From the NCBI GenBank assembly GCA_022449545.1, contig JAKUPN010000010.1, forward strand, positions 3,571-67,570: 64,000 bases of DNA. Direction: 5' to 3'. The notes below the pieces were generated by a model, which had not been told where the DNA came from, searched no databases, and was given only the letters and a program-made list of their open reading frames with translations. Positions within the stretch are counted from its first letter, which is position 1. Each line of letters opens with the position of its first letter. The stretch is from Alphaproteobacteria bacterium. Lineage in GTDB: Bacteria > Pseudomonadota > Alphaproteobacteria > UBA6615. Below, piece after piece: positions 1 to 64,000 of this stretch. The position numbers and the translations under genes are program-made.

Positions 1-461
1 TTGACAGAAATGCAGCTAATAATATGTTAAAGGATTTGATCAGTGATTTAATCAATAGTGGTTGCGAAGTTCGTGGTGACTTTGTAGCCAAATCACTTGA
101 TGATCGAATATCATTAGCCTCTGATGTAGATTGGATAACCGAATATTTAGACTCGATTATATCTATAAAGGTAGTAGATGGAGTTGAAGAAGCAATTAAT
201 CATATAAACAACTATGGTTCTAACCATACTGATGCGATTGTAACTGATGATATGGATGTGGCGGATCGCTTTCTTAACCTGGTAGACAGCGGAATTGTTA
301 TGCATAACACTTCTACACAGTTTGCTGATGGGGGTGAATTTGGTATGGGGGCTGAAATAGGCATTTCCACAGGGCGACTTCATGCTCGAGGCCCGGTGGG
401 TGCTGAACAGTTAACAACATATAAATACGTCGTTAGTGGCGACGGACAGTTACGGCCCTAG
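1..461 (+). CDS. proA: gamma-glutamyl phosphate reductase, C-terminal part (5' end outside window)
   Basis: The reading frame is open back to the window edge. The C-terminal sequence '[10 protein letters not shown]...[32 protein letters not shown]' is typical of ProA. It is followed by nadD-rsfS-rlmH, a common synteny. Confidence 0.9.
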
Positions 462-463
462 CA

Positions 464-1069
464 GTGACCAATAAAAAGCCTAATTTTTCTCGGGGCAATC
501 GTCAAAAGATTGGATTATTAGGTGGATCATTTAATCCGGCACATAAGGGACATCTTTATATTAGTATTGAAGCCCTGAAAAGATTGCAGCTTGATGCGGT
601 TTGGTGGCTAGTGACCCCACAAAATCCACTTAAACCTAAATCAGAAACAGCACCAATAAATCGGCGTGTTAGTCTTGCTAACAAGATTGCCTGCCATCCT
701 AGAATTCATGTTACTACTATTGAAAGTCGGCTAGGTACAAATTTTACCGTAGATACATTAAATCGTCTTAAACAACAACTTCCCATGACAAGATTTGTAT
801 GGCTTATGGGATCAGATAATTTGATGCAGATGCATTACTGGAAGAGATGGAATAAGATTTTTAACATGATTCCCATAGCGGTTTTTGCAAGAGAAACATA
901 TGATTTCGGCGCTTTAGCAGGTGTTGCTTCAAATAGGTATAGTTTGAGCCGGGTTTCTGCTGACCGAGCAACTGATTTAGCTAATAGAGAGCCACCGGCG
1001 TGGACCTTTCTTCCACTGCGCTGGCATCCAGCAGCTTCTCGAGATATTCGCCAATCTGGCGAATGGTAA
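464..1069 (+). CDS. nadD: nicotinate-nucleotide adenylyltransferase
   Basis: Has the 'GLLGGSFNPAHKGHL' nucleotidyltransferase (H/T)xGH motif. Sits in proA-nadD-rsfS-rlmH synteny. Confidence 0.9.
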   Translation: MTNKKPNFSRGNRQKIGLLGGSFNPAHKGHLYISIEALKRLQLDAVWWLVTPQNPLKPKSETAPINRRVSLANKIACHPRIHVTTIESRLGTNFTVDTLNRLKQQLPMTRFVWLMGSDNLMQMHYWKRWNKIFNMIPIAVFARETYDFGALAGVASNRYSLSRVSADRATDLANREPPAWTFLPLRWHPAASRDIRQSGEW

Positions 1070-1114
1070 GCTGAACGACCAGAGTTGTTTTTTATATGTA
1101 TATACAAATAGGGA

Positions 1115-1513
1115 TTGAGAAATTTGACTGATTTGAAGAAAACTAAATCGAAAACAACAAAGAACATATTAAATGTAATTAAGGAATCATTAGAGGCTGA
1201 TAAAGCAAAAGATATTATTATCATATCCTTGGCCGGAAAGACCGATATAGCTGAAAATATGGTTATTGCCAGTGGTAGGTCTGCACGTCATGTAGATGCT
1301 ACTTCAGATCATCTAATAACTAATCTCAAAAACGCAGGTATAAAAGGTTTGCTTAGTGAAGGCAGAGAAAATAGTGACTGGGTCCTTATTGATACAGGTT
1401 TTGTAATAATAAATATATTTAGACCTGAAGTTAGGGCTCATTATGACCTCGAAAAACTCTGGGGGCCTGAGACTTCAAATAAAAAATTAAAACAAGTCAT
1501 CCTTACTCAATAA
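1115..1513 (+). CDS. rsfS: ribosome silencing factor RsfS (iojap family)
   Basis: Size (132 aa) fits, as does the 'DWVLIDTGFVIINIFRPEVRAHYDLEKLW' C-terminal signature. It lies between nadD and rlmH. The start appears to be TTG. Confidence 0.85.
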   Translation: MRNLTDLKKTKSKTTKNILNVIKESLEADKAKDIIIISLAGKTDIAENMVIASGRSARHVDATSDHLITNLKNAGIKGLLSEGRENSDWVLIDTGFVIINIFRPEVRAHYDLEKLWGPETSNKKLKQVILTQ

Positions 1514-1524
1514 CGATATTGGTC

Positions 1525-1986
1525 ATGAGAATTAGTATAGTGGCCATAGGCCGAGCCCGGATTAGCTTTGAAGCAAAGCTTTTTGAGTACTATTCGGATA
1601 AACTTACACAGTGGAAAATAACACTGATTGAAAAAGAAGTCCGGAAGCAGGTCGCACCTAATAAGACTATTAGTGCTGAAGGAGACTTGATATCAAGGGC
1701 TATTCCCAAAGACTCCTTTTTAGTAGCTTTGGATGAGAATGGAAAACAAGTATCCAGTAAAGAGTTTGCTAACATACTCTCTCATCAAAAAGATTTTGGG
1801 TGCGGAGAGATAACATTTTTAATTGGTGGTGCTAATGGTTTGTCGCCCACTTTGATTACACGAGCCGATCTGGTTCTATCACTTGGTCGCCTAACCTGGC
1901 CACATCTTTTGGCAAGAGTTTTATTAATAGAACAAATATATCGAGCTCAACAGATTATAATCGGGCATCCTTACCATCGTGGTTAG
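1525..1986 (+). CDS. rlmH: 23S rRNA (pseudouridine1915-N3)-methyltransferase
   Basis: SPOUT-type sequence with 'ITFLIGGANGL' and the C-terminal 'GHPYHRG'. The ORF track starts at a TTG at 1519; the ATG at 1525 ('MRISIVAIGR') fits the family N-terminus better. Confidence 0.88.
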   Translation: MRISIVAIGRARISFEAKLFEYYSDKLTQWKITLIEKEVRKQVAPNKTISAEGDLISRAIPKDSFLVALDENGKQVSSKEFANILSHQKDFGCGEITFLIGGANGLSPTLITRADLVLSLGRLTWPHLLARVLLIEQIYRAQQIIIGHPYHRG

Positions 1987-2050
1987 TCGCGACATTTATT
2001 AATAGTTACTTTATATATCAAGAAGGTAATTTTATTTATTGGGATTTATT

Positions 2051-2692
2051 ATGAATAAATTGATTCTATTAAGACACGGTCAAAGTAAGTGGAATCTAGA
2101 AAATAGATTTACAGGTTGGCATGACGTAGACCTAACGTCGCAGGGTGAAAGCGAGGCTATGAAGGCTGGAGTTTTAATTAAGGATATCATTTTAGATAGA
2201 GTTTATACATCAACATTGAAACGTGCTCGTCGAACAGCACAGTTGGCTCTTGAAAAGGCTGAGTTGGCTGGTGCTAATGTTAATAATATTAAACAAGACG
2301 GGCGTTGGTGTTTATTTGAGTATGAAGAATTACGTGAACGTGACTACGGTGATTTAGTAGGTTTAAACAAAACAGAGACAGCGGAAAAGTATGGCAAAGA
2401 ACAAGTCCACTTGTGGCGTCGTGGTTATGAGGTTAGGCCTCCATCAGGGGAAAGTCTGGCTGATGTAGTGAATCGTGTCCGTCCTTTTTTTGAAAATGAA
2501 ATTTGGCCGCAAGTAGTATTAGGTAAGAATATCTTAGTTGCCGCACATGGGAATAGCCTCAGAGCGGTGTTAGTTATAATCGGAGAATATGATCAGGAAG
2601 ATATTCCGAATATTGAACTACCGACTGGACGGCCACTTATCTTCGAAATTGAAAGTGGAATAAAGAAAAATCATTATTATTTGGAGGAATAA
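2051..2692 (+). CDS. gpmA: 2,3-bisphosphoglycerate-dependent phosphoglycerate mutase (histidine phosphatase family)
   Basis: Has the 'LLRHGQSKWNLENRFTGWHDVDLT' RHG catalytic motif and 'VAAHGNSLRA'. The track ORF starts at 2039; the ATG at 2051 is the more likely start. Confidence 0.85.
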   Translation: MNKLILLRHGQSKWNLENRFTGWHDVDLTSQGESEAMKAGVLIKDIILDRVYTSTLKRARRTAQLALEKAELAGANVNNIKQDGRWCLFEYEELRERDYGDLVGLNKTETAEKYGKEQVHLWRRGYEVRPPSGESLADVVNRVRPFFENEIWPQVVLGKNILVAAHGNSLRAVLVIIGEYDQEDIPNIELPTGRPLIFEIESGIKKNHYYLEE

Positions 2693-2704
2693 ATTATTAA
2701 GCTC

Positions 2705-3970
2705 TTGCATAAATTAATTTATTTTTTATTACCAATAATATTTTTGATGATAAATCTGGTAGAGCTAAATGCTACTGAGGAAATAGAAAAGGCACGTCAA
2801 AAACTGGAAAATATACACAACTCAATTGAAGTTGATAATAAAAGAAAGAAATCACTGAGTAAAAAACTATTAAAAAAGTCAAAAGAGCTGAATGAATTAA
2901 GAAAAAAATTGAGAAAAGTAGCAGGCAAAGCTCAAGAATATGAAGCAAAAATTTCCACTCTTGATTCCGATATTGAAAAATTAGTTTTTTTAAGTGAAAA
3001 CAAAAATAGGGAACTCAACACAGGTAAAAGTGATCTTAGGACTTCGTTAGAGGCACTTCAACGCATGTCATTAAGGCCTGCAACGGCTCTAATTATTAGA
3101 ACCGGTGATATAAATGATTTGATGCGCGGTGGTTTTTTGCTTAGGACACTTATTCCCAGAATTAAATTAGAAACAGAGCGGTTAGGAAAGCAGATTAATC
3201 AACTAAACCTTTTACGAAATACAATGACCGATAAAAAGGACAAGCAGAGGCTTATACGAAAATCATTAATCATTGAGCAAAAGAAACTTTCAGTTCTAGT
3301 GGCTACAAACAAAAAAATATTAGAAAAAAGTAATAAGAAAAGAAAACACATTGAGAAACGGATAGCTATACTAACCTCAAGTGCAAAATCTTTAAATGAA
3401 CTAATTATTAGGTTAAATGAAATCGAAGAGTTATTACCTAATCATAGTACCAGCAGGATGTATCAATCGGTCAACAGGGAAAACCAGCTTCTGGATCTTA
3501 ACAAAACTAAAATTTCTTCAGCCCAGGGAAGATTGATTCGCCCAGTAGAAGGTCTAATAATTCAACAGTTTGGCATTGAGACATCTTCTGGGAGAAAAAC
3601 TCGAGGGCTAATTTGGGAAATAAGAAAAGAAGCAGTTATTATATCGCCATGGGAAGGAAAAATTGTATATTCTGGAAACTTTAGAAATTTCGGACGTGTT
3701 TTGATTATCAATCATGGTGAAGGATATCATTCTTTGATTTCTGGTTTAAAAAGATCATTTGTCGAAATAGATCAGTGGGTGTTAACAGGTGAACCACTTG
3801 GTTTAGCTGGTGTAATGGTTTCAGAAGATTCTTTTGAAATAAATCAAGAATCAGAATCTCAATTAAACAAACAACTACGTACAACTCTTTATGTTGAACT
3901 TCTTAGACACGGACAACCAATAAACCCTTTGTCATGGATGGCAACTAGGGATAACAGGATTAATGGATGA
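2705..3970 (+). CDS. murein hydrolase activator, EnvC-like (coiled coil plus M23/LytM domain)
   Basis: N-terminal signal/TM segment, a long K/E/L-rich coiled coil, and a C-terminal LytM-like 'GRVLIINHGEGYHSLISGL'. Located upstream of ctpA, as in many alphaproteobacteria. Confidence 0.8.
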   Translation: MHKLIYFLLPIIFLMINLVELNATEEIEKARQKLENIHNSIEVDNKRKKSLSKKLLKKSKELNELRKKLRKVAGKAQEYEAKISTLDSDIEKLVFLSENKNRELNTGKSDLRTSLEALQRMSLRPATALIIRTGDINDLMRGGFLLRTLIPRIKLETERLGKQINQLNLLRNTMTDKKDKQRLIRKSLIIEQKKLSVLVATNKKILEKSNKKRKHIEKRIAILTSSAKSLNELIIRLNEIEELLPNHSTSRMYQSVNRENQLLDLNKTKISSAQGRLIRPVEGLIIQQFGIETSSGRKTRGLIWEIRKEAVIISPWEGKIVYSGNFRNFGRVLIINHGEGYHSLISGLKRSFVEIDQWVLTGEPLGLAGVMVSEDSFEINQESESQLNKQLRTTLYVELLRHGQPINPLSWMATRDNRING

Positions 3971-5235
3971 TGGGTTATTTATTTAAGTTGGTTTTTTTTG
4001 CACTTCTATCAGTGAATCTACTCTTATCTTTACCGTCTCAAGCGAATGAAGAGACTTATCGTCAGTTAGAACTGTTTGGAGATGTATTTGAGCGCGTTCG
4101 AACCCATTATGTGGAACCAACCAATGATCAAAAATTGATAGATTCCGCCATAAATGGTATGTTACGTTCTCTAGATCCTCATTCAAGTTATCTTAATGAA
4201 GATAGCTATCGAGAAATGAAGGTGCAGACACGTGGAGAGTTTGGCGGGCTTGGAATTGAAGTTACTTTGGAGCAGGGATACGTAAGGGTCGTTTCTCCTA
4301 TTGATGGTACGCCTGCAGCTCGAGCCGGTCTTGAAACAGGTGATTTAATAACTCATTTAGATGATAAATCGATACTTGGTTTGAATCTGTCAGACGCAGT
4401 TAAAAAAATGCGTGGTCGTGTAGGATCAAAAATTAAATTAACGATCGTTCGTGAGGAAAAGGATCCATTCGAAGTAACAATTACGAGGGACATTATCAAA
4501 ATTCAATCTGTAAAGTCTCGTATTGAAGGTAATATAGGTTACCTAAGAATTACTTCTTTCAATGAGAAGGCATACAGGGGTCTCTCTAGGGAAATTGAGA
4601 AAATCCGAAGTCAGTTAGGTGATAAAATGATCGGCTTAGTTCTAGATTTAAGACGCAATCCAGGTGGCTTACTTAGTCAGGCTATTAAAGTAAGCGATGC
4701 GTTTCTGGAACGAGGTGAAATTGTATCTACCCGCGGCAGAAAAGGTAAGAAGTCGCAAAGATATAATGCCAGGTCTGGTGATTTAATTGATGGCTTGCCA
4801 TTGGTTGTATTGATAAACGGTGGATCTGCATCTGCTTCAGAAATTGTTGCTGGAGCATTACAGGATCATCAAAGAGCCGTAATAATGGGTACACAGTCAT
4901 TTGGCAAAGGCTCTGTGCAAACCATTATGCCTATACCTAATCACGGAGCTGTAAGACTGACCACAGCGGCTTACTTTACGCCGAGTGGCAGGTCAATCCA
5001 AAAAAAGGGTGTAACGCCAGATATAGAAGTAAAACAGGCTAAAATTGAGACCTCTAGTCAATTGCCTCAATTACGTGAAAAAGATCTTAGGAATGCCCGT
5101 GACGAAGACAATAAAAAGGTAGGGAAGGTAAGTACTAAAAACAAAACCTTCGATCCTAATGATTACCAGCTTTCAAGAGCAATCGATCTTCTCAAAGGTA
5201 TTTCATTATATAAAATACGAACTTCTTCAAAATAG
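3967..5235 (+). CDS. ctpA: carboxy-terminal processing (S41) protease
   Basis: PDZ plus S41 signatures: 'GGLGIEV', 'DLRRNPGGLL', 'LINGGSASASEIVAGALQD', 'GTQSFGKGSVQ'. Confidence 0.92.
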   Translation: MMGYLFKLVFFALLSVNLLLSLPSQANEETYRQLELFGDVFERVRTHYVEPTNDQKLIDSAINGMLRSLDPHSSYLNEDSYREMKVQTRGEFGGLGIEVTLEQGYVRVVSPIDGTPAARAGLETGDLITHLDDKSILGLNLSDAVKKMRGRVGSKIKLTIVREEKDPFEVTITRDIIKIQSVKSRIEGNIGYLRITSFNEKAYRGLSREIEKIRSQLGDKMIGLVLDLRRNPGGLLSQAIKVSDAFLERGEIVSTRGRKGKKSQRYNARSGDLIDGLPLVVLINGGSASASEIVAGALQDHQRAVIMGTQSFGKGSVQTIMPIPNHGAVRLTTAAYFTPSGRSIQKKGVTPDIEVKQAKIETSSQLPQLREKDLRNARDEDNKKVGKVSTKNKTFDPNDYQLSRAIDLLKGISLYKIRTSSK

Positions 5236-5249
5236 TTATATATAAATAG

Positions 5250-5756
5250 ATGGTTATTAGAACAAGTAATCCCGATATTAGAGAATACCGTTTATGTGCG
5301 GGAATTATGTTATTCAATGAAATCGGTTTGGTTTGGACTGGAAGAAGGGTGGATGTCGAAGATTCATGGCAAATGCCTCAGGGTGGGATAGATACAGGTG
5401 AAAGTCCCATTTCTGCAGCTTATAGAGAATTGTATGAAGAAACTGGATGTCAAAGTGTAGAGCTAGTTGGCCAAACGACTGATTGGATCTTATATGATCT
5501 TCCTCAGGCTCTGGTTAAAAAGAGCTGGGGAGGAAAATTTCGAGGTCAAGCTCAAAAGTGGTTTGTTTTTCATTTTAAAGGTGATGATAAAGAATTTGAT
5601 TTGGCTAAAACAGAAAAACCTGAGTTTAGTGAATGGAAATGGACCAATATATATAAATTGGATGAATTTGTAGTAGATTTTAAGCGACCAGTTTATAAAC
5701 TTTTAGTGTCTGAGTTTAGGCACTATTCAGATAGTCTCTCAAAAGATTTAAGTTAG
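5250..5756 (+). CDS. rppH: RNA pyrophosphohydrolase (Nudix)
   Basis: Nudix box 'QGGIDTGESPISAAYRELYEETG' and the RppH-like 'FRGQAQKWF' segment. Confidence 0.9.
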   Translation: MVIRTSNPDIREYRLCAGIMLFNEIGLVWTGRRVDVEDSWQMPQGGIDTGESPISAAYRELYEETGCQSVELVGQTTDWILYDLPQALVKKSWGGKFRGQAQKWFVFHFKGDDKEFDLAKTEKPEFSEWKWTNIYKLDEFVVDFKRPVYKLLVSEFRHYSDSLSKDLS

Positions 5757-5825
5757 GCTATCTTTACAAGACAAATTAAGACACAGGCTTTTGGAAAAGC
5801 AAGAAAATAACAACATTGGAAGCAT

Positions 5826-6536
5826 ATGATGAATATTGAAGATGAAGTAGACAATAATTCTATTCAAAATTTTCAAATTATACCTATTATGCCGGAAGCA
5901 ATGGGAGTTTTTCATATAGCCAAAGAAAAGCATCTGGAATTTAAAATAAAAATAGAACAAATTTTGAATACTGCCGATGATAAATATAGAGGCCACCATC
6001 AGAGTAAAAGGGAGAGTATAGGTAATGACAGATTTCAAAATGTGTTATTAGATTTTCCCGAGTTAACAGAACTTCATTCTATTCTCAAAAATACGGCACT
6101 TAATTTCATAAAGGAATCTGGTTACCTGTGTGATGAAGTAATCATCACAGATGCATGGATTAACAAATATCCATTTGAATCTACTCTACCAAATCATAGG
6201 CACGCAAATTCATATATTTCGGGAAATTATTTCATAGATTATGACAATTCAATTAATTCACCACTAGTTTTTGTCAATGACAGACACATCACTAGTCATG
6301 CACCCTCTATAAAGCTTGAGGCGGATCCTTCCAAACCAACACCTTATAACAAACAAGAATATACAATCGTATGTGATGAGAGCATGGTTTTACTTTGGAA
6401 AAGCCATTTGCTTCATGGTGTCAAAACACCAGAAAAGGGAGAGGGCCGTATCACATTGAGCTTTAACGTCATGCCAAAAGTAGTTGGTACTGGCAAACAG
6501 TTTTCTTTTGCCGTTAGTGAAAATAACAGAGTGTAA
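5826..6536 (+). CDS. putative 2OG-Fe(II) oxygenase-fold protein (TIGR02466-like hypothetical)
   Basis: The pattern 'AWINKY...NHRHANSYISGNYF ... LLWKSHLLHGV ... GRITLSFNV' resembles the small cupin/2OG-oxygenase-like family common in marine bacteria and phages. The family call is from memory of the motif pattern only. Confidence 0.5.
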   Translation: MMNIEDEVDNNSIQNFQIIPIMPEAMGVFHIAKEKHLEFKIKIEQILNTADDKYRGHHQSKRESIGNDRFQNVLLDFPELTELHSILKNTALNFIKESGYLCDEVIITDAWINKYPFESTLPNHRHANSYISGNYFIDYDNSINSPLVFVNDRHITSHAPSIKLEADPSKPTPYNKQEYTIVCDESMVLLWKSHLLHGVKTPEKGEGRITLSFNVMPKVVGTGKQFSFAVSENNRV

Positions 6537-6636
6537 ATACCTTAAATTAAGAAATGTCAAAGAAAGAAAACGTTCTTTGCATATTGGATAATAAATTCAA
6601 AAACCTAATCAAAGTTATAGATTATATTTTTAAAAT

Positions 6637-7467
6637 TTAATGTGCTGGGGAGATTCTCTGGTTAGCTTTTGAATTAAGAAAAATGCAAGCAGCTTTTGCT
6701 GTTAAACCGGCAAGCTTAGCATGGGGTTTCAGTCCTACGGCCTTAAAAATTAATGTTATTCCTCTTTCAACGTGATGAGGCCGATAGAATCCATAGGCAC
6801 GAGACATATAAGCTCGAACGCACTTACGCCGATCGTAAATTTCACCATTATTATTAGCTGCATAATACGCATACGCTAATTCGTCATCTTCGCTCTCGCT
6901 AATTCTACTAATGCCAACAAGTATGCGTCTAATAACTCCTAACTTTTCAATTTTACGATAACGAGCCATATGACTATAAAAAAGCTTATAATGACGTATT
7001 TCATCACGGGCTATATTACGACAAATTTCTTCTAAAACTGGTTCATTCGTAGCTTCACCCAAGGCAGTATAGTATGAAGAAGTGCCTACCTCGACCATGC
7101 AGCGCGCAACTAACTCACCACAACGAGAACCTCTTACAGACTTTTTTGTGCTAGTCGGGAGAGTTATTTTAGAACAAAAATCATCGAAACGTTTATCAAA
7201 TTCGAATTCGGGATCAGCTAATTTGGCCCATTTAGCAAGGGCCTTGCCGTGTTGAACTTCTTCTTCTCCCCATCTTTTTGCTGCGTTCTGAAAATCGGGG
7301 TCATCATGAAAAACACTGCTAAGATAGTCAGCATAAGCTGCACCATTATTCTCAACTAGAGCTGCCCCTTTAACTACACGTAACATTTCTGGGTCAACAG
7401 CAGATGGATCAAATTTGTCCCAGGAAATATCGTCGAGTGTCCAATGTTTGGGATATTCCGTCATCAA
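6637..7467 (-). CDS. ferritin-like diiron-carboxylate protein (function unknown)
   Basis: Two ExxH motifs, 'EEEVQHG' and 'RDEIRHY', sit in predicted helical context. This is typical of diiron oxygenase/ferritin-like folds. Confidence 0.55.
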   Translation of the reverse strand: MMTEYPKHWTLDDISWDKFDPSAVDPEMLRVVKGAALVENNGAAYADYLSSVFHDDPDFQNAAKRWGEEEVQHGKALAKWAKLADPEFEFDKRFDDFCSKITLPTSTKKSVRGSRCGELVARCMVEVGTSSYYTALGEATNEPVLEEICRNIARDEIRHYKLFYSHMARYRKIEKLGVIRRILVGISRISESEDDELAYAYYAANNNGEIYDRRKCVRAYMSRAYGFYRPHHVERGITLIFKAVGLKPHAKLAGLTAKAACIFLNSKANQRISPAH

Positions 7468-7676
7468 ATTATCTTTTGCCTTCTTAATCCTAAAACAGTT
7501 AAATCTTCAATCCCTAATCCAGATAAGACGTAATTGTACTTCTAGCAATCCCGAAGGTTAAAACAGGTTAGCATTCAAGTTCAGTGTAGCCTAATAAATA
7601 ATGATTATGATAGCGAAAAATTACTGTCTGATGAAAGCAGGGTTTTAGTTAAATATTGCCCGAACCTAGTAAAATC

Positions 7677-8096
7677 TCATTGATAAACGGGAGAATCGAG
7701 AGCTTTCAGCTTAGCTTGGGCAATTTCAACGTTTGTTTTAGCTTCTTTTTGACTTAAGGGATCGTTATTTCTATTAATTTCTTCAAGACATTCTTTTAAC
7801 TCTGCCTCTACAAGTGTTCTATCAATTTCGTCGACAGGTAGGGCTACTTCAGCTAATACAGTACATCGGCTTCCTGTAACTTCTGAAAAACCACCAGCTA
7901 CAAATATCTTAGAGGTAATTGTTCCGTCAACGTAAGTATTTATAACTCCGGGTCGAACACTAGATATCATCGGTGAATGTCCGGGAAGAACACCAAAATC
8001 ACCTTCTGCGCCTGGAACGACAACCATATTTAATTCTTCAGATAAAACTAATCGCTCGGGAGATACTAGCTCAAATTTGACTTTTGATTCAGACAT
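7677..8096 (-). CDS. atpC: F0F1 ATP synthase subunit epsilon
   Basis: Last gene of the atpHAGDC operon. N-terminal beta-sandwich sequence 'FELVSPERLV...VPGAEGDFGVLPGHSP'. Confidence 0.95.
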   Translation of the reverse strand: MSESKVKFELVSPERLVLSEELNMVVVPGAEGDFGVLPGHSPMISSVRPGVINTYVDGTITSKIFVAGGFSEVTGSRCTVLAEVALPVDEIDRTLVEAELKECLEEINRNNDPLSQKEAKTNVEIAQAKLKALDSPVYQ

Positions 8097-8107
8097 TTAC
8101 AAATTAC

Positions 8108-9529
<1,422 letters not shown>

Positions 9530-9568
9530 CTATTTTCTCCTGCCTTAGCTAGTTGTTCTAGATCACGG

Positions 9569-10480
9569 CTATAAAGCTTCTGCGCCGGAAATAATTTCAA
9601 TCAATTCTTTGGTGATAAACGCCTGTCTAGTTCTATTATAGTTAATCGTTAACTGGTCAATGAGGTCTCCTGCGTTACGTGTTGCATTGTCCATAGCTGC
9701 CATTCGAGCCCCTTGTTCAGAGGCAAAAGATTCCAGCATCGCACGAAAAACTTGTATCGACATATTTTTTGGAAGAAGCTCCGCAAGAATAGCATTCTCT
9801 TCAGGCTCATATTCATAGGAGACTGGTATGTCGTCACTTTGATTCTCTTGATTTGATGTCTCTGAGTTTTCATCAGAAGATGTATTTAATGCAAAAGGTA
9901 TAAGTTGTTGAGGGGTTACTATCTGTGTAAGAGCAGACTCGAAACGATTATAAACTATTGTGCAGACGTCAAATTCAACGTTCTCGTACATACTAGTTAT
10001 TCTTTTGGCAATTTCGGCTGCCGTATTAAACAGGGGGGCGGGCTTAGCTGTATCCTCAATAGTATCTATGATTTTTTCGCCAAATTCTGATCTTAAAATT
10101 CCCTGTCCTTTTCTGCCTACAATCAATAGTTTTACGGTTTTTCCTTCATTGGTTAATTTGTTAACCTGTTGTCTTGTCCAGCGACCTATATTTGTATTGA
10201 AACCACCGCATAGACCACGATCAGTAGTCATAACAACTATGAGATGAACCTCATCTTTCCCCGTTCCTGCTAATAATTTGGGTGCGCTTGAGATATCGCT
10301 AACGCTTGCGGCAACAGAACCAAGCATTCGCTCCATTCTTTCAGCATACGGTCTAGCTGCTTCAGCTTGTTCTTGTGCGCGCCTTAATTTAGCAGCAGCC
10401 ACCATTTTCATTGCTGAAGTTATTCTTTGGGTCGATTTAACCGAAGCTATACGGACCCTTAGGTCTTTTAGGTTTGCCAT
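9569..10480 (-). CDS. atpG: F0F1 ATP synthase subunit gamma
   Basis: '[36 protein letters not shown]' and the C-terminal '[15 protein letters not shown]'. Confidence 0.96.
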
Positions 10481-10513
10481 CTTTAGTTTGGTCCGTGCGT
10501 TACCTTAATAATT

Positions 10514-12043
10514 CTAGGCAAAGGTTTTTACAAAATCTGAAACTACTTGATCAAGTTTAGCATCTGTCGATTCATCAAGATCGCCTGTTTCTTTAATTGC
10601 ATTTATAATTTCTGGGTGACTGGAACGAATATGCTCAAGCAATTGACCCTCAAATCTATTAATTTGATTCACATCAATTTTATCAAGATGACCCCTTACA
10701 CCTGAAAATATAGCTATCACTTGATCTTCAACTGACATTGGAGAGTATTGCGGCTGTTTCAGTAATTCTGTTAGTCTTTCACCACGCGCTAGCAGTCGTT
10801 GCGTCACCTGATCAAGATCGGAAGCAAACTGAGAGAAGGCTTCCATCTCTCTATACTGTGCTAGTTCCAACTTTATAGTGCCGGCCACTTTCTTCATGGC
10901 TTTAGCTTGGGCAGCAGATCCAACACGACTGACCGATAGACCAACATTTATTGCTGGACGAACTCCTTTATAGAAGAGGTCAGTTTCAAGAAAAATTTGA
11001 CCATCAGTTATGGATATAACATTAGTTGGAATGTATGCAGACACGTCATTTGCCTGTGTTTCAATGACTGGTAAGGCGGTTAAAGAGCCACCTCCATTTT
11101 CTTCGTTCATTTTTGCAGCTCGTTCCAACAGCCTAGAATGAACATAGAACACGTCACCGGGATAAGCCTCTCGGCCGGGCGGACGACGCAGCAATAAGGA
11201 CATTTGACGATAGGCAACGGCTTGTTTTGATAAATCATCATAAATTATCACTGCATGCATGCCATTATCGCGAAAATACTCGCCTATTGCACAGCCAACA
11301 TAGGGAGCGAGAAATTGAAGAGGAGCGGGTTCTGAAGCCGAAGCGGCAACCACCACGGTGTAGTCCATTGCTCCCGAGTCCTGAAGGGTTTTTACTACTT
11401 GTGCTACTGTTGATCGTTTCTGTCCAATGGCAACATAGATACAATAAAGCTTTTTAGATTCATCTCCTGAATCATTAATGGTTTTTTGATTCAAAATGGT
11501 GTCTATTGCGACCGCAGTTTTTCCGGTTTGTCGGTCGCCGATAATTAATTCCCTTTGCCCGCGGCCAACGGGCACAAGTGAATCTAACGCCTTAAGGCCT
11601 GTTTGCATTGGTTCAGATACAGACTCTCGTGGAATTATGCCAGGAGCTTTGACTTCTACCAGCCTTCTTTCAGTCGATTCGACAGGTCCTGCACCGTCAA
11701 TAGGGTTTCCCAAAGCATCTACAACGCGCCCTAGAAGGCCTTTTCCAACAGGTACATCAACAATATCTCCGGTTCTTTTAACAGTGTCTCCTTCTTTGAT
11801 GTCTCGGTCATCACCAAAAATAACAATTCCAACGTTGTCAGTTTCTAGGTTAAGGGTCATACCCTTAATCCCGCCTGGAAACTCGACCATTTCACCAGCT
11901 TGTACATTATCAAGGCCATAGACTCTTGCTACGCCATCGCCAACCGACAAGACTTGTCCTATTTCAGACACATCTGAACCTGCGTCGAAATTAGCGATCT
12001 GATCTTTTAAGATCGCTGAAATTTCTGCTGCACGTATTTCCAT
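10514..12043 (-). CDS. atpA: F0F1 ATP synthase subunit alpha
   Basis: Walker A 'GDRQTGKTA'; full-length alpha subunit. Confidence 0.98.
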
Positions 12044-12603
12044 TACTGAGCCCCTTTCATGGCTAACTGCAGCCTTTGCAGTTTTGATTTAATTGACGCA
12101 TCTATCATTCTCGAACCTATTTTAACCACTAGTCCACCAATTAGAGAAGAATCAAGTTTAGCATCCACGGTCACCTTGCTGCCCAAAGTGTTTCGTAAAA
12201 CGTTAGTTACATCCTCTAATTGAAGTGCATCTAGTTTTTTCGCCGAAGTAACTTCTGCAGTTATTTCACCGCGGCGATTAGCCAATTCTAGAAGAAATGC
12301 CCTTATCATTGCAGGTAGTATGAATAAGCGATTGTTTCTAGCAACAACACCTATGAATTTTTGAGTTAGTTGATTAGCACCCGCCTGTTCCAAGATACTC
12401 TGCATGGCCATAGCTTTATCATGCGAATCAATCAAGGGTGATCTAGTAGCCTTAGTTAAATCTTCACTCTCTTCTAGCATATTCTGTAGGTTTCTAAGAT
12501 CTAAGGCAATATCATCTAAAATCTTACTTTCATCAGCTAGTTCATATATTGCTGAGGCGTAGCGCTCGGCAATTATGCTTATTTCACTTGATCCCGTTGC
12601 CAC
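12043..12603 (-). CDS. atpH: F0F1 ATP synthase subunit delta (OSCP)
   Basis: First gene of the F1 operon and overlaps the atpA start. OSCP-like '[10 protein letters not shown]' N-terminus. Confidence 0.9.
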
Positions 12604-12832
12604 TTTGACAGCCTCCTGATAATTTTAATTTATGGGTTTTTATGAAACCCTACCTTTTCATATTAAAGTTAAGCAAAAGACGCCCATAGACTATGCGATA
12701 GCAGCCAAATAGTCATGAGTTTGGTACCACAAGGCTTTACAGCTTGCAAGTTAGCGAGTCATAGAAAAGGCTGGAATTCTGGGCTTTTGCTATGATATAA
12801 TTTGGCGACATTTCGCCGCGCCGCAAAAGAAC

Positions 12833-15076
12833 CTACAAAAAGTTATATGGGTCAACGTCGATTCGCACCTTTACGCGAGAAGGAATGACTATTTTGGATA
12901 ACCAAACTTTGATTAATGATTGTAGAGATTCTTCTCGTGAGGTTTTGATTAATAGTCTACGTCGATGTTGACCCCTTAGAATAGAGAGAGGGGCTGGCGC
13001 AGGGCCTAATATTCTAATTCCCGGTCCGGATGGAGCAGTTCGTCCAATTTGATGTGCCGTTTTATCTGCAGCCAAACTATCTTTGCTTGAAACGATTATA
13101 GCAGCAAGACGTCCGTAAGGTGGCCATTCACCGATTTTTCTATTTTTTTCTTCCAAATTCATAAATGCTTCCCTGTCGCCACTGGCCATAGCTAACATAA
13201 CAGGGTGCTCGGGTTCGTATGTTTGAACTATTACTCTTCCTGGCTTAGAAGCTCTTCCGGCTCTTCCCGCCACCTGATTAAGAACCTGAAAAGTCCTCTC
13301 GCTAGCACGCAAATCACCCCCACTCAGCCCGATATCAGCATCTACTATGCCTACAAGAGTTAGATCTGGAAAATGATGTCCTTTGGCAACCATTTGAGTG
13401 CCAATTAAAATATCTAACGATCTTGATTCGATTTTTTTTATCAAGTTTATTATTGAGTTATGGCTTTTAGTTGTATCACTTGTCATCAGGCCAACTCGTG
13501 CCTTGGGTAATATAGATTTTACCTCTTCCAAGATTCTTTCTACACCAGGGCCACATGCAACCAATGAACCACTTGAATTGCATTTTGGACAGTTAATGTA
13601 TGCTTTTTTGTTATAACTGCAGTGATGGCATACCAATTTATGATTAGCTCTGTGTTCAACCAACCATGCGCTGCAGTGGGGACATTCAATTCTCTGACCG
13701 CACTTTCTGCACAAAGTTAGAGGGGCGTAGCCGCTTCGGTTTAGATAAAGTAGAGATTGTTCTCTAGATAGCAAATTATTAATAAGAGCATTTCTAAGTT
13801 TTTGGCTTAAATAATTATTCAATGTGGTTTTTTCTTTACGCATATCTATAAAATCAATTTTAGGTGGTTGGGCATCCCCAAATCTTTCAGGAAGTTGAAC
13901 ACAGTTATATCGATTTTTGGCCACATTTATTCGGGTCTCTAAGGAAGGGGTTGCTGAGGCTAGGATTACTGGGCAGACAACTAATTTTGCCCTTACTATC
14001 GCCATGTCGCGAGCATGATAGGAGACACCTTCCATTTGTTTGTAGGCATTTTCATGTTCTTCATCTACAATTACGATTCCTAGGTCGTCAAAGGGTAGAT
14101 AAAGTGCCGATCTCGCTCCAACGACTACACTGACTTTGCCTTTTGAAACAGCTCTCCAGCCAGAACGACGGCGCGATAGGCCTATATCTGAGTGCCATAT
14201 TAATGGTTCACTGCCAAACCTTCGTTTAAATCTCTGAAACCACTGTGGGGTGAGGGCAATTTCAGGAAGTAATATTAAAGCTTGACGTCCTCTTCGTAAT
14301 GTCTCGGCGATGGCTTCAAAATAAACTTCTGTTTTTCCTGATCCCGTTACTCCGTCTAAGAGAGTAATTGAAAAGTTCTGGTTTTTTATAATTTCAGTAA
14401 GGTTATAAACAGCTTTTTTTTGAGCAACTGTTAAATTGATGTTAAAATGATCCGGATCGGGGGTTTTTATATTATTTTTTGGCAACTGCTCTGTCTTTTT
14501 GATTAATCCAGCTGATGTCAAACCATTTATCACACTAATACTCACACTTGCTTCATCTCTTAACTCTCTCGCAGTTTTGGAACCCCCATTATTAAGTATT
14601 TTAAAAACGCGTTCCCGGGCTGGTGTGATTTTAATTTTTTTAGTGTATTTAGTTGTCTGTTTTTTAGCTCGGCTGTAATAAGCCTCCTTTTTTGGTGGTT
14701 CGAAAACTCCTTTGACATTTAAGGCCATACGTAGGACTGCTCCTTGCGGAGCGATAGAATAAGCGGCCACCCAATCAATAAAATCGACAAGGCTTTCTTT
14801 TAAGCCTGGAAAATCTATACGATCTAAAACAGCTTTAATTTTTTTTGCTTCAACGTTATCTTGCGATTTTCCCCAAACGACCCCTGTCATTACGCGTGAA
14901 CCAAGTGGGACAGTAACGATGTCACCTCTCTTTAATTTTATTCCGTTTTTAATCCGATATTCATAAGGACCTGCGAGAGGTAATGGCAAAAGCACAGCCA
15001 CCCTTTGACCATCTATATGTGGAGGTTCAAGTGTTGAGTCTTCTAGTGAGCTGGCAGTGGCATCAGAGCATTCCAT
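12833..15076 (-). CDS. priA: primosomal replication restart helicase PriA
   Basis: Walker A 'GVTGSGKTEVY', 'DEEH' box, and Cys-rich zinc-binding insert 'CRKCGQRIECPHCSAWL...CHHCSY...CPKC'. Confidence 0.95.
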   Translation of the reverse strand: MECSDATASSLEDSTLEPPHIDGQRVAVLLPLPLAGPYEYRIKNGIKLKRGDIVTVPLGSRVMTGVVWGKSQDNVEAKKIKAVLDRIDFPGLKESLVDFIDWVAAYSIAPQGAVLRMALNVKGVFEPPKKEAYYSRAKKQTTKYTKKIKITPARERVFKILNNGGSKTARELRDEASVSISVINGLTSAGLIKKTEQLPKNNIKTPDPDHFNINLTVAQKKAVYNLTEIIKNQNFSITLLDGVTGSGKTEVYFEAIAETLRRGRQALILLPEIALTPQWFQRFKRRFGSEPLIWHSDIGLSRRRSGWRAVSKGKVSVVVGARSALYLPFDDLGIVIVDEEHENAYKQMEGVSYHARDMAIVRAKLVVCPVILASATPSLETRINVAKNRYNCVQLPERFGDAQPPKIDFIDMRKEKTTLNNYLSQKLRNALINNLLSREQSLLYLNRSGYAPLTLCRKCGQRIECPHCSAWLVEHRANHKLVCHHCSYNKKAYINCPKCNSSGSLVACGPGVERILEEVKSILPKARVGLMTSDTTKSHNSIINLIKKIESRSLDILIGTQMVAKGHHFPDLTLVGIVDADIGLSGGDLRASERTFQVLNQVAGRAGRASKPGRVIVQTYEPEHPVMLAMASGDREAFMNLEEKNRKIGEWPPYGRLAAIIVSSKDSLAADKTAHQIGRTAPSGPGIRILGPAPAPLSILRGQHRRRLLIKTSREESLQSLIKVWLSKIVIPSRVKVRIDVDPYNFL

Positions 15077-15200
15077 CAGTTACACTCTATTCATCGACTC
15101 GGAGTAGGCCAATGGTATATTTTAATAATGTTTTTGCTATTAGAATTATAAAAGGTGACAATAATTTTTTGCGATTTTTGACGTATAGGATTGGAAAGAG

Positions 15201-15890
15201 ATGAAATTCTTTATTGATACAGCTGATCTGGAAGAAATCAGAGACCTTTCAGACACAGGTTTACTTGATGGGGTAACCACAAATCCCTCTTTAATTGCAA
15301 AATCTGGGGGTAATATTCTGGATGTTATTGCTAATATTTGTGATTTGGTGTCAGGTCCTGTTAGCGCTGAAGTAACTGCAACAGAATTTGATGCCATGAT
15401 GTCTGAGGCTAAAGTACTTAGTGAGATTGCCCCTAATGTAGTGATTAAAGTTCCTCTTACTGTAGACGGGCTAAAAACCTGTAAATTACTAAGAGAAGAT
15501 AATATAGAGGTAAATGTTACTTTATGTTTTTCAGCCGCCCAAGCACTCCTTGCGGGAAAAGTAGGAGCAAGTTTTATATCTCCATTTGTTGGAAGAATAG
15601 ATGATATAGGCGGTACGGGAATGGAACTTATTGACGAGATTGTAGATATTTACAGCCAGTATCCATCAATTGAAACAGAAATACTGGTGGCCTCTGTCCG
15701 TCATCCTAATCATGTAATTGAAGCTGCAAAAATGGGGGCTGATATAGTAACTTTGCCTCCAAAAGTACTGCGTCAGTTATTTAAACACCCCTTAACGGAT
15801 AGGGGACTAAGTGATTTTCTATCCGATTGGGAAAAGACTGGACAATCAATTCTCAATTTGGCTGAAGACCGCAAAAAAGCTGCTGAGTAA
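15201..15890 (+). CDS. tal: short-type transaldolase / fructose-6-phosphate aldolase family
   Basis: '[13 protein letters not shown]', 'GVTTNPSL', 'IKVPLT', '[11 protein letters not shown]', about 220 aa class. Confidence 0.9.
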
Positions 15891-15904
15891 GACAAGGATT
15901 CAGT

Positions 15905-16636
15905 TTGACGCAAAAAGCCAAAAGTATTGAAGTATTGAAATCCAAAAATATGACATTTGATCAAGTCAAATCCTATTTGAAGGACAATCCTGAATTCTTT
16001 CTCAAGGACCCAGGTTTGTTAACGAGTTTGAAGTTTCCTGCCCGTGAGTTTAATAACTCAGAAGAAAGTGATTCAGACATAGTTGATCTTCAGCAATTCG
16101 TTTTAAATAAACTGAGACTAGAATTAGATAGTAGAAGGCGTGAGAATTGCGATTTGATTGATTCTAGACGTGCAAACCTAAGAGATCAGTCTCGCATTAA
16201 CGCAACTGTTTTGCGTCTTCTTTCAGCGAGGTCACTTGATCATTTAATTGAGTTGATTTCAACGGATATGTTGTGTCTTTTAGATGTAGATTCAGTAGCT
16301 CTTTGTTTTGAGACAGGAATTAATGTGCCGGCGACCTGTAGTGGCATCAGAGTACTGCCCAATGGAATGGTTCAAGATATTTTAGGCGGCGAAAGAAATG
16401 TTTCTCTTTTAGAAAATATTTCAGGAGATCGCAGTGTTTTTGGAGAACAGTCTAGTTTAATATGTTCGGCTGCTTTTATAAGGTTAATACTACAAAAAGA
16501 TGGCCCCCCTGCCTTATTAGCTCTTGGCAGCAGGGAAACAACACGATTTCACTCAAGACAGGGAACTGAGCTATTTGCGTTTTTAGCGCATATTGTCGAG
16601 CACAGTATTTCTTTATGGCTGGATCTACCCCGCTGA
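15905..16636 (+). CDS. DUF484-family protein
   Basis: Located immediately upstream of, and overlapping, xerC, as DUF484 genes usually are. The ATG at 15950 ('MTFDQVKSYLKDNPEFF') is a more family-typical start than the TTG at 15905. Confidence 0.7.
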   Translation: MTQKAKSIEVLKSKNMTFDQVKSYLKDNPEFFLKDPGLLTSLKFPAREFNNSEESDSDIVDLQQFVLNKLRLELDSRRRENCDLIDSRRANLRDQSRINATVLRLLSARSLDHLIELISTDMLCLLDVDSVALCFETGINVPATCSGIRVLPNGMVQDILGGERNVSLLENISGDRSVFGEQSSLICSAAFIRLILQKDGPPALLALGSRETTRFHSRQGTELFAFLAHIVEHSISLWLDLPR

Positions 16637-17613
16637 AAGCAAAAGACAGGTTTAAGCGCATATCAGACGCACACCTCCGGCGTGCGGTTGAAGACTGGTA
16701 TAGCCAATTGTCGAATGAACAGATAGCTTCAGATCATACCTTGAAAGCATACTCTAAGGATCTATTAGAGTTCTTGAAGTTCTTGTCTGTCCATATTGGC
16801 GAGAGTCCCAAAACAAAGAATCTGGCCGATTTAAAACCTGGTGATTTTCGTGCTTGGTTGGCTCACAGAAGTTATTCTGGCATGGCTCGGAGTTCGACTA
16901 GAAGAGCACTATCAACAGTTCGGGTTTTTTTTAGATTTCTTGATGATGAGGGTATAGCACATAACCCATCAATAGGATCTATCCGTAGTCCAAGACAGAG
17001 GAAATCTATTCCTAAAGCACTAGCTATTTCTGAAATGAAAGAACTCCTTGAAAGTGCAGGAAAAGATGAAAGTTCTGGAAAAGAAAAATGGGTTTTAAGC
17101 AGAGATGTTGCTGTGTTGACTTTGCTTTATGGCGCCGGACTCAGGATATCTGAAGCTTTGAACCTTAATCGTGGAGATTTTTCTGTAAAAGATTTCTCAA
17201 AAAATAGTGATTTGATCATACATGGAAAAGGCGGAAAACAAAGACTAGTACCTTTACTTCCAGTTGTTGTCGAGAAAATAACTGACTATCTTGATTCTTG
17301 TCCTCACGTGCTTCTCTTTGATGATCCATTATTTATTGGAGTAAGAGGAGGGCGGCTTAATTCTCGAGCAATTCAGTCCCGAATGGAGCTATTAAGAAAA
17401 AAACTCGGCTTAAAAAAGGAAGCTACACCACATGCACTAAGGCACTCTTTTGCCACACATCTCTTAGGGGCCGGAGGAGACTTAAGGGTTATACAGGAGT
17501 TACTAGGACATGAATCTTTGTCGACCACTCAAAACTATACTGATGTAGATATAGAGGGTTTACTGGATGTATATGAGAGGGCACATCCAAGGTCTAAGTC
17601 AATAAACAAATAA
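16615..17613 (+). CDS. xerC: site-specific tyrosine recombinase XerC
   Basis: Catalytic signature 'ATPHALRHSFATHLL...GGDLRVIQELLGHESLSTTQNYT'. The DUF484 neighbour favours XerC over XerD or a phage integrase. Confidence 0.85.
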   Translation: MAGSTPLKAKDRFKRISDAHLRRAVEDWYSQLSNEQIASDHTLKAYSKDLLEFLKFLSVHIGESPKTKNLADLKPGDFRAWLAHRSYSGMARSSTRRALSTVRVFFRFLDDEGIAHNPSIGSIRSPRQRKSIPKALAISEMKELLESAGKDESSGKEKWVLSRDVAVLTLLYGAGLRISEALNLNRGDFSVKDFSKNSDLIIHGKGGKQRLVPLLPVVVEKITDYLDSCPHVLLFDDPLFIGVRGGRLNSRAIQSRMELLRKKLGLKKEATPHALRHSFATHLLGAGGDLRVIQELLGHESLSTTQNYTDVDIEGLLDVYERAHPRSKSINK

Positions 17614-17650
17614 AGCGTATAGAATCAAAACCAAATATTACTTAGAGTAA

Positions 17651-18703
17651 TTATTTGTCGATGGCCTTGCCATCAACGACTTCAAACTTACCGTAATGCG
17701 TGAAGGCGTTTGTCATATACCATGAGAAAAACTCTAGGTAACTTTGAGCTTCATATTTTGGGGGATTAGAGGAATCTGTGCATGTTGGTAGGCACTCACA
17801 TTTGGCATCAAAACTTGGATTAACAAAGCAGGCTAATGAGTACCGATCCGAGCTTATCGGTGGCAAAACTCTATGTGGTGTTGCCCTAAACCGATCATTG
17901 GCCCAGCGTTCAAGAAATTGACCCGCATTTAGTATTAAGGCATTTTTAGGTAGATCAGGCCAGAACCACTTTCCATCAGTGTCCAGAACCTGCAGTCCTT
18001 CTTCGTTTGCCGGCGGTAGAAATGTCATGAAGCCTGTATCAGCATGGGCATTAACTCCCATTTCTCCTTCTTCTAGCTTTGGTTTTGGGGGATATTTTGC
18101 TACGCGAAAATATGTGTAGTTGTCTTCAAAAAACGGATCAAAATAATCATGTTTTAAGTCCAATGAAAGCGCCCATACAGGAAGTAATTTTTTTCCTAAT
18201 TCTGTGACCTCGTTCATATACTTTTCACATACTGACCTAAACCCTGGTAGTATGCCTTCTGAAAGCCAAGGCATTTCTCCGTAGAATTGTTTTTCCGAAA
18301 CAACATTAGGATTATCTTGAGCGAAGTCTGTAGCAACGATAAGACACTCAACTGTGTCAAGTTTTCGGTTTTTATGAAACTTTGATTTTGTTGCTACGGA
18401 GGCATGCGCAGGCGTATAGCCCTTCATATGGGAGTTTATAGGAATTTTCATTTTTACTTCATGAGGTAAATCATGAAATTGCTTGGCAGCTTCTTCCATA
18501 TCAGAGATTAGCTCATCTGAAATTCCGTGGTTTATGATACACATAAACCCTAGGGTTTGCCAAACCTCTCTCCATTCCTTAGACAGGTCTTTAATTGCTT
18601 GCGCGTCGCCAGTTAAAGCAGGGCCTACATCAAGAGTTGGTAGAGATCGTTTTTCTACTTTTCGGAGTGAAGATCCTATATCTTTTTCGGTTATATTATC
18701 CAC
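17651..18703 (-). CDS. 2OG-Fe(II) oxygenase (isopenicillin N synthase-like family)
   Basis: HxD...H facial triad context 'NAHADTGFMTFL' and 'RFRATPHRV'. N-terminal DIOX_N-like region. Confidence 0.8.
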   Translation of the reverse strand: MDNITEKDIGSSLRKVEKRSLPTLDVGPALTGDAQAIKDLSKEWREVWQTLGFMCIINHGISDELISDMEEAAKQFHDLPHEVKMKIPINSHMKGYTPAHASVATKSKFHKNRKLDTVECLIVATDFAQDNPNVVSEKQFYGEMPWLSEGILPGFRSVCEKYMNEVTELGKKLLPVWALSLDLKHDYFDPFFEDNYTYFRVAKYPPKPKLEEGEMGVNAHADTGFMTFLPPANEEGLQVLDTDGKWFWPDLPKNALILNAGQFLERWANDRFRATPHRVLPPISSDRYSLACFVNPSFDAKCECLPTCTDSSNPPKYEAQSYLEFFSWYMTNAFTHYGKFEVVDGKAIDK

Positions 18704-18873
18704 TTAATTCAACCCGTTCTTGAGCTAACACTTTCATAAGTTTTTATTAGTATTATAAAACTCTTTACATAGTATTCAATAACATAACTCTTCTAGTCAC
18801 AAAACAAAAAGGGCCTTTTCCTTTTCAGAGCTATTTTTTTGAAATTTGTTGGCGTTTTGAACCTTTCGCTTTG

Positions 18874-20163
18874 CTAAGCATTAGTTTCTAGAGTAGGGGT
18901 AGATAAACGACTTGTCGGAGTGTCATTTATAAGTAGATGAATTAATGTTGCCAAGACGCCAAGCCCAATCGAAACCCACCAGATAATTTCGTATGACCCT
19001 GTCGTATCGAATAATTTTCCTCCTAACCATACACCTAAAAAACTACCCACTTGATGACCTAGGAATACAATTCCGAATAGAGTAGCCATATAGCGAGTTC
19101 CAAAAATTTGAGCAACCATGCCACTAGTTAAGGGGACTGTGCCTAGCCATAGGAGTCCAACGCAACCAGAGAAGAGCAAAATAGTGATTTCTGAGGGAGG
19201 GGTAGAAATGAATAGATAAATGACTAAAGCGCGAAAAGCATAAAGCCAACATAGAAGATATTTTTTTCGGTAACGACCTCCTAAGAAACCAAAACCCCAC
19301 GAACCAATTCCATTGAAAACAGCAATTACGACTAAAGACTGCGCTGCTAGTTCAGAGGTAAACTGTAAATCGCCGAGATATGCTGGGAGATGCGTAGCTA
19401 TAAACCTGGTTTGGAAACCACAAACAAAGAAACCAACAATTAGCATCAAATAGCCGGAGTGTTTTTGCGCTTCAATCAGTGCCTCTCCTAGCTTTTGAGA
19501 GGATACACGGTCCTGATTGTGTTTTATGTTTTTACTGATTGAGGCAAGAGGAACCACTAAGGCCACTATAAATGCTAGACCAATTAGTGCATTTGCCCAG
19601 CCTAAACGTTCTATTAATTGCTGGCTAAAAGGTACTATCAAAAACTGTCCCAATGTTCCAAATGCTGTAACTGTCCCTAACCAAACACTTCTTTTTTCAG
19701 CTGTCACAATATGGCTGACTATTGATAGTATCATAGGCATGCCGCAGGCTGCGGCAGATACTCCTACTATAAGCCCCGCACTAAGAAACATTGATATAGG
19801 TGTGGTAGACTGAGACATCAAAATAATCCCAACCACATAGGTGAGGCCTCCGAATATTATAACTTTGGAAACTCCCCACTTATCTCCAATTGCTGCCACG
19901 AATGGTGCGGCTATGCCAATAATTAAAGCTTGTCCGGCAAGGGCTAATGAAAGTATTTCTCGCCCCCAAGATAGTTCTTTGCTTATAGGGAGCATAAACA
20001 GACCAAAAGTTTGCTGAATTCCAACCGAAATTGCTACTATGGCAAGGGAGCATCCAATAACCAAATAATCTAATTGACGTTGACCTTTTTCAGTTTGGTT
20101 AACCAAATTAAAGCTGCCCCTCCTAAAGATCCAAAACCGATTGTCACAAAGGCAAGAATCCAA
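18874..20163 (-). CDS. MFS transporter
   Basis: About 12 predicted hydrophobic helices, with MFS loop motifs such as 'GDKWGVSK' and 'GGRYRKK'. The annotated start probably lies downstream (for example TTG at 20106), because the long ORF overlaps the upstream MFS gene by 94 nt. Confidence 0.8.
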   Translation of the reverse strand: MDSCLCDNRFWIFRRGSFNLVNQTEKGQRQLDYLVIGCSLAIVAISVGIQQTFGLFMLPISKELSWGREILSLALAGQALIIGIAAPFVAAIGDKWGVSKVIIFGGLTYVVGIILMSQSTTPISMFLSAGLIVGVSAAACGMPMILSIVSHIVTAEKRSVWLGTVTAFGTLGQFLIVPFSQQLIERLGWANALIGLAFIVALVVPLASISKNIKHNQDRVSSQKLGEALIEAQKHSGYLMLIVGFFVCGFQTRFIATHLPAYLGDLQFTSELAAQSLVVIAVFNGIGSWGFGFLGGRYRKKYLLCWLYAFRALVIYLFISTPPSEITILLFSGCVGLLWLGTVPLTSGMVAQIFGTRYMATLFGIVFLGHQVGSFLGVWLGGKLFDTTGSYEIIWWVSIGLGVLATLIHLLINDTPTSRLSTPTLETNA

Positions 20164-21278
20164 GAAAAACCACTAGATCTCCCGCCGCTTATGTCCAAAA
20201 CTAGCCCAACAGCCAAAGGTCCAAGCAGTGCTCCGCTGAAACCTAAAACAGAATGAACTGCCAACGTAGCCCCTCGATAACTGGGATCCGCTGCATTTGT
20301 AGCTCCGGCTGTAAGGCTGGAAGAATCCCCCATAATAAAACCACTATAAATAACTACGAGAATTGCCGCTACATATAGAGAAAAACTTGCGCTTATTCCA
20401 GTTGCGAGCGCAACAAAGCCTGAAAAAAGCATTATTATAAATATGATTTTTTTACGTCCAAAGCGTTCTGCAAGCTCATTACCTATAATACTTACAGGGC
20501 CCCCAATTATATTAGCAATTCCTGCGATTACTACTGCGCTAAGTATTCCGGCGCCCCCTTGTTGTGCGCCTGCAAAAACTAGAAAGGTAACAATCCAGCC
20601 CCTTAAAGCAAATAATTCCCAAGAATGCCCGATATAACCAAGGGTGTATGAAAACGCTTCCCGATTACTAAATACTGGCCTGAAGTCCAAAAGATTTGTA
20701 TTGTGTCTGTATACTTTATTTGGAGTCTGATTGGATAATAGAAGTAGAACGATGACTATGGCAATTATTGGCCCAATGGCCGCCATATAAAAAGCGGTTT
20801 GCCATCCCCACAAAAGCCCAATATTTCCGGAAATGACAAAAGAGAAAGCAGTGCCAGCAGAAAAGGCTGCGGTGTAAAAAGCAATGGCTCTTGATGGGGT
20901 TGAGCCAACTTCTCTGTCGGTCATTACTCTAAGACCAGTCATATAAGTACCGCCAATACCAGCTCCTTGAACTGCTTGCCATACCATAGCTGACCAAAAA
21001 TCATTTGCTAAAAAACCAAATCCCAACAGACCAATAGTTGATATAACTAGTCCTGATATGTAGATAAGACGAGAGTCAAATCTGTCAGTCAAAGTAACGA
21101 GAACTGGAACTGATGCCACATATCCAGCAAAAAAAATCCCGCTAATCCAACCAGCTTGAGTGTTTGTTAATTGCCAGATGGGAATAAGAGAAGGGAGTAA
21201 AGCTGGGTATGTTGCAAAACCTGCCATGCTGAAGATATGGGCGGTACACATAATCAATATTGTATTAAAAGGTTTCAT
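20070..21278 (-). CDS. MFS transporter
   Basis: Multi-helix hydrophobic protein with MFS loop 'LTDRFDSRLIY' and 'ERFGRKKI'. Confidence 0.8.
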   Translation of the reverse strand: MKPFNTILIMCTAHIFSMAGFATYPALLPSLIPIWQLTNTQAGWISGIFFAGYVASVPVLVTLTDRFDSRLIYISGLVISTIGLLGFGFLANDFWSAMVWQAVQGAGIGGTYMTGLRVMTDREVGSTPSRAIAFYTAAFSAGTAFSFVISGNIGLLWGWQTAFYMAAIGPIIAIVIVLLLLSNQTPNKVYRHNTNLLDFRPVFSNREAFSYTLGYIGHSWELFALRGWIVTFLVFAGAQQGGAGILSAVVIAGIANIIGGPVSIIGNELAERFGRKKIIFIIMLFSGFVALATGISASFSLYVAAILVVIYSGFIMGDSSSLTAGATNAADPSYRGATLAVHSVLGFSGALLGPLAVGLVLDISGGRSSGFSWILAFVTIGFGSLGGAALIWLTKLKKVNVN

Positions 21279-21465
21279 AGCAAATATTATGCAGTATATT
21301 TAACAATTAAAAAATAATTGATTACTTGCACTTTACGAAACTGATTCATAGAACAGAACCAGTAATAAATATGTTTATTATGAACGATAAGAGAGTGCGT
21401 TTTTATTTCTTATTAGGAAAAATTATCGAAGAACAAATTAAGAAAAGAAATAATCATCTAATTCT

Positions 21466-22341
21466 TTATGTGTTTATTACATTAAGCATCGTTTTTCCTA
21501 GGGACGCAGGTGAATCAGCAACATGAAATCCGGCATTTTTCATTGCATCAATCTTAGCTTTTGCAGTTCCAAGGCCTCCTGAAATTATGGCTCCCGCATG
21601 TCCCATGCGTTTCCCAGTTGGTGCGGTTACTCCAGCAATAAAACCTGTTATTGGCTTTTTTGTTTTACTGTTTTTGATGAAGTTTGCCGCATCCTCTTCT
21701 GAGGACCCGCCAATTTCTCCAATCATGATGATTCCTTCGGTCTCATCGTCTTCTAGAAACATTGATATTACGTCAATAAAACTTGTGCCATTGACAGGAT
21801 CACCTCCAATACCCACGCAGGTGGTCTGTCCTAATCCTGCCGCAGTCGTTTGTGCAACCGCTTCGTAAGTTAGGGTTCCAGATCGGGAAACAATACCAAT
21901 TCTTCCTCTTTTATGAATATGACCTGGCATTATTCCGATCTTGCACTCATCTGGTGTGATTATTCCGGGACAATTAGGCCCAATTAATCGAGATTTGGAC
22001 TTTTTTAGTGCAGACTTAACTTTTACCATGTCAAGAACAGGAATTCCCTCTGTAATACAAACTATTAATTCCAACCCAGCTTCAATAGCTTCTAATATTG
22101 CCTTGCTTGCCTGAGCTGGTGGAACATAGATTACTGAGGCAGTTGCTCCGGTGTTTTCAACTGCTTCTAAAACAGTATTAAAAACAGGCCGATCCAGATG
22201 TTTTGATCCCCCTTTGCCGGGTGTGACACCGCCTACCAATTGGGTTCCATATGAAATAGCCTGTTCAGAGTGAAAAGTACCCTGCGCACCAGTGAATCCT
22301 TGGCAAATTACTCTCGTGTTTTTATTGACAAGCACTGACAT
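21466..22341 (-). CDS. sucD: succinyl-CoA synthetase subunit alpha
   Basis: '[14 protein letters not shown]', 'SRSGTLTYE', '[10 protein letters not shown]'. Confidence 0.97.
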
Positions 22342-22343
22342 CT

Positions 22344-23537
22344 TTAATTTGCCTCATTTACTTCATTAACGATCTTAAAAGCTGCGTCTGCTAAATCGTC
22401 TGCACTTATGATGGGGAGTTTTGATTCGGAGAGGATTTGTTTCCCTAAATTCACATTTGTACCCTCTAGGCGTACGACAAGTGGGACCTTTAATTCGACC
22501 TCACGAGCTGCGGCTACGACGCCTTCAGCAATAACGTCGCATCTCATTATTCCACCGAATATGTTCACCATTATTCCTCGGACATTTGGGTCTGAAAGAA
22601 TAATTTTAAATGCGATTGTTACTCTTTCCTTAGTAGCATTGCCCCCGACATCTAGAAAATTAGCGGGTTTGCCTCCGGTCAGTTTAATAATATCCATAGT
22701 TGCCATAGCCAAACCGGCACCGTTGACCATACAACCTATCGATCCATCCAGCTTTATGTAGTTTAAGTCGTGTTTTGAAGCCTCCAACTCTAACGGGTCT
22801 TCTTCAGTTTCATCTCGTAGGTTTAATATTTGTGGTTGGCGAAACAATGCATTGTCATCAAAGTTCATTTTTGCATCTAGGGCTATGATTTTACCACTTT
22901 TTGTTTCAACCAAAGGGTTAATTTCAATCAGTGAAGCATCACTTTCTAGGAAGGCTTCATATAAACCATTAATTAATCGATGAATGCTGTCTAAATAATG
23001 ATCTTCTAGCTTCAAGCTAATACAGACTTTTTTTGCATGCTCTAATCTTATGCCTTGGTCAGGATCTACTATAATAGTAGATATCTTTTCAGGAGATTCG
23101 CCTGCAACTGCTTCAATATCAACTCCGCCCTCTGTAGAAGCGATTATTGTTACTTGAGAAACACCTCTATCAATTAAAAGCGAGAGGTAAAGTTCACGAA
23201 CTATATTGCAGCCTTCTTCAACATAGACCTTCCTTACTTCTTTGCCTTCTGGTCCTGTTTGTTTAGTTACTAGATTTTGGCCCAACATTGCAGCTGCAAT
23301 ATTTTTTACTTCGTTAGTATCATGAGCTAGACGAATTCCCCCACCCTTGGGTTCATTAGCAAAAGAACCAGCGCCGCGACCTCCAGCATGAATCTGTGAC
23401 TTAACAACCCAAATATCTCCACCCAGGGCCTCAGCGACGGTTACTGCATCATTAGGAGTATCGGCAATACCCCCTCTTGGGACTAATATTCCGTATTTAG
23501 AAAGTAACTCTTTGGCCTGGTATTCATGAATGTTCAT
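22344..23537 (-). CDS. sucC: succinyl-CoA synthetase subunit beta (ADP-forming)
   Basis: '[12 protein letters not shown]', '[11 protein letters not shown]', '[15 protein letters not shown]', '[10 protein letters not shown]'. Confidence 0.97.
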
Positions 23538-23698
23538 AGAGGCACTTTTCCAGTGGAGCAGCTATAAAAGATTACTGTTAATAACTAATAGAAACACTAC
23601 GTTGGTTAGATTAATTAGTATTTATTCTGCTCATTTGTGAATATTATATAACTCTATTTATGAATGTTTTTTCTATAAATACCAAGCAAATCGATCTA

Positions 23699-24691
<993 letters not shown>

Positions 24692-24802
24692 CTAATAAAT
24701 CTATGTAAGAAAGTTAGTCTTACCTTTAAGTTCAATATTTAGGGTCTATAAGGCGCTGTGTAACGCGAATTAACAAGCGGTTCAACCCACGGATGATTAA
24801 AT

Positions 24803-25933
24803 TTAAATCTGATTTTTTTGATGAGGAGTTGCCATATAGTCTTCCGCTTGCATCTCTATCAGTCTTGAAGCCGTGCGTTTGAATTCGAATGCTGTTTCTC
24901 CTGAAGTATATATTTCTGATGGTTGTGTCTCTGCGCTTGCGAACAAGTTTACCCGTTGTTCATAGAGTGAATCAATTAATACAACAAATCTTTTTGCAAC
25001 TTCTCGCTCATCGGCGGCTAGCTTGGGAATATCATCAATAATTAAAGTGTGGAAGTTTGATGCAAGTGACAAGAAATCAGGAGTTCCCAGTGGTTCCCTA
25101 CAAAGTTGATCAAATTTGAATCGGGCTACTCCCTTGGCAGTTATTGGAACTCTCAAGGGACGTCCTAAGACAGTTAATTCTTGTTCTTTGATTTCGTCGT
25201 TATCTGTTAATAGGGAAAATACTTTATCAAGCATTTGAGTTGCTTTTAATCCTAGTGGTGAGTGATAGGATAGTTGACCTTTTAATCGATCAAGCCGGTA
25301 GTCCTTTCCTGTTTCAATACCAAAAATTTCAAGGTTAGTTAGTATAAGGTCAATAAATGGCAGGAACCTATCTCTTTGAAGTCCATTTTTATATAAGTCA
25401 TTAGGGGCGACGTTAGAGGTTGCTAATATAATTACACCTCGTTCAAAAAGACCCTCAAATAATCTTCCAAGGATCATAGCATCAGCAATATTAACTACGT
25501 GAAATTCGTCGAAACATATTAACCATGTATCTCTAGAAATGTCTGAAGCCACGGCCATTAAGGGGTTATCCCTTTTAGTAGTTTTACGTTCAATATTTAA
25601 CCTTTGCTGCACTTCAAGCATGAAGGCATGAAAATGAACCCTTCTTTTTTTAGTAACTGGAGCATTTTCAAAAAAAAGATCCATCAGCATGGATTTACCG
25701 CGCCCTACCGGACCATATATATATAAACCAGATGAAATATTTGAAGGTTTATTATTAATTTTTAGACGTTCTTTTAAGCCCGTTAGCCAGGATTCAGAAT
25801 CGGGTTTATAACCTACTAAGGAATCATGAAGGTGTTGCAGCTTTTCTGCCGCTGCTTTTTGAGCTTGATCTGATTCCAATTCGCCATTTTTGCAAAGCGA
25901 TAAATACCTCTCGAGAGGTTTCTGTTTTTTCAT
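24803..25933 (-). CDS. zapE: cell division protein ZapE (AFG1-family ATPase)
   Basis: Walker A 'GPVGRGKSMLMD', Walker B 'LICFDEFHV'. AFG1-like length and architecture. Confidence 0.85.
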   Translation of the reverse strand: MKKQKPLERYLSLCKNGELESDQAQKAAAEKLQHLHDSLVGYKPDSESWLTGLKERLKINNKPSNISSGLYIYGPVGRGKSMLMDLFFENAPVTKKRRVHFHAFMLEVQQRLNIERKTTKRDNPLMAVASDISRDTWLICFDEFHVVNIADAMILGRLFEGLFERGVIILATSNVAPNDLYKNGLQRDRFLPFIDLILTNLEIFGIETGKDYRLDRLKGQLSYHSPLGLKATQMLDKVFSLLTDNDEIKEQELTVLGRPLRVPITAKGVARFKFDQLCREPLGTPDFLSLASNFHTLIIDDIPKLAADEREVAKRFVVLIDSLYEQRVNLFASAETQPSEIYTSGETAFEFKRTASRLIEMQAEDYMATPHQKNQI

Positions 25934-26008
25934 AAATTTGTTGTTTGTTTTTCCGAACGATTTAGGCTTTTACTTATTTATTAATAGTAATTAATTGTCA
26001 AAAATAAA

Positions 26009-27334
26009 TTAAGCAACCGCAGATTCCATTTCCCTACGAAGTTTTACGGCCTGGCTAGTCAAGTCAATATTTACCTGATCCCAGGTAATAGGAGAACCTG
26101 CATGCACATTGGTGTTTAGTGCTATGCCTTGTGCAAGTCCTATTGGCAAACATTTATTAGCGAGACTATCAACAGAAGGCATTAGTTTTCCATAAACTGT
26201 ATAACCACCCTCGCCATCAAGGATTTCGCCTTTTTGAAGATTTCTTTTAGCTATGGCTACAGCATCCCCGATAAATTCTGTGGGGGAGCCCGTTGGTTCA
26301 TTTCTTAAACTGACACTAGCTACGGATATTCCTAATTCCATACCTATTAAATGATAAGGCTTCCACATCGCTGTGTACCGTCCGCTTTTGTCAGTTATAA
26401 GGCCATATTCTTTGAAACACCTCGAAACATAATCACTTGTGGCTTCGAGCACCACATAGACACCCCATCTCAGGTCTCCTAAAACGTCTTTTCCATCTCT
26501 TTCTTGGGAGGATATGACTTCTACTTGTCCCTTGTGGTGCAGCATCCCTCCCTCTGATTCTGGTTTTAAGAAATGAGGCAGGTCATTAACACCAACTGGG
26601 GGAAATTTTAGTCCTTCTGGAGCTGGTGACAGACCAGTTGCATTTGAAACAGCTGCCATCTCAATTGCTGACTTCGTGCCATCGAGAAACGAATTAAACA
26701 TTTTAGCGTTCATGCCACCCTTTTCAGCCTGCTCAGATGTAAGTCCGTAGTGCTCCCAAACATTGTCAGGGGTAACCTCATGGAAACCATCTAGGTATTT
26801 CGTCCCTTTCCCTGCAGCTATCACATCAAAGCCTGAGGTTCGTGCCCAATCAACTTGTTCACATATTAGTGCGGGTTGATCTCCATAAGCCAATGAATAA
26901 ATGATTCCTGCCTTGTTTGCTTTTTTGGCTAAGATGGGTCCAGCTAGAGCGTCAGCTTCTACATTAACCATAATTATATTTTTATTATATTCACAGCATT
27001 CCAATACATGTGATATTCCTGCTGTTGGACTTCCAGTGGCATCAATTATAACGTCTATATCTGGATTCTGGATAACTTCAAATGGATCATCAGTTATATG
27101 GGCGTTACTAACTCCATAATGGCCCAGAGCTTTTTCAGCTCTACTTGGTATTTTGTCTATAACGGCGGTGATACTTACACCTGGCGTGTTTCTTGCTTGA
27201 GTGAGGTACATAGTTCCAAATTTTCCGGCACCAATCAATCCTACACGAATCGATTTACCTTCTGAATTTTGTGATAGCAATTGGCGATAGAGGTTCATGA
27301 TTCGCTTTCCGTTTATTTGATAATTTTTATACAA
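26009..27334 (-). CDS. NAD(P)-binding oxidoreductase with C-terminal SAF domain (predicted homoserine dehydrogenase-like)
   Basis: N-terminal Rossmann 'VGLIGAGKFGTMY' and a C-terminal SAF-like 'LQKGEILDGEGGYTVYGKL'. Function not assignable from sequence alone. Confidence 0.6.
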   Translation of the reverse strand: MYKNYQINGKRIMNLYRQLLSQNSEGKSIRVGLIGAGKFGTMYLTQARNTPGVSITAVIDKIPSRAEKALGHYGVSNAHITDDPFEVIQNPDIDVIIDATGSPTAGISHVLECCEYNKNIIMVNVEADALAGPILAKKANKAGIIYSLAYGDQPALICEQVDWARTSGFDVIAAGKGTKYLDGFHEVTPDNVWEHYGLTSEQAEKGGMNAKMFNSFLDGTKSAIEMAAVSNATGLSPAPEGLKFPPVGVNDLPHFLKPESEGGMLHHKGQVEVISSQERDGKDVLGDLRWGVYVVLEATSDYVSRCFKEYGLITDKSGRYTAMWKPYHLIGMELGISVASVSLRNEPTGSPTEFIGDAVAIAKRNLQKGEILDGEGGYTVYGKLMPSVDSLANKCLPIGLAQGIALNTNVHAGSPITWDQVNIDLTSQAVKLRREMESAVA

Positions 27335-27408
27335 TTAAAATCATATTAGGGTGAATATGTATTTTGAATCATTTTGGTTAGCAATATATCAGTTTAAGGG
27401 AGAACTAG

Positions 27409-27966
27409 ATGTCCGACTACAACGAAAATAAAAGACTTTCAAGTGTTCCACGAGAACAATTTCCATCAGACAAAATAGAGATATATGACCATATTATGGA
27501 AAGCCGGAAATTGTCCTTTATGGCAGACCTATTCGCAGTTATGGCTCATAGCCCGGGAGCACTGCAATCTGTTGCGTCAGTGGGAGAACATGTGCGTTTT
27601 AATAGTGTTCTTGATGAAGTTTTAAGGGAAATGGTTATTTGTACCGTATCTCAAGAAGTAGGAAATTTCTACGAGTGGTGTCACCACTTTCATCGCATGC
27701 CGGATGAAATGCGCAATGTAGTGGGGACTCCTGCAGCCGAAAAACTTTCATCTCCTCGGGGGCCAGCTCTTCTATATTCAAGGCTTTTAGCCAGCAACCA
27801 GACGGTCGATGACAGCCTTGTAGAAACTATTCGTTCGTCATTAGGCGATCAGGGTCTAGTAGATCTGACTATAATGGTTGGTTACTATCAACTCATAGGA
27901 ACTTTCTGTAAGGCACTGCATGTACCAATTGAAGAAGGTTTAGATCGGCCCCCTTTTAAGAAGTAA
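27409..27966 (+). CDS. carboxymuconolactone decarboxylase (AhpD-like) family protein
   Basis: All-helical protein of about 185 aa with 'NFYEWCHH' in the position of the CMD/AhpD motif. Confidence 0.65.
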   Translation: MSDYNENKRLSSVPREQFPSDKIEIYDHIMESRKLSFMADLFAVMAHSPGALQSVASVGEHVRFNSVLDEVLREMVICTVSQEVGNFYEWCHHFHRMPDEMRNVVGTPAAEKLSSPRGPALLYSRLLASNQTVDDSLVETIRSSLGDQGLVDLTIMVGYYQLIGTFCKALHVPIEEGLDRPPFKK

Positions 27967-28012
27967 AATTTACATGAAATACTTAAGATAGAGATTGGTA
28001 AAATAGAAAACC

Positions 28013-28816
28013 TTATTGAACTGATACACTATTATTTTGTGCTAGATTTATAAGGCAGTCATCTGCTATTGGCTCTATTGGACTAAAGTCACGATGAGCA
28101 ATCCATTCATCACGTTTAAATTGTCTAATGTGGTTGTCAACGTGACAAAGACTTAAGTAAACAATCGTTCGGTCCCAAGGGCTTATATTACCAGGCGATG
28201 CATGAACCAGATTTGAATGAAATAGTAGCAAAGAGCCTGCTTTGCCACGAGGTGCAACCATACCTCCCCTTTCAGCTAGCCTGGTTACGGTCTCACGATC
28301 CAAGGTCCACAGCGGATATGAGGTGGTAAGTTTGTCGTGCCCGGCTTCAATTATTCCGTCCTTGTGACTTCGAGGTATAAACATCAACGGGCCATTAAAT
28401 TCTGTAACATCATCTAAAAATAAGGCTATATTCATGGCACGAGGCTCAGGCATTAAGTCATCCCTAGCCCATGTGCCATAGTCTTGATGCCATTGCCAAA
28501 CGTCTCCATCAAAGGCTGCTTTTCCATTTATCTTAAATTGATGGATATAGACAGGGCCATTAACTAATTGCATCACTGGTTCTATTAGGCGTGGGTGAGA
28601 TGCTAAACGCTTAAAGGGTTCGCTGTAGGTGTGAGCCGCAAATGCCGTTCGAACTGCTTCGCCGTTTTTTTCTCGCCACACTTCTTTGCGGTCCATAGCA
28701 AATATTGCAGGAACTTCTTTTAGTAAAACGTTTATTTCAGAAGTCGTGAACACATCTTGAAGAAATAGCCATCCCTCCCGGTTAAATTCATCAAGCTGTT
28801 GTTCGGTAAGTTTCAT
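28013..28816 (-). CDS. phytanoyl-CoA dioxygenase (PhyH) family Fe(II)/2OG dioxygenase
   Basis: 'WQWHQDYGTW' (HxD) and distal 'LLFHSNLVHASPGN'. Ectoine-hydroxylase-like fold. Confidence 0.75.
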   Translation of the reverse strand: MKLTEQQLDEFNREGWLFLQDVFTTSEINVLLKEVPAIFAMDRKEVWREKNGEAVRTAFAAHTYSEPFKRLASHPRLIEPVMQLVNGPVYIHQFKINGKAAFDGDVWQWHQDYGTWARDDLMPEPRAMNIALFLDDVTEFNGPLMFIPRSHKDGIIEAGHDKLTTSYPLWTLDRETVTRLAERGGMVAPRGKAGSLLLFHSNLVHASPGNISPWDRTIVYLSLCHVDNHIRQFKRDEWIAHRDFSPIEPIADDCLINLAQNNSVSVQ

Positions 28817-28869
28817 GTTTTAAAGATCGCTCTTATAAATTTAGATAACCTTTTAAGTGATAGTATAAG

Positions 28870-29649
28870 TTATATTTGTCTTTCCAACATCATTTTTTTA
28901 ATTTCTGCAATTGCTTTAGCCGGATTTAGGCTTTTGGGACAAGTTTTAGTGCAATTCATTATAGTATGACAACGATAAAGCCGAAAAGGGTCTTCTAACT
29001 TATCAAGACGATCACCGGTAGCTTCGTCTCGACTATCCGCTAACCATCTATATGCTTGAAGTAAAACTGCTGGGCCAAGGTAACGATCTGCATTCCACCA
29101 ATAACTCGGGCAAGATGTACTGCAGCAAGCACAGAGTATACATTCATAAAGACCGTCAAGTTTTTCTCGATCTTCTATGGATTGTAGTCTCTCCCTTTCA
29201 GGCGGTTGACTGTCCGCTTTTAGCCACGGTTCCACCTCACGATATTGTGCAAAAAAATGGGTCATGTCTGGCACTAGGTCTTTGACAACTTCTTGATGAG
29301 GCAAAGGATAGATTTTAATATCGCCTTTAACCTCGGAGTTGAAAGATGTACAGGCCAATGTGTTGCACCCATCAATATTCATAGCACATGAGCCGCAGAC
29401 ACCCTCTCTACAAGATCGTCGAAAGGTCAGGGTAGGGTCTATCTCGTTTTTAATTTTAATTAAGGCATCTAGCACCATTGGCCCACAAGAGTTCATGTCA
29501 ACGGTATAAGTGTCTATACTAGGGTTTTCATTCTCATCAGGGGACCATCTGTAAACTTTAAACGTACGAGTGTTACTAGTGTCTTCGGGTTTCGGCCACA
29601 CTTTTCCGCTTTTCACCTTGGAGTTTCTAGGGAGTACGAAATCAGCCAT
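28870..29649 (-). CDS. sdhB: succinate dehydrogenase iron-sulfur subunit
   Basis: Three Fe-S cysteine clusters: '[15 protein letters not shown]', '[12 protein letters not shown]', '[12 protein letters not shown]'. Confidence 0.97.
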
Positions 29650-29706
29650 GAATGGTTCTTCCTCTCAGTTTAAATAAAATATAAATTTTATAGTTAAAAA
29701 AAACTT

Positions 29707-31500
29707 TTAATAAACCCTGGTTTTTGGTGGAAAGCTCTGAACCTCATTTGACATTGGTTGTAGGACAACGGGCCGGAAATCAATCTTCGTTTTTCCATTA
29801 TGGTCCACCCAACAAAGAGTATGCTTCATCCAATTGTCGTCATCACGATCTGGAAAGTCTTCTCTCGCATGAGCTCCTCGACTCTCTTTCCTATTAGTAG
29901 CGGATCCAAGTGTTGCTACGGCCTGGGTCATCAAATTATCCAGTTCTAAAGTTTCTACTAGATCGGTGTTCCATATCAGTGATTGATCAGAAACCTTTAA
30001 ATCGTCTAAACCACCCCAAATCTCATCTAACTTTTCAACGCCCTCTTGAAGTACGTCTCCAGTTCGGAATACAGCACAACAGTCTTGCATTGTTCTTTGC
30101 ATTTGTAGGCGTAGATTCGATGTTGGTGTGCTACCATTTGCGTGCCTTAACTTATCAAGACGTTCTAAAGCCTTATCTCCAGCATTTTTTGACAGTGGTT
30201 TATGAGGGGAGCCTGGCGTCACAGTTTCGGCAGCTCTATTAGCTGCAGCGCGCCCAAAAACAACTAGGTCAAGAAGGGAGTTAGATCCCAGACGGTTAGC
30301 CCCGTGAACAGAAACGCAAGCAGCTTCTCCTATGGACATCAACCCAGAAACTGGTTTTGAAGGATCACCGTCTTTAAGAGTAACGGCCTCTCCATGGTAA
30401 TTTGTTGGAATTCCTCCCATATTGTAATGGCAAGTAGGTAGAACTGGGATAGGTTCCTTTGTGACATCTACTCCTGAAAATATTCTTGCGGTTTCTGCGA
30501 TTCCGGGCAGCCGTTGGTTTATAACTTCACCGTCTAAATGTTCCAGATGTAGATGAATATAGTCTCCATCTTCGCCGACACCTCGACCTTCTCGCATCTC
30601 GATAGTCATGGATCGACTAACCACATCTCGACTAGCTAGGTCTTTGGCTGATGGGGCATATCTCTCCATAAACCTTTCACCCTCGGAGTTTGTTAAATAA
30701 CCACCTTCCCCCCTTACTCCCTCTGTTATAAGGCATCCAGCTCCATAAATGCCCGTCGGGTGAAACTGAACAAATTCCATATCTTGCAGTGGAACGCCAG
30801 CGCGAGAAGCCATAGCGACACCGTCTCCTGTCTGTGTGTGAGCTCCAGTACAGGAAAAATAAGTTCGACCATAGCCTCCGGTAGCCACAACTGTTTGATG
30901 GGCTCGGAATCTGTGAATGGAACCATCATCAAGGTTCCAAGCCATCACACCACGGCATTCACCATCTTCCATTATCAAATCTAGAGCGAAATATTCAATG
31001 AAAAACTCTGCGTCAAATTTTAGAGCCTGTTGATATAAGGTGTGGAGTATTGCATGGCCAGTTCGATCGGCAGCAGCACAGGTTCTTTGTGCTGTTCCTT
31101 CGCCGTAATTTGTGGTCATACCGCCGAAGGGCCTTTGGTAGATTTTGCCTTCTTCTGTTCGGCTAAACGGAACCCCTTGATGCTCTAATTCTATTATAGC
31201 AGGCATAGCTTCTCTAACCATGTATTCTATCGCATCTTGGTCTCCAAGCCAGTCTGAGCCTTTTACAGTGTCGTACATGTGCCATCGCCAGTCATCTTCG
31301 CCCATGTTGCCTAATGCAGCGGAGATGCCACCCTGAGCAGCAACTGTGTGGGAGCGGGTTGGAAAAACCTTAGTAATACAGGCTGTCTTTAATCCTTTAT
31401 TAGCCATTCCAAAAGTTGCACGTAAACCGGCGCCACCAGCCCCTATAACTACAACGTCGTAATCGTGATCTATTATTTCATAACTACCATTAGCGGCCAT
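29707..31500 (-). CDS. sdhA: succinate dehydrogenase flavoprotein subunit
   Basis: '[14 protein letters not shown]', '[11 protein letters not shown]' (covalent FAD His), 'HYNMGGI'. Confidence 0.98.
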
Positions 31501-31892
31501 TATGCTCCTCCAAAAGCTATTGAAAGCACCGCGAATAAGGCGGTTAGTGATAATAAAATTGCCGCACCTTTTATAAGGATTAGCAATCCAATTTCAAAAG
31601 GTTTTCTTTTTACGTAGTCTTCAACAACTACCTGCAGTCCTAGTTGGGCGTGATGAAAAGTCAGAACTATAAATAAAATCAAGAAGATGGCTGTAAATGG
31701 ATTTCTAATGAATTCCTTGGCTCCATTATAGTCATTACCAACGGCTAATAATATTTCAATAATAAACCAGATACTAAGCGGAATAAGCCCAATTGCAGTC
31801 AAACGCTGCATCCACCAATGATTAGTGCCTGATTTTGCTGCTCCAAGTCCTCTAGCTTTTCCTAGCGGAGATTGTAAATTCATATCAAACAC
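31500..31892 (-). CDS. sdhD: succinate dehydrogenase membrane anchor subunit
   Basis: Three-TM small protein between sdhC and sdhA, with conserved 'HWWMQRLTA' and heme-ligand His context. Confidence 0.85.
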
Positions 31893-32283
31893 CTCCGATT
31901 AAAGAATAACCAACTATCCAAATTACGAGTGTCAGAACTATCGAAATTATAAGCGTTAACCATCCAGTTTTATAAGCTTTGCTGAGATCCAGTCCCCAGC
32001 CAGCGTCCCAACACATATGTCTTATGCCATTGGCTAAATGAAAGGTGAAAGAGAAGGTCCAGGCAAAAAGCAAAAGTCTTCCAACAATTGAGCTAATAAA
32101 CCAATTAAAGTCGTCATAGTATTGAGGCCCTAACGCGATTGAAAAGAGCCACCAAACTAGAACTAAGGTTCCAACAGCTAAAAAAATTCCAGTCAAACGA
32201 TGCATAATCGAAAGGACGGAAGTTAGCTGTGGTCTATAAATTTGTAAGTGTGGTGATAGCGGTCTATTCTCGGTTCTCATCAA
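31885..32283 (-). CDS. sdhC: succinate dehydrogenase cytochrome b556 subunit
   Basis: 'RPLSPHLQIYRPQLTSVLSIMHRLTG' N-terminal signature. First gene of sdhCDAB. Confidence 0.88.
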   Translation of the reverse strand: MMRTENRPLSPHLQIYRPQLTSVLSIMHRLTGIFLAVGTLVLVWWLFSIALGPQYYDDFNWFISSIVGRLLLFAWTFSFTFHLANGIRHMCWDAGWGLDLSKAYKTGWLTLIISIVLTLVIWIVGYSLIGGV

Positions 32284-32523
32284 GTTTTTTCTCCAGGCTT
32301 TCTCTTGCCTTTAAACTTTGACAGCAATACGAACTAATTATTATTTAGGCTGACTAAATAAAACTTTAAAAGCAAATATCTCAGGGCTTACGCTCTTTCA
32401 AAGATAGTTATAAATTGGTTTAGCCTTGCAAATTGTATTCGTCAATCATACTCCTACTAATATAGTGTTTTTTGGAACAAAAATTAGTCCTAGCGAGCTA
32501 TTTAAATTGTTCTTCGCACAATT

Positions 32524-32574
32524 CTGTGGAAAACCTGTGGAGGAACTGTGTCTATAATTAATAATTATACACAG
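32524..32574. promoter_or_regulatory. phased CTGTG(G/T) repeats plus imperfect inverted repeat; DnaA-box-like sites; contains a TATAAT hexamer
   Basis: CTGTGG at 32524, CTGTGG at 32535 and CTGTGT at 32546 are spaced exactly 11 nt apart. Inverted repeat 'ctgtgt[ct]ataatta-a-taattatacacag' spans 32546-32574. 'tgtggaaaa' (32525-32533, reverse complement TTTTCCACA) and 'ttatacaca' (32565-32573) both fit the relaxed DnaA box TTWTNCACA. TATAAT lies at 32553-32558. The function (operator, promoter or DnaA site) is unresolved. Confidence 0.3.
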
Positions 32575-32599
32575 AAATCTTAACTTCTAGTGATAATTG

Positions 32600-33620
32600 A
32601 AGTTGCCGACCGGGGGTCAAAAGGTGAAACATAGTACCTGCACGCACAAGCGTGACGGCAGACATTGCGCCGTCCTGAAAAGGGATCGTCCGCGATCTTT
32701 ATTTGGGTAGTTTAGCTGACCTAGGGGGGAAAGCTGAAACGAAGGGGTAGCGTCATCTGCGTCTTGTAGAGTAGTTGTTCTTGAACAATGAAATTACGGG
32801 GGTGGGTCAAGTCGGTGAACGGTTTTGCTTTTCGGAGCCCCTTTCCTCAGAGGGATCGTTTGCGCCGGGTCGTTGGGCGCAGCAGGGTGGGTAACTGCCC
32901 ATGTGGACGCAGGCGATCTCCAGTACCCCGTGTCTGGGGTGTAGTTTGGGTCTGGCTGCCTTGTCTTCGGATAGAGGCGCTGATGTGGACTGCGAACTAG
33001 ACATAAGTGAGATCCATCACCCAACTTCGGGCGGGAGATGGAGACCATACTGGGAATACTGGAAACGGGAGGTAGGTCACTACGTTGGCATTTCTCCCTT
33101 GCGACCCTGTCTTAGGACCTGGGTCGTATCAGTTGATAGGGCTTATGCCAAATTGGCTGACGTTGGGTTTGTTTTGCTGCCTTGGTAGATAAAACGAGCT
33201 CTAGGGGGGGCGATGGCGTTTTAATTCCAGGGCACTCGCCGGCCGGGGGTTTTAGCGTAGCCGGAAACAAGGCAAGGACTTTTATAGGTTCTGGCTGGTT
33301 AAGAAGGCAGAAGTAGTTGGCGGCCTCCTGTGGGCGCGGGTTTTGTGAAGGTAGCTGTGTGGACGGTGTAAAAACTAGAAATATAGCACTGCCAGGAACT
33401 AAAAGCGACGTGTCGGCCAGGGGTATGTCGCTTTGGACCAGGCAGATCTGAACGGGACAGTTTGTGAGTGCAATGGTTTGGTCTAATTAAGAGTTTCGGC
33501 TCTTATGTGGCTAAACCAGATGTCTGAAGACTGAAGGGAGTCATCTCTTTATTCGACAGACCTAGGAAGCGTCAGGCGTTACGGGCTCCGCGTCCATGCA
33601 CCTGGCGCTTTCTTATTTTC
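32600..33620 (+). ncRNA. candidate large (~1 kb) structured non-coding RNA, family unknown
   Basis: GC-rich island in an AT-rich genome by hand counts: 38/60 G+C at 32881-32940 and 29/60 at 33361-33420, versus 7/60 at 33781-33840 and 21/60 in a typical coding line. Only short overlapping R/G/P/W-rich ORFs occur, on both strands. At least 15 local helices are visible, including UUCG-capped hairpins at 32827-32838, 32958-32978, 33013-33042 and 33488-33505, and a UCCG-capped one at 32681-32700. G-U pairs are valid only on the + strand. A stem plus U-tract closes the 3' end. The ends are approximate (+/-50 nt). Confidence 0.6.
33568..33620 (+). terminator. intrinsic-terminator-like stem plus U-tract closing the GC-rich RNA candidate
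   Basis: 'agcgtcagg' (33568-33576) pairs with 'cctggcgct' (33601-33609): 9 bp including one G-U. It is followed by 'tttcttatttt'. The 24-nt loop is long for a classical terminator. Confidence 0.45.
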
Positions 33621-34045
33621 TGTGATTGTAAAAAACAAATAATGAATTATGGAGAGCCATACCACCAGAAAGAGGCCCGACAAAGAAATCGGACCCCTTT
33701 ATTAGGCGTTAAATTTTAGCTCCGCATCCAAGCTCGAACAATAAACCTCTTATCAATCGTGAATCGCGTCGGTCAAATAAAATATTTTTTATTTACAAAA
33801 TAATTCAATTTAGTTTTTAGACTATTTAAAAATAATCTGTCTATTTTTCTTAATGTTGTTTCACTAGTAATTATGTTTTTTGTTTCTTGTTAACGAAAAT
33901 ATCGATTAGGTTTTTTGAGATCGGATAGTAATATCATCAAATCGCAAGATGTTATTTTATATTTGGTTATAATCTGTTATTACGTAATCGGTTCCTAAAG
34001 AAAATACTTTACCAGCTTAATATTAACCGCAGATTAAATTCTGAT

Positions 34046-34684
34046 TTGACTGACTATATAATTATAAATGGTTTTATTTTTGGGTTAGTGCTCGCAGCAC
34101 CGGTTGGACCTGTAGGAGTTCTGTGCGTTCAGCGAACGCTTTCAGAGGGGCGCCTTCATGGGATACTGTCTGGATTGGGAGCAGCCTTTGGTGATGCGAT
34201 TTATGGAGCGATCGCAGCGTTTGGTATTAGTGCAATAGAATTGTGGATTGTTGATCATCAAATAGCATTGAGAACGGCTGGAGGTATAATTTTACTTCTA
34301 TTGGCGGCTAAAACTTTGATTGTGACAACGCGTCGATCCTCGGAGTCTAGAGTGGGTGAGGTTCGTACTGAAAGTTTACTGCAGGATTTTATATCAACTT
34401 TTCTACTGGCAATAACTAACCCTATAACTATGTTAACTTTCGCAGGATTATTTGTCACTTTGGGAGTAACTGACGCCGGAGAGTCAATAGGGAATGCCTC
34501 ACTCTTAGTTGCAGGTGTATTTACTGGGTCTGCTATGTGGTGGTTTGCCCTTTCTTTTTCCGCAAATCTTGCTAGACCTTACCTGGATGGTGGTTACCAA
34601 AAATGGGTTTCACGTGTATCTGCAGCTATTTTGGTCGGTTTTGGAGTTTATGCGCTAGCCACTGCTCAGTTTTACCAGGTTTAA
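34046..34684 (+). CDS. LysE/RhtB-family amino-acid exporter
   Basis: About 210 aa and six hydrophobic helices, with an N-terminal 'PVGPVGVLCVQRTL' LysE-type motif. TTG start. Confidence 0.85.
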   Translation: MTDYIIINGFIFGLVLAAPVGPVGVLCVQRTLSEGRLHGILSGLGAAFGDAIYGAIAAFGISAIELWIVDHQIALRTAGGIILLLLAAKTLIVTTRRSSESRVGEVRTESLLQDFISTFLLAITNPITMLTFAGLFVTLGVTDAGESIGNASLLVAGVFTGSAMWWFALSFSANLARPYLDGGYQKWVSRVSAAILVGFGVYALATAQFYQV

Positions 34685-34757
34685 CTTCAAACTTAATAGA
34701 TTTAAAATTGGAATATTTTTCCGATTTCCAATTAAAGAACAGTTACGGATTTGTATT

Positions 34758-35540
34758 ATGTGGCCTGATATAGTTGATATTAATGACTTTTATAGTTCTA
34801 GTTTGGGCAGAATGACTTGTCAGCTGGTCAGGCGTCAGATCAGAACATATTGGGAAAACACACTAGGGATGCGGGTGCTTGGAATAGGTTTTGTAAACCC
34901 CTATTTAAGGCCTTTTCTCGATGAAGCAACTAGCGTTATTGCTGCTATGCCCTCTCGCATGGGTGCGTTTGGAGGAGGATATCAGCGCTTAGGCCCTGGT
35001 AACACCTCATGTCTTACTGATGAATGTTCTCTTCCATTTCTAGATTTGTCTTTGAATAGAGTTTTACTGGTTCATAGTTTTGAATATACAAATCAGGTTA
35101 ATCTCATGCTTAGAGAAATATGGAGGGTGATGGATGATGGAGGGCGTTTGCTAATTGTTGTTCCCAATCGTCGGAGCGCATGGTCACATACTGATTTTAC
35201 CCCATTTGGGCATGGTCGACCTTATTCTATCGATCAACTTAAAAGTACTTTGAAGCAATCTTTGTTTACCCCCGTCAGGGATACAAGGGCATTGTTTATA
35301 CCTCCAACTCGAAGACGCTATTGGCTCGCAGCGGCTCCAGCATGGGAAAGAATAGGCGCTAGGTGGCTCCAAGTGTTTGGGGGTGTAATAATAGTGGAGG
35401 CAACAAAACAGATATATGCTGGAAATACATCTAATCAACTACATCAGGCCCACAGATATGTTCCCTTAACAGGAGAGGTTACTCAGAGGGCTATAATTAG
35501 ACCACATGAAAACTCTAACCACGGCTTAGGAGATATATAG
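34758..35540 (+). CDS. class I SAM-dependent methyltransferase-like protein
   Basis: The post-motif region 'LLVHSFEYTNQVNLMLREIWRVMDDGGRLLIVVPN' resembles Methyltransf_11. Motif I is degenerate ('VLGIGFVNP'). Confidence 0.55.
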   Translation: MWPDIVDINDFYSSSLGRMTCQLVRRQIRTYWENTLGMRVLGIGFVNPYLRPFLDEATSVIAAMPSRMGAFGGGYQRLGPGNTSCLTDECSLPFLDLSLNRVLLVHSFEYTNQVNLMLREIWRVMDDGGRLLIVVPNRRSAWSHTDFTPFGHGRPYSIDQLKSTLKQSLFTPVRDTRALFIPPTRRRYWLAAAPAWERIGARWLQVFGGVIIVEATKQIYAGNTSNQLHQAHRYVPLTGEVTQRAIIRPHENSNHGLGDI

Positions 35541-36150
35541 CCTCTTCAGCAAGCCAATTTGTCCATATTCCGACACTATTTTTAGGTGTTGCACGACCCG
35601 AATGATTTATACTAATGATCTTATGTATAACAAAACCCATTTCACCTGCTAAAGCAACGAAGTCGGTTAAAGTGCAGAATCTTATGTTTGGCGAGTCGCA
35701 CCATATATATGGCAATTTTTCAGACATTGGGCTTCTGCCTTGAATTAATAAGTCAAAACGCACTCGCCAGTAACCTAGATTTGGAAAGCTTACAATAGCA
35801 TGCTGACCAATCCTTAGCAGCTCATTCAAAGTTCCTCGAACGTCATATATAGACTGCAAGGTTTGAGAAAGTATGACATAATCAAATGCATCAGAAGGAT
35901 AATTTTTTAAGTCATCTTCTGCGTCTCCCTGCACAACTGCTAGTCCAAGACTGACAGATTTGTTTACTCCTTTTTGACTTAACTCTATACCGCGTCCGTC
36001 AACTTGTTTAAAATTGACGAGGTAGTTAAGCAGGTCTCCATCACCGCAGCCTATGTCGAGAACTCTACTGCCCGGCTTAATCATATCAGCAACTAACTGG
36101 AGATCTACACGATCAATTATTTTTTCAGCTGGCACGTTATTAGAAACCAT
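35515..36150 (-). CDS. metW: methionine biosynthesis protein MetW
   Basis: 'VLDIGCGDGDLL' SAM motif, about 200 aa, immediately downstream of metX. Confidence 0.9.
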   Translation of the reverse strand: MVSNNVPAEKIIDRVDLQLVADMIKPGSRVLDIGCGDGDLLNYLVNFKQVDGRGIELSQKGVNKSVSLGLAVVQGDAEDDLKNYPSDAFDYVILSQTLQSIYDVRGTLNELLRIGQHAIVSFPNLGYWRVRFDLLIQGRSPMSEKLPYIWCDSPNIRFCTLTDFVALAGEMGFVIHKIISINHSGRATPKNSVGIWTNWLAEEAIYLLSRG

Positions 36151-36167
36151 CGTTTTTTTTCGCCATT

Positions 36168-37355
36168 TTATATATTCGATTGATCAGCAGCTGCAGAGAT
36201 AAAACCTGATAAAATACTAAAAAATTCTGGTTCTTTCAGTAAAAAAGCGTCATGTCCTGAGTCAGTGTTGATTTCTACAAAACTTACAGATGCTGCGACA
36301 GCATTTAATGCGTGGACAATCTGCCTAGATTCAGAAGTAGGAAATAGCCAGTCAGAAGTAAAGCTAATTAGACAAAACTTAACATCCGTATTCAAAAATG
36401 CATTTGCTAGAACATTATCATGTTCTGCTGCTAAATCGAAATAATCCATGGCTCTAGTTATGTATAGGTAAGAATTTGCGTCGAACCTCTCTACAAATGA
36501 ATTACCTTGATGGCGCAGATAGCTTTCTATTTGAAAATCTGCTTCAAAACCATAACTTACATTAGCTCTATCTTGAAGTTCTCTTCCAAATTTTCGATGT
36601 AAAGCTGAGTCTGACATATACGTTATGTGGGCGGCCATACGCGCTACTGAGAGGCCCCGATTTGGAAGTTCTTGGCTTTCATAATAGCTACCGTTTCTCC
36701 AGTCGGGATCGGACATAATTGCTTGTCTTCCTACTTCATGAAATGCAATATTTTGTGCAGAATGACGTGCGGCACCAGCAATAGGTATTGCACATAATAC
36801 ACAGTCTGGATATTTTGAAGCCCACTCTAATACTTGCATCGCTCCCATTGATCCGCCCGTTACGCAAAATAATTTTTCAATTCCGAGATAATCAATAACT
36901 AGCTTTTGGGCGGCGACAATGTCTGTAATGGTAATTAAAGGGAAGGACAGCCCAAATGGCCTACCAGTCTTGGGATTTATATCCCTTGGGCCAGCGGTAC
37001 CCATGCAACCGCCTAGTACGTTTATACAAATAACATAATAGCGATCAGTATCGATAGGTAACCCTGAGCCAACAACCATGTTCCACCAGCCAGCGTTTCC
37101 TGTTATAGGATGCTCTTCAGCTGCAAATTGATCTCCAGTGAGTGCATGACACACTAAAATTGCATTTGACCGATCAGCATTTAATTTACCATAAGTCTGG
37201 TAGGAAACAGTGAAAGGGCCCAGTTTCTGTCCTGAAACAAGAGAAAGTGGAACTTGTTCCCCTAGCACAATATTGTGCCCAGGCATACCGATTACTGCAG
37301 GTTCAACAGGAATAGAACCTTCATGAGCGTTATTAGAATTTGAAACGGTGGTCAT
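36168..37355 (-). CDS. metX: homoserine O-acetyltransferase
   Basis: Alpha/beta hydrolase '[12 protein letters not shown]' nucleophile elbow, '[12 protein letters not shown]', C-terminal 'GHDAFL'. Confidence 0.95.
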
Positions 37356-37517
37356 TGTTTATTACTTTTAAATAGTTCTTAAGTTTTGGCCAATACAATA
37401 GTTAAATACTGCTCTATGTTGGCTGATGCTAAGGTGTCAACGTTTTCTTTGTGAAAAAATTTATATAATTTATATAGAAATACAAAAAATGATTACTTTC
37501 CAAGGAAAAATTTTATT

Positions 37518-38372
37518 ATGAACGAGGAACAAAACGGAATCGACAAGTTTCGCGGTGAGATTGACGACATCGATGACGCCCTTCTAGATTTATTACAGCG
37601 CAGAGCTGAATTAGTCGAAAATATAGGTTCTCTTAAAGCGCGAAAAAATCACAGTGTTTTTAGACCAGCACGGGAAGCTATACTTTTACGTACCCTCTTG
37701 AATAAAAGCAACGGCAAACTATCAGCTCAGGCAATAGTCAGAATATGGCGAGAGATTATTGGAGCTTCAATTGCCATGCAGGGAGATCTGACAATAGCTT
37801 GCTGTCCATTTGGAAATAATATTATAAAAGAGATTCTTGTTCAGGAACGTTTTGGTCTTTCTGCTAACTTGTTGTCCCTAACTGATCCTTCAGAAGTAGT
37901 GCATAGCGTTGCTCTCCGTAAAGCTAAACTTGGATTAGTTCCTTTGCCAAGTAATAATTTAACTTCACCTTGGTGGATGATATTAAATAATATTAATTAT
38001 GATGATGTTTTACGGGTGATTGCTAGTGTGCCATTTTTATTATCTGGTAAAGATAGTAAATTAGATGCTTTTATCATATCTCTTGGTGAAGCAGAGTTAA
38101 GTGGTGATGATGTAACTCTTTTGGCTTTGGAATTTAATTCTGATGTTATAATTGATCGCGTTCATCACGATCTTTTGTCTACAGGTTTGGAATGTGTTTG
38201 CATCGATTCTTATAAAAATTTAGATCAATCAGGGTCGCAATCTTATTTGTTTAAGTTCAGCGGATTCATAGAGAAAAATGATGATAGATTACATAAGTCT
38301 CTTTCAGAATTTCCGCTAGTAAATATTTGGCAGGTTGGAATATATGCTACTCCATATATTCTGAAACAATAA
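37518..38372 (+). CDS. chorismate mutase (CM type 2 domain) with long uncharacterised C-terminal extension
   Basis: The N-terminal ~90 aa, 'FRGEIDDIDDALLDLLQRRAELVENIGSLKA...RPAREAILL', is AroQ-like. The remaining ~190 aa have no motif I can place. Located upstream of hisC-tyrC. Confidence 0.7.
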   Translation: MNEEQNGIDKFRGEIDDIDDALLDLLQRRAELVENIGSLKARKNHSVFRPAREAILLRTLLNKSNGKLSAQAIVRIWREIIGASIAMQGDLTIACCPFGNNIIKEILVQERFGLSANLLSLTDPSEVVHSVALRKAKLGLVPLPSNNLTSPWWMILNNINYDDVLRVIASVPFLLSGKDSKLDAFIISLGEAELSGDDVTLLALEFNSDVIIDRVHHDLLSTGLECVCIDSYKNLDQSGSQSYLFKFSGFIEKNDDRLHKSLSEFPLVNIWQVGIYATPYILKQ

Positions 38373-38398
38373 ATTACACACAAGGGAGTGTTTAAAGA

Positions 38399-39508
38399 GT
38401 GGTTCGTCCACAGGCTAAAGAAGGTATATTGAGGGTAAAACCTTATGTGGGTAGTGAAGCTAATAAAGGTAAAACACTATCTGAAGGTAGAAAACTCATA
38501 AACATTAGTTCGAATGAAAGTGCATTTGATGCTAGTCCGGCAGCAAAAGAAGCTTTTATGAGATCTGTTGGTGACTTAATTCGCTATCCTGAGATAGACG
38601 CTATGTCACTTCGGATGGCTTTGGCCAATCACCATGGAATTAATCTAGAAAATGTAATTTGTGGGGCTGGTTCAGACCAAATAATCGATCTTTTGGCTTT
38701 AGCATATGCTGGTAAAGGCGATGAAGTTATCTATAGCGCTCATGGTTTCCAAATGTATCCTATAGCTGCGCATGCCGTTGGAGCTACACCAGTAGCTGCG
38801 CCGGAATCGGATTTAACCGCTGATGTAGATGCTCTTTTAGAAAAAGTTACTGATAGAACTAAGATTTTATTTCTTGCGAACCCTAACAACCCTACTGGAT
38901 CTTATGTTTCACAAAATGAAATTAAGAGACTTCATGCTGGTTTACCTGGAAATGTAATATTAGTAATTGATGCGGCTTATGCTGAATACGTAACGACTGA
39001 AGATTATGATTCCGGAATAGAGCTCGTTCGAAATGAAAAGAACGTGGTGATGACACGGACATTTTCCAAAATATATGGCCTAGCTAGCTTACGAGTCGGC
39101 TGGGCTTATGGCCCGAAAGAAGTTATTGAAACGCTTGATAGAATTCGTCCTCCTTTTAATGTCAACTCAGTAGGTATCTCAGGTGCGATTGCAGCTCTAT
39201 CTGATAAGGAGCACACTAAAAAATCACAATTACATAATAGTGAAATTTTACAATGGTTTACCGAGGAGGTTAAGAGCATGGGGTTAAAGTTACATCCCTC
39301 GTTCGCAAATTTTCTGATTGTGTATTTTGATCCAAATTCATCTAAGAATGCAGAAGCGGCATACCAATTTCTTTTTGAGCGAGGAATCATAACCCGTCGT
39401 GTGGGGGGGTATGGTTTGCCTGACTGGGTACGTATGTCGATGGGCACTCAAGAAGAAATGGAATTTGTATCTGCCACATTGAAAGAGTTTGTCGAAAAAA
39501 ATGATTGA
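38399..39508 (+). CDS. hisC: histidinol-phosphate / aromatic aminotransferase (class II PLP)
   Basis: 'ANPNNPTG' and 'RTFSKIYGLASLRVGW' (PLP lysine). GTG start. Confidence 0.85.
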   Translation: MVRPQAKEGILRVKPYVGSEANKGKTLSEGRKLINISSNESAFDASPAAKEAFMRSVGDLIRYPEIDAMSLRMALANHHGINLENVICGAGSDQIIDLLALAYAGKGDEVIYSAHGFQMYPIAAHAVGATPVAAPESDLTADVDALLEKVTDRTKILFLANPNNPTGSYVSQNEIKRLHAGLPGNVILVIDAAYAEYVTTEDYDSGIELVRNEKNVVMTRTFSKIYGLASLRVGWAYGPKEVIETLDRIRPPFNVNSVGISGAIAALSDKEHTKKSQLHNSEILQWFTEEVKSMGLKLHPSFANFLIVYFDPNSSKNAEAAYQFLFERGIITRRVGGYGLPDWVRMSMGTQEEMEFVSATLKEFVEKND

Positions 39509-40463
39509 TTCTCACTTATTTAGTCACATTACGATCATAGGTTTAGGCCTTATAGGATCTTCATTAGCACGAGCCATTAAATCAAAAAATATGGCTGGTC
39601 GCATCTCAGTTTATGATAATGACGAAGAGGTTCGGGCAATCTGTAGAGATCTAAAAATTGCAGATATTGTCCATGATTCTATTTCTGAAGCAGTGTCTGG
39701 AGCAGATTTAGTGATACTGGCAGTCCCAATTCGAGCCTATTCCTCAGTAGCTAAGAAAATATCCAAACATCTTTCCTCTGATGTGATAATCACCGATGTT
39801 GGTTCAGTTAAAAAAGAAGTTATAGTTTCTCTCAGAGCTGAGTTGCCTGCTACGATAAACTTGGTTCCAGGCCATCCAGTAGCTGGGACAGAACATTCTG
39901 GTCCTGAAGCGGGGTTCTCAGAATTGTTTATTGATCGTTGGGTGATTTTAACTCCTGAGAATAATACAAATACTAATGCTATAAACTTGGTAAAAAAAAT
40001 GTGGAACAAGCTGGGTAGTAATGTTGAAATTATGGACGCATCTCATCATGATAGAGTTCTAGCTATTACTAGCCATTTACCTCATCTCATAGCCTACACG
40101 ATTGTGGCTACTGCGGCTGATATGGAGGGTCAATTACAGGCAGAGAATAAAAATACAGACGTGGTTACGACCGCAGATGTTGTAAAATATTCAGCTGGAG
40201 GTTTCAGAGATTTTACTAGAATAGCCGGATCAAATCCTCTGATGTGGAGAGATGTTTTTTTGAGTAATAAAGATGCGGTCTTAGAAATGCTAGGACGCTT
40301 TAACGAAGACCTTACAGCTCTACAAAAAGCAATTCGATGGAGTGACGGTGAACAATTAGAAAAATGGTTTACTCGTACTAGAGATATACGCCGAGGAGTA
40401 ATAGAAGCTGGTCAAGCAGGGCGGTTTGAATATACAGAGAGCAAAAAGAAAGATAATGACTAA
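39489..40463 (+). CDS. tyrC: prephenate/arogenate (cyclohexadienyl) dehydrogenase
   Basis: Rossmann 'ITIIGLGLIGSSLA', 'GHPVAGTEHSGP', 'HDRVLAITSHLPH'. The probable start is the ATG at 39501. Confidence 0.85.
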   Translation: MSKKMIDSHLFSHITIIGLGLIGSSLARAIKSKNMAGRISVYDNDEEVRAICRDLKIADIVHDSISEAVSGADLVILAVPIRAYSSVAKKISKHLSSDVIITDVGSVKKEVIVSLRAELPATINLVPGHPVAGTEHSGPEAGFSELFIDRWVILTPENNTNTNAINLVKKMWNKLGSNVEIMDASHHDRVLAITSHLPHLIAYTIVATAADMEGQLQAENKNTDVVTTADVVKYSAGGFRDFTRIAGSNPLMWRDVFLSNKDAVLEMLGRFNEDLTALQKAIRWSDGEQLEKWFTRTRDIRRGVIEAGQAGRFEYTESKKKDND

Positions 40464-41614
40464 TTCCATTTAATTTCCGGTACTTTTGTAAGAGTAACAG
40501 GCCCTATTTTTAGATATCTGTTCTGCAGAGTCATTGGCACTTTACTGAAATCAGATATTCCGTTTTCCTGATGCTGAATAAATATAGCTAGTGCAAGTTT
40601 AATAAGAGAGGCTTTTGTTTGATTTAAGACTTGATCCTTTTCTAATAAGGTAACTACTTTATCAAGGCCTACAATTTTTGTAGTAAAGGAGCCTTGAAAC
40701 TGCAGTTCTTTATCGAGTGCTAAAGTTCCATTAGTTTCCGTAACTAAAGAACCCCAAATCATCTTTATCTGGTCCAATTCGATTGTGCCTCCTTTATCTC
40801 GCCACGATATTAGTTGATCAACTGAAAAGGAGCTTAAGTCCAGCTCTCCTTTCAAGTGAAATTTTCCCGATATACTCTCTACCTTTGCACCTAATTGCTT
40901 TAATGTCTCATCTAGTTTTGGGAAGCTAGGTATATTTATTCCTTTAATTTCTATTTTTGAGGAAAGTGACTTGCCAATTGGATGAATTGCTTCCTTATTT
41001 TCTGAAATTACAGAATGATCAGTAAGCTCAATCATAAGATCATCAATTCCAATAGCATCTTCCCAATTATTTGGGGTGATGACTAAGTTTGACATTTTCG
41101 AAGAAAATCTTCTTTTAATTTGTTTGTTGGAAAAGTTTATCGAGCGACCTAGAACCTCTTCCGCTTCTATTGTTGTATAGAAGGTGTTTTCTGGGAGATT
41201 CATATTTATTCTGTGGGAACCAGGGGCTGAAATAACTAAATTGTTAGGAGAGAATAGAGATGAACTGATAATTATGTTCGAAGGTTTCCAATAAGTTTTT
41301 CTATTATATCTAACAAATATTACTTCAGGTTTTTCTATGAGCATTCTGATTTTGAAAGGATATCCTGTAAAATGGAAATCTTGCCAGCTAATTTGGATGT
41401 TCCCATTACTTTGAGATGCAGCCCAATCAGTTATTCTAGTTTGTGCTTGATAGGTTAAAAAGAACCAAAATGCTGAAAAGGTTATTATAGTTAAAAATAT
41501 AAAACCTATCAGTATTTTAAAAATTTTGGACCGCATTAAGTTTATCCTGGATGATAATAAATTATATTTTGCAAAAAAAATAATCAGATCGACTTCTACC
41601 TTTTGATAACTCAA
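40460..41614 (-). CDS. membrane-anchored hypothetical protein (possibly DUF2125-like)
   Basis: Single N-terminal TM helix ('ILIGFIFLTIITFSAFWFFL') followed by a large soluble domain with no catalytic motifs recognised. The family guess is tentative. Confidence 0.4.
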   Translation of the reverse strand: MSYQKVEVDLIIFFAKYNLLSSRINLMRSKIFKILIGFIFLTIITFSAFWFFLTYQAQTRITDWAASQSNGNIQISWQDFHFTGYPFKIRMLIEKPEVIFVRYNRKTYWKPSNIIISSSLFSPNNLVISAPGSHRINMNLPENTFYTTIEAEEVLGRSINFSNKQIKRRFSSKMSNLVITPNNWEDAIGIDDLMIELTDHSVISENKEAIHPIGKSLSSKIEIKGINIPSFPKLDETLKQLGAKVESISGKFHLKGELDLSSFSVDQLISWRDKGGTIELDQIKMIWGSLVTETNGTLALDKELQFQGSFTTKIVGLDKVVTLLEKDQVLNQTKASLIKLALAIFIQHQENGISDFSKVPMTLQNRYLKIGPVTLTKVPEIKWN

Positions 41615-41631
41615 TAAACTATAAAGTTTTA

Positions 41632-42264
41632 ATGTCTAATTCTATGTCGAAAATCTCAAAAAGTTTATCAGATGTCATAGATCAATATGCACTTAAGGAG
41701 GGAGAACATAAAATAGTACTCAACTCAATAATTGAGTCTAAAAAAAGTAAGGGTGATTTATGGGTTTTTGGTTACGGTTCTTTAATGTGGAGACCTGGTT
41801 TTCCTTATAAGGAAAAGCATTTTGGAATTGTTCACGGTTATCACAGGTCTTTTTGTGTTTTTTCGCATTTTCATAGAGGATCCAGAGAACTCCCTGGATT
41901 AGTTTTGGGACTGGATCTTGGAGGAAGCTGTAAGGGTATGCTGTACAGGGTGAGTGCAGTTGATGCAGAGAAGGTTGTTGAATATCTAATTAAAAGGGAG
42001 ATGGTAACCAACGCCTACGCACCTTCTTGGGTAAAAGTTAGAGCAGGTGGTTTAGTTACTTTAGCCCATACTTATATTGTCATGCAGAAGCATACTCAGT
42101 ATGCAGGAAAATTAACTTTAGAAAAAGCTGCCAAGTATATAAGGGGCAATCATGGCCAAAGTGGTAGCAACGCAGATTATCTTCGTAAAACAATAAACCA
42201 TTTAGAAAAGATGCGATTAAACACCGACTTTCTTAAGTCTTTACAAAACTTGGTAGAAAATTAG
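41632..42264 (+). CDS. chaC: gamma-glutamylcyclotransferase, ChaC family
   Basis: 'WVFGYGSLMWRPGFPY' signature and the catalytic Glu context 'REMVTNAY'. Confidence 0.85.
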   Translation: MSNSMSKISKSLSDVIDQYALKEGEHKIVLNSIIESKKSKGDLWVFGYGSLMWRPGFPYKEKHFGIVHGYHRSFCVFSHFHRGSRELPGLVLGLDLGGSCKGMLYRVSAVDAEKVVEYLIKREMVTNAYAPSWVKVRAGGLVTLAHTYIVMQKHTQYAGKLTLEKAAKYIRGNHGQSGSNADYLRKTINHLEKMRLNTDFLKSLQNLVEN

Positions 42265-42330
42265 ATAACTTTTTTTGAAAACTTCAATTGATCGTTCTAG
42301 CTTGAGCGGTATAGGCATAAAATTTTTAAC

Positions 42331-42339
42331 TTATCCACA
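42331..42339 (+). promoter_or_regulatory. perfect DnaA box TTATCCACA
   Basis: Exact 9-mer in an ORF-free, AT-rich convergent intergenic region. Confidence 0.4.
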
Positions 42340-42443
42340 GGCAGTAAAGCTTACTTTTAGGTTGGGTTGTCAATATTTTGAAACATTTGTCTACAGTAAT
42401 TGCAACTAAAACAAAGCGTCATATAAATGAAATAATATTTGTT

Positions 42444-42478
42444 AAAAGGCCTCTTACATTAGCAATAAATGGCCTTTT
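42444..42478. terminator. possible bidirectional terminator hairpin between convergent chaC and plsC
   Basis: 'aaaaggcc' (42444-42451) pairs with 'ggcctttt' (42471-42478): 8 bp with a 19-nt loop. A/T runs lie on both sides. The loop is long for an intrinsic terminator. Confidence 0.3.
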
Positions 42479-42627
42479 GACTATTTCTGGGGTTTTTTAC
42501 TTATTTATTTTTATGTAAAAAATTTTATAGGATTTATTACTATTAAGTTTTAAGTAAAAAAATTAAATACTTTGTTTTTTTTATATCGCTTAGTGAGCAG
42601 GGGATCCTAATAAACAATTCCACAGAG

Positions 42628-42636
42628 TTATCCACA
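42628..42636 (+). promoter_or_regulatory. perfect DnaA box TTATCCACA (with adjacent degenerate 'aattccaca' at 42616-42624)
   Basis: Exact 9-mer, in the same orientation as the box at 42331, located 17 nt from the plsC stop. Confidence 0.4.
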
Positions 42637-42652
42637 AGTAACTATACTGTTT

Positions 42653-43396
42653 CTAGGCGTTTTTTGAAAAAAATTCATCCATAGCATTTTTATGAAGCAG
42701 GTATGATGCATGCTCAACTGAGTTTTCTAAATCCTCAATAAATTTTTTCCGATCAAGGCCAGGAGAAATTGCAGGCAAGAATTGGAAAGTGATAATTCCT
42801 CTGTTCTTAACTAACGGGTTTCGAGTCCAAAACAAGCCGGAGTTGAGAGCTATAGGGACAACAGAAAGTCCTTCTTTCTCATAAAGAGCTATGATGCCGG
42901 GATGGTAAACACCTTTTTCTCCGGGTCGCGTCCGAGTGCCTTCAGGAAAAATTACTATAGATCTGGCTGACTTTATACTGATACTAGACTGCAGAAGCAT
43001 TGATTTAAGTGTTTTACTGCCCCCTCTCCTATCTATTGCTATATGACCAGATCGTTTTAGATACCAACCGAATAAGGGAATCTTTAAAAGTTCTTTTTTT
43101 AAAATAATTGCTGGGCTTTTTATTAGTAAATTTACCGCTAGGGTATCCCATTCTGACTGATGCTTTACAGCAAAAATAACAGGACCGTTTGGAACTAAAT
43201 GTGATCCAACTACTTTATGTTTGATGCCTACTATTACTCTTAGAAGAAAAAAAACACCGTGAATCCAGACACGGCCTAAGGTCAATACTATTGAGTAGTG
43301 GAAAGTTAAAAAAGGAATACAGATTAATCCAAGAAACACCGTCCAAAAATAAAAAAGAAGAAGGAATATAATTGAGAGCAATTTTTGCATTATCAA
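42653..43396 (-). CDS. plsC: 1-acyl-sn-glycerol-3-phosphate acyltransferase
   Basis: Acyltransferase H(X)4D motif 'KHQSEWD' and 'IFPEGTR'. N-terminal TM helix. Confidence 0.85.
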   Translation of the reverse strand: MIMQKLLSIIFLLLFYFWTVFLGLICIPFLTFHYSIVLTLGRVWIHGVFFLLRVIVGIKHKVVGSHLVPNGPVIFAVKHQSEWDTLAVNLLIKSPAIILKKELLKIPLFGWYLKRSGHIAIDRRGGSKTLKSMLLQSSISIKSARSIVIFPEGTRTRPGEKGVYHPGIIALYEKEGLSVVPIALNSGLFWTRNPLVKNRGIITFQFLPAISPGLDRKKFIEDLENSVEHASYLLHKNAMDEFFSKNA

Positions 43397-43404
43397 TTTT
43401 AAAA

Positions 43405-44025
43405 CTAATTTGAAATTAATAGTATACGTAATTTTGTTACTAGGTATTTATTATATTCTGCTAGCAGAAGGCGTATGGTTCCTGGCCATCTCCACCATTC
43501 GTTTAAGTGAACTTTTTCTGGATGAACAACATGGGAGAATAGTTTCATATTTGGTAAGACTCTATCAAATTCTAATAAGCTTCTCGGTAAATGATAATTG
43601 GCAGTAACTATATGAATAGAGCTAAAGCCCTCTGATGCCATCCATCTTGCTGTCTCCATTGCGTTGCCAAATGTATTATTAGCCTTATGACCTAAGATCA
43701 CACAGCAATCAATTTTTAAGATGTCAATTTGTTGTTTTTTAAGCAACTTCCTTTTATCAATATCTATATCAACACCAGAGATTAAGAGTTTTTTTGCTTT
43801 ACCACTTATCAAAAGTGAGAGACCTAATTCAAGCCTACCAGCACCTCCTGTCAGGACTACTATTCCGTCCGCTTTTTTTACTAGGTTCATATCAAACTCA
43901 GACCGGGGAATTTCGTTTACAAATAAATAAAAACCAAAACCCCAAATTGAAAAAAAGCTAACAATAATCAGTAAAAAAAACTTTGTGAAAACGTTTAAAG
44001 AGTGTTTTTTTTGGCGACGTCTCAT
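43405..44025 (-). CDS. YdcF/ElyC-family (DUF218) protein
   Basis: N-terminal TM helix, 'GIVVLTGGAGR' and 'IVTANYHLPRS' DUF218 motifs. Confidence 0.75.
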   Translation of the reverse strand: MRRRQKKHSLNVFTKFFLLIIVSFFSIWGFGFYLFVNEIPRSEFDMNLVKKADGIVVLTGGAGRLELGLSLLISGKAKKLLISGVDIDIDKRKLLKKQQIDILKIDCCVILGHKANNTFGNAMETARWMASEGFSSIHIVTANYHLPRSLLEFDRVLPNMKLFSHVVHPEKVHLNEWWRWPGTIRLLLAEYNKYLVTKLRILLISN

Positions 44026-44035
44026 CTTTTTGGTT

Positions 44036-44908
44036 TCATGGTATTCTGGCTAATGTTCTTAAAACTACTCTACGAGTAGTTACAACAGAAATAATGATTG
44101 CTGTTAAAGGGACTGTGATTAGTACCAGCCAATTATTAAGAGGTACGATTGATTCGGAATATATAGAAAGCTCAATATCTTGAGCAATTGTTTTAAATAT
44201 ATATAGAACTATAATTGCTGCAACACTGCCTAAAAAGCTACCAATAATCGCTAAGTATAAAACCCTTAATTGAAATTGGTTTACTATATAAGAATCTTTA
44301 GCTCCCATTAAATGCAGCAAATTTATTATTGGAGTATGAACTGCTAATCCAGTTTTTGTTGCAAACATGACTGAGGTAACGGATATAACGCCGATTATTA
44401 GTAATATTGCTATAGATATAATTTTAATCTTGTCTGAGGTTGAAATTAACCTCATGAGCCATTCTCGATGATCGTCTATTGTTATTTCAGGGATAACTTC
44501 TCTAAGCTTAATTTTAAGAACACTAATATTATCAAACTTATTTCTTTCGGTTTCTACCTCAATTACTTCGGGTAATAGTACGCTTAAATTTTCAGTCTTT
44601 TTACCCAACCAAGGTTCTATTAAAGTTAATTTAGTAGAATTATCTAGTAATTGAACTTTTTCTATACCTTTTGTGGATTTTAAAATTCTAATTACTTTTT
44701 GCAAATCATCCGATGAAGCTTTGTCTGAAGGAACTTGGATGGTTATATGGCTGCTCATATTTTTGTTCCAGCCATTTATGGTTTCGCTAATAGATAATGT
44801 GATGGCTAAAGCTAGCAATCCTAAAAATACCATAAAAGAAATTATCCATGGTAAAAAACGGCCTATTTGGTCAGCCTCAAAAGGTAGATCTCTTCGAAAT
44901 CGTTTCAC
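44036..44908 (-). CDS. ftsX: cell division permease-like protein FtsX
   Basis: Four-TM FtsX topology, directly downstream of ftsE. Confidence 0.85.
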   Translation of the reverse strand: MKRFRRDLPFEADQIGRFLPWIISFMVFLGLLALAITLSISETINGWNKNMSSHITIQVPSDKASSDDLQKVIRILKSTKGIEKVQLLDNSTKLTLIEPWLGKKTENLSVLLPEVIEVETERNKFDNISVLKIKLREVIPEITIDDHREWLMRLISTSDKIKIISIAILLIIGVISVTSVMFATKTGLAVHTPIINLLHLMGAKDSYIVNQFQLRVLYLAIIGSFLGSVAAIIVLYIFKTIAQDIELSIYSESIVPLNNWLVLITVPLTAIIISVVTTRRVVLRTLARIP

Positions 44909-44919
44909 AAAAAAATACC

Positions 44920-45624
44920 CTATGATCTATTCAAGTTATTATTAAGTATTTTCAGTTCTCCGTCAGTTAATTCCATAACTGGGTGATCTAACTTCTCTAT
45001 AAGTTTTTGGTTATGAGTAGCAATAATTACTGTGGTTCCAGTTTTATTAAGCTCTTCAAAAAGGTGCATTAACCTTAAGGCAATATTATCATCTACATTT
45101 CCTGTAGGTTCGTCAGCTAATAGTAGTCGTGGCTTAGTAATTATAGCTCTTGCAATAGCCACCCTCTGTTGTTGTCCGCCCGAAAGGATAGAAGGTTTAG
45201 CTAGTATTTGATTGCCTAGGCCTACCCAGACTAAAAGTTCTTTTACGTGTTTTTCAATAATGTCTTCACTTTCTTCAGAAATTCGTAATGGTAAGGCAAC
45301 GTTATCGAATGCACTTAAGTGAGGAATTAAACGAAATTCTTGGAAAACTACACCAATTTGGCGGCGAATCATCGGTAGCTCGGAGCGAGGAGTTAGTGCA
45401 ATATCGTGTCCTAATAGGTGTACAAGGCCTCTGGTTGGCTTTAATGCTAAGTACATAAGCTTAAGAAGTGTTGTTTTACCTGCTCCGCTTGGGCCAGTGA
45501 GAAAATTAAATGAGCCTTCCCCAAGCGAAAAATTCAAGTCTCGAAGAATTTCTGGTCCAATACCATAGCGCATTCCAACATTTTCAAAATGCAACACGAG
45601 TAAAAGTATCCTTATTATCTGCAA
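44920..45624 (-). CDS. ftsE: cell division ATP-binding protein FtsE
   Basis: Walker A 'GPSGAGKTT', ABC signature 'LSGGQQQRVAIARA', Walker B 'LLLADEPTGN'. The true start is probably GTG 45597 or TTG 45594 ('(V)LHFENVGMRYG'), not the ATG at 45624. Confidence 0.9.
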   Translation of the reverse strand: MQIIRILLLVLHFENVGMRYGIGPEILRDLNFSLGEGSFNFLTGPSGAGKTTLLKLMYLALKPTRGLVHLLGHDIALTPRSELPMIRRQIGVVFQEFRLIPHLSAFDNVALPLRISEESEDIIEKHVKELLVWVGLGNQILAKPSILSGGQQQRVAIARAIITKPRLLLADEPTGNVDDNIALRLMHLFEELNKTGTTVIIATHNQKLIEKLDHPVMELTDGELKILNNNLNRS

Positions 45625-45856
45625 TGTAATAATTTTAATTAAGTCAAAACTTTATCTAGTAAAATACCACATTTTTTTAAATTGCCACCTTGTTTATAGA
45701 ACATAAAGATTTACTAAATTTTCACTACAAGTTGTCTTTTTCTGTTATCTAAGATTAATTAAATTTTGCCTAAAAACTAAATTATACTTGCATCAAATTT
45801 ATAGTAAGGCATTTGAGTGTTTTGTTAAATAAACAACAAATTCTGGATTTTGTTTT

Positions 45857-46228
45857 ATGATTTTAAAATGCTTACAATGTTTTTCTCATTTTTTGATAGA
45901 CTCTAATGATTTATCGCCTGAAGGTCGACGAGTTAAGTGTGGAAAATGCGGGCATGTTTGGTTCGTAGAACCAAAACCACTGATCTCTTCAAAGAAAGAA
46001 GAAATTACATCATTGCACCCAGAAAATACTCCAATCGTATCTGGCTCAAATCTCCCAGTCCTTGTGAGTGCATCAGATGTGAATAAGGCTAATTCTTTAT
46101 GGTTGCTGGTCGTCTTATTAACTATTTTGATTGGTTTTCTTTTATGGATTGGTAAAGAATCAATCATAAGGATTTGGCCATTTTCGAATTATTTTTACTC
46201 AATATTGTATTCAATATTGGGCTATTAG
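45857..46228 (+). CDS. MJ0042-type zinc-ribbon protein with C-terminal TM helix
   Basis: 'CLQCFSHF...VKCGKCGHVW' two CxxC pairs, then a hydrophobic helix 'LWLLVVLLTILIGFLLWI'. Confidence 0.7.
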   Translation: MILKCLQCFSHFLIDSNDLSPEGRRVKCGKCGHVWFVEPKPLISSKKEEITSLHPENTPIVSGSNLPVLVSASDVNKANSLWLLVVLLTILIGFLLWIGKESIIRIWPFSNYFYSILYSILGY

Positions 46229-46234
46229 ATTTCT

Positions 46235-47494
46235 TTATTGCCAGGGCGCTAATCGGTCTCGTTTCAATTGTTCTTTCAAAGTTTCGCGAGGTCTAATTAA
46301 GGCATAATCTTCATGATTCACCAGCACCTCAGGCACAAGTGGTCGACTATTATATGTAGAAGACATAACGGCGCCATAGGCTCCTGTATCGCGAATAGCT
46401 AATAATTCGTCTGACTTTAAATTACTAAACGGTTGATCCGTCAAGAAGGTATCACCTGTTTCACACACAGGGCCAACAATATCGTAATTTTTTAGTTCCG
46501 AGGATTCTTCAGGTTCTGTCACTTGTTGTATGGTATGAGGGGCATTATATAATGCCGGGCGCAATAAATCATTCATAGCTGCATCAATAATTACAAAACG
46601 TTTAAGACCATTATCCTTAATATATATAATGCGTGTTAATAATATGCCGGCCTTTGCCGTTAAGTACCGTCCAGGCTCGAATATTAGCTCGCAGCTAAGA
46701 TCGCCTAGTGTTGAATTCACCACAGAAGCGTAATCTATTGGGGTAGGTGTTTTTTCGCCAACATACGAAACACCCAATCCTCCACCCAAATCTAGGCGGC
46801 TGATAGGTATTCCTTCAGAGCGTAATTTCCTAGTAAGGTTTGCGACATGGGTAAAGGCATCATTAAATGGGGCTACATCAGTTAATTGACTTCCTATATG
46901 AACAGCTATGGAAATAGGATTGATCCCTGGTAAAGAGGATGCCATGGCGAAAGCTTCGGAGGCTTGATCAATGTTAATGCCAAATTTATCCTGTTTTCTA
47001 CCAGTTGATATTTTTTGGTGCGTTTCAGCATCAACATCGGGATTGATACGAATTCCAACTTCAGCATTCACATTTCTGCTCACCGCTATGTCAGATAAAG
47101 CCCTTAACTCGACTAGTGATTCTACATTAAATTGGTATATCCCTGCCTTTAGCCCAGCATTTATTTCTTTATTAGTTTTCCCCACCCCAGAATAAACAAT
47201 GTTTTTAGCAGAAATCCCAGCTGTAAGTGCACGCTCAAGCTCGCCCGCTGAAACGACATCTGCCCCAGCTCCTAGTTTTGAAAAAGTATTAATAACTGCG
47301 AGATTAGAGTTAGATTTAACTGCAAAGCATATTTTAGCATTATGTTCATTAAAAGCTTCGCTAAAGCTCTTGTATGCATTCACCATTTCTCTGGTTGAGT
47401 AAATATACACAGGAGATCCAATATCCTTTACTATGGAAGATAAAGGAACGTTTTCAACGTGCATTTCTCCATTCTTATATGCAAATTCGTCCAT
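46235..47494 (-). CDS. lysA: diaminopimelate decarboxylase
   Basis: PLP lysine 'FAVKSNSN', 'GGGLGV', 'EPGRYL', 'CETGD'. Confidence 0.95.
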   Translation of the reverse strand: MDEFAYKNGEMHVENVPLSSIVKDIGSPVYIYSTREMVNAYKSFSEAFNEHNAKICFAVKSNSNLAVINTFSKLGAGADVVSAGELERALTAGISAKNIVYSGVGKTNKEINAGLKAGIYQFNVESLVELRALSDIAVSRNVNAEVGIRINPDVDAETHQKISTGRKQDKFGINIDQASEAFAMASSLPGINPISIAVHIGSQLTDVAPFNDAFTHVANLTRKLRSEGIPISRLDLGGGLGVSYVGEKTPTPIDYASVVNSTLGDLSCELIFEPGRYLTAKAGILLTRIIYIKDNGLKRFVIIDAAMNDLLRPALYNAPHTIQQVTEPEESSELKNYDIVGPVCETGDTFLTDQPFSNLKSDELLAIRDTGAYGAVMSSTYNSRPLVPEVLVNHEDYALIRPRETLKEQLKRDRLAPWQ

Positions 47495-47506
47495 AACGCG
47501 GGTGGC

Positions 47507-47641
47507 TTAATGTGAAGGATAAGTTTTAGGGTAAATAACCTTTTTACCCTCTGGTGGCTCTGGTGGTCCTTTTTTTCCGCAAGCTGACATGGTAATTAAT
47601 ATTATCATTGCAATGTGAATAAGAATAGAACGAATATACAA
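47507..47641 (-). CDS. small lipoprotein (about 44 aa precursor) between argH and lysA
   Basis: Lipobox 'ITMSAC' followed by 'GKKGPPEPPEG'. The 69-aa track ORF overlaps argH. The TTG at 47641 gives n-region, h-region and lipobox and abuts the argH stop. The ATG at 47608 is the alternative start. Confidence 0.5.
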   Translation of the reverse strand: MYIRSILIHIAMIILITMSACGKKGPPEPPEGKKVIYPKTYPSH

Positions 47642-47642
47642 C

Positions 47643-49052
47643 TCACTTCTCCAGGAATCTTTTGCGAGCGGATAGTACTGCTTCCTTGACTTTAATGGGG
47701 GCCGTACCTCCCTCACTAGCTCGGCTAGTCACTGCATTTTCTATAGAGAGCACTGAAAGCGCATCATGGGTTATACTAGAGTCAATTTTTTGCATGTCTT
47801 CGATTGGAAGTTCTTCAAGAGAAATATTTCTTTTTTCCGCTTCCTTAACTATTTCCCCTGTGATCCTATGTGCTTCCCGAAACGGTAGGCCTGCGACTGA
47901 GACAAGCCAATCAGCAAGGTCTGTGGCAGTTGGATATCCTTTTTTAGCAGCGATGAGCATTGATTCAGAATTTGGAACAAAGTCTTCTACGAGCCCCTTC
48001 ATTGCGCCCAAAGCAAGAAATAAAGAGTCAGCTGTATCGAAAACCGGCTCTTTGTCTTCTTGCATATCTTTACTATAAGCCAGCGGTAGCCCTTTCATGA
48101 CTGTAAGAAGGGACAATAAGTTTCCAAAAACCCGTCCGGCTTTGGCTCTTGAAAGTTCTGCCGCATCCGGATTTCTTTTTTGAGGCATCATTGAACTGCC
48201 TGTTGTGAAAGCATCAGATAAAGTTATGAAACAAAATCCATCTGAGCACCATAAAACGATCTCTTCGGACAGTCTGGATAAATGAACCATTGTAATAGCC
48301 GCAACGGATAAGAATTCGATAGCGAAGTCTCTATCAGAGACCGCGTCTAAAGAGTTCGCCATTGGCCTGTCAAATCCTAAATTTCTTGCTGTGTGTTTTC
48401 TGTCTATAGGGTAGGAGGTTCCAGCCAGAGCCCCTGAGCCCAAAGGAGATTCGTTTAACCGTTTTCTGCAGTCTGCAAAACGTCCTCGATCACGACCAAA
48501 CATTTCCACATACGCTAATAAGTGATGCCCCATCGTTATCGGCTGAGCTGTTTGAAGATGAGTAAACCCAGGCATTAACAAATCATAAAATGTATCAGCT
48601 CGATCGATTAGTGACTCTTGCAGATTTCGCAATTCAGAATCAAGTTGATCAATTGAATCCCTAACCCATAAACGTAAATCTGTTGCCACTTGATCATTTC
48701 GTGAGCGTGCTGTGTGTAAACGCCCTGCTGGTTCTCCTATTATCTCTTCTAGTCGGGCTTCGATATTCATATGTATGTCTTCGAGAGTTTCAGAAAATTG
48801 AAAGCTTTCATTCTCTATTTCACTTTTAATTGTTTTGAGCCCCTTTATAATTGCATTTCCGTCTGTTGAGGCTAAAATTTTCTGTTCTACTAACATTTCA
48901 CAGTGTGCTATAGAACCCTCAATATCTTGCTCAAATAGTCTTTTGTCGAAGTTAATTGATGCATTAATTTCTTGCATTATTTCTGCGGGACCGCTGGTAT
49001 AGCGTCCACCCCACCTTGAATTAGTAGATTTATTTTTGTTTTTTGGTTTCAT
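47643..49052 (-). CDS. argH: argininosuccinate lyase
   Basis: '[12 protein letters not shown]' fumarate-lyase signature and '[16 protein letters not shown]'. Confidence 0.97.
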
Positions 49053-49091
49053 TTTTTCAGTATAATAATCTGTGTATATAGGAATATCAGT

Positions 49092-49652
49092 TTGCGAATA
49101 TTAACACTTATTTTGTTATTAGCGCCCTCTATCTTTGCAGCGTTCTATATTCATATAGGTCACAGTGACCAGCTAGTTAAAAAAAACTTACAAAACTTTA
49201 TCGAATTAGAGACAAAGGCGCCAGTGCCCAGCCTACCTCTATTATCAAAGGATAACCGCTCAGTAACCCTTGAAAACCTTCGTGGCAAGTTTCTTCTTGT
49301 TAATTTCTGGGCGACATGGTGTGCTCCTTGCGTGAAAGAATTGCCTTCTTTAGATAGGCTCAATGAAAAATTGACTAACAAGGGCTTCGATGTTGTTTTA
49401 ATTAGTCAGGATTTGGGAGGCTTTAGTCAGACAGAAAAATATCTTAAAAAACTTAATATTAAAATAAAGTACACATTTATTGATGAGAAGCTAAATTTTT
49501 CTCGTGCTGCTAAAGTAACCGCTATTCCCACAACTATTTTTATTTCTCCCGAAGGAGAAGAAATCGGCCGTCTAATAGGCGCTATAGAGTGGGATAACAT
49601 CGATACCATTAAAAAGTTGGAGAGATATAAGCAAAAAATATTAGCGAAATGA
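49092..49652 (+). CDS. TlpA-like periplasmic thiol:disulfide oxidoreductase
   Basis: Signal/TM N-terminus and thioredoxin motif 'FWATWCAPC'. TTG start. Confidence 0.8.
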
Positions 49653-49729
49653 TAGCCCCCGAATTCTGGGAGCTGGCAAAAATTATACATAAAAAAGATT
49701 CTACGGTAGATGATGCAGTTTCAGTTTAC

Positions 49730-50602
49730 CTATCGTGTTGCTACTGGTTTATCACCTGAGTAATCGTAAAATCCTTTGCCGGTTTTGCGTCCTAACCAAC
49801 CGGCTTCGACATATTTTACTAGAAGAGGGCAGGGACGATACTTAGAGTCTGCCAAGCCTTCGTAAAGGACTTGCATTACAGATAAACACGTATCTAGGCC
49901 AATAAAATCTGCGAGTTCTAGGGGCCCCATCGGATGGTTTGCACCAAGTTTCATTGAGATGTCAATACTTTCTATATTACCTACGCCTTCATAAAGAGAG
50001 TAGATTGCTTCATTAATCATTGGAAGTAATATGCGGTTAACTATAAATGCAGGATAATCTTCTGAAACAGTTCCAATCTTGCCAAGCTTCTTTGTCAAAT
50101 CTTCAATAAGGTTGAAAGTTTCTTCGCTGGTGGCAAGCCCTCGAATAAGCTCAACAAGCTTCATTAAAGGAACGGGATTCATAAAATGCATTCCCATAAA
50201 CTTATCAGGGCGGTCAGTTCTAGACGCTAATCTCGTAATGGAGATAGAGGATGTGTTTGAGGCTATAATAGTCTTATCAGATAAGTGAGGACAGAGTTCA
50301 TTAAAAATATGTATTTTAATTTTTTCTGTTTCTGTCGCAGCTTCAATGATTAAATCACAGTCGGAAAGGAATTCAAGATTGGTTCCAGTATCGATCCTAT
50401 TGATAGCCTCTTTTTTGTCTAGTTCCTGGATCAAACTTCTTTTCACCTGACGATCAAGGTTGTCATTTATTTTCGATAAAGACTTTTCAAGCTGTTCTGA
50501 GGAAATATCCATTAGGGTTACTTGAAATTCTGACAAAGCACAAACGTGTGCTATTCCGGCGCCCATCTGGCCTGCTCCAATGATTCCGATTTTGTCTAAC
50601 AT
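49730..50602 (-). CDS. hbd: 3-hydroxybutyryl-CoA / 3-hydroxyacyl-CoA dehydrogenase
   Basis: '[14 protein letters not shown]' Rossmann motif and 'NTSSISIT', '[13 protein letters not shown]', 'GKGFYDY'. Confidence 0.9.
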
Positions 50603-50638
50603 TCAACCAGAGTTCTATTAATCATGTTTTATATAAGC

Positions 50639-51595
50639 TTAATCGAGAATTTTTTGTAATTCAGCATTTAATTCAGGTAAAGCCTGAAACAGATCTGCAA
50701 CTAAACCATAGTCAGCCACCTGAAAAATTGGTGCCTCTTCATCTTTATTAATAGCTACAATTATTTTTGAATCTTTCATGCCTGCTAGGTGCTGTATGGC
50801 ACCGGATATTCCCACGGCAATATAAAGTTCTGGAGCAACAACTTTACCAGTTTGCCCTACTTGCCAGTCATTAGGGACGAAGCCAGCGTCGACGGCTGCT
50901 CTTGATGCTCCCATAGCTGCCCCTAGTTTCTCGGCGATAGGTTCAATGAGATCAAAGTTTTCTCCTGAACCCATTCCTCTTCCTCCAGAGATAATTACTT
51001 GAGCTGTTGTTAGCTCAGGTCGATCTCCAGTGGATTCAGAAGTATTAATAAATCGAGACAGCTCAGATTCATCACTGCTATCTATAGTTATAATCTCAGC
51101 GTTTCCTCCCTCTTTAGAGGCTTGTTCAAAGGCCGTTGATCTAACAGATATAACTTTAATTGTGTCCCTTGACTTAACTGTTGCCATTGCATTACCAGCA
51201 TAAATTGGCCTTACAAAGGTTTCTTCATTTATTACTTCTGAAATTTCTGATATTTGCTGAGTATCTAATAATGCAGCAACCCTTGGTAAAAAGTTTTTAC
51301 CAAATGTTGTAGCTGGGGCTAAGATATGACCATAATCTTTGGCTAGGCCAACTACTAAGTTGGCAAGATTTTCTGCTAAGGCGTGCTCATGAGAAGGGCT
51401 ATCTGCTTGAATTATTGAGACTATTTTCTCCATGTTAGCTGCTTCTTCTGAAACCCCTGAACAACTTTTTCCTGCAACTAGAACACTAATTTCTCCTGCA
51501 CCATGCTCAGAAAGTTCTATAGCTGCGGTTATAGTATTCAGAGTTGATGGTTGTAGAGTTTTATTGTCGTGTTCTGCAATTACAAGTATAGCCAT
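50639..51595 (-). CDS. etfA: electron transfer flavoprotein subunit alpha
   Basis: '[23 protein letters not shown]' FAD-binding signature. Confidence 0.95.
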
Positions 51596-52344
51596 TATAT
51601 TACCCTCGCTTCATTTTTTAGTTTATCGACCAGTGAAGCAACGGAATCAACCATAACGCCGGCCTCTCTTTGTTTTGGTGCTTCAACGGATAATATTTCT
51701 AATCGTGAGGTTGCATCTATTCCAAGTTCTGCTATTGAAAATTCATCAATAGGTTTTTTCTTAGCTTTCATTATATTTGGTAATGATGCATAGCGAGGTT
51801 CATTGAGACGCAGATCAACTGTGACTATTGCAGGCAGGTTGACCTCCATGATTTCTAAACCGCTGTCCACTTCTCTTGTAATTTCAGCTTTTCCATTTTG
51901 TAGATCAATTTTCGATGCAAAGGTGCCCTGTGCCCACCCCAAAAGAGCGGCCAACTTTTGTCCAGTTTGATTTGAATCATCGTCAATTGCTTGTTTGCCC
52001 AGTATCACCAATTCTGGCGATTCTTTTTCTACTAGGGCTTTAAGTAATTTTGCCACTGCTAGGGGCTCAATATCTTCGTCAGTTTTAATGTGTATGCCTC
52101 TGTCAGCTCCCATAGCCAGTGCAGTCCGTATAGTTTCTTGACATTGCTGAACACCTATAGAAACAGCAATAATTTCGTCAGCCTTACCTGCTTCTTTCAT
52201 GCGTACTGCTTCTTCTACGGATATTTCATCAAAAGGATTCATTGACATTTTGACATTAGCTATTTCAACGCCTGTCTTATCTGCTTTGACACGTACTTTG
52301 ACGTTGTAGTCAATAACTCGTTTAATTGGTACCAGAACCTTCAT
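51595..52344 (-). CDS. etfB: electron transfer flavoprotein subunit beta
   Basis: '[19 protein letters not shown]' N-terminus. The track ORF begins 4 codons earlier, at 52356. Confidence 0.95.
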
Positions 52345-52492
52345 GATTTGTTTCACCTGTTTTTGTTTTAAACATATTTGGTTTTAGTGAAATTAAAAGC
52401 AATTACTTTAAAAAATTTTGTCTGAATAGAACATTATAAACGACATAGAAAATGCCCAACCAATCTTGGTTAGTCAATGATACAGAAGGTTG

Positions 52493-53065
52493 TTATCGAT
52501 TGTCACCTGGCACCCAGAGAATTTCTTTTTTATCTTCATTATTCACATGTCTAGCTAGTACAAAAAAATGATCGGAGAGTCTGTTTATATATTTTAAGGA
52601 ATTGGAATTGATTGATTCCGTATTAGACAGATCAACCATAACCCTTTCTGCTCTTCTAGTTATAGTTCTTGCAAGGTGCAGGTATGACGCGGCTTCAGAT
52701 CCTCCTGGAAGAATAAATGAGCTTAAGCTCGGTAAGCCAGAGTTAAGTTCATCAATTTCTTGTTCTAGACGTTCAACTTGTTTTGCTAATATTCTAAGAG
52801 CTGGCTTTTCGTGTTCCTGACTTTCTTTGGGCATACAAAGATCAGCCCCCAAATCAAACAAGTCATTTTGAATGCGAAAAAGCATATTGTCTATGTGAGA
52901 GTTATTTCCTGTGTGAAGGCGAACAATTCCTATTATTGAATTCACTTCATCAACGGTACCAAAAGCTTCAACCCTCTTGATGGATTTTGAAACTCTTTCT
53001 CCTGACCCGAGAGAAGTTTTTCCTGTGTCTCCACCTCGAGTATAAATACGTGTTAGTTTTACCAT
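52493..53065 (-). CDS. ATP:cob(I)alamin adenosyltransferase, PduO type
   Basis: 'IYTRGGDTGKTSL' N-terminal motif, about 190 aa helical bundle. Confidence 0.9.
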   Translation of the reverse strand: MVKLTRIYTRGGDTGKTSLGSGERVSKSIKRVEAFGTVDEVNSIIGIVRLHTGNNSHIDNMLFRIQNDLFDLGADLCMPKESQEHEKPALRILAKQVERLEQEIDELNSGLPSLSSFILPGGSEAASYLHLARTITRRAERVMVDLSNTESINSNSLKYINRLSDHFFVLARHVNNEDKKEILWVPGDNR

Positions 53066-53211
53066 AATTTTTTCCGTTCTTAGATAAAATAAATAATAGA
53101 ACTAACTAGGCTTTGGCAAGAAATGATATTCTCGCATTCAATAAGATGTGAATATATCAAAATATAACTAAAATGTATTTTAATTTAATAATTTACCAGG
53201 AGAGTCAATAA

Positions 53212-54093
53212 GTGTCTTTATACCGACATGTTCTTAGATGCAATGCTCACAATTTAGATTTATTCATTCCTTTTATAATCTCTGGAAAACATTTGGGCTG
53301 GATCAGAAATACCTTTGCAGATCATTTACATAGGTGGCCTAAGATTTTCGATTTATCAGAGGGAAAATTATTAATGAATGATAATTATTCTAGTTGTGAA
53401 ACAAGAACAAAAGCTGTGAAAGAAGTTTGTGAAATGCTGGCTGATGAAAATGCCGTTCCTCCCAGCAGGGGTGAACTATTTTCTGTTGCTCCCTCACTAG
53501 GGGATGCTCCTTTATTAAATATTGATCGCGCATGGATTTCAGTTTTTGGATTTGAGTCCTATGGCGTCCATGTAAATGGTTATGTGACAACTCCTGCAGG
53601 ACCAGAGCTCTGGTTAGGAATTAGAAGTCCAGATTGTCTTATAGACCCAGAAAAACTTGATAATATGGTAGCTGGGGGATTACCTGCTGGACATACTCTA
53701 GAAGAAAATTTACTCAAAGAGGCCTCAGAAGAAGCCTCGATTGATAAGGACTTGGCGTTAAAAGCTCATTCCGCTGGTTACATCGGTTATATAATGGAAG
53801 TAAAGGAAGGTTTACGACGTGACACACTATTTGTTTATGACTTAGCTGTTCCGGAGGATTTTGAACCAGTTGATCGGGATGGAGAGCATATCAATTTTAT
53901 CAAAGTTCCTGCCAGTAAGGCCTTATCTTTAGTACAAGATGGCGACGAATTTAAATTTAATGTTAACTTGGTAATCATAGATTTTTCTATTAGGCACGGA
54001 ATTCTGAAACCGGATCATCACGAATATAAATTGCTTAATAGAGGTTTAAGGCCGTTTACCAAGGTAGAGGATTTCTTAATACAAAAAAGCTAA
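53212..54093 (+). CDS. Nudix hydrolase family protein with N-terminal extension
   Basis: Nudix box 'AGGLPAGHTLEENLLKEASEEASI'. GTG start. Confidence 0.7.
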   Translation: MSLYRHVLRCNAHNLDLFIPFIISGKHLGWIRNTFADHLHRWPKIFDLSEGKLLMNDNYSSCETRTKAVKEVCEMLADENAVPPSRGELFSVAPSLGDAPLLNIDRAWISVFGFESYGVHVNGYVTTPAGPELWLGIRSPDCLIDPEKLDNMVAGGLPAGHTLEENLLKEASEEASIDKDLALKAHSAGYIGYIMEVKEGLRRDTLFVYDLAVPEDFEPVDRDGEHINFIKVPASKALSLVQDGDEFKFNVNLVIIDFSIRHGILKPDHHEYKLLNRGLRPFTKVEDFLIQKS

Positions 54094-54160
54094 GGAAATA
54101 GCACATGGTGATACTCATTCTTATTAACTTATTAAACTATTAATAGAACTAGGAAGAAAA

Positions 54161-55120
54161 ATGAGTTTAGGAACAGTTTGTGTGATTGGATGTAGTGGAT
54201 TTGTTGGCAGTCATGTTACAGCAAAGCTATTAAAGCGTGGTTATAGCGTTAATGGGACTCTGAGAGATTCAAAAGGCTCTAATGCCGAGTGGTTGAGGAC
54301 TAATGTCTCATGCAAAGCGATAAGCGACAACTCTCTAAGGTTATTCTCGGCGGACGTGTTTGATAAGGAATCACTCAGATTAGCAATGGCTGATTGCACC
54401 GGTATAATTGTTTGTGCTGGCTCTCCTGTAATTGCTCCAGAAACAATTAACTTGATGGTCGCAGTAGGAAAAAACACATCCGAAATTGCTATAGAATCAG
54501 GTATAGAGCGGGCAGTCTATACCTCTAGTACAGGGTCTACTAATCCTCCCGAAGGAGAACCTGAACTAAAAAATGAAGAGATCCACTGGTCTGATCCGAT
54601 CGAACAATATGATGCAGGAAAATTTGCAGCAGTTGGGAAAACTAGAATGGATAGAATAGTTTTAGAAAGCATGAAAATTACAGAAGGAAGTTTTCGTGTC
54701 TGTGTAATCAATCCTTCAATGATTGTAGGCCCAGCATACCAGCTCGAACCAGTAACTAGTCTTATTCGTTTCGCTGATATTATTAATGGCAGACGTTTTA
54801 AAGACAGAATTCCAAACAGTTCCAATTCTATAATTGATGTTCGTGATTTGGCTGAGTTGCATATAAATGCTCTAGAAAATGAAGATTCTAGGGGAAGATA
54901 TTTTGGAGTTAAGAGGAGTTGGCATTGGCGCGAGATACTTAGAGAGATCGAAATCGCGTGTCCTGACTATACTATGCCAAACATAGATCCTGCAGAGACT
55001 CCAGTAATGGAAACCCAATTTGATTTTAGCCGTCAAAAATCTCTTGGCGTTTCTATAAGGGGTATCAAAGATATGTTTAAGGATCTTATCAAAGAACTAT
55101 ATCGTCGTAATATGATTTGA
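54161..55120 (+). CDS. NAD-dependent epimerase/dehydratase (extended SDR, cinnamoyl-CoA/dihydroflavonol reductase-like)
   Basis: 'VIGCSGFVGSHV' glycine-rich motif. Confidence 0.75.
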   Translation: MSLGTVCVIGCSGFVGSHVTAKLLKRGYSVNGTLRDSKGSNAEWLRTNVSCKAISDNSLRLFSADVFDKESLRLAMADCTGIIVCAGSPVIAPETINLMVAVGKNTSEIAIESGIERAVYTSSTGSTNPPEGEPELKNEEIHWSDPIEQYDAGKFAAVGKTRMDRIVLESMKITEGSFRVCVINPSMIVGPAYQLEPVTSLIRFADIINGRRFKDRIPNSSNSIIDVRDLAELHINALENEDSRGRYFGVKRSWHWREILREIEIACPDYTMPNIDPAETPVMETQFDFSRQKSLGVSIRGIKDMFKDLIKELYRRNMI

Positions 55121-55157
55121 TCATTATAATTTACAAAAAACTTATCCATTAATATTT

Positions 55158-56051
55158 TTATGTTTTTGCTGAGTTTGTTGCTAAATTCTGAATTGCTAGT
55201 CTCCAGATTTCATTTTTTGTAACTCCTTTTAGCCGCAGTTCTCTGAGGGTATGCGCTCCTTCCCTTTTCGCAAGCCGTTTTCCAAATTCATCTTTTAACA
55301 AAGGTGAGTGGTGCCATTCAGGGGTTTTTAACCCAAGTAATTTTTGTAGTAGACGATGTATATGAGTGGCATCAAATAGATCCTCACCACGATTAATTAC
55401 TGATATACCCTGAGCGGCATCATCTATAGTTACCGCTAAATGATAGCTAGTTCCTATGTCTTTTCTTGCAATTACTATATCTCCGACGTTTTCAGATTGG
55501 ACCTTTTGGCTCCCTTTTAAACGGTCAAACCAATAAATGTCTCCTGCGTGTTTCAGTGCCTTTTTAAAATTTAACCTCCAAGCAAACGGACTCCCCGATA
55601 AAATTTTTCTTCTACGCTGAGAAATAGATAAGTTGCGACAAGTGCCTGGATATATTTTATATTGATTGTGGTTTTTATGAGGGGCAGAAATAGAATTGCT
55701 TATTTCTTGAGTAATTTCCATTCTTGTGCAGAAGCACTGATAAATAAGTTGTTTTTCTAATAGATTATCTAGCGCATCTTTGTATGCATGTGCTCTCTCG
55801 GATTGACGCATCACAGGTTCTTCCCATTCAATTCCCAACCACTCCAAGTCTTCAAATATTTCTTTTTCAAACTGAGCATTGCAACGTCCTATATCTATAT
55901 CCTCGATACGTAAGATAAACTTTCCATTAGATCTTTTTGCAAGTTGCCAAGCAAAAAGGGCGGTATAGGCGTGGCCTAGGTGCAGGCGACCAGAGGGCGA
56001 TGGTGCAAACCTTGTGACAACTTTTTTTGAACTATGATTATTATTGTTCAC
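55158..56051 (-). CDS. gluQ: tRNA glutamyl-Q(34) synthetase
   Basis: Truncated GluRS catalytic domain (297 aa) with 'TRFAPSPSGRLHLGHA' (HIGH) and no anticodon-binding domain. Confidence 0.9.
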   Translation of the reverse strand: MNNNNHSSKKVVTRFAPSPSGRLHLGHAYTALFAWQLAKRSNGKFILRIEDIDIGRCNAQFEKEIFEDLEWLGIEWEEPVMRQSERAHAYKDALDNLLEKQLIYQCFCTRMEITQEISNSISAPHKNHNQYKIYPGTCRNLSISQRRRKILSGSPFAWRLNFKKALKHAGDIYWFDRLKGSQKVQSENVGDIVIARKDIGTSYHLAVTIDDAAQGISVINRGEDLFDATHIHRLLQKLLGLKTPEWHHSPLLKDEFGKRLAKREGAHTLRELRLKGVTKNEIWRLAIQNLATNSAKT

Positions 56052-56115
56052 AATATCTTTCTAGGCGATTAATTATTTTGGCTTTTAACTTTGGATACAA
56101 TGATTTAACTATCAC

Positions 56116-56733
56116 GTGATGATTGATCAAGAAAGTATAGAAGAACACTTGCGTGAATTAGCAGCAGTGGATATTCGTATCAAAAAGCTCTGGGGTCTGG
56201 TTGGGACTCCCAATTTTATTATCAGCGAACATGGTTGTGTTGCCTTAATAAAGATAATTATTGAACAGCAAGTTTCGACTAAAGCAGCGAATGCTATATG
56301 GAATAGGTTGTTAGATGCTGGTTTTGTATCTAACCCCTTAAAATTTATGAGTGAAAATGATCAGACTTTGAGAGAAATAGGACTGAGTAGGCAAAAGGTT
56401 TCTTACTGTAGAAATATTATATCTTTATCCTCGACTGGCAACTTTGAGTTTGATGATTTGCGTAAAATGTCAGATCAAGATGCTATAACTGCTTTGTTAG
56501 CACTTAAAGGGATTGGACTCTGGAGTGCAGAAAACTATTTAATTTTTGTATTAGGTAGACAAGATATAATTCCTGCGGATGATTTAGCTCTATTGATTGC
56601 AGCAGGCCGATATTTTGATAATGGCGAACGATGGTGTCCAAAAGTGTTGCGAGGTGAGGCTGAAAAATGGAGGCCTTGGAGAAGTTCGGTGGCATTGCTG
56701 TTGTGGCATGGATATGAGAGTGGAAAAATATAA
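56116..56733 (+). CDS. DNA-3-methyladenine glycosylase II-like (HhH-GPD family)
   Basis: HhH 'LLALKGIGLWSAENYLIF' followed by the catalytic Asp region 'PADDLAL'. Confidence 0.75.
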   Translation: MMIDQESIEEHLRELAAVDIRIKKLWGLVGTPNFIISEHGCVALIKIIIEQQVSTKAANAIWNRLLDAGFVSNPLKFMSENDQTLREIGLSRQKVSYCRNIISLSSTGNFEFDDLRKMSDQDAITALLALKGIGLWSAENYLIFVLGRQDIIPADDLALLIAAGRYFDNGERWCPKVLRGEAEKWRPWRSSVALLLWHGYESGKI

Positions 56734-56757
56734 TTTCTAATAAACGGAAAGTAAAAC

Positions 56758-57426
56758 ATGTCTAATGAAACAATCCTCCAGGGTCCAACTTTTGGTCCAG
56801 CGAAAGGAAAAAATACTAAAAAGCTAGTGATTCTATTACATGGTTTGGGAGCGAACGGCGATGATTTAATCGGTTTGGCACCTTTTTTTTCTGAGGTTTT
56901 ACCTGAGGCAGAGTTTCTAGCTCCCAATGCACCTCAAGCTTGTGATATGGCACCAGTTGGTTATCAATGGTTTAGTTTACAAGACAGAAGTGCTTTAGCG
57001 ATTGAATCTGGCGTAAGGGCTGCAGCGCCCTTAGTAATCGATTTTATCGAATACCATCGTGAAAAAAGATCCCTCAAACATAGTGATATAGCATTATTAG
57101 GTTTTAGTCAGGGATGTATGATGTCCTTATTCGTGGGGTTTCGTTTGCGTAATAAAATTGCAGCCATTCTGGGGTATTCTGGTGCTTTGGTGGCTCCTGA
57201 TAAACTAATATCAGAAGTAACCAACAGGCCTCCGGTACTTTTAATTCACGGGGAAAATGACCCGGTGGTTCCATTCGTTAGGTTGGAAGAAGCCAGGAAA
57301 GGATTGGAGTCTGCAGGGATTGATGTTCAAACGCTTACTCGGCCTGGATTGGGTCATGGCATTGATGAAGAGGGGATTCGAGCTGGAGTCGAGTTATTAA
57401 AAACCGTTTTGGTTGGGAGTAATTGA
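56758..57426 (+). CDS. phospholipase/carboxylesterase-family alpha/beta hydrolase
   Basis: 'ILLHGLGANGDDL', nucleophile elbow 'GFSQG', 'HGENDPVVP', 'GHGI'. Confidence 0.8.
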   Translation: MSNETILQGPTFGPAKGKNTKKLVILLHGLGANGDDLIGLAPFFSEVLPEAEFLAPNAPQACDMAPVGYQWFSLQDRSALAIESGVRAAAPLVIDFIEYHREKRSLKHSDIALLGFSQGCMMSLFVGFRLRNKIAAILGYSGALVAPDKLISEVTNRPPVLLIHGENDPVVPFVRLEEARKGLESAGIDVQTLTRPGLGHGIDEEGIRAGVELLKTVLVGSN

Positions 57427-57514
57427 GCTTTATATTTATTAGGGTTTTGTCGACGCGGATTACTCGAATAGAATATAAGGACAATTTAATTATGAAAAGT
57501 ATGGAGCAGCAGTA

Positions 57515-58075
57515 ATGTTGGGAGCATTAGAAAGAAGTCCTGCGCTGGTGCTGAATGCAGATTTTAGGCCATTAAGTTATTTTCCTTTGTCTATTTGGTC
57601 ATGGCAAGATGCTGTTAAAGCAACGCTCTTAGGGAGAGTTAACACTGTCGCAGAGTACGATAGAGTGATCCGATCACCTAGTTTTGAAATAGCTCTACCT
57701 AGTGTTGTATCTCTAAAACAGTACATTAAACCCTCTGAACATCCCGCTTTTACTCGTTTTAATGTTTTTCTCAGGGATAAATTTACATGCCAGTACAGTG
57801 GAAGACGCCTGCCGGCCAATGAGTTAACTTTTGATCATGTTCTACCGAGATCACGTGGGGGAAAAACGACTTGGGATAATGTGGTCACTGCATCCGCAGA
57901 ATACAATCTGAAGAAGGGCAACAGAACGCCAGAACAAGCAGGTATGTTTTTGAAGAAAACACCAAAACGTCCCAACACATGGGAACTTCTAGAAAACGGT
58001 AGATCATTTCCCCCTAACTACTTACATAAAAGTTGGAGAGATTACCTCTACTGGGATGCAGAGCTTGATCAATAA
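57515..58075 (+). CDS. HNH endonuclease-family protein
   Basis: 'FDHVLPRSRGGKTTWDNVVTASAEYNLKKGN' HNH motif. Confidence 0.8.
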   Translation: MLGALERSPALVLNADFRPLSYFPLSIWSWQDAVKATLLGRVNTVAEYDRVIRSPSFEIALPSVVSLKQYIKPSEHPAFTRFNVFLRDKFTCQYSGRRLPANELTFDHVLPRSRGGKTTWDNVVTASAEYNLKKGNRTPEQAGMFLKKTPKRPNTWELLENGRSFPPNYLHKSWRDYLYWDAELDQ

Positions 58076-58131
58076 GATTCTTTGATTTTTTCAGCAATAA
58101 TTTCAAACAAATCAGGGTTAACTTCGGCTGT

Positions 58132-58707
58132 TTACAGTCGAGTAGACAACCAGATGGCTAGTTTTGATCCTGCTTTTATAGCTTTTGACATCAAGGGATA
58201 AATATTTTCATCCTGCTCAGATTCGCTAGAATTATTTAAATTAATAAAATTATTACTAATAGATTTATGCTCAATTTCATCAAGTCGAAATTTATCAATT
58301 ATCTTGGACAATTCGGGGTCATTTTCCCCTAGAGTTTCATATTGTGTTTTGTAGTGTTCTTCAATAACTTCTTCTACTGCAACTGTACATGCCATGGCAG
58401 CTTTTTCGCCCATTCTTGCTGTTACAACGCCCAAAGTATAGCCTGCTAAGCTCCAGATTGGTGAAAGAGCTGTCGGTCTTATGCGCCGCTCTATGATCAG
58501 TTTATCGAAAGTTTCAAGGTGATCTTTTTCTTGATCGGCCATGTCTTGAATTGTTTGTCCTACAGTACTTTTTGCCAAAACAGAAAGTTGGCCCTCATAA
58601 ATACGTGAAGCTCCGAACTCTCCTGCGTGATTAACTCTAATCATTCTATCGGTAGTATCTTTAATGTTTTGAGAAGTGTTTTGCTCTTCCATGTTTTCTT
58701 TTTTCAT
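58132..58707 (-). CDS. coq7: demethoxyubiquinone hydroxylase Coq7 (diiron)
   Basis: 'IRVNHAGEFGASRIYEGQ' and repeated ExxH ('QEKDHL', 'EEVIEEHY', 'DEIEHK'). Confidence 0.9.
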   Translation of the reverse strand: MKKENMEEQNTSQNIKDTTDRMIRVNHAGEFGASRIYEGQLSVLAKSTVGQTIQDMADQEKDHLETFDKLIIERRIRPTALSPIWSLAGYTLGVVTARMGEKAAMACTVAVEEVIEEHYKTQYETLGENDPELSKIIDKFRLDEIEHKSISNNFINLNNSSESEQDENIYPLMSKAIKAGSKLAIWLSTRL

Positions 58708-58733
58708 TTTCTGAACTATCCAATTTATATATA

Positions 58734-59324
58734 TTAAAATAGTTTTAGTAGATAAAAGCTAGCTATCACTAATGCGCAAAATAGAAGTATTATCCAGCTA
58801 AAATAACGCTCAATAAAATTTTGTAATAAAGGACCAAAATACCAAATAATGGCTGCTATGAGAAAGAACCGCAGCCCGCGTGATAAAAGTGAAGAAGCGC
58901 CAAAGACAAATAGATTTAAGTCTGTAATACCACTCGCTATGCCTACTAATTTGTAAGGAAGGGGGGTTAAGCCAAAAAAACCAACAATCCAAGGGCCCAT
59001 TTCGTTATACTTTTTTGTGAATTGAATGAAGTCATCATTAAGATCGTAAAGGGTAATTATATTTTGACCTAAGTAATCATAAAAAAGGGCTCCAATAACA
59101 TAAGCTAAAAAACCTCCAAGGACAGACATTAATGTACATATGCCTGCTAATTTCCAAGCTTGACTACGTGCTGCAATTATCATTGGTATGAGCAGTATAT
59201 CTGGAGGAATCGGCCAAACAGAGCTTTCCAGAAATGCCACCAAAGCCAAAACCCAAAGCGCGTTTTTATGAGCGCTCATTCTGAGAAGCTTTTTATTAAT
59301 TCCTCTAAACATTACAAATATCAT
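58734..59324 (-). CDS. YqaA/DedA-type (SNARE-associated domain) membrane protein
   Basis: 'AFLESSVWPIPPDILLIPM' motif and multiple TM helices. Confidence 0.65.
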   Translation of the reverse strand: MIFVMFRGINKKLLRMSAHKNALWVLALVAFLESSVWPIPPDILLIPMIIAARSQAWKLAGICTLMSVLGGFLAYVIGALFYDYLGQNIITLYDLNDDFIQFTKKYNEMGPWIVGFFGLTPLPYKLVGIASGITDLNLFVFGASSLLSRGLRFFLIAAIIWYFGPLLQNFIERYFSWIILLFCALVIASFYLLKLF

Positions 59325-59462
59325 AAATTATTTATTTCAACGTATAACGCCCTCTATCAGTCCTATAGCTAATGAGTCTATGATTTATTTCTATATTAGT
59401 TTAGTTCTAATCTTCTCATTGACGAAAGTGATCGACAAGATTAATTCTTTAATACTCTTTAT

Positions 59463-59549
59463 GCGGGCGTGGCGGAATTGGTAGACGCGCGGGATTCAAA
59501 ATCCCGTTCTGGTAACAGAGTGAGAGTTCGATTCTCTCCGCCCGCACCA
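59463..59549 (+). tRNA. tRNA-Leu (anticodon CAA), CCA encoded
   Basis: Manual cloverleaf. Acceptor gcgggcg/cgcccgc. Anticodon stem cggga/tcccg with loop 'ttCAAaa'. Long variable arm 'ttctggtaacagagt'. T arm gagag-ttcgatt-ctctc. Discriminator A plus CCA. Confidence 0.95.
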
Positions 59550-59713
59550 TTTATTTAATTTCTCATAATAATCTTTCTAGAATTTGGTTGCGGTTTCATG
59601 TCTCAGTTGCGATTTATTATTAACGGGTCTAACTTTTAGTGTCATTCAACACTTCAATTTTATTGAATATTTTTTTAATATTATTTTTATAGAAGCTTTT
59701 AGTTGTAAATTTA

Positions 59714-60316
59714 ATGGAAATAAAAAATACCTTTCAGGTTGCAGCTAGCTTAAAGAAAGCATGGGTTATTTTGCTTGATGTGCCCCGGATTACGCCATGT
59801 ATGCCTGGCGCTGAGCTGACTGAGATGATCAATGACAAATCCTATAAAGGGAATGCTAAGCTGCGTGTTGGTCCAGTTCAGTTAACCTTTTCGGGTCAAG
59901 CTGAAATTACTAATTTAGATCAAGAAAACTTTACCGCTACAGTTCATGCAAAAGGCAATGATATTAAGGGCCGAGGTACGGCAGAAGCAGATGTGGTTTT
60001 TGCTTTGTATGACGAAGCTGGTCAGACACGCGTTGACGTAACGACAACACTTAATCTCACCGGTTCGGTCGCTCAATACGGCCGAGCCTCTGGATTAATA
60101 GATGCTATAGCGGGCCAAATAATCTCGGATTTTGCCAAGAACCTAGAAACAGAAATTACTGGCGATAGTGAGGTGTCGGATGGTGGGTCTAATGAGAACT
60201 CCGTTAATGAAGAATTAAGCAAACCCATCAATCTTGAAAGCCGACCTAAGAATTCTTTATCGGTTATAAGTCTGTTGTTTCGAGCAATATTATCAATGAT
60301 CCGCGGCAAGCGGTAG
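59714..60316 (+). CDS. coxG: CoxG-like SRPBCC protein with C-terminal membrane-anchor-like tail
   Basis: 'FQVAASLKKAWVILLDVPRITPCMPGAEL' CoxG-type N-terminus. Located upstream of coxM/S/L-like genes. Confidence 0.7.
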   Translation: MEIKNTFQVAASLKKAWVILLDVPRITPCMPGAELTEMINDKSYKGNAKLRVGPVQLTFSGQAEITNLDQENFTATVHAKGNDIKGRGTAEADVVFALYDEAGQTRVDVTTTLNLTGSVAQYGRASGLIDAIAGQIISDFAKNLETEITGDSEVSDGGSNENSVNEELSKPINLESRPKNSLSVISLLFRAILSMIRGKR

Positions 60317-60330
60317 AGAGAGAAAATATT

Positions 60331-61206
60331 ATGAAACCTGCTGCGTTTACTTATCATGACCCTAAGACATCTAATGAGGTTATAGAGCTGCTGAGCCAAC
60401 ATGAGGATGCTAAAATACTGGCTGGTGGTCAGTCTTTAATTCCGATGTTAAACATGAGATTTGTTGTTCCAGATCATGTAATAGATATAAACGGCGTGAA
60501 AGACTTAGACAGTGTTTTTGATAATGGAGAATCCCTCGAAATAGGGGCTATGACTCGTCAAAGTAATCTTAGCAAAAGCCACGATGTAAAAACTAAAACA
60601 CCTATTTTTCTTGAGGCTCTAGGGAATGTAGGTCATTTTCAAACTCGAAATAGAGGAACCCTTGGTGGGAGCCTCTGTCATCTTGATCCTGCAGCTGAAA
60701 TACCATGCTTAATGGCAGCTTATGATGCCGTTATGATTGCACAAGGGTCTAATGGCCTGCGAGAGATACCCTTTTCAGAATGGCCTTTGGCTTACATGAT
60801 GCCAAGTTTAGAACCAGACGAGTTGCTTATAAAAGTACGTGTTCCATATTGGCGTTCTCATCATGGATATAGTTTTGTCGAGTTTGCTCGTCGTCATGGT
60901 GATTTTGCGATAATAGCTGTTGCGGTTCTTATAGAAATGGATGGAAAAACAATCAGCCGTGCGTCAATCTCTGTTGGTGGCGCTGATATTCGTCCAATCC
61001 GCTTGTTTGAAGCTGAAGAAGGTTTAATAGGCGAAAACTTAGATGTTCGAGTTTTTAAATCGGCTGCAGAAATAGCGCGTAAAGTAGATGCAATGTCGGA
61101 TGCCTATGTTACGTCTTCATACCGCCAGCGACTTGCAGCGACACTTGTTGAACGAGCCCTTGTACAGGCTGCCGAACGCGTTAGTAGGGGAGAAAATAAT
61201 GCCTGA
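60331..61206 (+). CDS. molybdenum hydroxylase FAD-binding (medium, CoxM-like) subunit
   Basis: 'LAGGQSLIPMLNMR' and 'RNRGTLGGSLCHLDPAAE' FAD_binding_5 motifs. Confidence 0.85.
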   Translation: MKPAAFTYHDPKTSNEVIELLSQHEDAKILAGGQSLIPMLNMRFVVPDHVIDINGVKDLDSVFDNGESLEIGAMTRQSNLSKSHDVKTKTPIFLEALGNVGHFQTRNRGTLGGSLCHLDPAAEIPCLMAAYDAVMIAQGSNGLREIPFSEWPLAYMMPSLEPDELLIKVRVPYWRSHHGYSFVEFARRHGDFAIIAVAVLIEMDGKTISRASISVGGADIRPIRLFEAEEGLIGENLDVRVFKSAAEIARKVDAMSDAYVTSSYRQRLAATLVERALVQAAERVSRGENNA

Positions 61207-61681
61207 TTACAGAAATATTAAAGTTGTTGTGAATGGAGTTGAACATGAGCTCGATGTTGAGACAAGAACTAGTCTCGGAGATTTTTTACGTCAAGAAATC
61301 GAGTTGACTGGCACTCATTTAGGTTGTGAACATGGCGTATGCGGAGCTTGCACGGTGTTATTAGATGGTGAGGCAGTACGATCTTGCCTAATGTTGGCTG
61401 TACAGGCTAATGGACATGAAATCACAACGGTGGAAGGGTTGGCTGAGGAAGATGGAAGTTTACATCCTCTTCAAGAAGCCTTCTGGAAACATCATGGTTT
61501 ACAGTGTGGTTTCTGTACGCCCGGCATGTTGACTTCTCTTACGGCTTATTTAGGTGAAAATCCAGAGCCTAACGAACGTGATATACGTGAGGCTATTTCC
61601 GGTAACATCTGTAGATGCACCGGTTACCAGAGTATAGTTGATGCAGCTCTAGATGCTGCCAAGAAAATGCGTGGGGAGTAA
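61199..61681 (+). CDS. molybdenum hydroxylase [2Fe-2S] (small, CoxS-like) subunit
   Basis: 'GCEHGVCGACTVLLDG' and 'QCGFCTPGM...CRCTGY'. The start ATG at 61199 overlaps the coxM-like stop (ATGCCTGA). The 61088 start in the track is an upstream extension in an unrelated-looking sequence. Confidence 0.9.
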   Translation: MPDYRNIKVVVNGVEHELDVETRTSLGDFLRQEIELTGTHLGCEHGVCGACTVLLDGEAVRSCLMLAVQANGHEITTVEGLAEEDGSLHPLQEAFWKHHGLQCGFCTPGMLTSLTAYLGENPEPNERDIREAISGNICRCTGYQSIVDAALDAAKKMRGE

Positions 61682-61685
61682 GATT

Positions 61686-64000
61686 ATGGGAGTTCGTTAT
61701 ATAGGTGCCGAAGTTCAACGCATGGAAGATCCTAGGTTAATCACAGGACATGGTCGGTATGTTGACGACATTGTTTTTGGCGATATGTTGCATGCTGCTT
61801 TTCTTCGCTCGTCTCAGGCGCATGCTAAAATTCGTTCAATTGACACAAGTAAAGCTTCGGCTTTGTCCGGTGTTAAAAAGGTTTTTACACTAGCGGATCT
61901 TGGTCCTAATTATGAACGAAGGATGAATCAACTATATCCAGCCCCTGTTATAGAGCAGAATAAAACTCAATATCCACTTGCTAAAGATGAAGTTTGTTAT
62001 GTTGGTGAAGCTATCGCTGTAGTAGTTGCAGACAGCCGTGCAATTGCTGAAGATGCTCTTGCCCTTATTGTTGTGGATTATGAAACGCTTCAAGCGGTGA
62101 TAGATGTTCGAACTGCACTTGAAGATGGTGCTCAACTAGCACATTCAGATGCAACATCAAACTTAATGGGTAAAATGCGTTCCAAATTTGGCGATATTGA
62201 GGATGCTTTTAGCAAGGCCGATCATGTTTTTTCTGCTGGATTTATGCAGCACCGCGGAGGTTGTCACTCGATGGAGACACGAGGAGTTATAGCTCGTGAT
62301 GATCCTTGGGGTGATGGGCTAACTCTTTGGACTTCAGCACAATCGGCTTACTTGATTCGAAGGGCTTTGGCTAATTGGCTGGGAGAACCAGAAGAAAGGG
62401 TTCGGGTGATAGCTCCAGACGTTGGAGGCGGCTTTGGGCCTAAGGCTGGTTTTTATCCTGAAGAGATTGTAATACCTCTGGTGGCAAGAATTATGGAGTG
62501 CCCAGTCAAATGGATTGAGGATCGACAAGAACATTTTATTTCCACCACAACTCAGCGTGATCAATACTGGAATTTGGAAGTGGCGTGCAAGTCGGATGGA
62601 AAAATACTTGGATTAAAGGGAAAAGTTACACATGAAAACGGCGCGTATATTCCTTATGGCATCCTTTTGCCAAATAGCTCTTTAACCCCTTTGCCAGGCG
62701 CATACTCTATTCCTGCAATTGATGTTGGTTTGGATATTGTTTTTACGAATACAGTACCAAACTCGCCAGTTCGAGGGGCAGGGAGACCTTGTGGGATATA
62801 TGCTGTGGAAAGAATGGTTCAATTGGTTTCACGCAGGCTTGGCATCGACCCGGCTGTTGTTCGCCGAAGAAATTTTGTTAGGCCGGAACAAATGCCCTAC
62901 GAGACAGGAGCCAAACTCCGAGGGGGTGATCCGGTTATTTATGATAGTGGTGACTATGAGGCTCTCTTAGACAAAGCTCTGGAGCTTTCAGATTATGATA
63001 GCTTCAAAGTCCGTCAATCTGAAGCACGGAAGGAAGGACGTTATCTTGGTATCGGTATATCTTCTTGTATAGAAGATACAGGCATGGGACCTTATGAGGG
63101 AACCACTGTGCGTGTAGAGGCTTCAGGTAAAATAGTTGTGAAAACTGGTGCTGCTAGTCAGGGGCAAGGCCATCATACGATGATATCGATGATTGTGGCG
63201 GAGAATTTAGGAGTAACGCCAGAAGACATTATTTTTGAATCAGCTGATACGGGAAAGTTTCCTCATGGTATTGGGGCAATAGGAAGCCGCATAGCTGCTA
63301 ATGTAGCTCCTTCAGCCTTTGATGCAGCCTCTAAAGTGCGTGCGAAAGCCTTGAAGCTTGCAGCTGAGATTCTCGAAACAGCTGAAGCAGATCTCGATAT
63401 AGAGGCTGGAATCGTTCGTGTAAATGGTGCTCCCGATGTGTCTATTTCCCTAGGAGAGCTTGCTATAAAATTAACTCCTCCTTCATCAACGAGAGTTCCT
63501 ATAGGGTTTGATCCAATACTGGAAGCCACTTCATTTGATGGGTCGTCTGGTTCTCCCATAGCTAGTGGTACTAATGTAGCTGAGGTTGAGGTTGATACAG
63601 GCACAGGTGAAGTCAAAATATTACGTTATTCTGTCGCTCATGATTGTGGCGTCATGATCAACCCTATGATTGTTCATGGGCAGATTGTTGGTGGTGTTGT
63701 CCATGGAATTGGAAATGCTCTGTTCGAACGAATGATTTATGATGATCAAGGTCAGCCATTAACTATGAACTATGGCGAATACCTTTTGCCATTAGCAAGT
63801 GAGATGCCACGGATAGATGTGACTCATATTGAAACTCCTTCGCCTCTGAATTCTCTTGGTGTAAAGGGTGCTGGCGAAGGAGGTACAATTCCTGCTGCTG
63901 CGGCAATAATTGCAGCAATAGAAAATGCATTAGAAGAATTTTCGGTAGAGGTCGATTACTATCCTGTAGACCCTCAATACTTAACTAGTCTTATAGAAGC
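61686..64000 (+). CDS. molybdenum hydroxylase large (CoxL-like, molybdopterin-binding) subunit, 3' end outside window
   Basis: Not in the ORF track because there is no stop within the window. My own translation from the ATG at 61686 gives 'MGVRYIGAEVQRMEDPRLITGHGRYVDD', 'DVGGGFGPK', and active-site loop 'VRGAGRP' (62769-62789). Confidence 0.9.
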   Translation, partial: MGVRYIGAEVQRMEDPRLITGHGRYVDDIVFGDMLHAAFLRSSQAHAKIRSIDTSKASALSGVKKVFTLADLGPNYERRMNQLYPAPVIEQNKTQYPLAKDEVCYVGEAIAVVVADSRAIAEDALALIVVDYETLQAVIDVRTALEDGAQLAHSDATSNLMGKMRSKFGDIEDAFSKADHVFSAGFMQHRGGCHSMETRGVIARDDPWGDGLTLWTSAQSAYLIRRALANWLGEPEERVRVIAPDVGGGFGPKAGFYPEEIVIPLVARIMECPVKWIEDRQEHFISTTTQRDQYWNLEVACKSDGKILGLKGKVTHENGAYIPYGILLPNSSLTPLPGAYSIPAIDVGLDIVFTNTVPNSPVRGAGRPCGIYAVERMVQLVSRRLGIDPAVVRRRNFVRPEQMPYETGAKLRGGDPVIYDSGDYEALLDKALELSDYDSFKVRQSEARKEGRYLGIGISSCIEDTGMGPYEGTTVRVEASGKIVVKTGAASQGQGHHTMISMIVAENLGVTPEDIIFESADTGKFPHGIGAIGSRIAANVAPSAFDAASKVRAKALKLAAEILETAEADLDIEAGIVRVNGAPDVSISLGELAIKLTPPSSTRVPIGFDPILEATSFDGSSGSPIASGTNVAEVEVDTGTGEVKILRYSVAHDCGVMINPMIVHGQIVGGVVHGIGNALFERMIYDDQGQPLTMNYGEYLLPLASEMPRIDVTHIETPSPLNSLGVKGAGEGGTIPAAAAIIAAIENALEEFSVEVDYYPVDPQYLTSLIE

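Follow-up and report, generated by a model that had tools for sequence, protein, structure and literature searches.

What is encoded by the GC-rich island that separates the sdhC gene, on the minus strand, from a LysE-family gene on the plus strand in the 64,000-nt stretch of alphaproteobacterial DNA analysed here (the window)? The GC content of the island is 0.54-0.57, as against ~0.35-0.38 in the flanks, its GC skew is +0.2 to +0.3, and it has no open frame of more than 95 codons. A sequence-only reading, made from the letters and open reading frames of the window, had described a large structured RNA containing two related modules, A and B, which would start alike, share one helix and be accompanied by repeated words acting as long-range partners. 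We used comparative analysis of homologous loci, structure prediction and metatranscriptome data to investigate both the island and these proposals. We found that the island almost certainly holds a new structured RNA gene of ~980 nt, and that the coordinates at which the modules had been placed are the promoter and the 5' third of this stand-alone ncRNA gene (Table 1).

All the strings from which the two modules had been assembled are present in the DNA. These are the two supposedly similar starts, cgggggtcaaaaggtgaaac (32611-32630) and cgggggtgggtcaagtcggtgaac (32797-32820); GGGAUCG at 32682-88 and 32852-58, together with CGAUCUU at 32693-99 and CGAUCUC at 32914-20; the paired copies of CCGGGGGU (32610-17 and 33243-50) and of GCUGCCUUG (32955-63 and 33176-84); and aaggcag at 33304-10. 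Two further words were located correctly except for a single base: CUAGGGGGG is found at 32721-29 as quoted, but its second copy occupies 33201-09 and does not extend to 33210, while 'acaaggca' exists but lies at 33267-74, one base from the coordinates given for it. The significance of the repeats was assessed with dinucleotide shuffles of the 1,025-nt element. Sixteen 8-mers are repeated in the element vs 11.0±4.1 in the shuffles (p=0.14), and three 9-mers vs 2.6±2.1 (p=0.44); no 10-mer is repeated within the 1,025 nt. The best local alignment of A with B amounts to a lone 9-mer, AGGGAUCGU, with a score of 18 vs 14.6±2.3 (p≈0.10). In the closest relative (L002, 89% identical), every repeated-word pair is changed in one or both copies. 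The resemblance of A to B is thus at chance level, and an internal duplication is rejected on the alignment as well as on the repeat counts. Likewise, the repeated words, with counts inside the shuffle range and identity lost in L002, are coincidences of a G-rich, helix-rich sequence. Since the supposed start of module A lies between the conserved -35 and -10 elements of a promoter, this segment and the first CCGGGGGU are probably promoter spacer rather than part of the RNA.

The boundaries of the gene can be drawn from conserved signals on both sides. In 37 distinct homolog upstream regions the -35 element has the form TTGNNN (mostly TTGC), the spacer measures 17-18 nt in all 37 and varies freely in sequence, and the -10 element is GAACAT-like, with A2 and T6 kept. 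Going by the positions of these elements, transcription would start near 32640 (GCACGC), which fits the starts of assembled RNA contigs at 32646-32676 (see below). A hairpin within 32605-32616 (A3 helix 1) was also considered; it is devoid of covariation and better read as promoter spacer. At the opposite end, the inner stem GGRC/GUCC and the YCCGC loop of the terminator hairpin are conserved as well. Upstream of the promoter is a cluster of 9-mers that, at the sequence level, shows what is expected of a DnaA-regulated promoter, in that its boxes fit TTWTNCACA at conserved positions, and DnaA probably binds them. Over the window as a whole, relaxed DnaA boxes show no enrichment (11 vs 7.7±3.0). 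A replication origin at the cluster was rejected, as the complete genome G010 has its switch in GC skew at ~3.1 Mb, away from the RNA at 2.45 Mb.

Table 1. Features of the ncRNA locus (positions in the window; promoter, gene ends and DnaA-like boxes are predictions)
Feature	Position	Strand	Remarks
DnaA-box-like 9-mer cluster, conserved	32525-32573	.	~65-115 bp ahead of the predicted start of the RNA
DnaA-like box 1, TGTGGAAAA	32525-33	.	TGTGGAAAA or TGTGGATAA in homologs; fits TTWTNCACA in 36/37 distinct loci
DnaA-like box 2, TGTGGAGGA	32536-44	.	11 bp after box 1
DnaA-like half box, TGTG	starts 32547	.	
DnaA-like inverted box, TTATACACA	32565-73	.	Exactly 40 bp after box 1 in 34/37 loci; TTWTNCACA
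Core promoter, sigma-70-type, inferred	32603-32632	+	-35 TTGCCG 32603-08; 18-nt variable spacer; -10 AAACAT 32627-32
Structured ncRNA gene, ~980 nt	~32640-33622	+	Ends inferred from promoter and terminator
Helix 5, long bulged hairpin	32673-32708 (arms 32673-88/32693-708)	+	Tip is hairpin A, loop UCCG; 13 pairs, 8 changed on both sides, 93.2% paired
B1, three-way element	32815-32863	+	Closing helix 32815-23/32855-63; UUCG hairpin 32826-30/32835-39; second hairpin 32841-45/32850-54
B2, long hairpin	32864-32924 (32864-79/32908-24)	+	Capped by GNRA hairpin 32883-90/32895-903, loop GUAA
Variable arm, helices 15-17	32927-33011	+	Holds GCUGCCUUG copy 1; whole arm absent in ~900-nt and smaller classes
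Conserved core domain	33059-33471	+	Shared by all homologs, down to the ~460-nt minimal form; holds GCUGCCUUG copy 2
Helix 26 hairpin	33216-33258	+	Block GGCWCUCGCCGGCC invariant in all homologs
Helix 32 hairpin	33389-33445	+	Invariant ACGUAUCGGCCAGGGGU; 7-nt loop GGCCAGG containing the palindrome GGCC; 36 distinct homologs
Helix 33, variable hairpin	33475-33517	+	Absent from ~855-nt class and minimal form
Intrinsic terminator	33564-33622	+	20-bp hairpin (33564-33613) and U tract; almost invariant across genera

The product of this gene has an extensive conserved fold. Nine full-length homologs, with 51-89% identity to the window, were aligned, and their consensus comprises 307 pairs; the tool divides these into 42 helices, and our own regrouping, from which the helix numbers are taken, into 36. 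In this consensus 94.2% of the cells are paired, whereas shuffles give 88.4±0.3 and sliding the partners lowers the figure to 37-48%; 104 pairs show compensatory changes on both sides vs 44.3±4.6 in shuffles; none of 500 shuffles reaches any of the five structure measures. The window's sequence taken singly has an MFE z-score of -6.6 relative to its own shuffles. Both the alifold energy (-330 kcal/mol with 307 pairs on the plus strand, -166 kcal/mol with 213 pairs on the minus strand) and the G-U pairs, of which there are 40-81 per sequence, assign the RNA to the plus strand. Many of the hairpins end in UUCG-type or GNRA loops. A protein-coding reading is rejected, as no ORF is conserved among the homologs: open frames are found on either strand, in different frames and at different positions, and no frame of the AT-rich homolog L008 exceeds 73 codons. 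Distant parts of the molecule are joined by covarying long-range helices such as 33059-83/33313-39, and a helix closing on the 5' end (32640-51/33460-71) competes with a local hairpin (32641-45/32650-54), there being some support for each. The sequence blocks of helices 26 and 32 given in Table 1 are invariant in every homolog, and the terminal hairpin, which is almost invariant, is listed with them. The second CCGGGGGU is part of the 3' strand of helix 26, and reads CCGGGAAU or CCAGGAAU in homologs.

This consensus allowed us to examine the helices that had been proposed for A and B. Hairpin A (32682-88/32693-99) is genuine and conserved, forming the tip of helix 5, and is also predicted in 17 homologs of class 2. 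The contention that the same helix recurs in B did not survive. 'Helix B' (32852-58/32914-20) can be drawn on the window sequence alone; in nine close homologs it has 77.8% of its cells paired, with two of its seven pairs broken in five to six of the nine, and on a pooled alignment of 26 sequences this falls to 56.5%. Its strands pair instead with other partners, in the elements B1 and B2, whose helices 32815-23/32855-63 and 32867-73/32913-19 are respectively 98.8% and 93.7% paired in nine homologs. B1 and B2 together have five covarying pairs, a result equalled by 0/500 shuffles, and de novo prediction gives both again in another 17 (class-2) homologs, with the closing helix, UUCG hairpin and second hairpin of B1 all present. 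B1 takes up the GGGAUCG that had been assigned to 'helix B', with class-2 compensatory pairs such as CG:9 UA:4 UG:4; B2, which corresponds to helices 13-14, takes up its CGAUCU in the segment 32867-73/32913-19, where three of the covarying pairs lie, and its GNRA hairpin is kept in class 2. Because B1 and B2 are mutually exclusive with 'helix B' and covary in two independent homolog groups, the latter is rejected. On pair counts, the two inner hairpins that had been drawn in the B insertion are rejected too: the first competes with helix 13, which covaries, and the second is the GNRA hairpin (32885-90/32895-900, loop GUAA) drawn out of register. The long-range partners suggested for GCUGCCUUG, at 33304-10 or 33268-74, fared no better: they are 57-75% paired in either combination, which does not exceed shuffles, and no covariation was seen in them. 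Both copies of this word are engaged in covarying local hairpins, the first in a UUCG-capped hairpin (32941-65/32970-93; UA:4 AU:2 GC:2) on an arm that is missing in most homologs and the second in 33167-80/33185-99.

BLAST searches recovered homologs within the same GTDB family and none in 16 other families. A two-motif search of the order, which holds this single family, found the RNA in 40 of 46 genomes and 15 of 18 genera, and the same pattern gave only chance-like coding-sequence matches in 398 genomes of other families. Similarly, R1, a covariance model of helix 32, the most conserved hairpin, had no match over 149 other families. An exact scan for the 3' motif in 185,579 species returned 28 records, all of them MAGs labelled as uncultured 'Rhodospirillaceae' or 'Alphaproteobacteria bacterium'. 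Many of these MAG records stem from ocean surveys. The RNA is present as a single copy in the window's genome, and its setting is strictly syntenic, in the order sdhCDA - RNA - pdxY-like kinase gene - lysE, with the RNA always adjoining sdhC. The window's own genus no longer has the kinase gene and keeps the RNA unchanged. We found no conserved neighbouring protein gene that would hint at a partner. A phage or plasmid origin is rejected, as nothing similar occurs in the phage, viral-contig and plasmid collections.

Measured from the upstream box to the terminator, the homologs fall into classes of ~1050, 1035, 900, 855, 714 and 529 nt, and the RNA itself ranges over ~460-1,290 nt. The blocks missing from the shorter forms are whole helices or arms, namely 32927-33011 (helices 15-17), ~33130-33159 and 33475-33517. 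The broader proposal of the sequence-only reading, that this is a large structured RNA evolving by modules, therefore stands, as homologs do gain and lose entire helices or arms. It had also asked that the conservation of modules A and B be checked, naming homologs that entirely lack one of them, with no compensatory change, as evidence against the proposal; two species (L014 and L027) lack both entirely. This minimal form, represented in L014 by a 99%-complete single-contig genome (G024), retains just the promoter, a few nucleotides at the very start and, from ~33050 onwards, the core, and the 5' domain is thus dispensable. The RNA consists of a conserved 3' core (33059-33620) and of peripheral helices, those of A and B included, that are gained and lost as whole units.

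The RNA is also expressed. Of the sampled words of 32300-33900, a fraction of 0.31-0.58 is present in each of 20 metatranscriptome runs, which come from 12 studies of marine and subsurface samples, and 11 of the 20 runs reach half or more. Contigs from four of the metatranscriptome studies, when placed on 31500-34700, are all 100% identical to the window. They span 32646-33585 (depth 55), 32658-33570 (depth 315), 32676-33540 (depth 127-145) and, in a fourth study (X9), 32651-33536 (depth ~3-8); being assemblies that stop 33-86 nt before the terminator end, they do not give true ends or expression levels. No contig of the four studies falls on the genes within 1 kb to the left or right of the element, and these bare flanks are used solely to control for DNA carry-over, with no bearing on how strongly the flanking genes are expressed. 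As carried-over DNA would not end at the borders of the element, the contigs are RNA. Run X10 shows a break in coverage at 33031/33042, with sequencing adapters directly adjoining 32676 and 33540, and in two other studies single contigs of 913-940 nt span the element. The RNA is accordingly transcribed abundantly, as a discrete species whose exact ends and true abundance lie beyond what contigs provide.

Comparison with known RNAs gave no identity. Rfam 15 has no match in the window at the gathering score, none in 15 homolog loci, and at E≤10 in 32300-33900 only a chance-level PrrF match downstream; no tRNA or tmRNA was found in the element, and a literature search retrieved no description of this ~980-nt RNA. 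With more than 400 nt, a non-coding character and extensive conserved structure with covariation, it has the properties of the large ornate bacterial ncRNAs, among which it forms an apparently undescribed family limited to one order of uncultured marine Alphaproteobacteria. OLE RNA (RF01071), which is ~600 nt long, occurs in Firmicutes and adjoins the genes of its protein partners, is comparable in being large, abundant, rich in conserved helices, lineage-restricted and of a function that cannot be read from its sequence. The RNA described here differs in its length of ~460-1,290 nt, its alphaproteobacterial hosts, its own promoter and terminator and the lack of a conserved partner gene alongside, and has no sequence or structure match to OLE. 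GOLLD (RF01998) and ROOL (RF03087), often borne by phages or prophages, are likewise very large 'ornate' RNAs rich in capped helices. In contrast, the present RNA is a single-copy gene at a fixed chromosomal site beside sdhC, is absent from the phage, viral-contig and plasmid collections, and is matched by neither covariance model. Both GOLLD and ROOL are reported to form RNA-only homo-oligomers (PMC12286853). By analogy, and as a matter of speculation, the invariant 7-nt loop with its palindromic GGCC could in principle mediate self-association. The raiA motif and the smtA 'Soda Lake' motif are other structured RNAs, abundant or large, that were found by comparative analysis and are of unknown function, the smtA motif being confined to one small lineage (PMC12968392; PMC11109978), as is the RNA studied here. 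The two motifs measure ~200 nt and >350 nt, come from other phyla and are not homologous to it.

We weighed several other explanations of the locus. The picture of A and B as related copies sharing one helix, with the repeated 8-9-mers acting as long-range pairs, pseudoknots or binding sites, can draw on the presence of the strings, the ability of GGGAUCG to pair with CGAUCU and the partial conservation of 'helix B' in close relatives. It is barely credible in view of the chance level of the repeats, their loss as pairs even in the 89%-identical relative, the better covariation of B1 and B2 in two independent homolog sets, long-range pairs that are no better than shuffles and a module A start that falls in the promoter spacer. 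Alternatively, the locus might encode a diverged housekeeping RNA such as RNase P RNA, a decayed protein gene, or the relic of a mobile element or phage. The RNase P RNA model (RF00010) indeed has no match in the element or anywhere in the window's assembly, and the GC content of the element differs from its surroundings. RNase P RNA, tmRNA and 6S RNA resemble the element in being GC-rich relative to the genome, highly expressed, single-copy and vertically inherited. However, the genes of all three lie at other loci, in this genome or in its relatives, and the RNA here is limited to one order. Of 46 relatives, 42 have a normal RNase P RNA at a separate locus in addition to this RNA, so that its lack here is an assembly gap and the RNase P identity is rejected; tmRNA and 6S RNA are both present in the window's genome. 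Together with the failure of Rfam to match even weakly, the want of a conserved ORF, the fixed single-copy synteny and the blank phage, viral-contig and plasmid searches, this leaves such an origin with a virtually negligible probability.

Two further alternatives concern how the transcript is used. It could be a very long cis-acting leader, a riboswitch or attenuator, for the downstream pdxY-like kinase gene and lysE, as it has the same orientation as these genes and ends in a highly conserved terminator hairpin that is followed by a second terminator-like hairpin. Nevertheless, the RNA is retained unchanged in the genus that lost the kinase gene, has its own conserved promoter and gives rise to contigs that end at the terminator, none of them entering lysE. 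To our knowledge no leader has ~300 conserved base pairs over 1 kb, as this RNA does. The retention of the RNA after loss of the kinase gene in particular makes a leader very improbable. A precursor processed into several smaller stable RNAs would be consistent with the split cover and the adapter positions in run X10. The contigs spanning the whole element in two other studies and the covarying long-range helices that tie distant parts of the molecule together speak against it, making it improbable as well.

The explanation that we prefer to these is an ncRNA gene with a conserved core whose product acts in trans as a particle and whose promoter is tuned by DnaA; taken as a whole, we consider it slightly more probable than its negation. 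By analogy with OLE, GOLLD and ROOL, the folded RNA would work as a particle, be it one that scaffolds a ribonucleoprotein or one that assembles with itself. Its functional sites would lie in the invariant core, that is, the loop of helix 26, the GGCCAGG loop of helix 32 and the terminal hairpin, which by their invariance fall outside the covariation test, and the 5' helices would do no more than stabilise the fold. Transcription would proceed from the sigma-70-type promoter and would probably be modulated by DnaA at the conserved upstream boxes. This mechanistic part, considered separately, is tentative, and we judge it doubtful. A bolder version, which we hold to be quite unlikely, is that the RNA represents a new class of giant RNA (~0.46-1.3 kb) with a role beyond passive scaffolding, for example as a self-assembling particle or a ribozyme-like machine operating on the three invariant elements, its synthesis being tied to replication status via the DnaA boxes. 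Should it be true, these abundant uncultured marine bacteria would possess a lineage-specific RNA linked to the cell cycle.

The internal repeats and shared helix that first drew attention to this locus carry little weight by themselves, and it is the RNA around them that matters. Only a handful of bacterial RNAs longer than 500 nt with elaborate conserved folds are known to us, each of which has opened new biology, and the one described here is among the largest of its kind. The corrected secondary structure and boundaries provide the basis for a full covariance model. Furthermore, the natural size variants between ~460 and 1,290 nt outline a minimal core and make the RNA a ready target for structure determination. 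At the upper end of this range, genus g8 (G009 and G023) reaches ~1,350 nt from box to terminator and has extra UUCG hairpins in the 3' region; extra UUCG hairpins are also seen in G017 (g16), over a span of only ~1,090 nt.

The first 12 nucleotides of the inferred RNA have two possible partners, one within a local hairpin and the other at 33460-33471 (regions 32640-32655 and 33460-33471). In L008, a homologous locus of a relative, a double change speaks for the local hairpin (32641-32645/32650-32654), and changes from one size class of the RNA to another speak for pairing of the 5' end with 33460-33471. The two pairings may be alternative structures of one RNA. Enlarged versions, of about 1.0-1.3 kb, are seen in three relatives (L076 and L077 in genomes G023 and G009, and L074 in G017). 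These contain a series of additional UUCG-capped hairpins placed between the invariant GGCCAGG hairpin and the terminator, and their terminal loop is a variant, GGACCCCGCGUCC.

The DnaA-box-like cluster lies upstream of the putative RNA promoter and is conserved throughout the order. In the complete genome of a relative (G010), the position of the GC-skew switch does not coincide with that of this cluster. Elsewhere in the window, 42331-42339 and 42628-42636 are two like-oriented TTATCCACA matches, perfect DnaA boxes by sequence, both lying within an AT-rich spacer.

Features of the window and of its assembly (C1 and C10 are contigs)
Feature	Position	Description
DnaA-box-like cluster	32525-32573	three direct sites with 11-bp spacing, and one inverted site at a fixed 40-bp offset
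Second terminator-like hairpin	33674-33695	3' of the RNA's own terminator, within 33640-33800
tmRNA	C10:16514-16842	assembly G000
6S RNA	C1:154240-154397	assembly G000

Downstream of the RNA, the block 33690-33786 is about 75% conserved; in other genera its equivalent is directly followed by a pdxY-like pyridoxal kinase gene, which is absent from the window locus and from the homologous loci L002 and L008. A weak PrrF-like Rfam match in this region (33666-33803, minus strand, 17.9 bits, E=4.7) is probably due to chance.

The window's own assembly (96% complete, 47 contigs) yielded no match for RNase P RNA (RF00010); since 42 of 46 relatives carry one, this most likely reflects an assembly gap. 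Also within the window, 4804-4922 (minus strand) matches Rickettsia sRNA47 (RF02800) with a score of 68.2 bits, where the gathering score is 60; the match is partial and covers only positions 39-157 of the 316 in the model.
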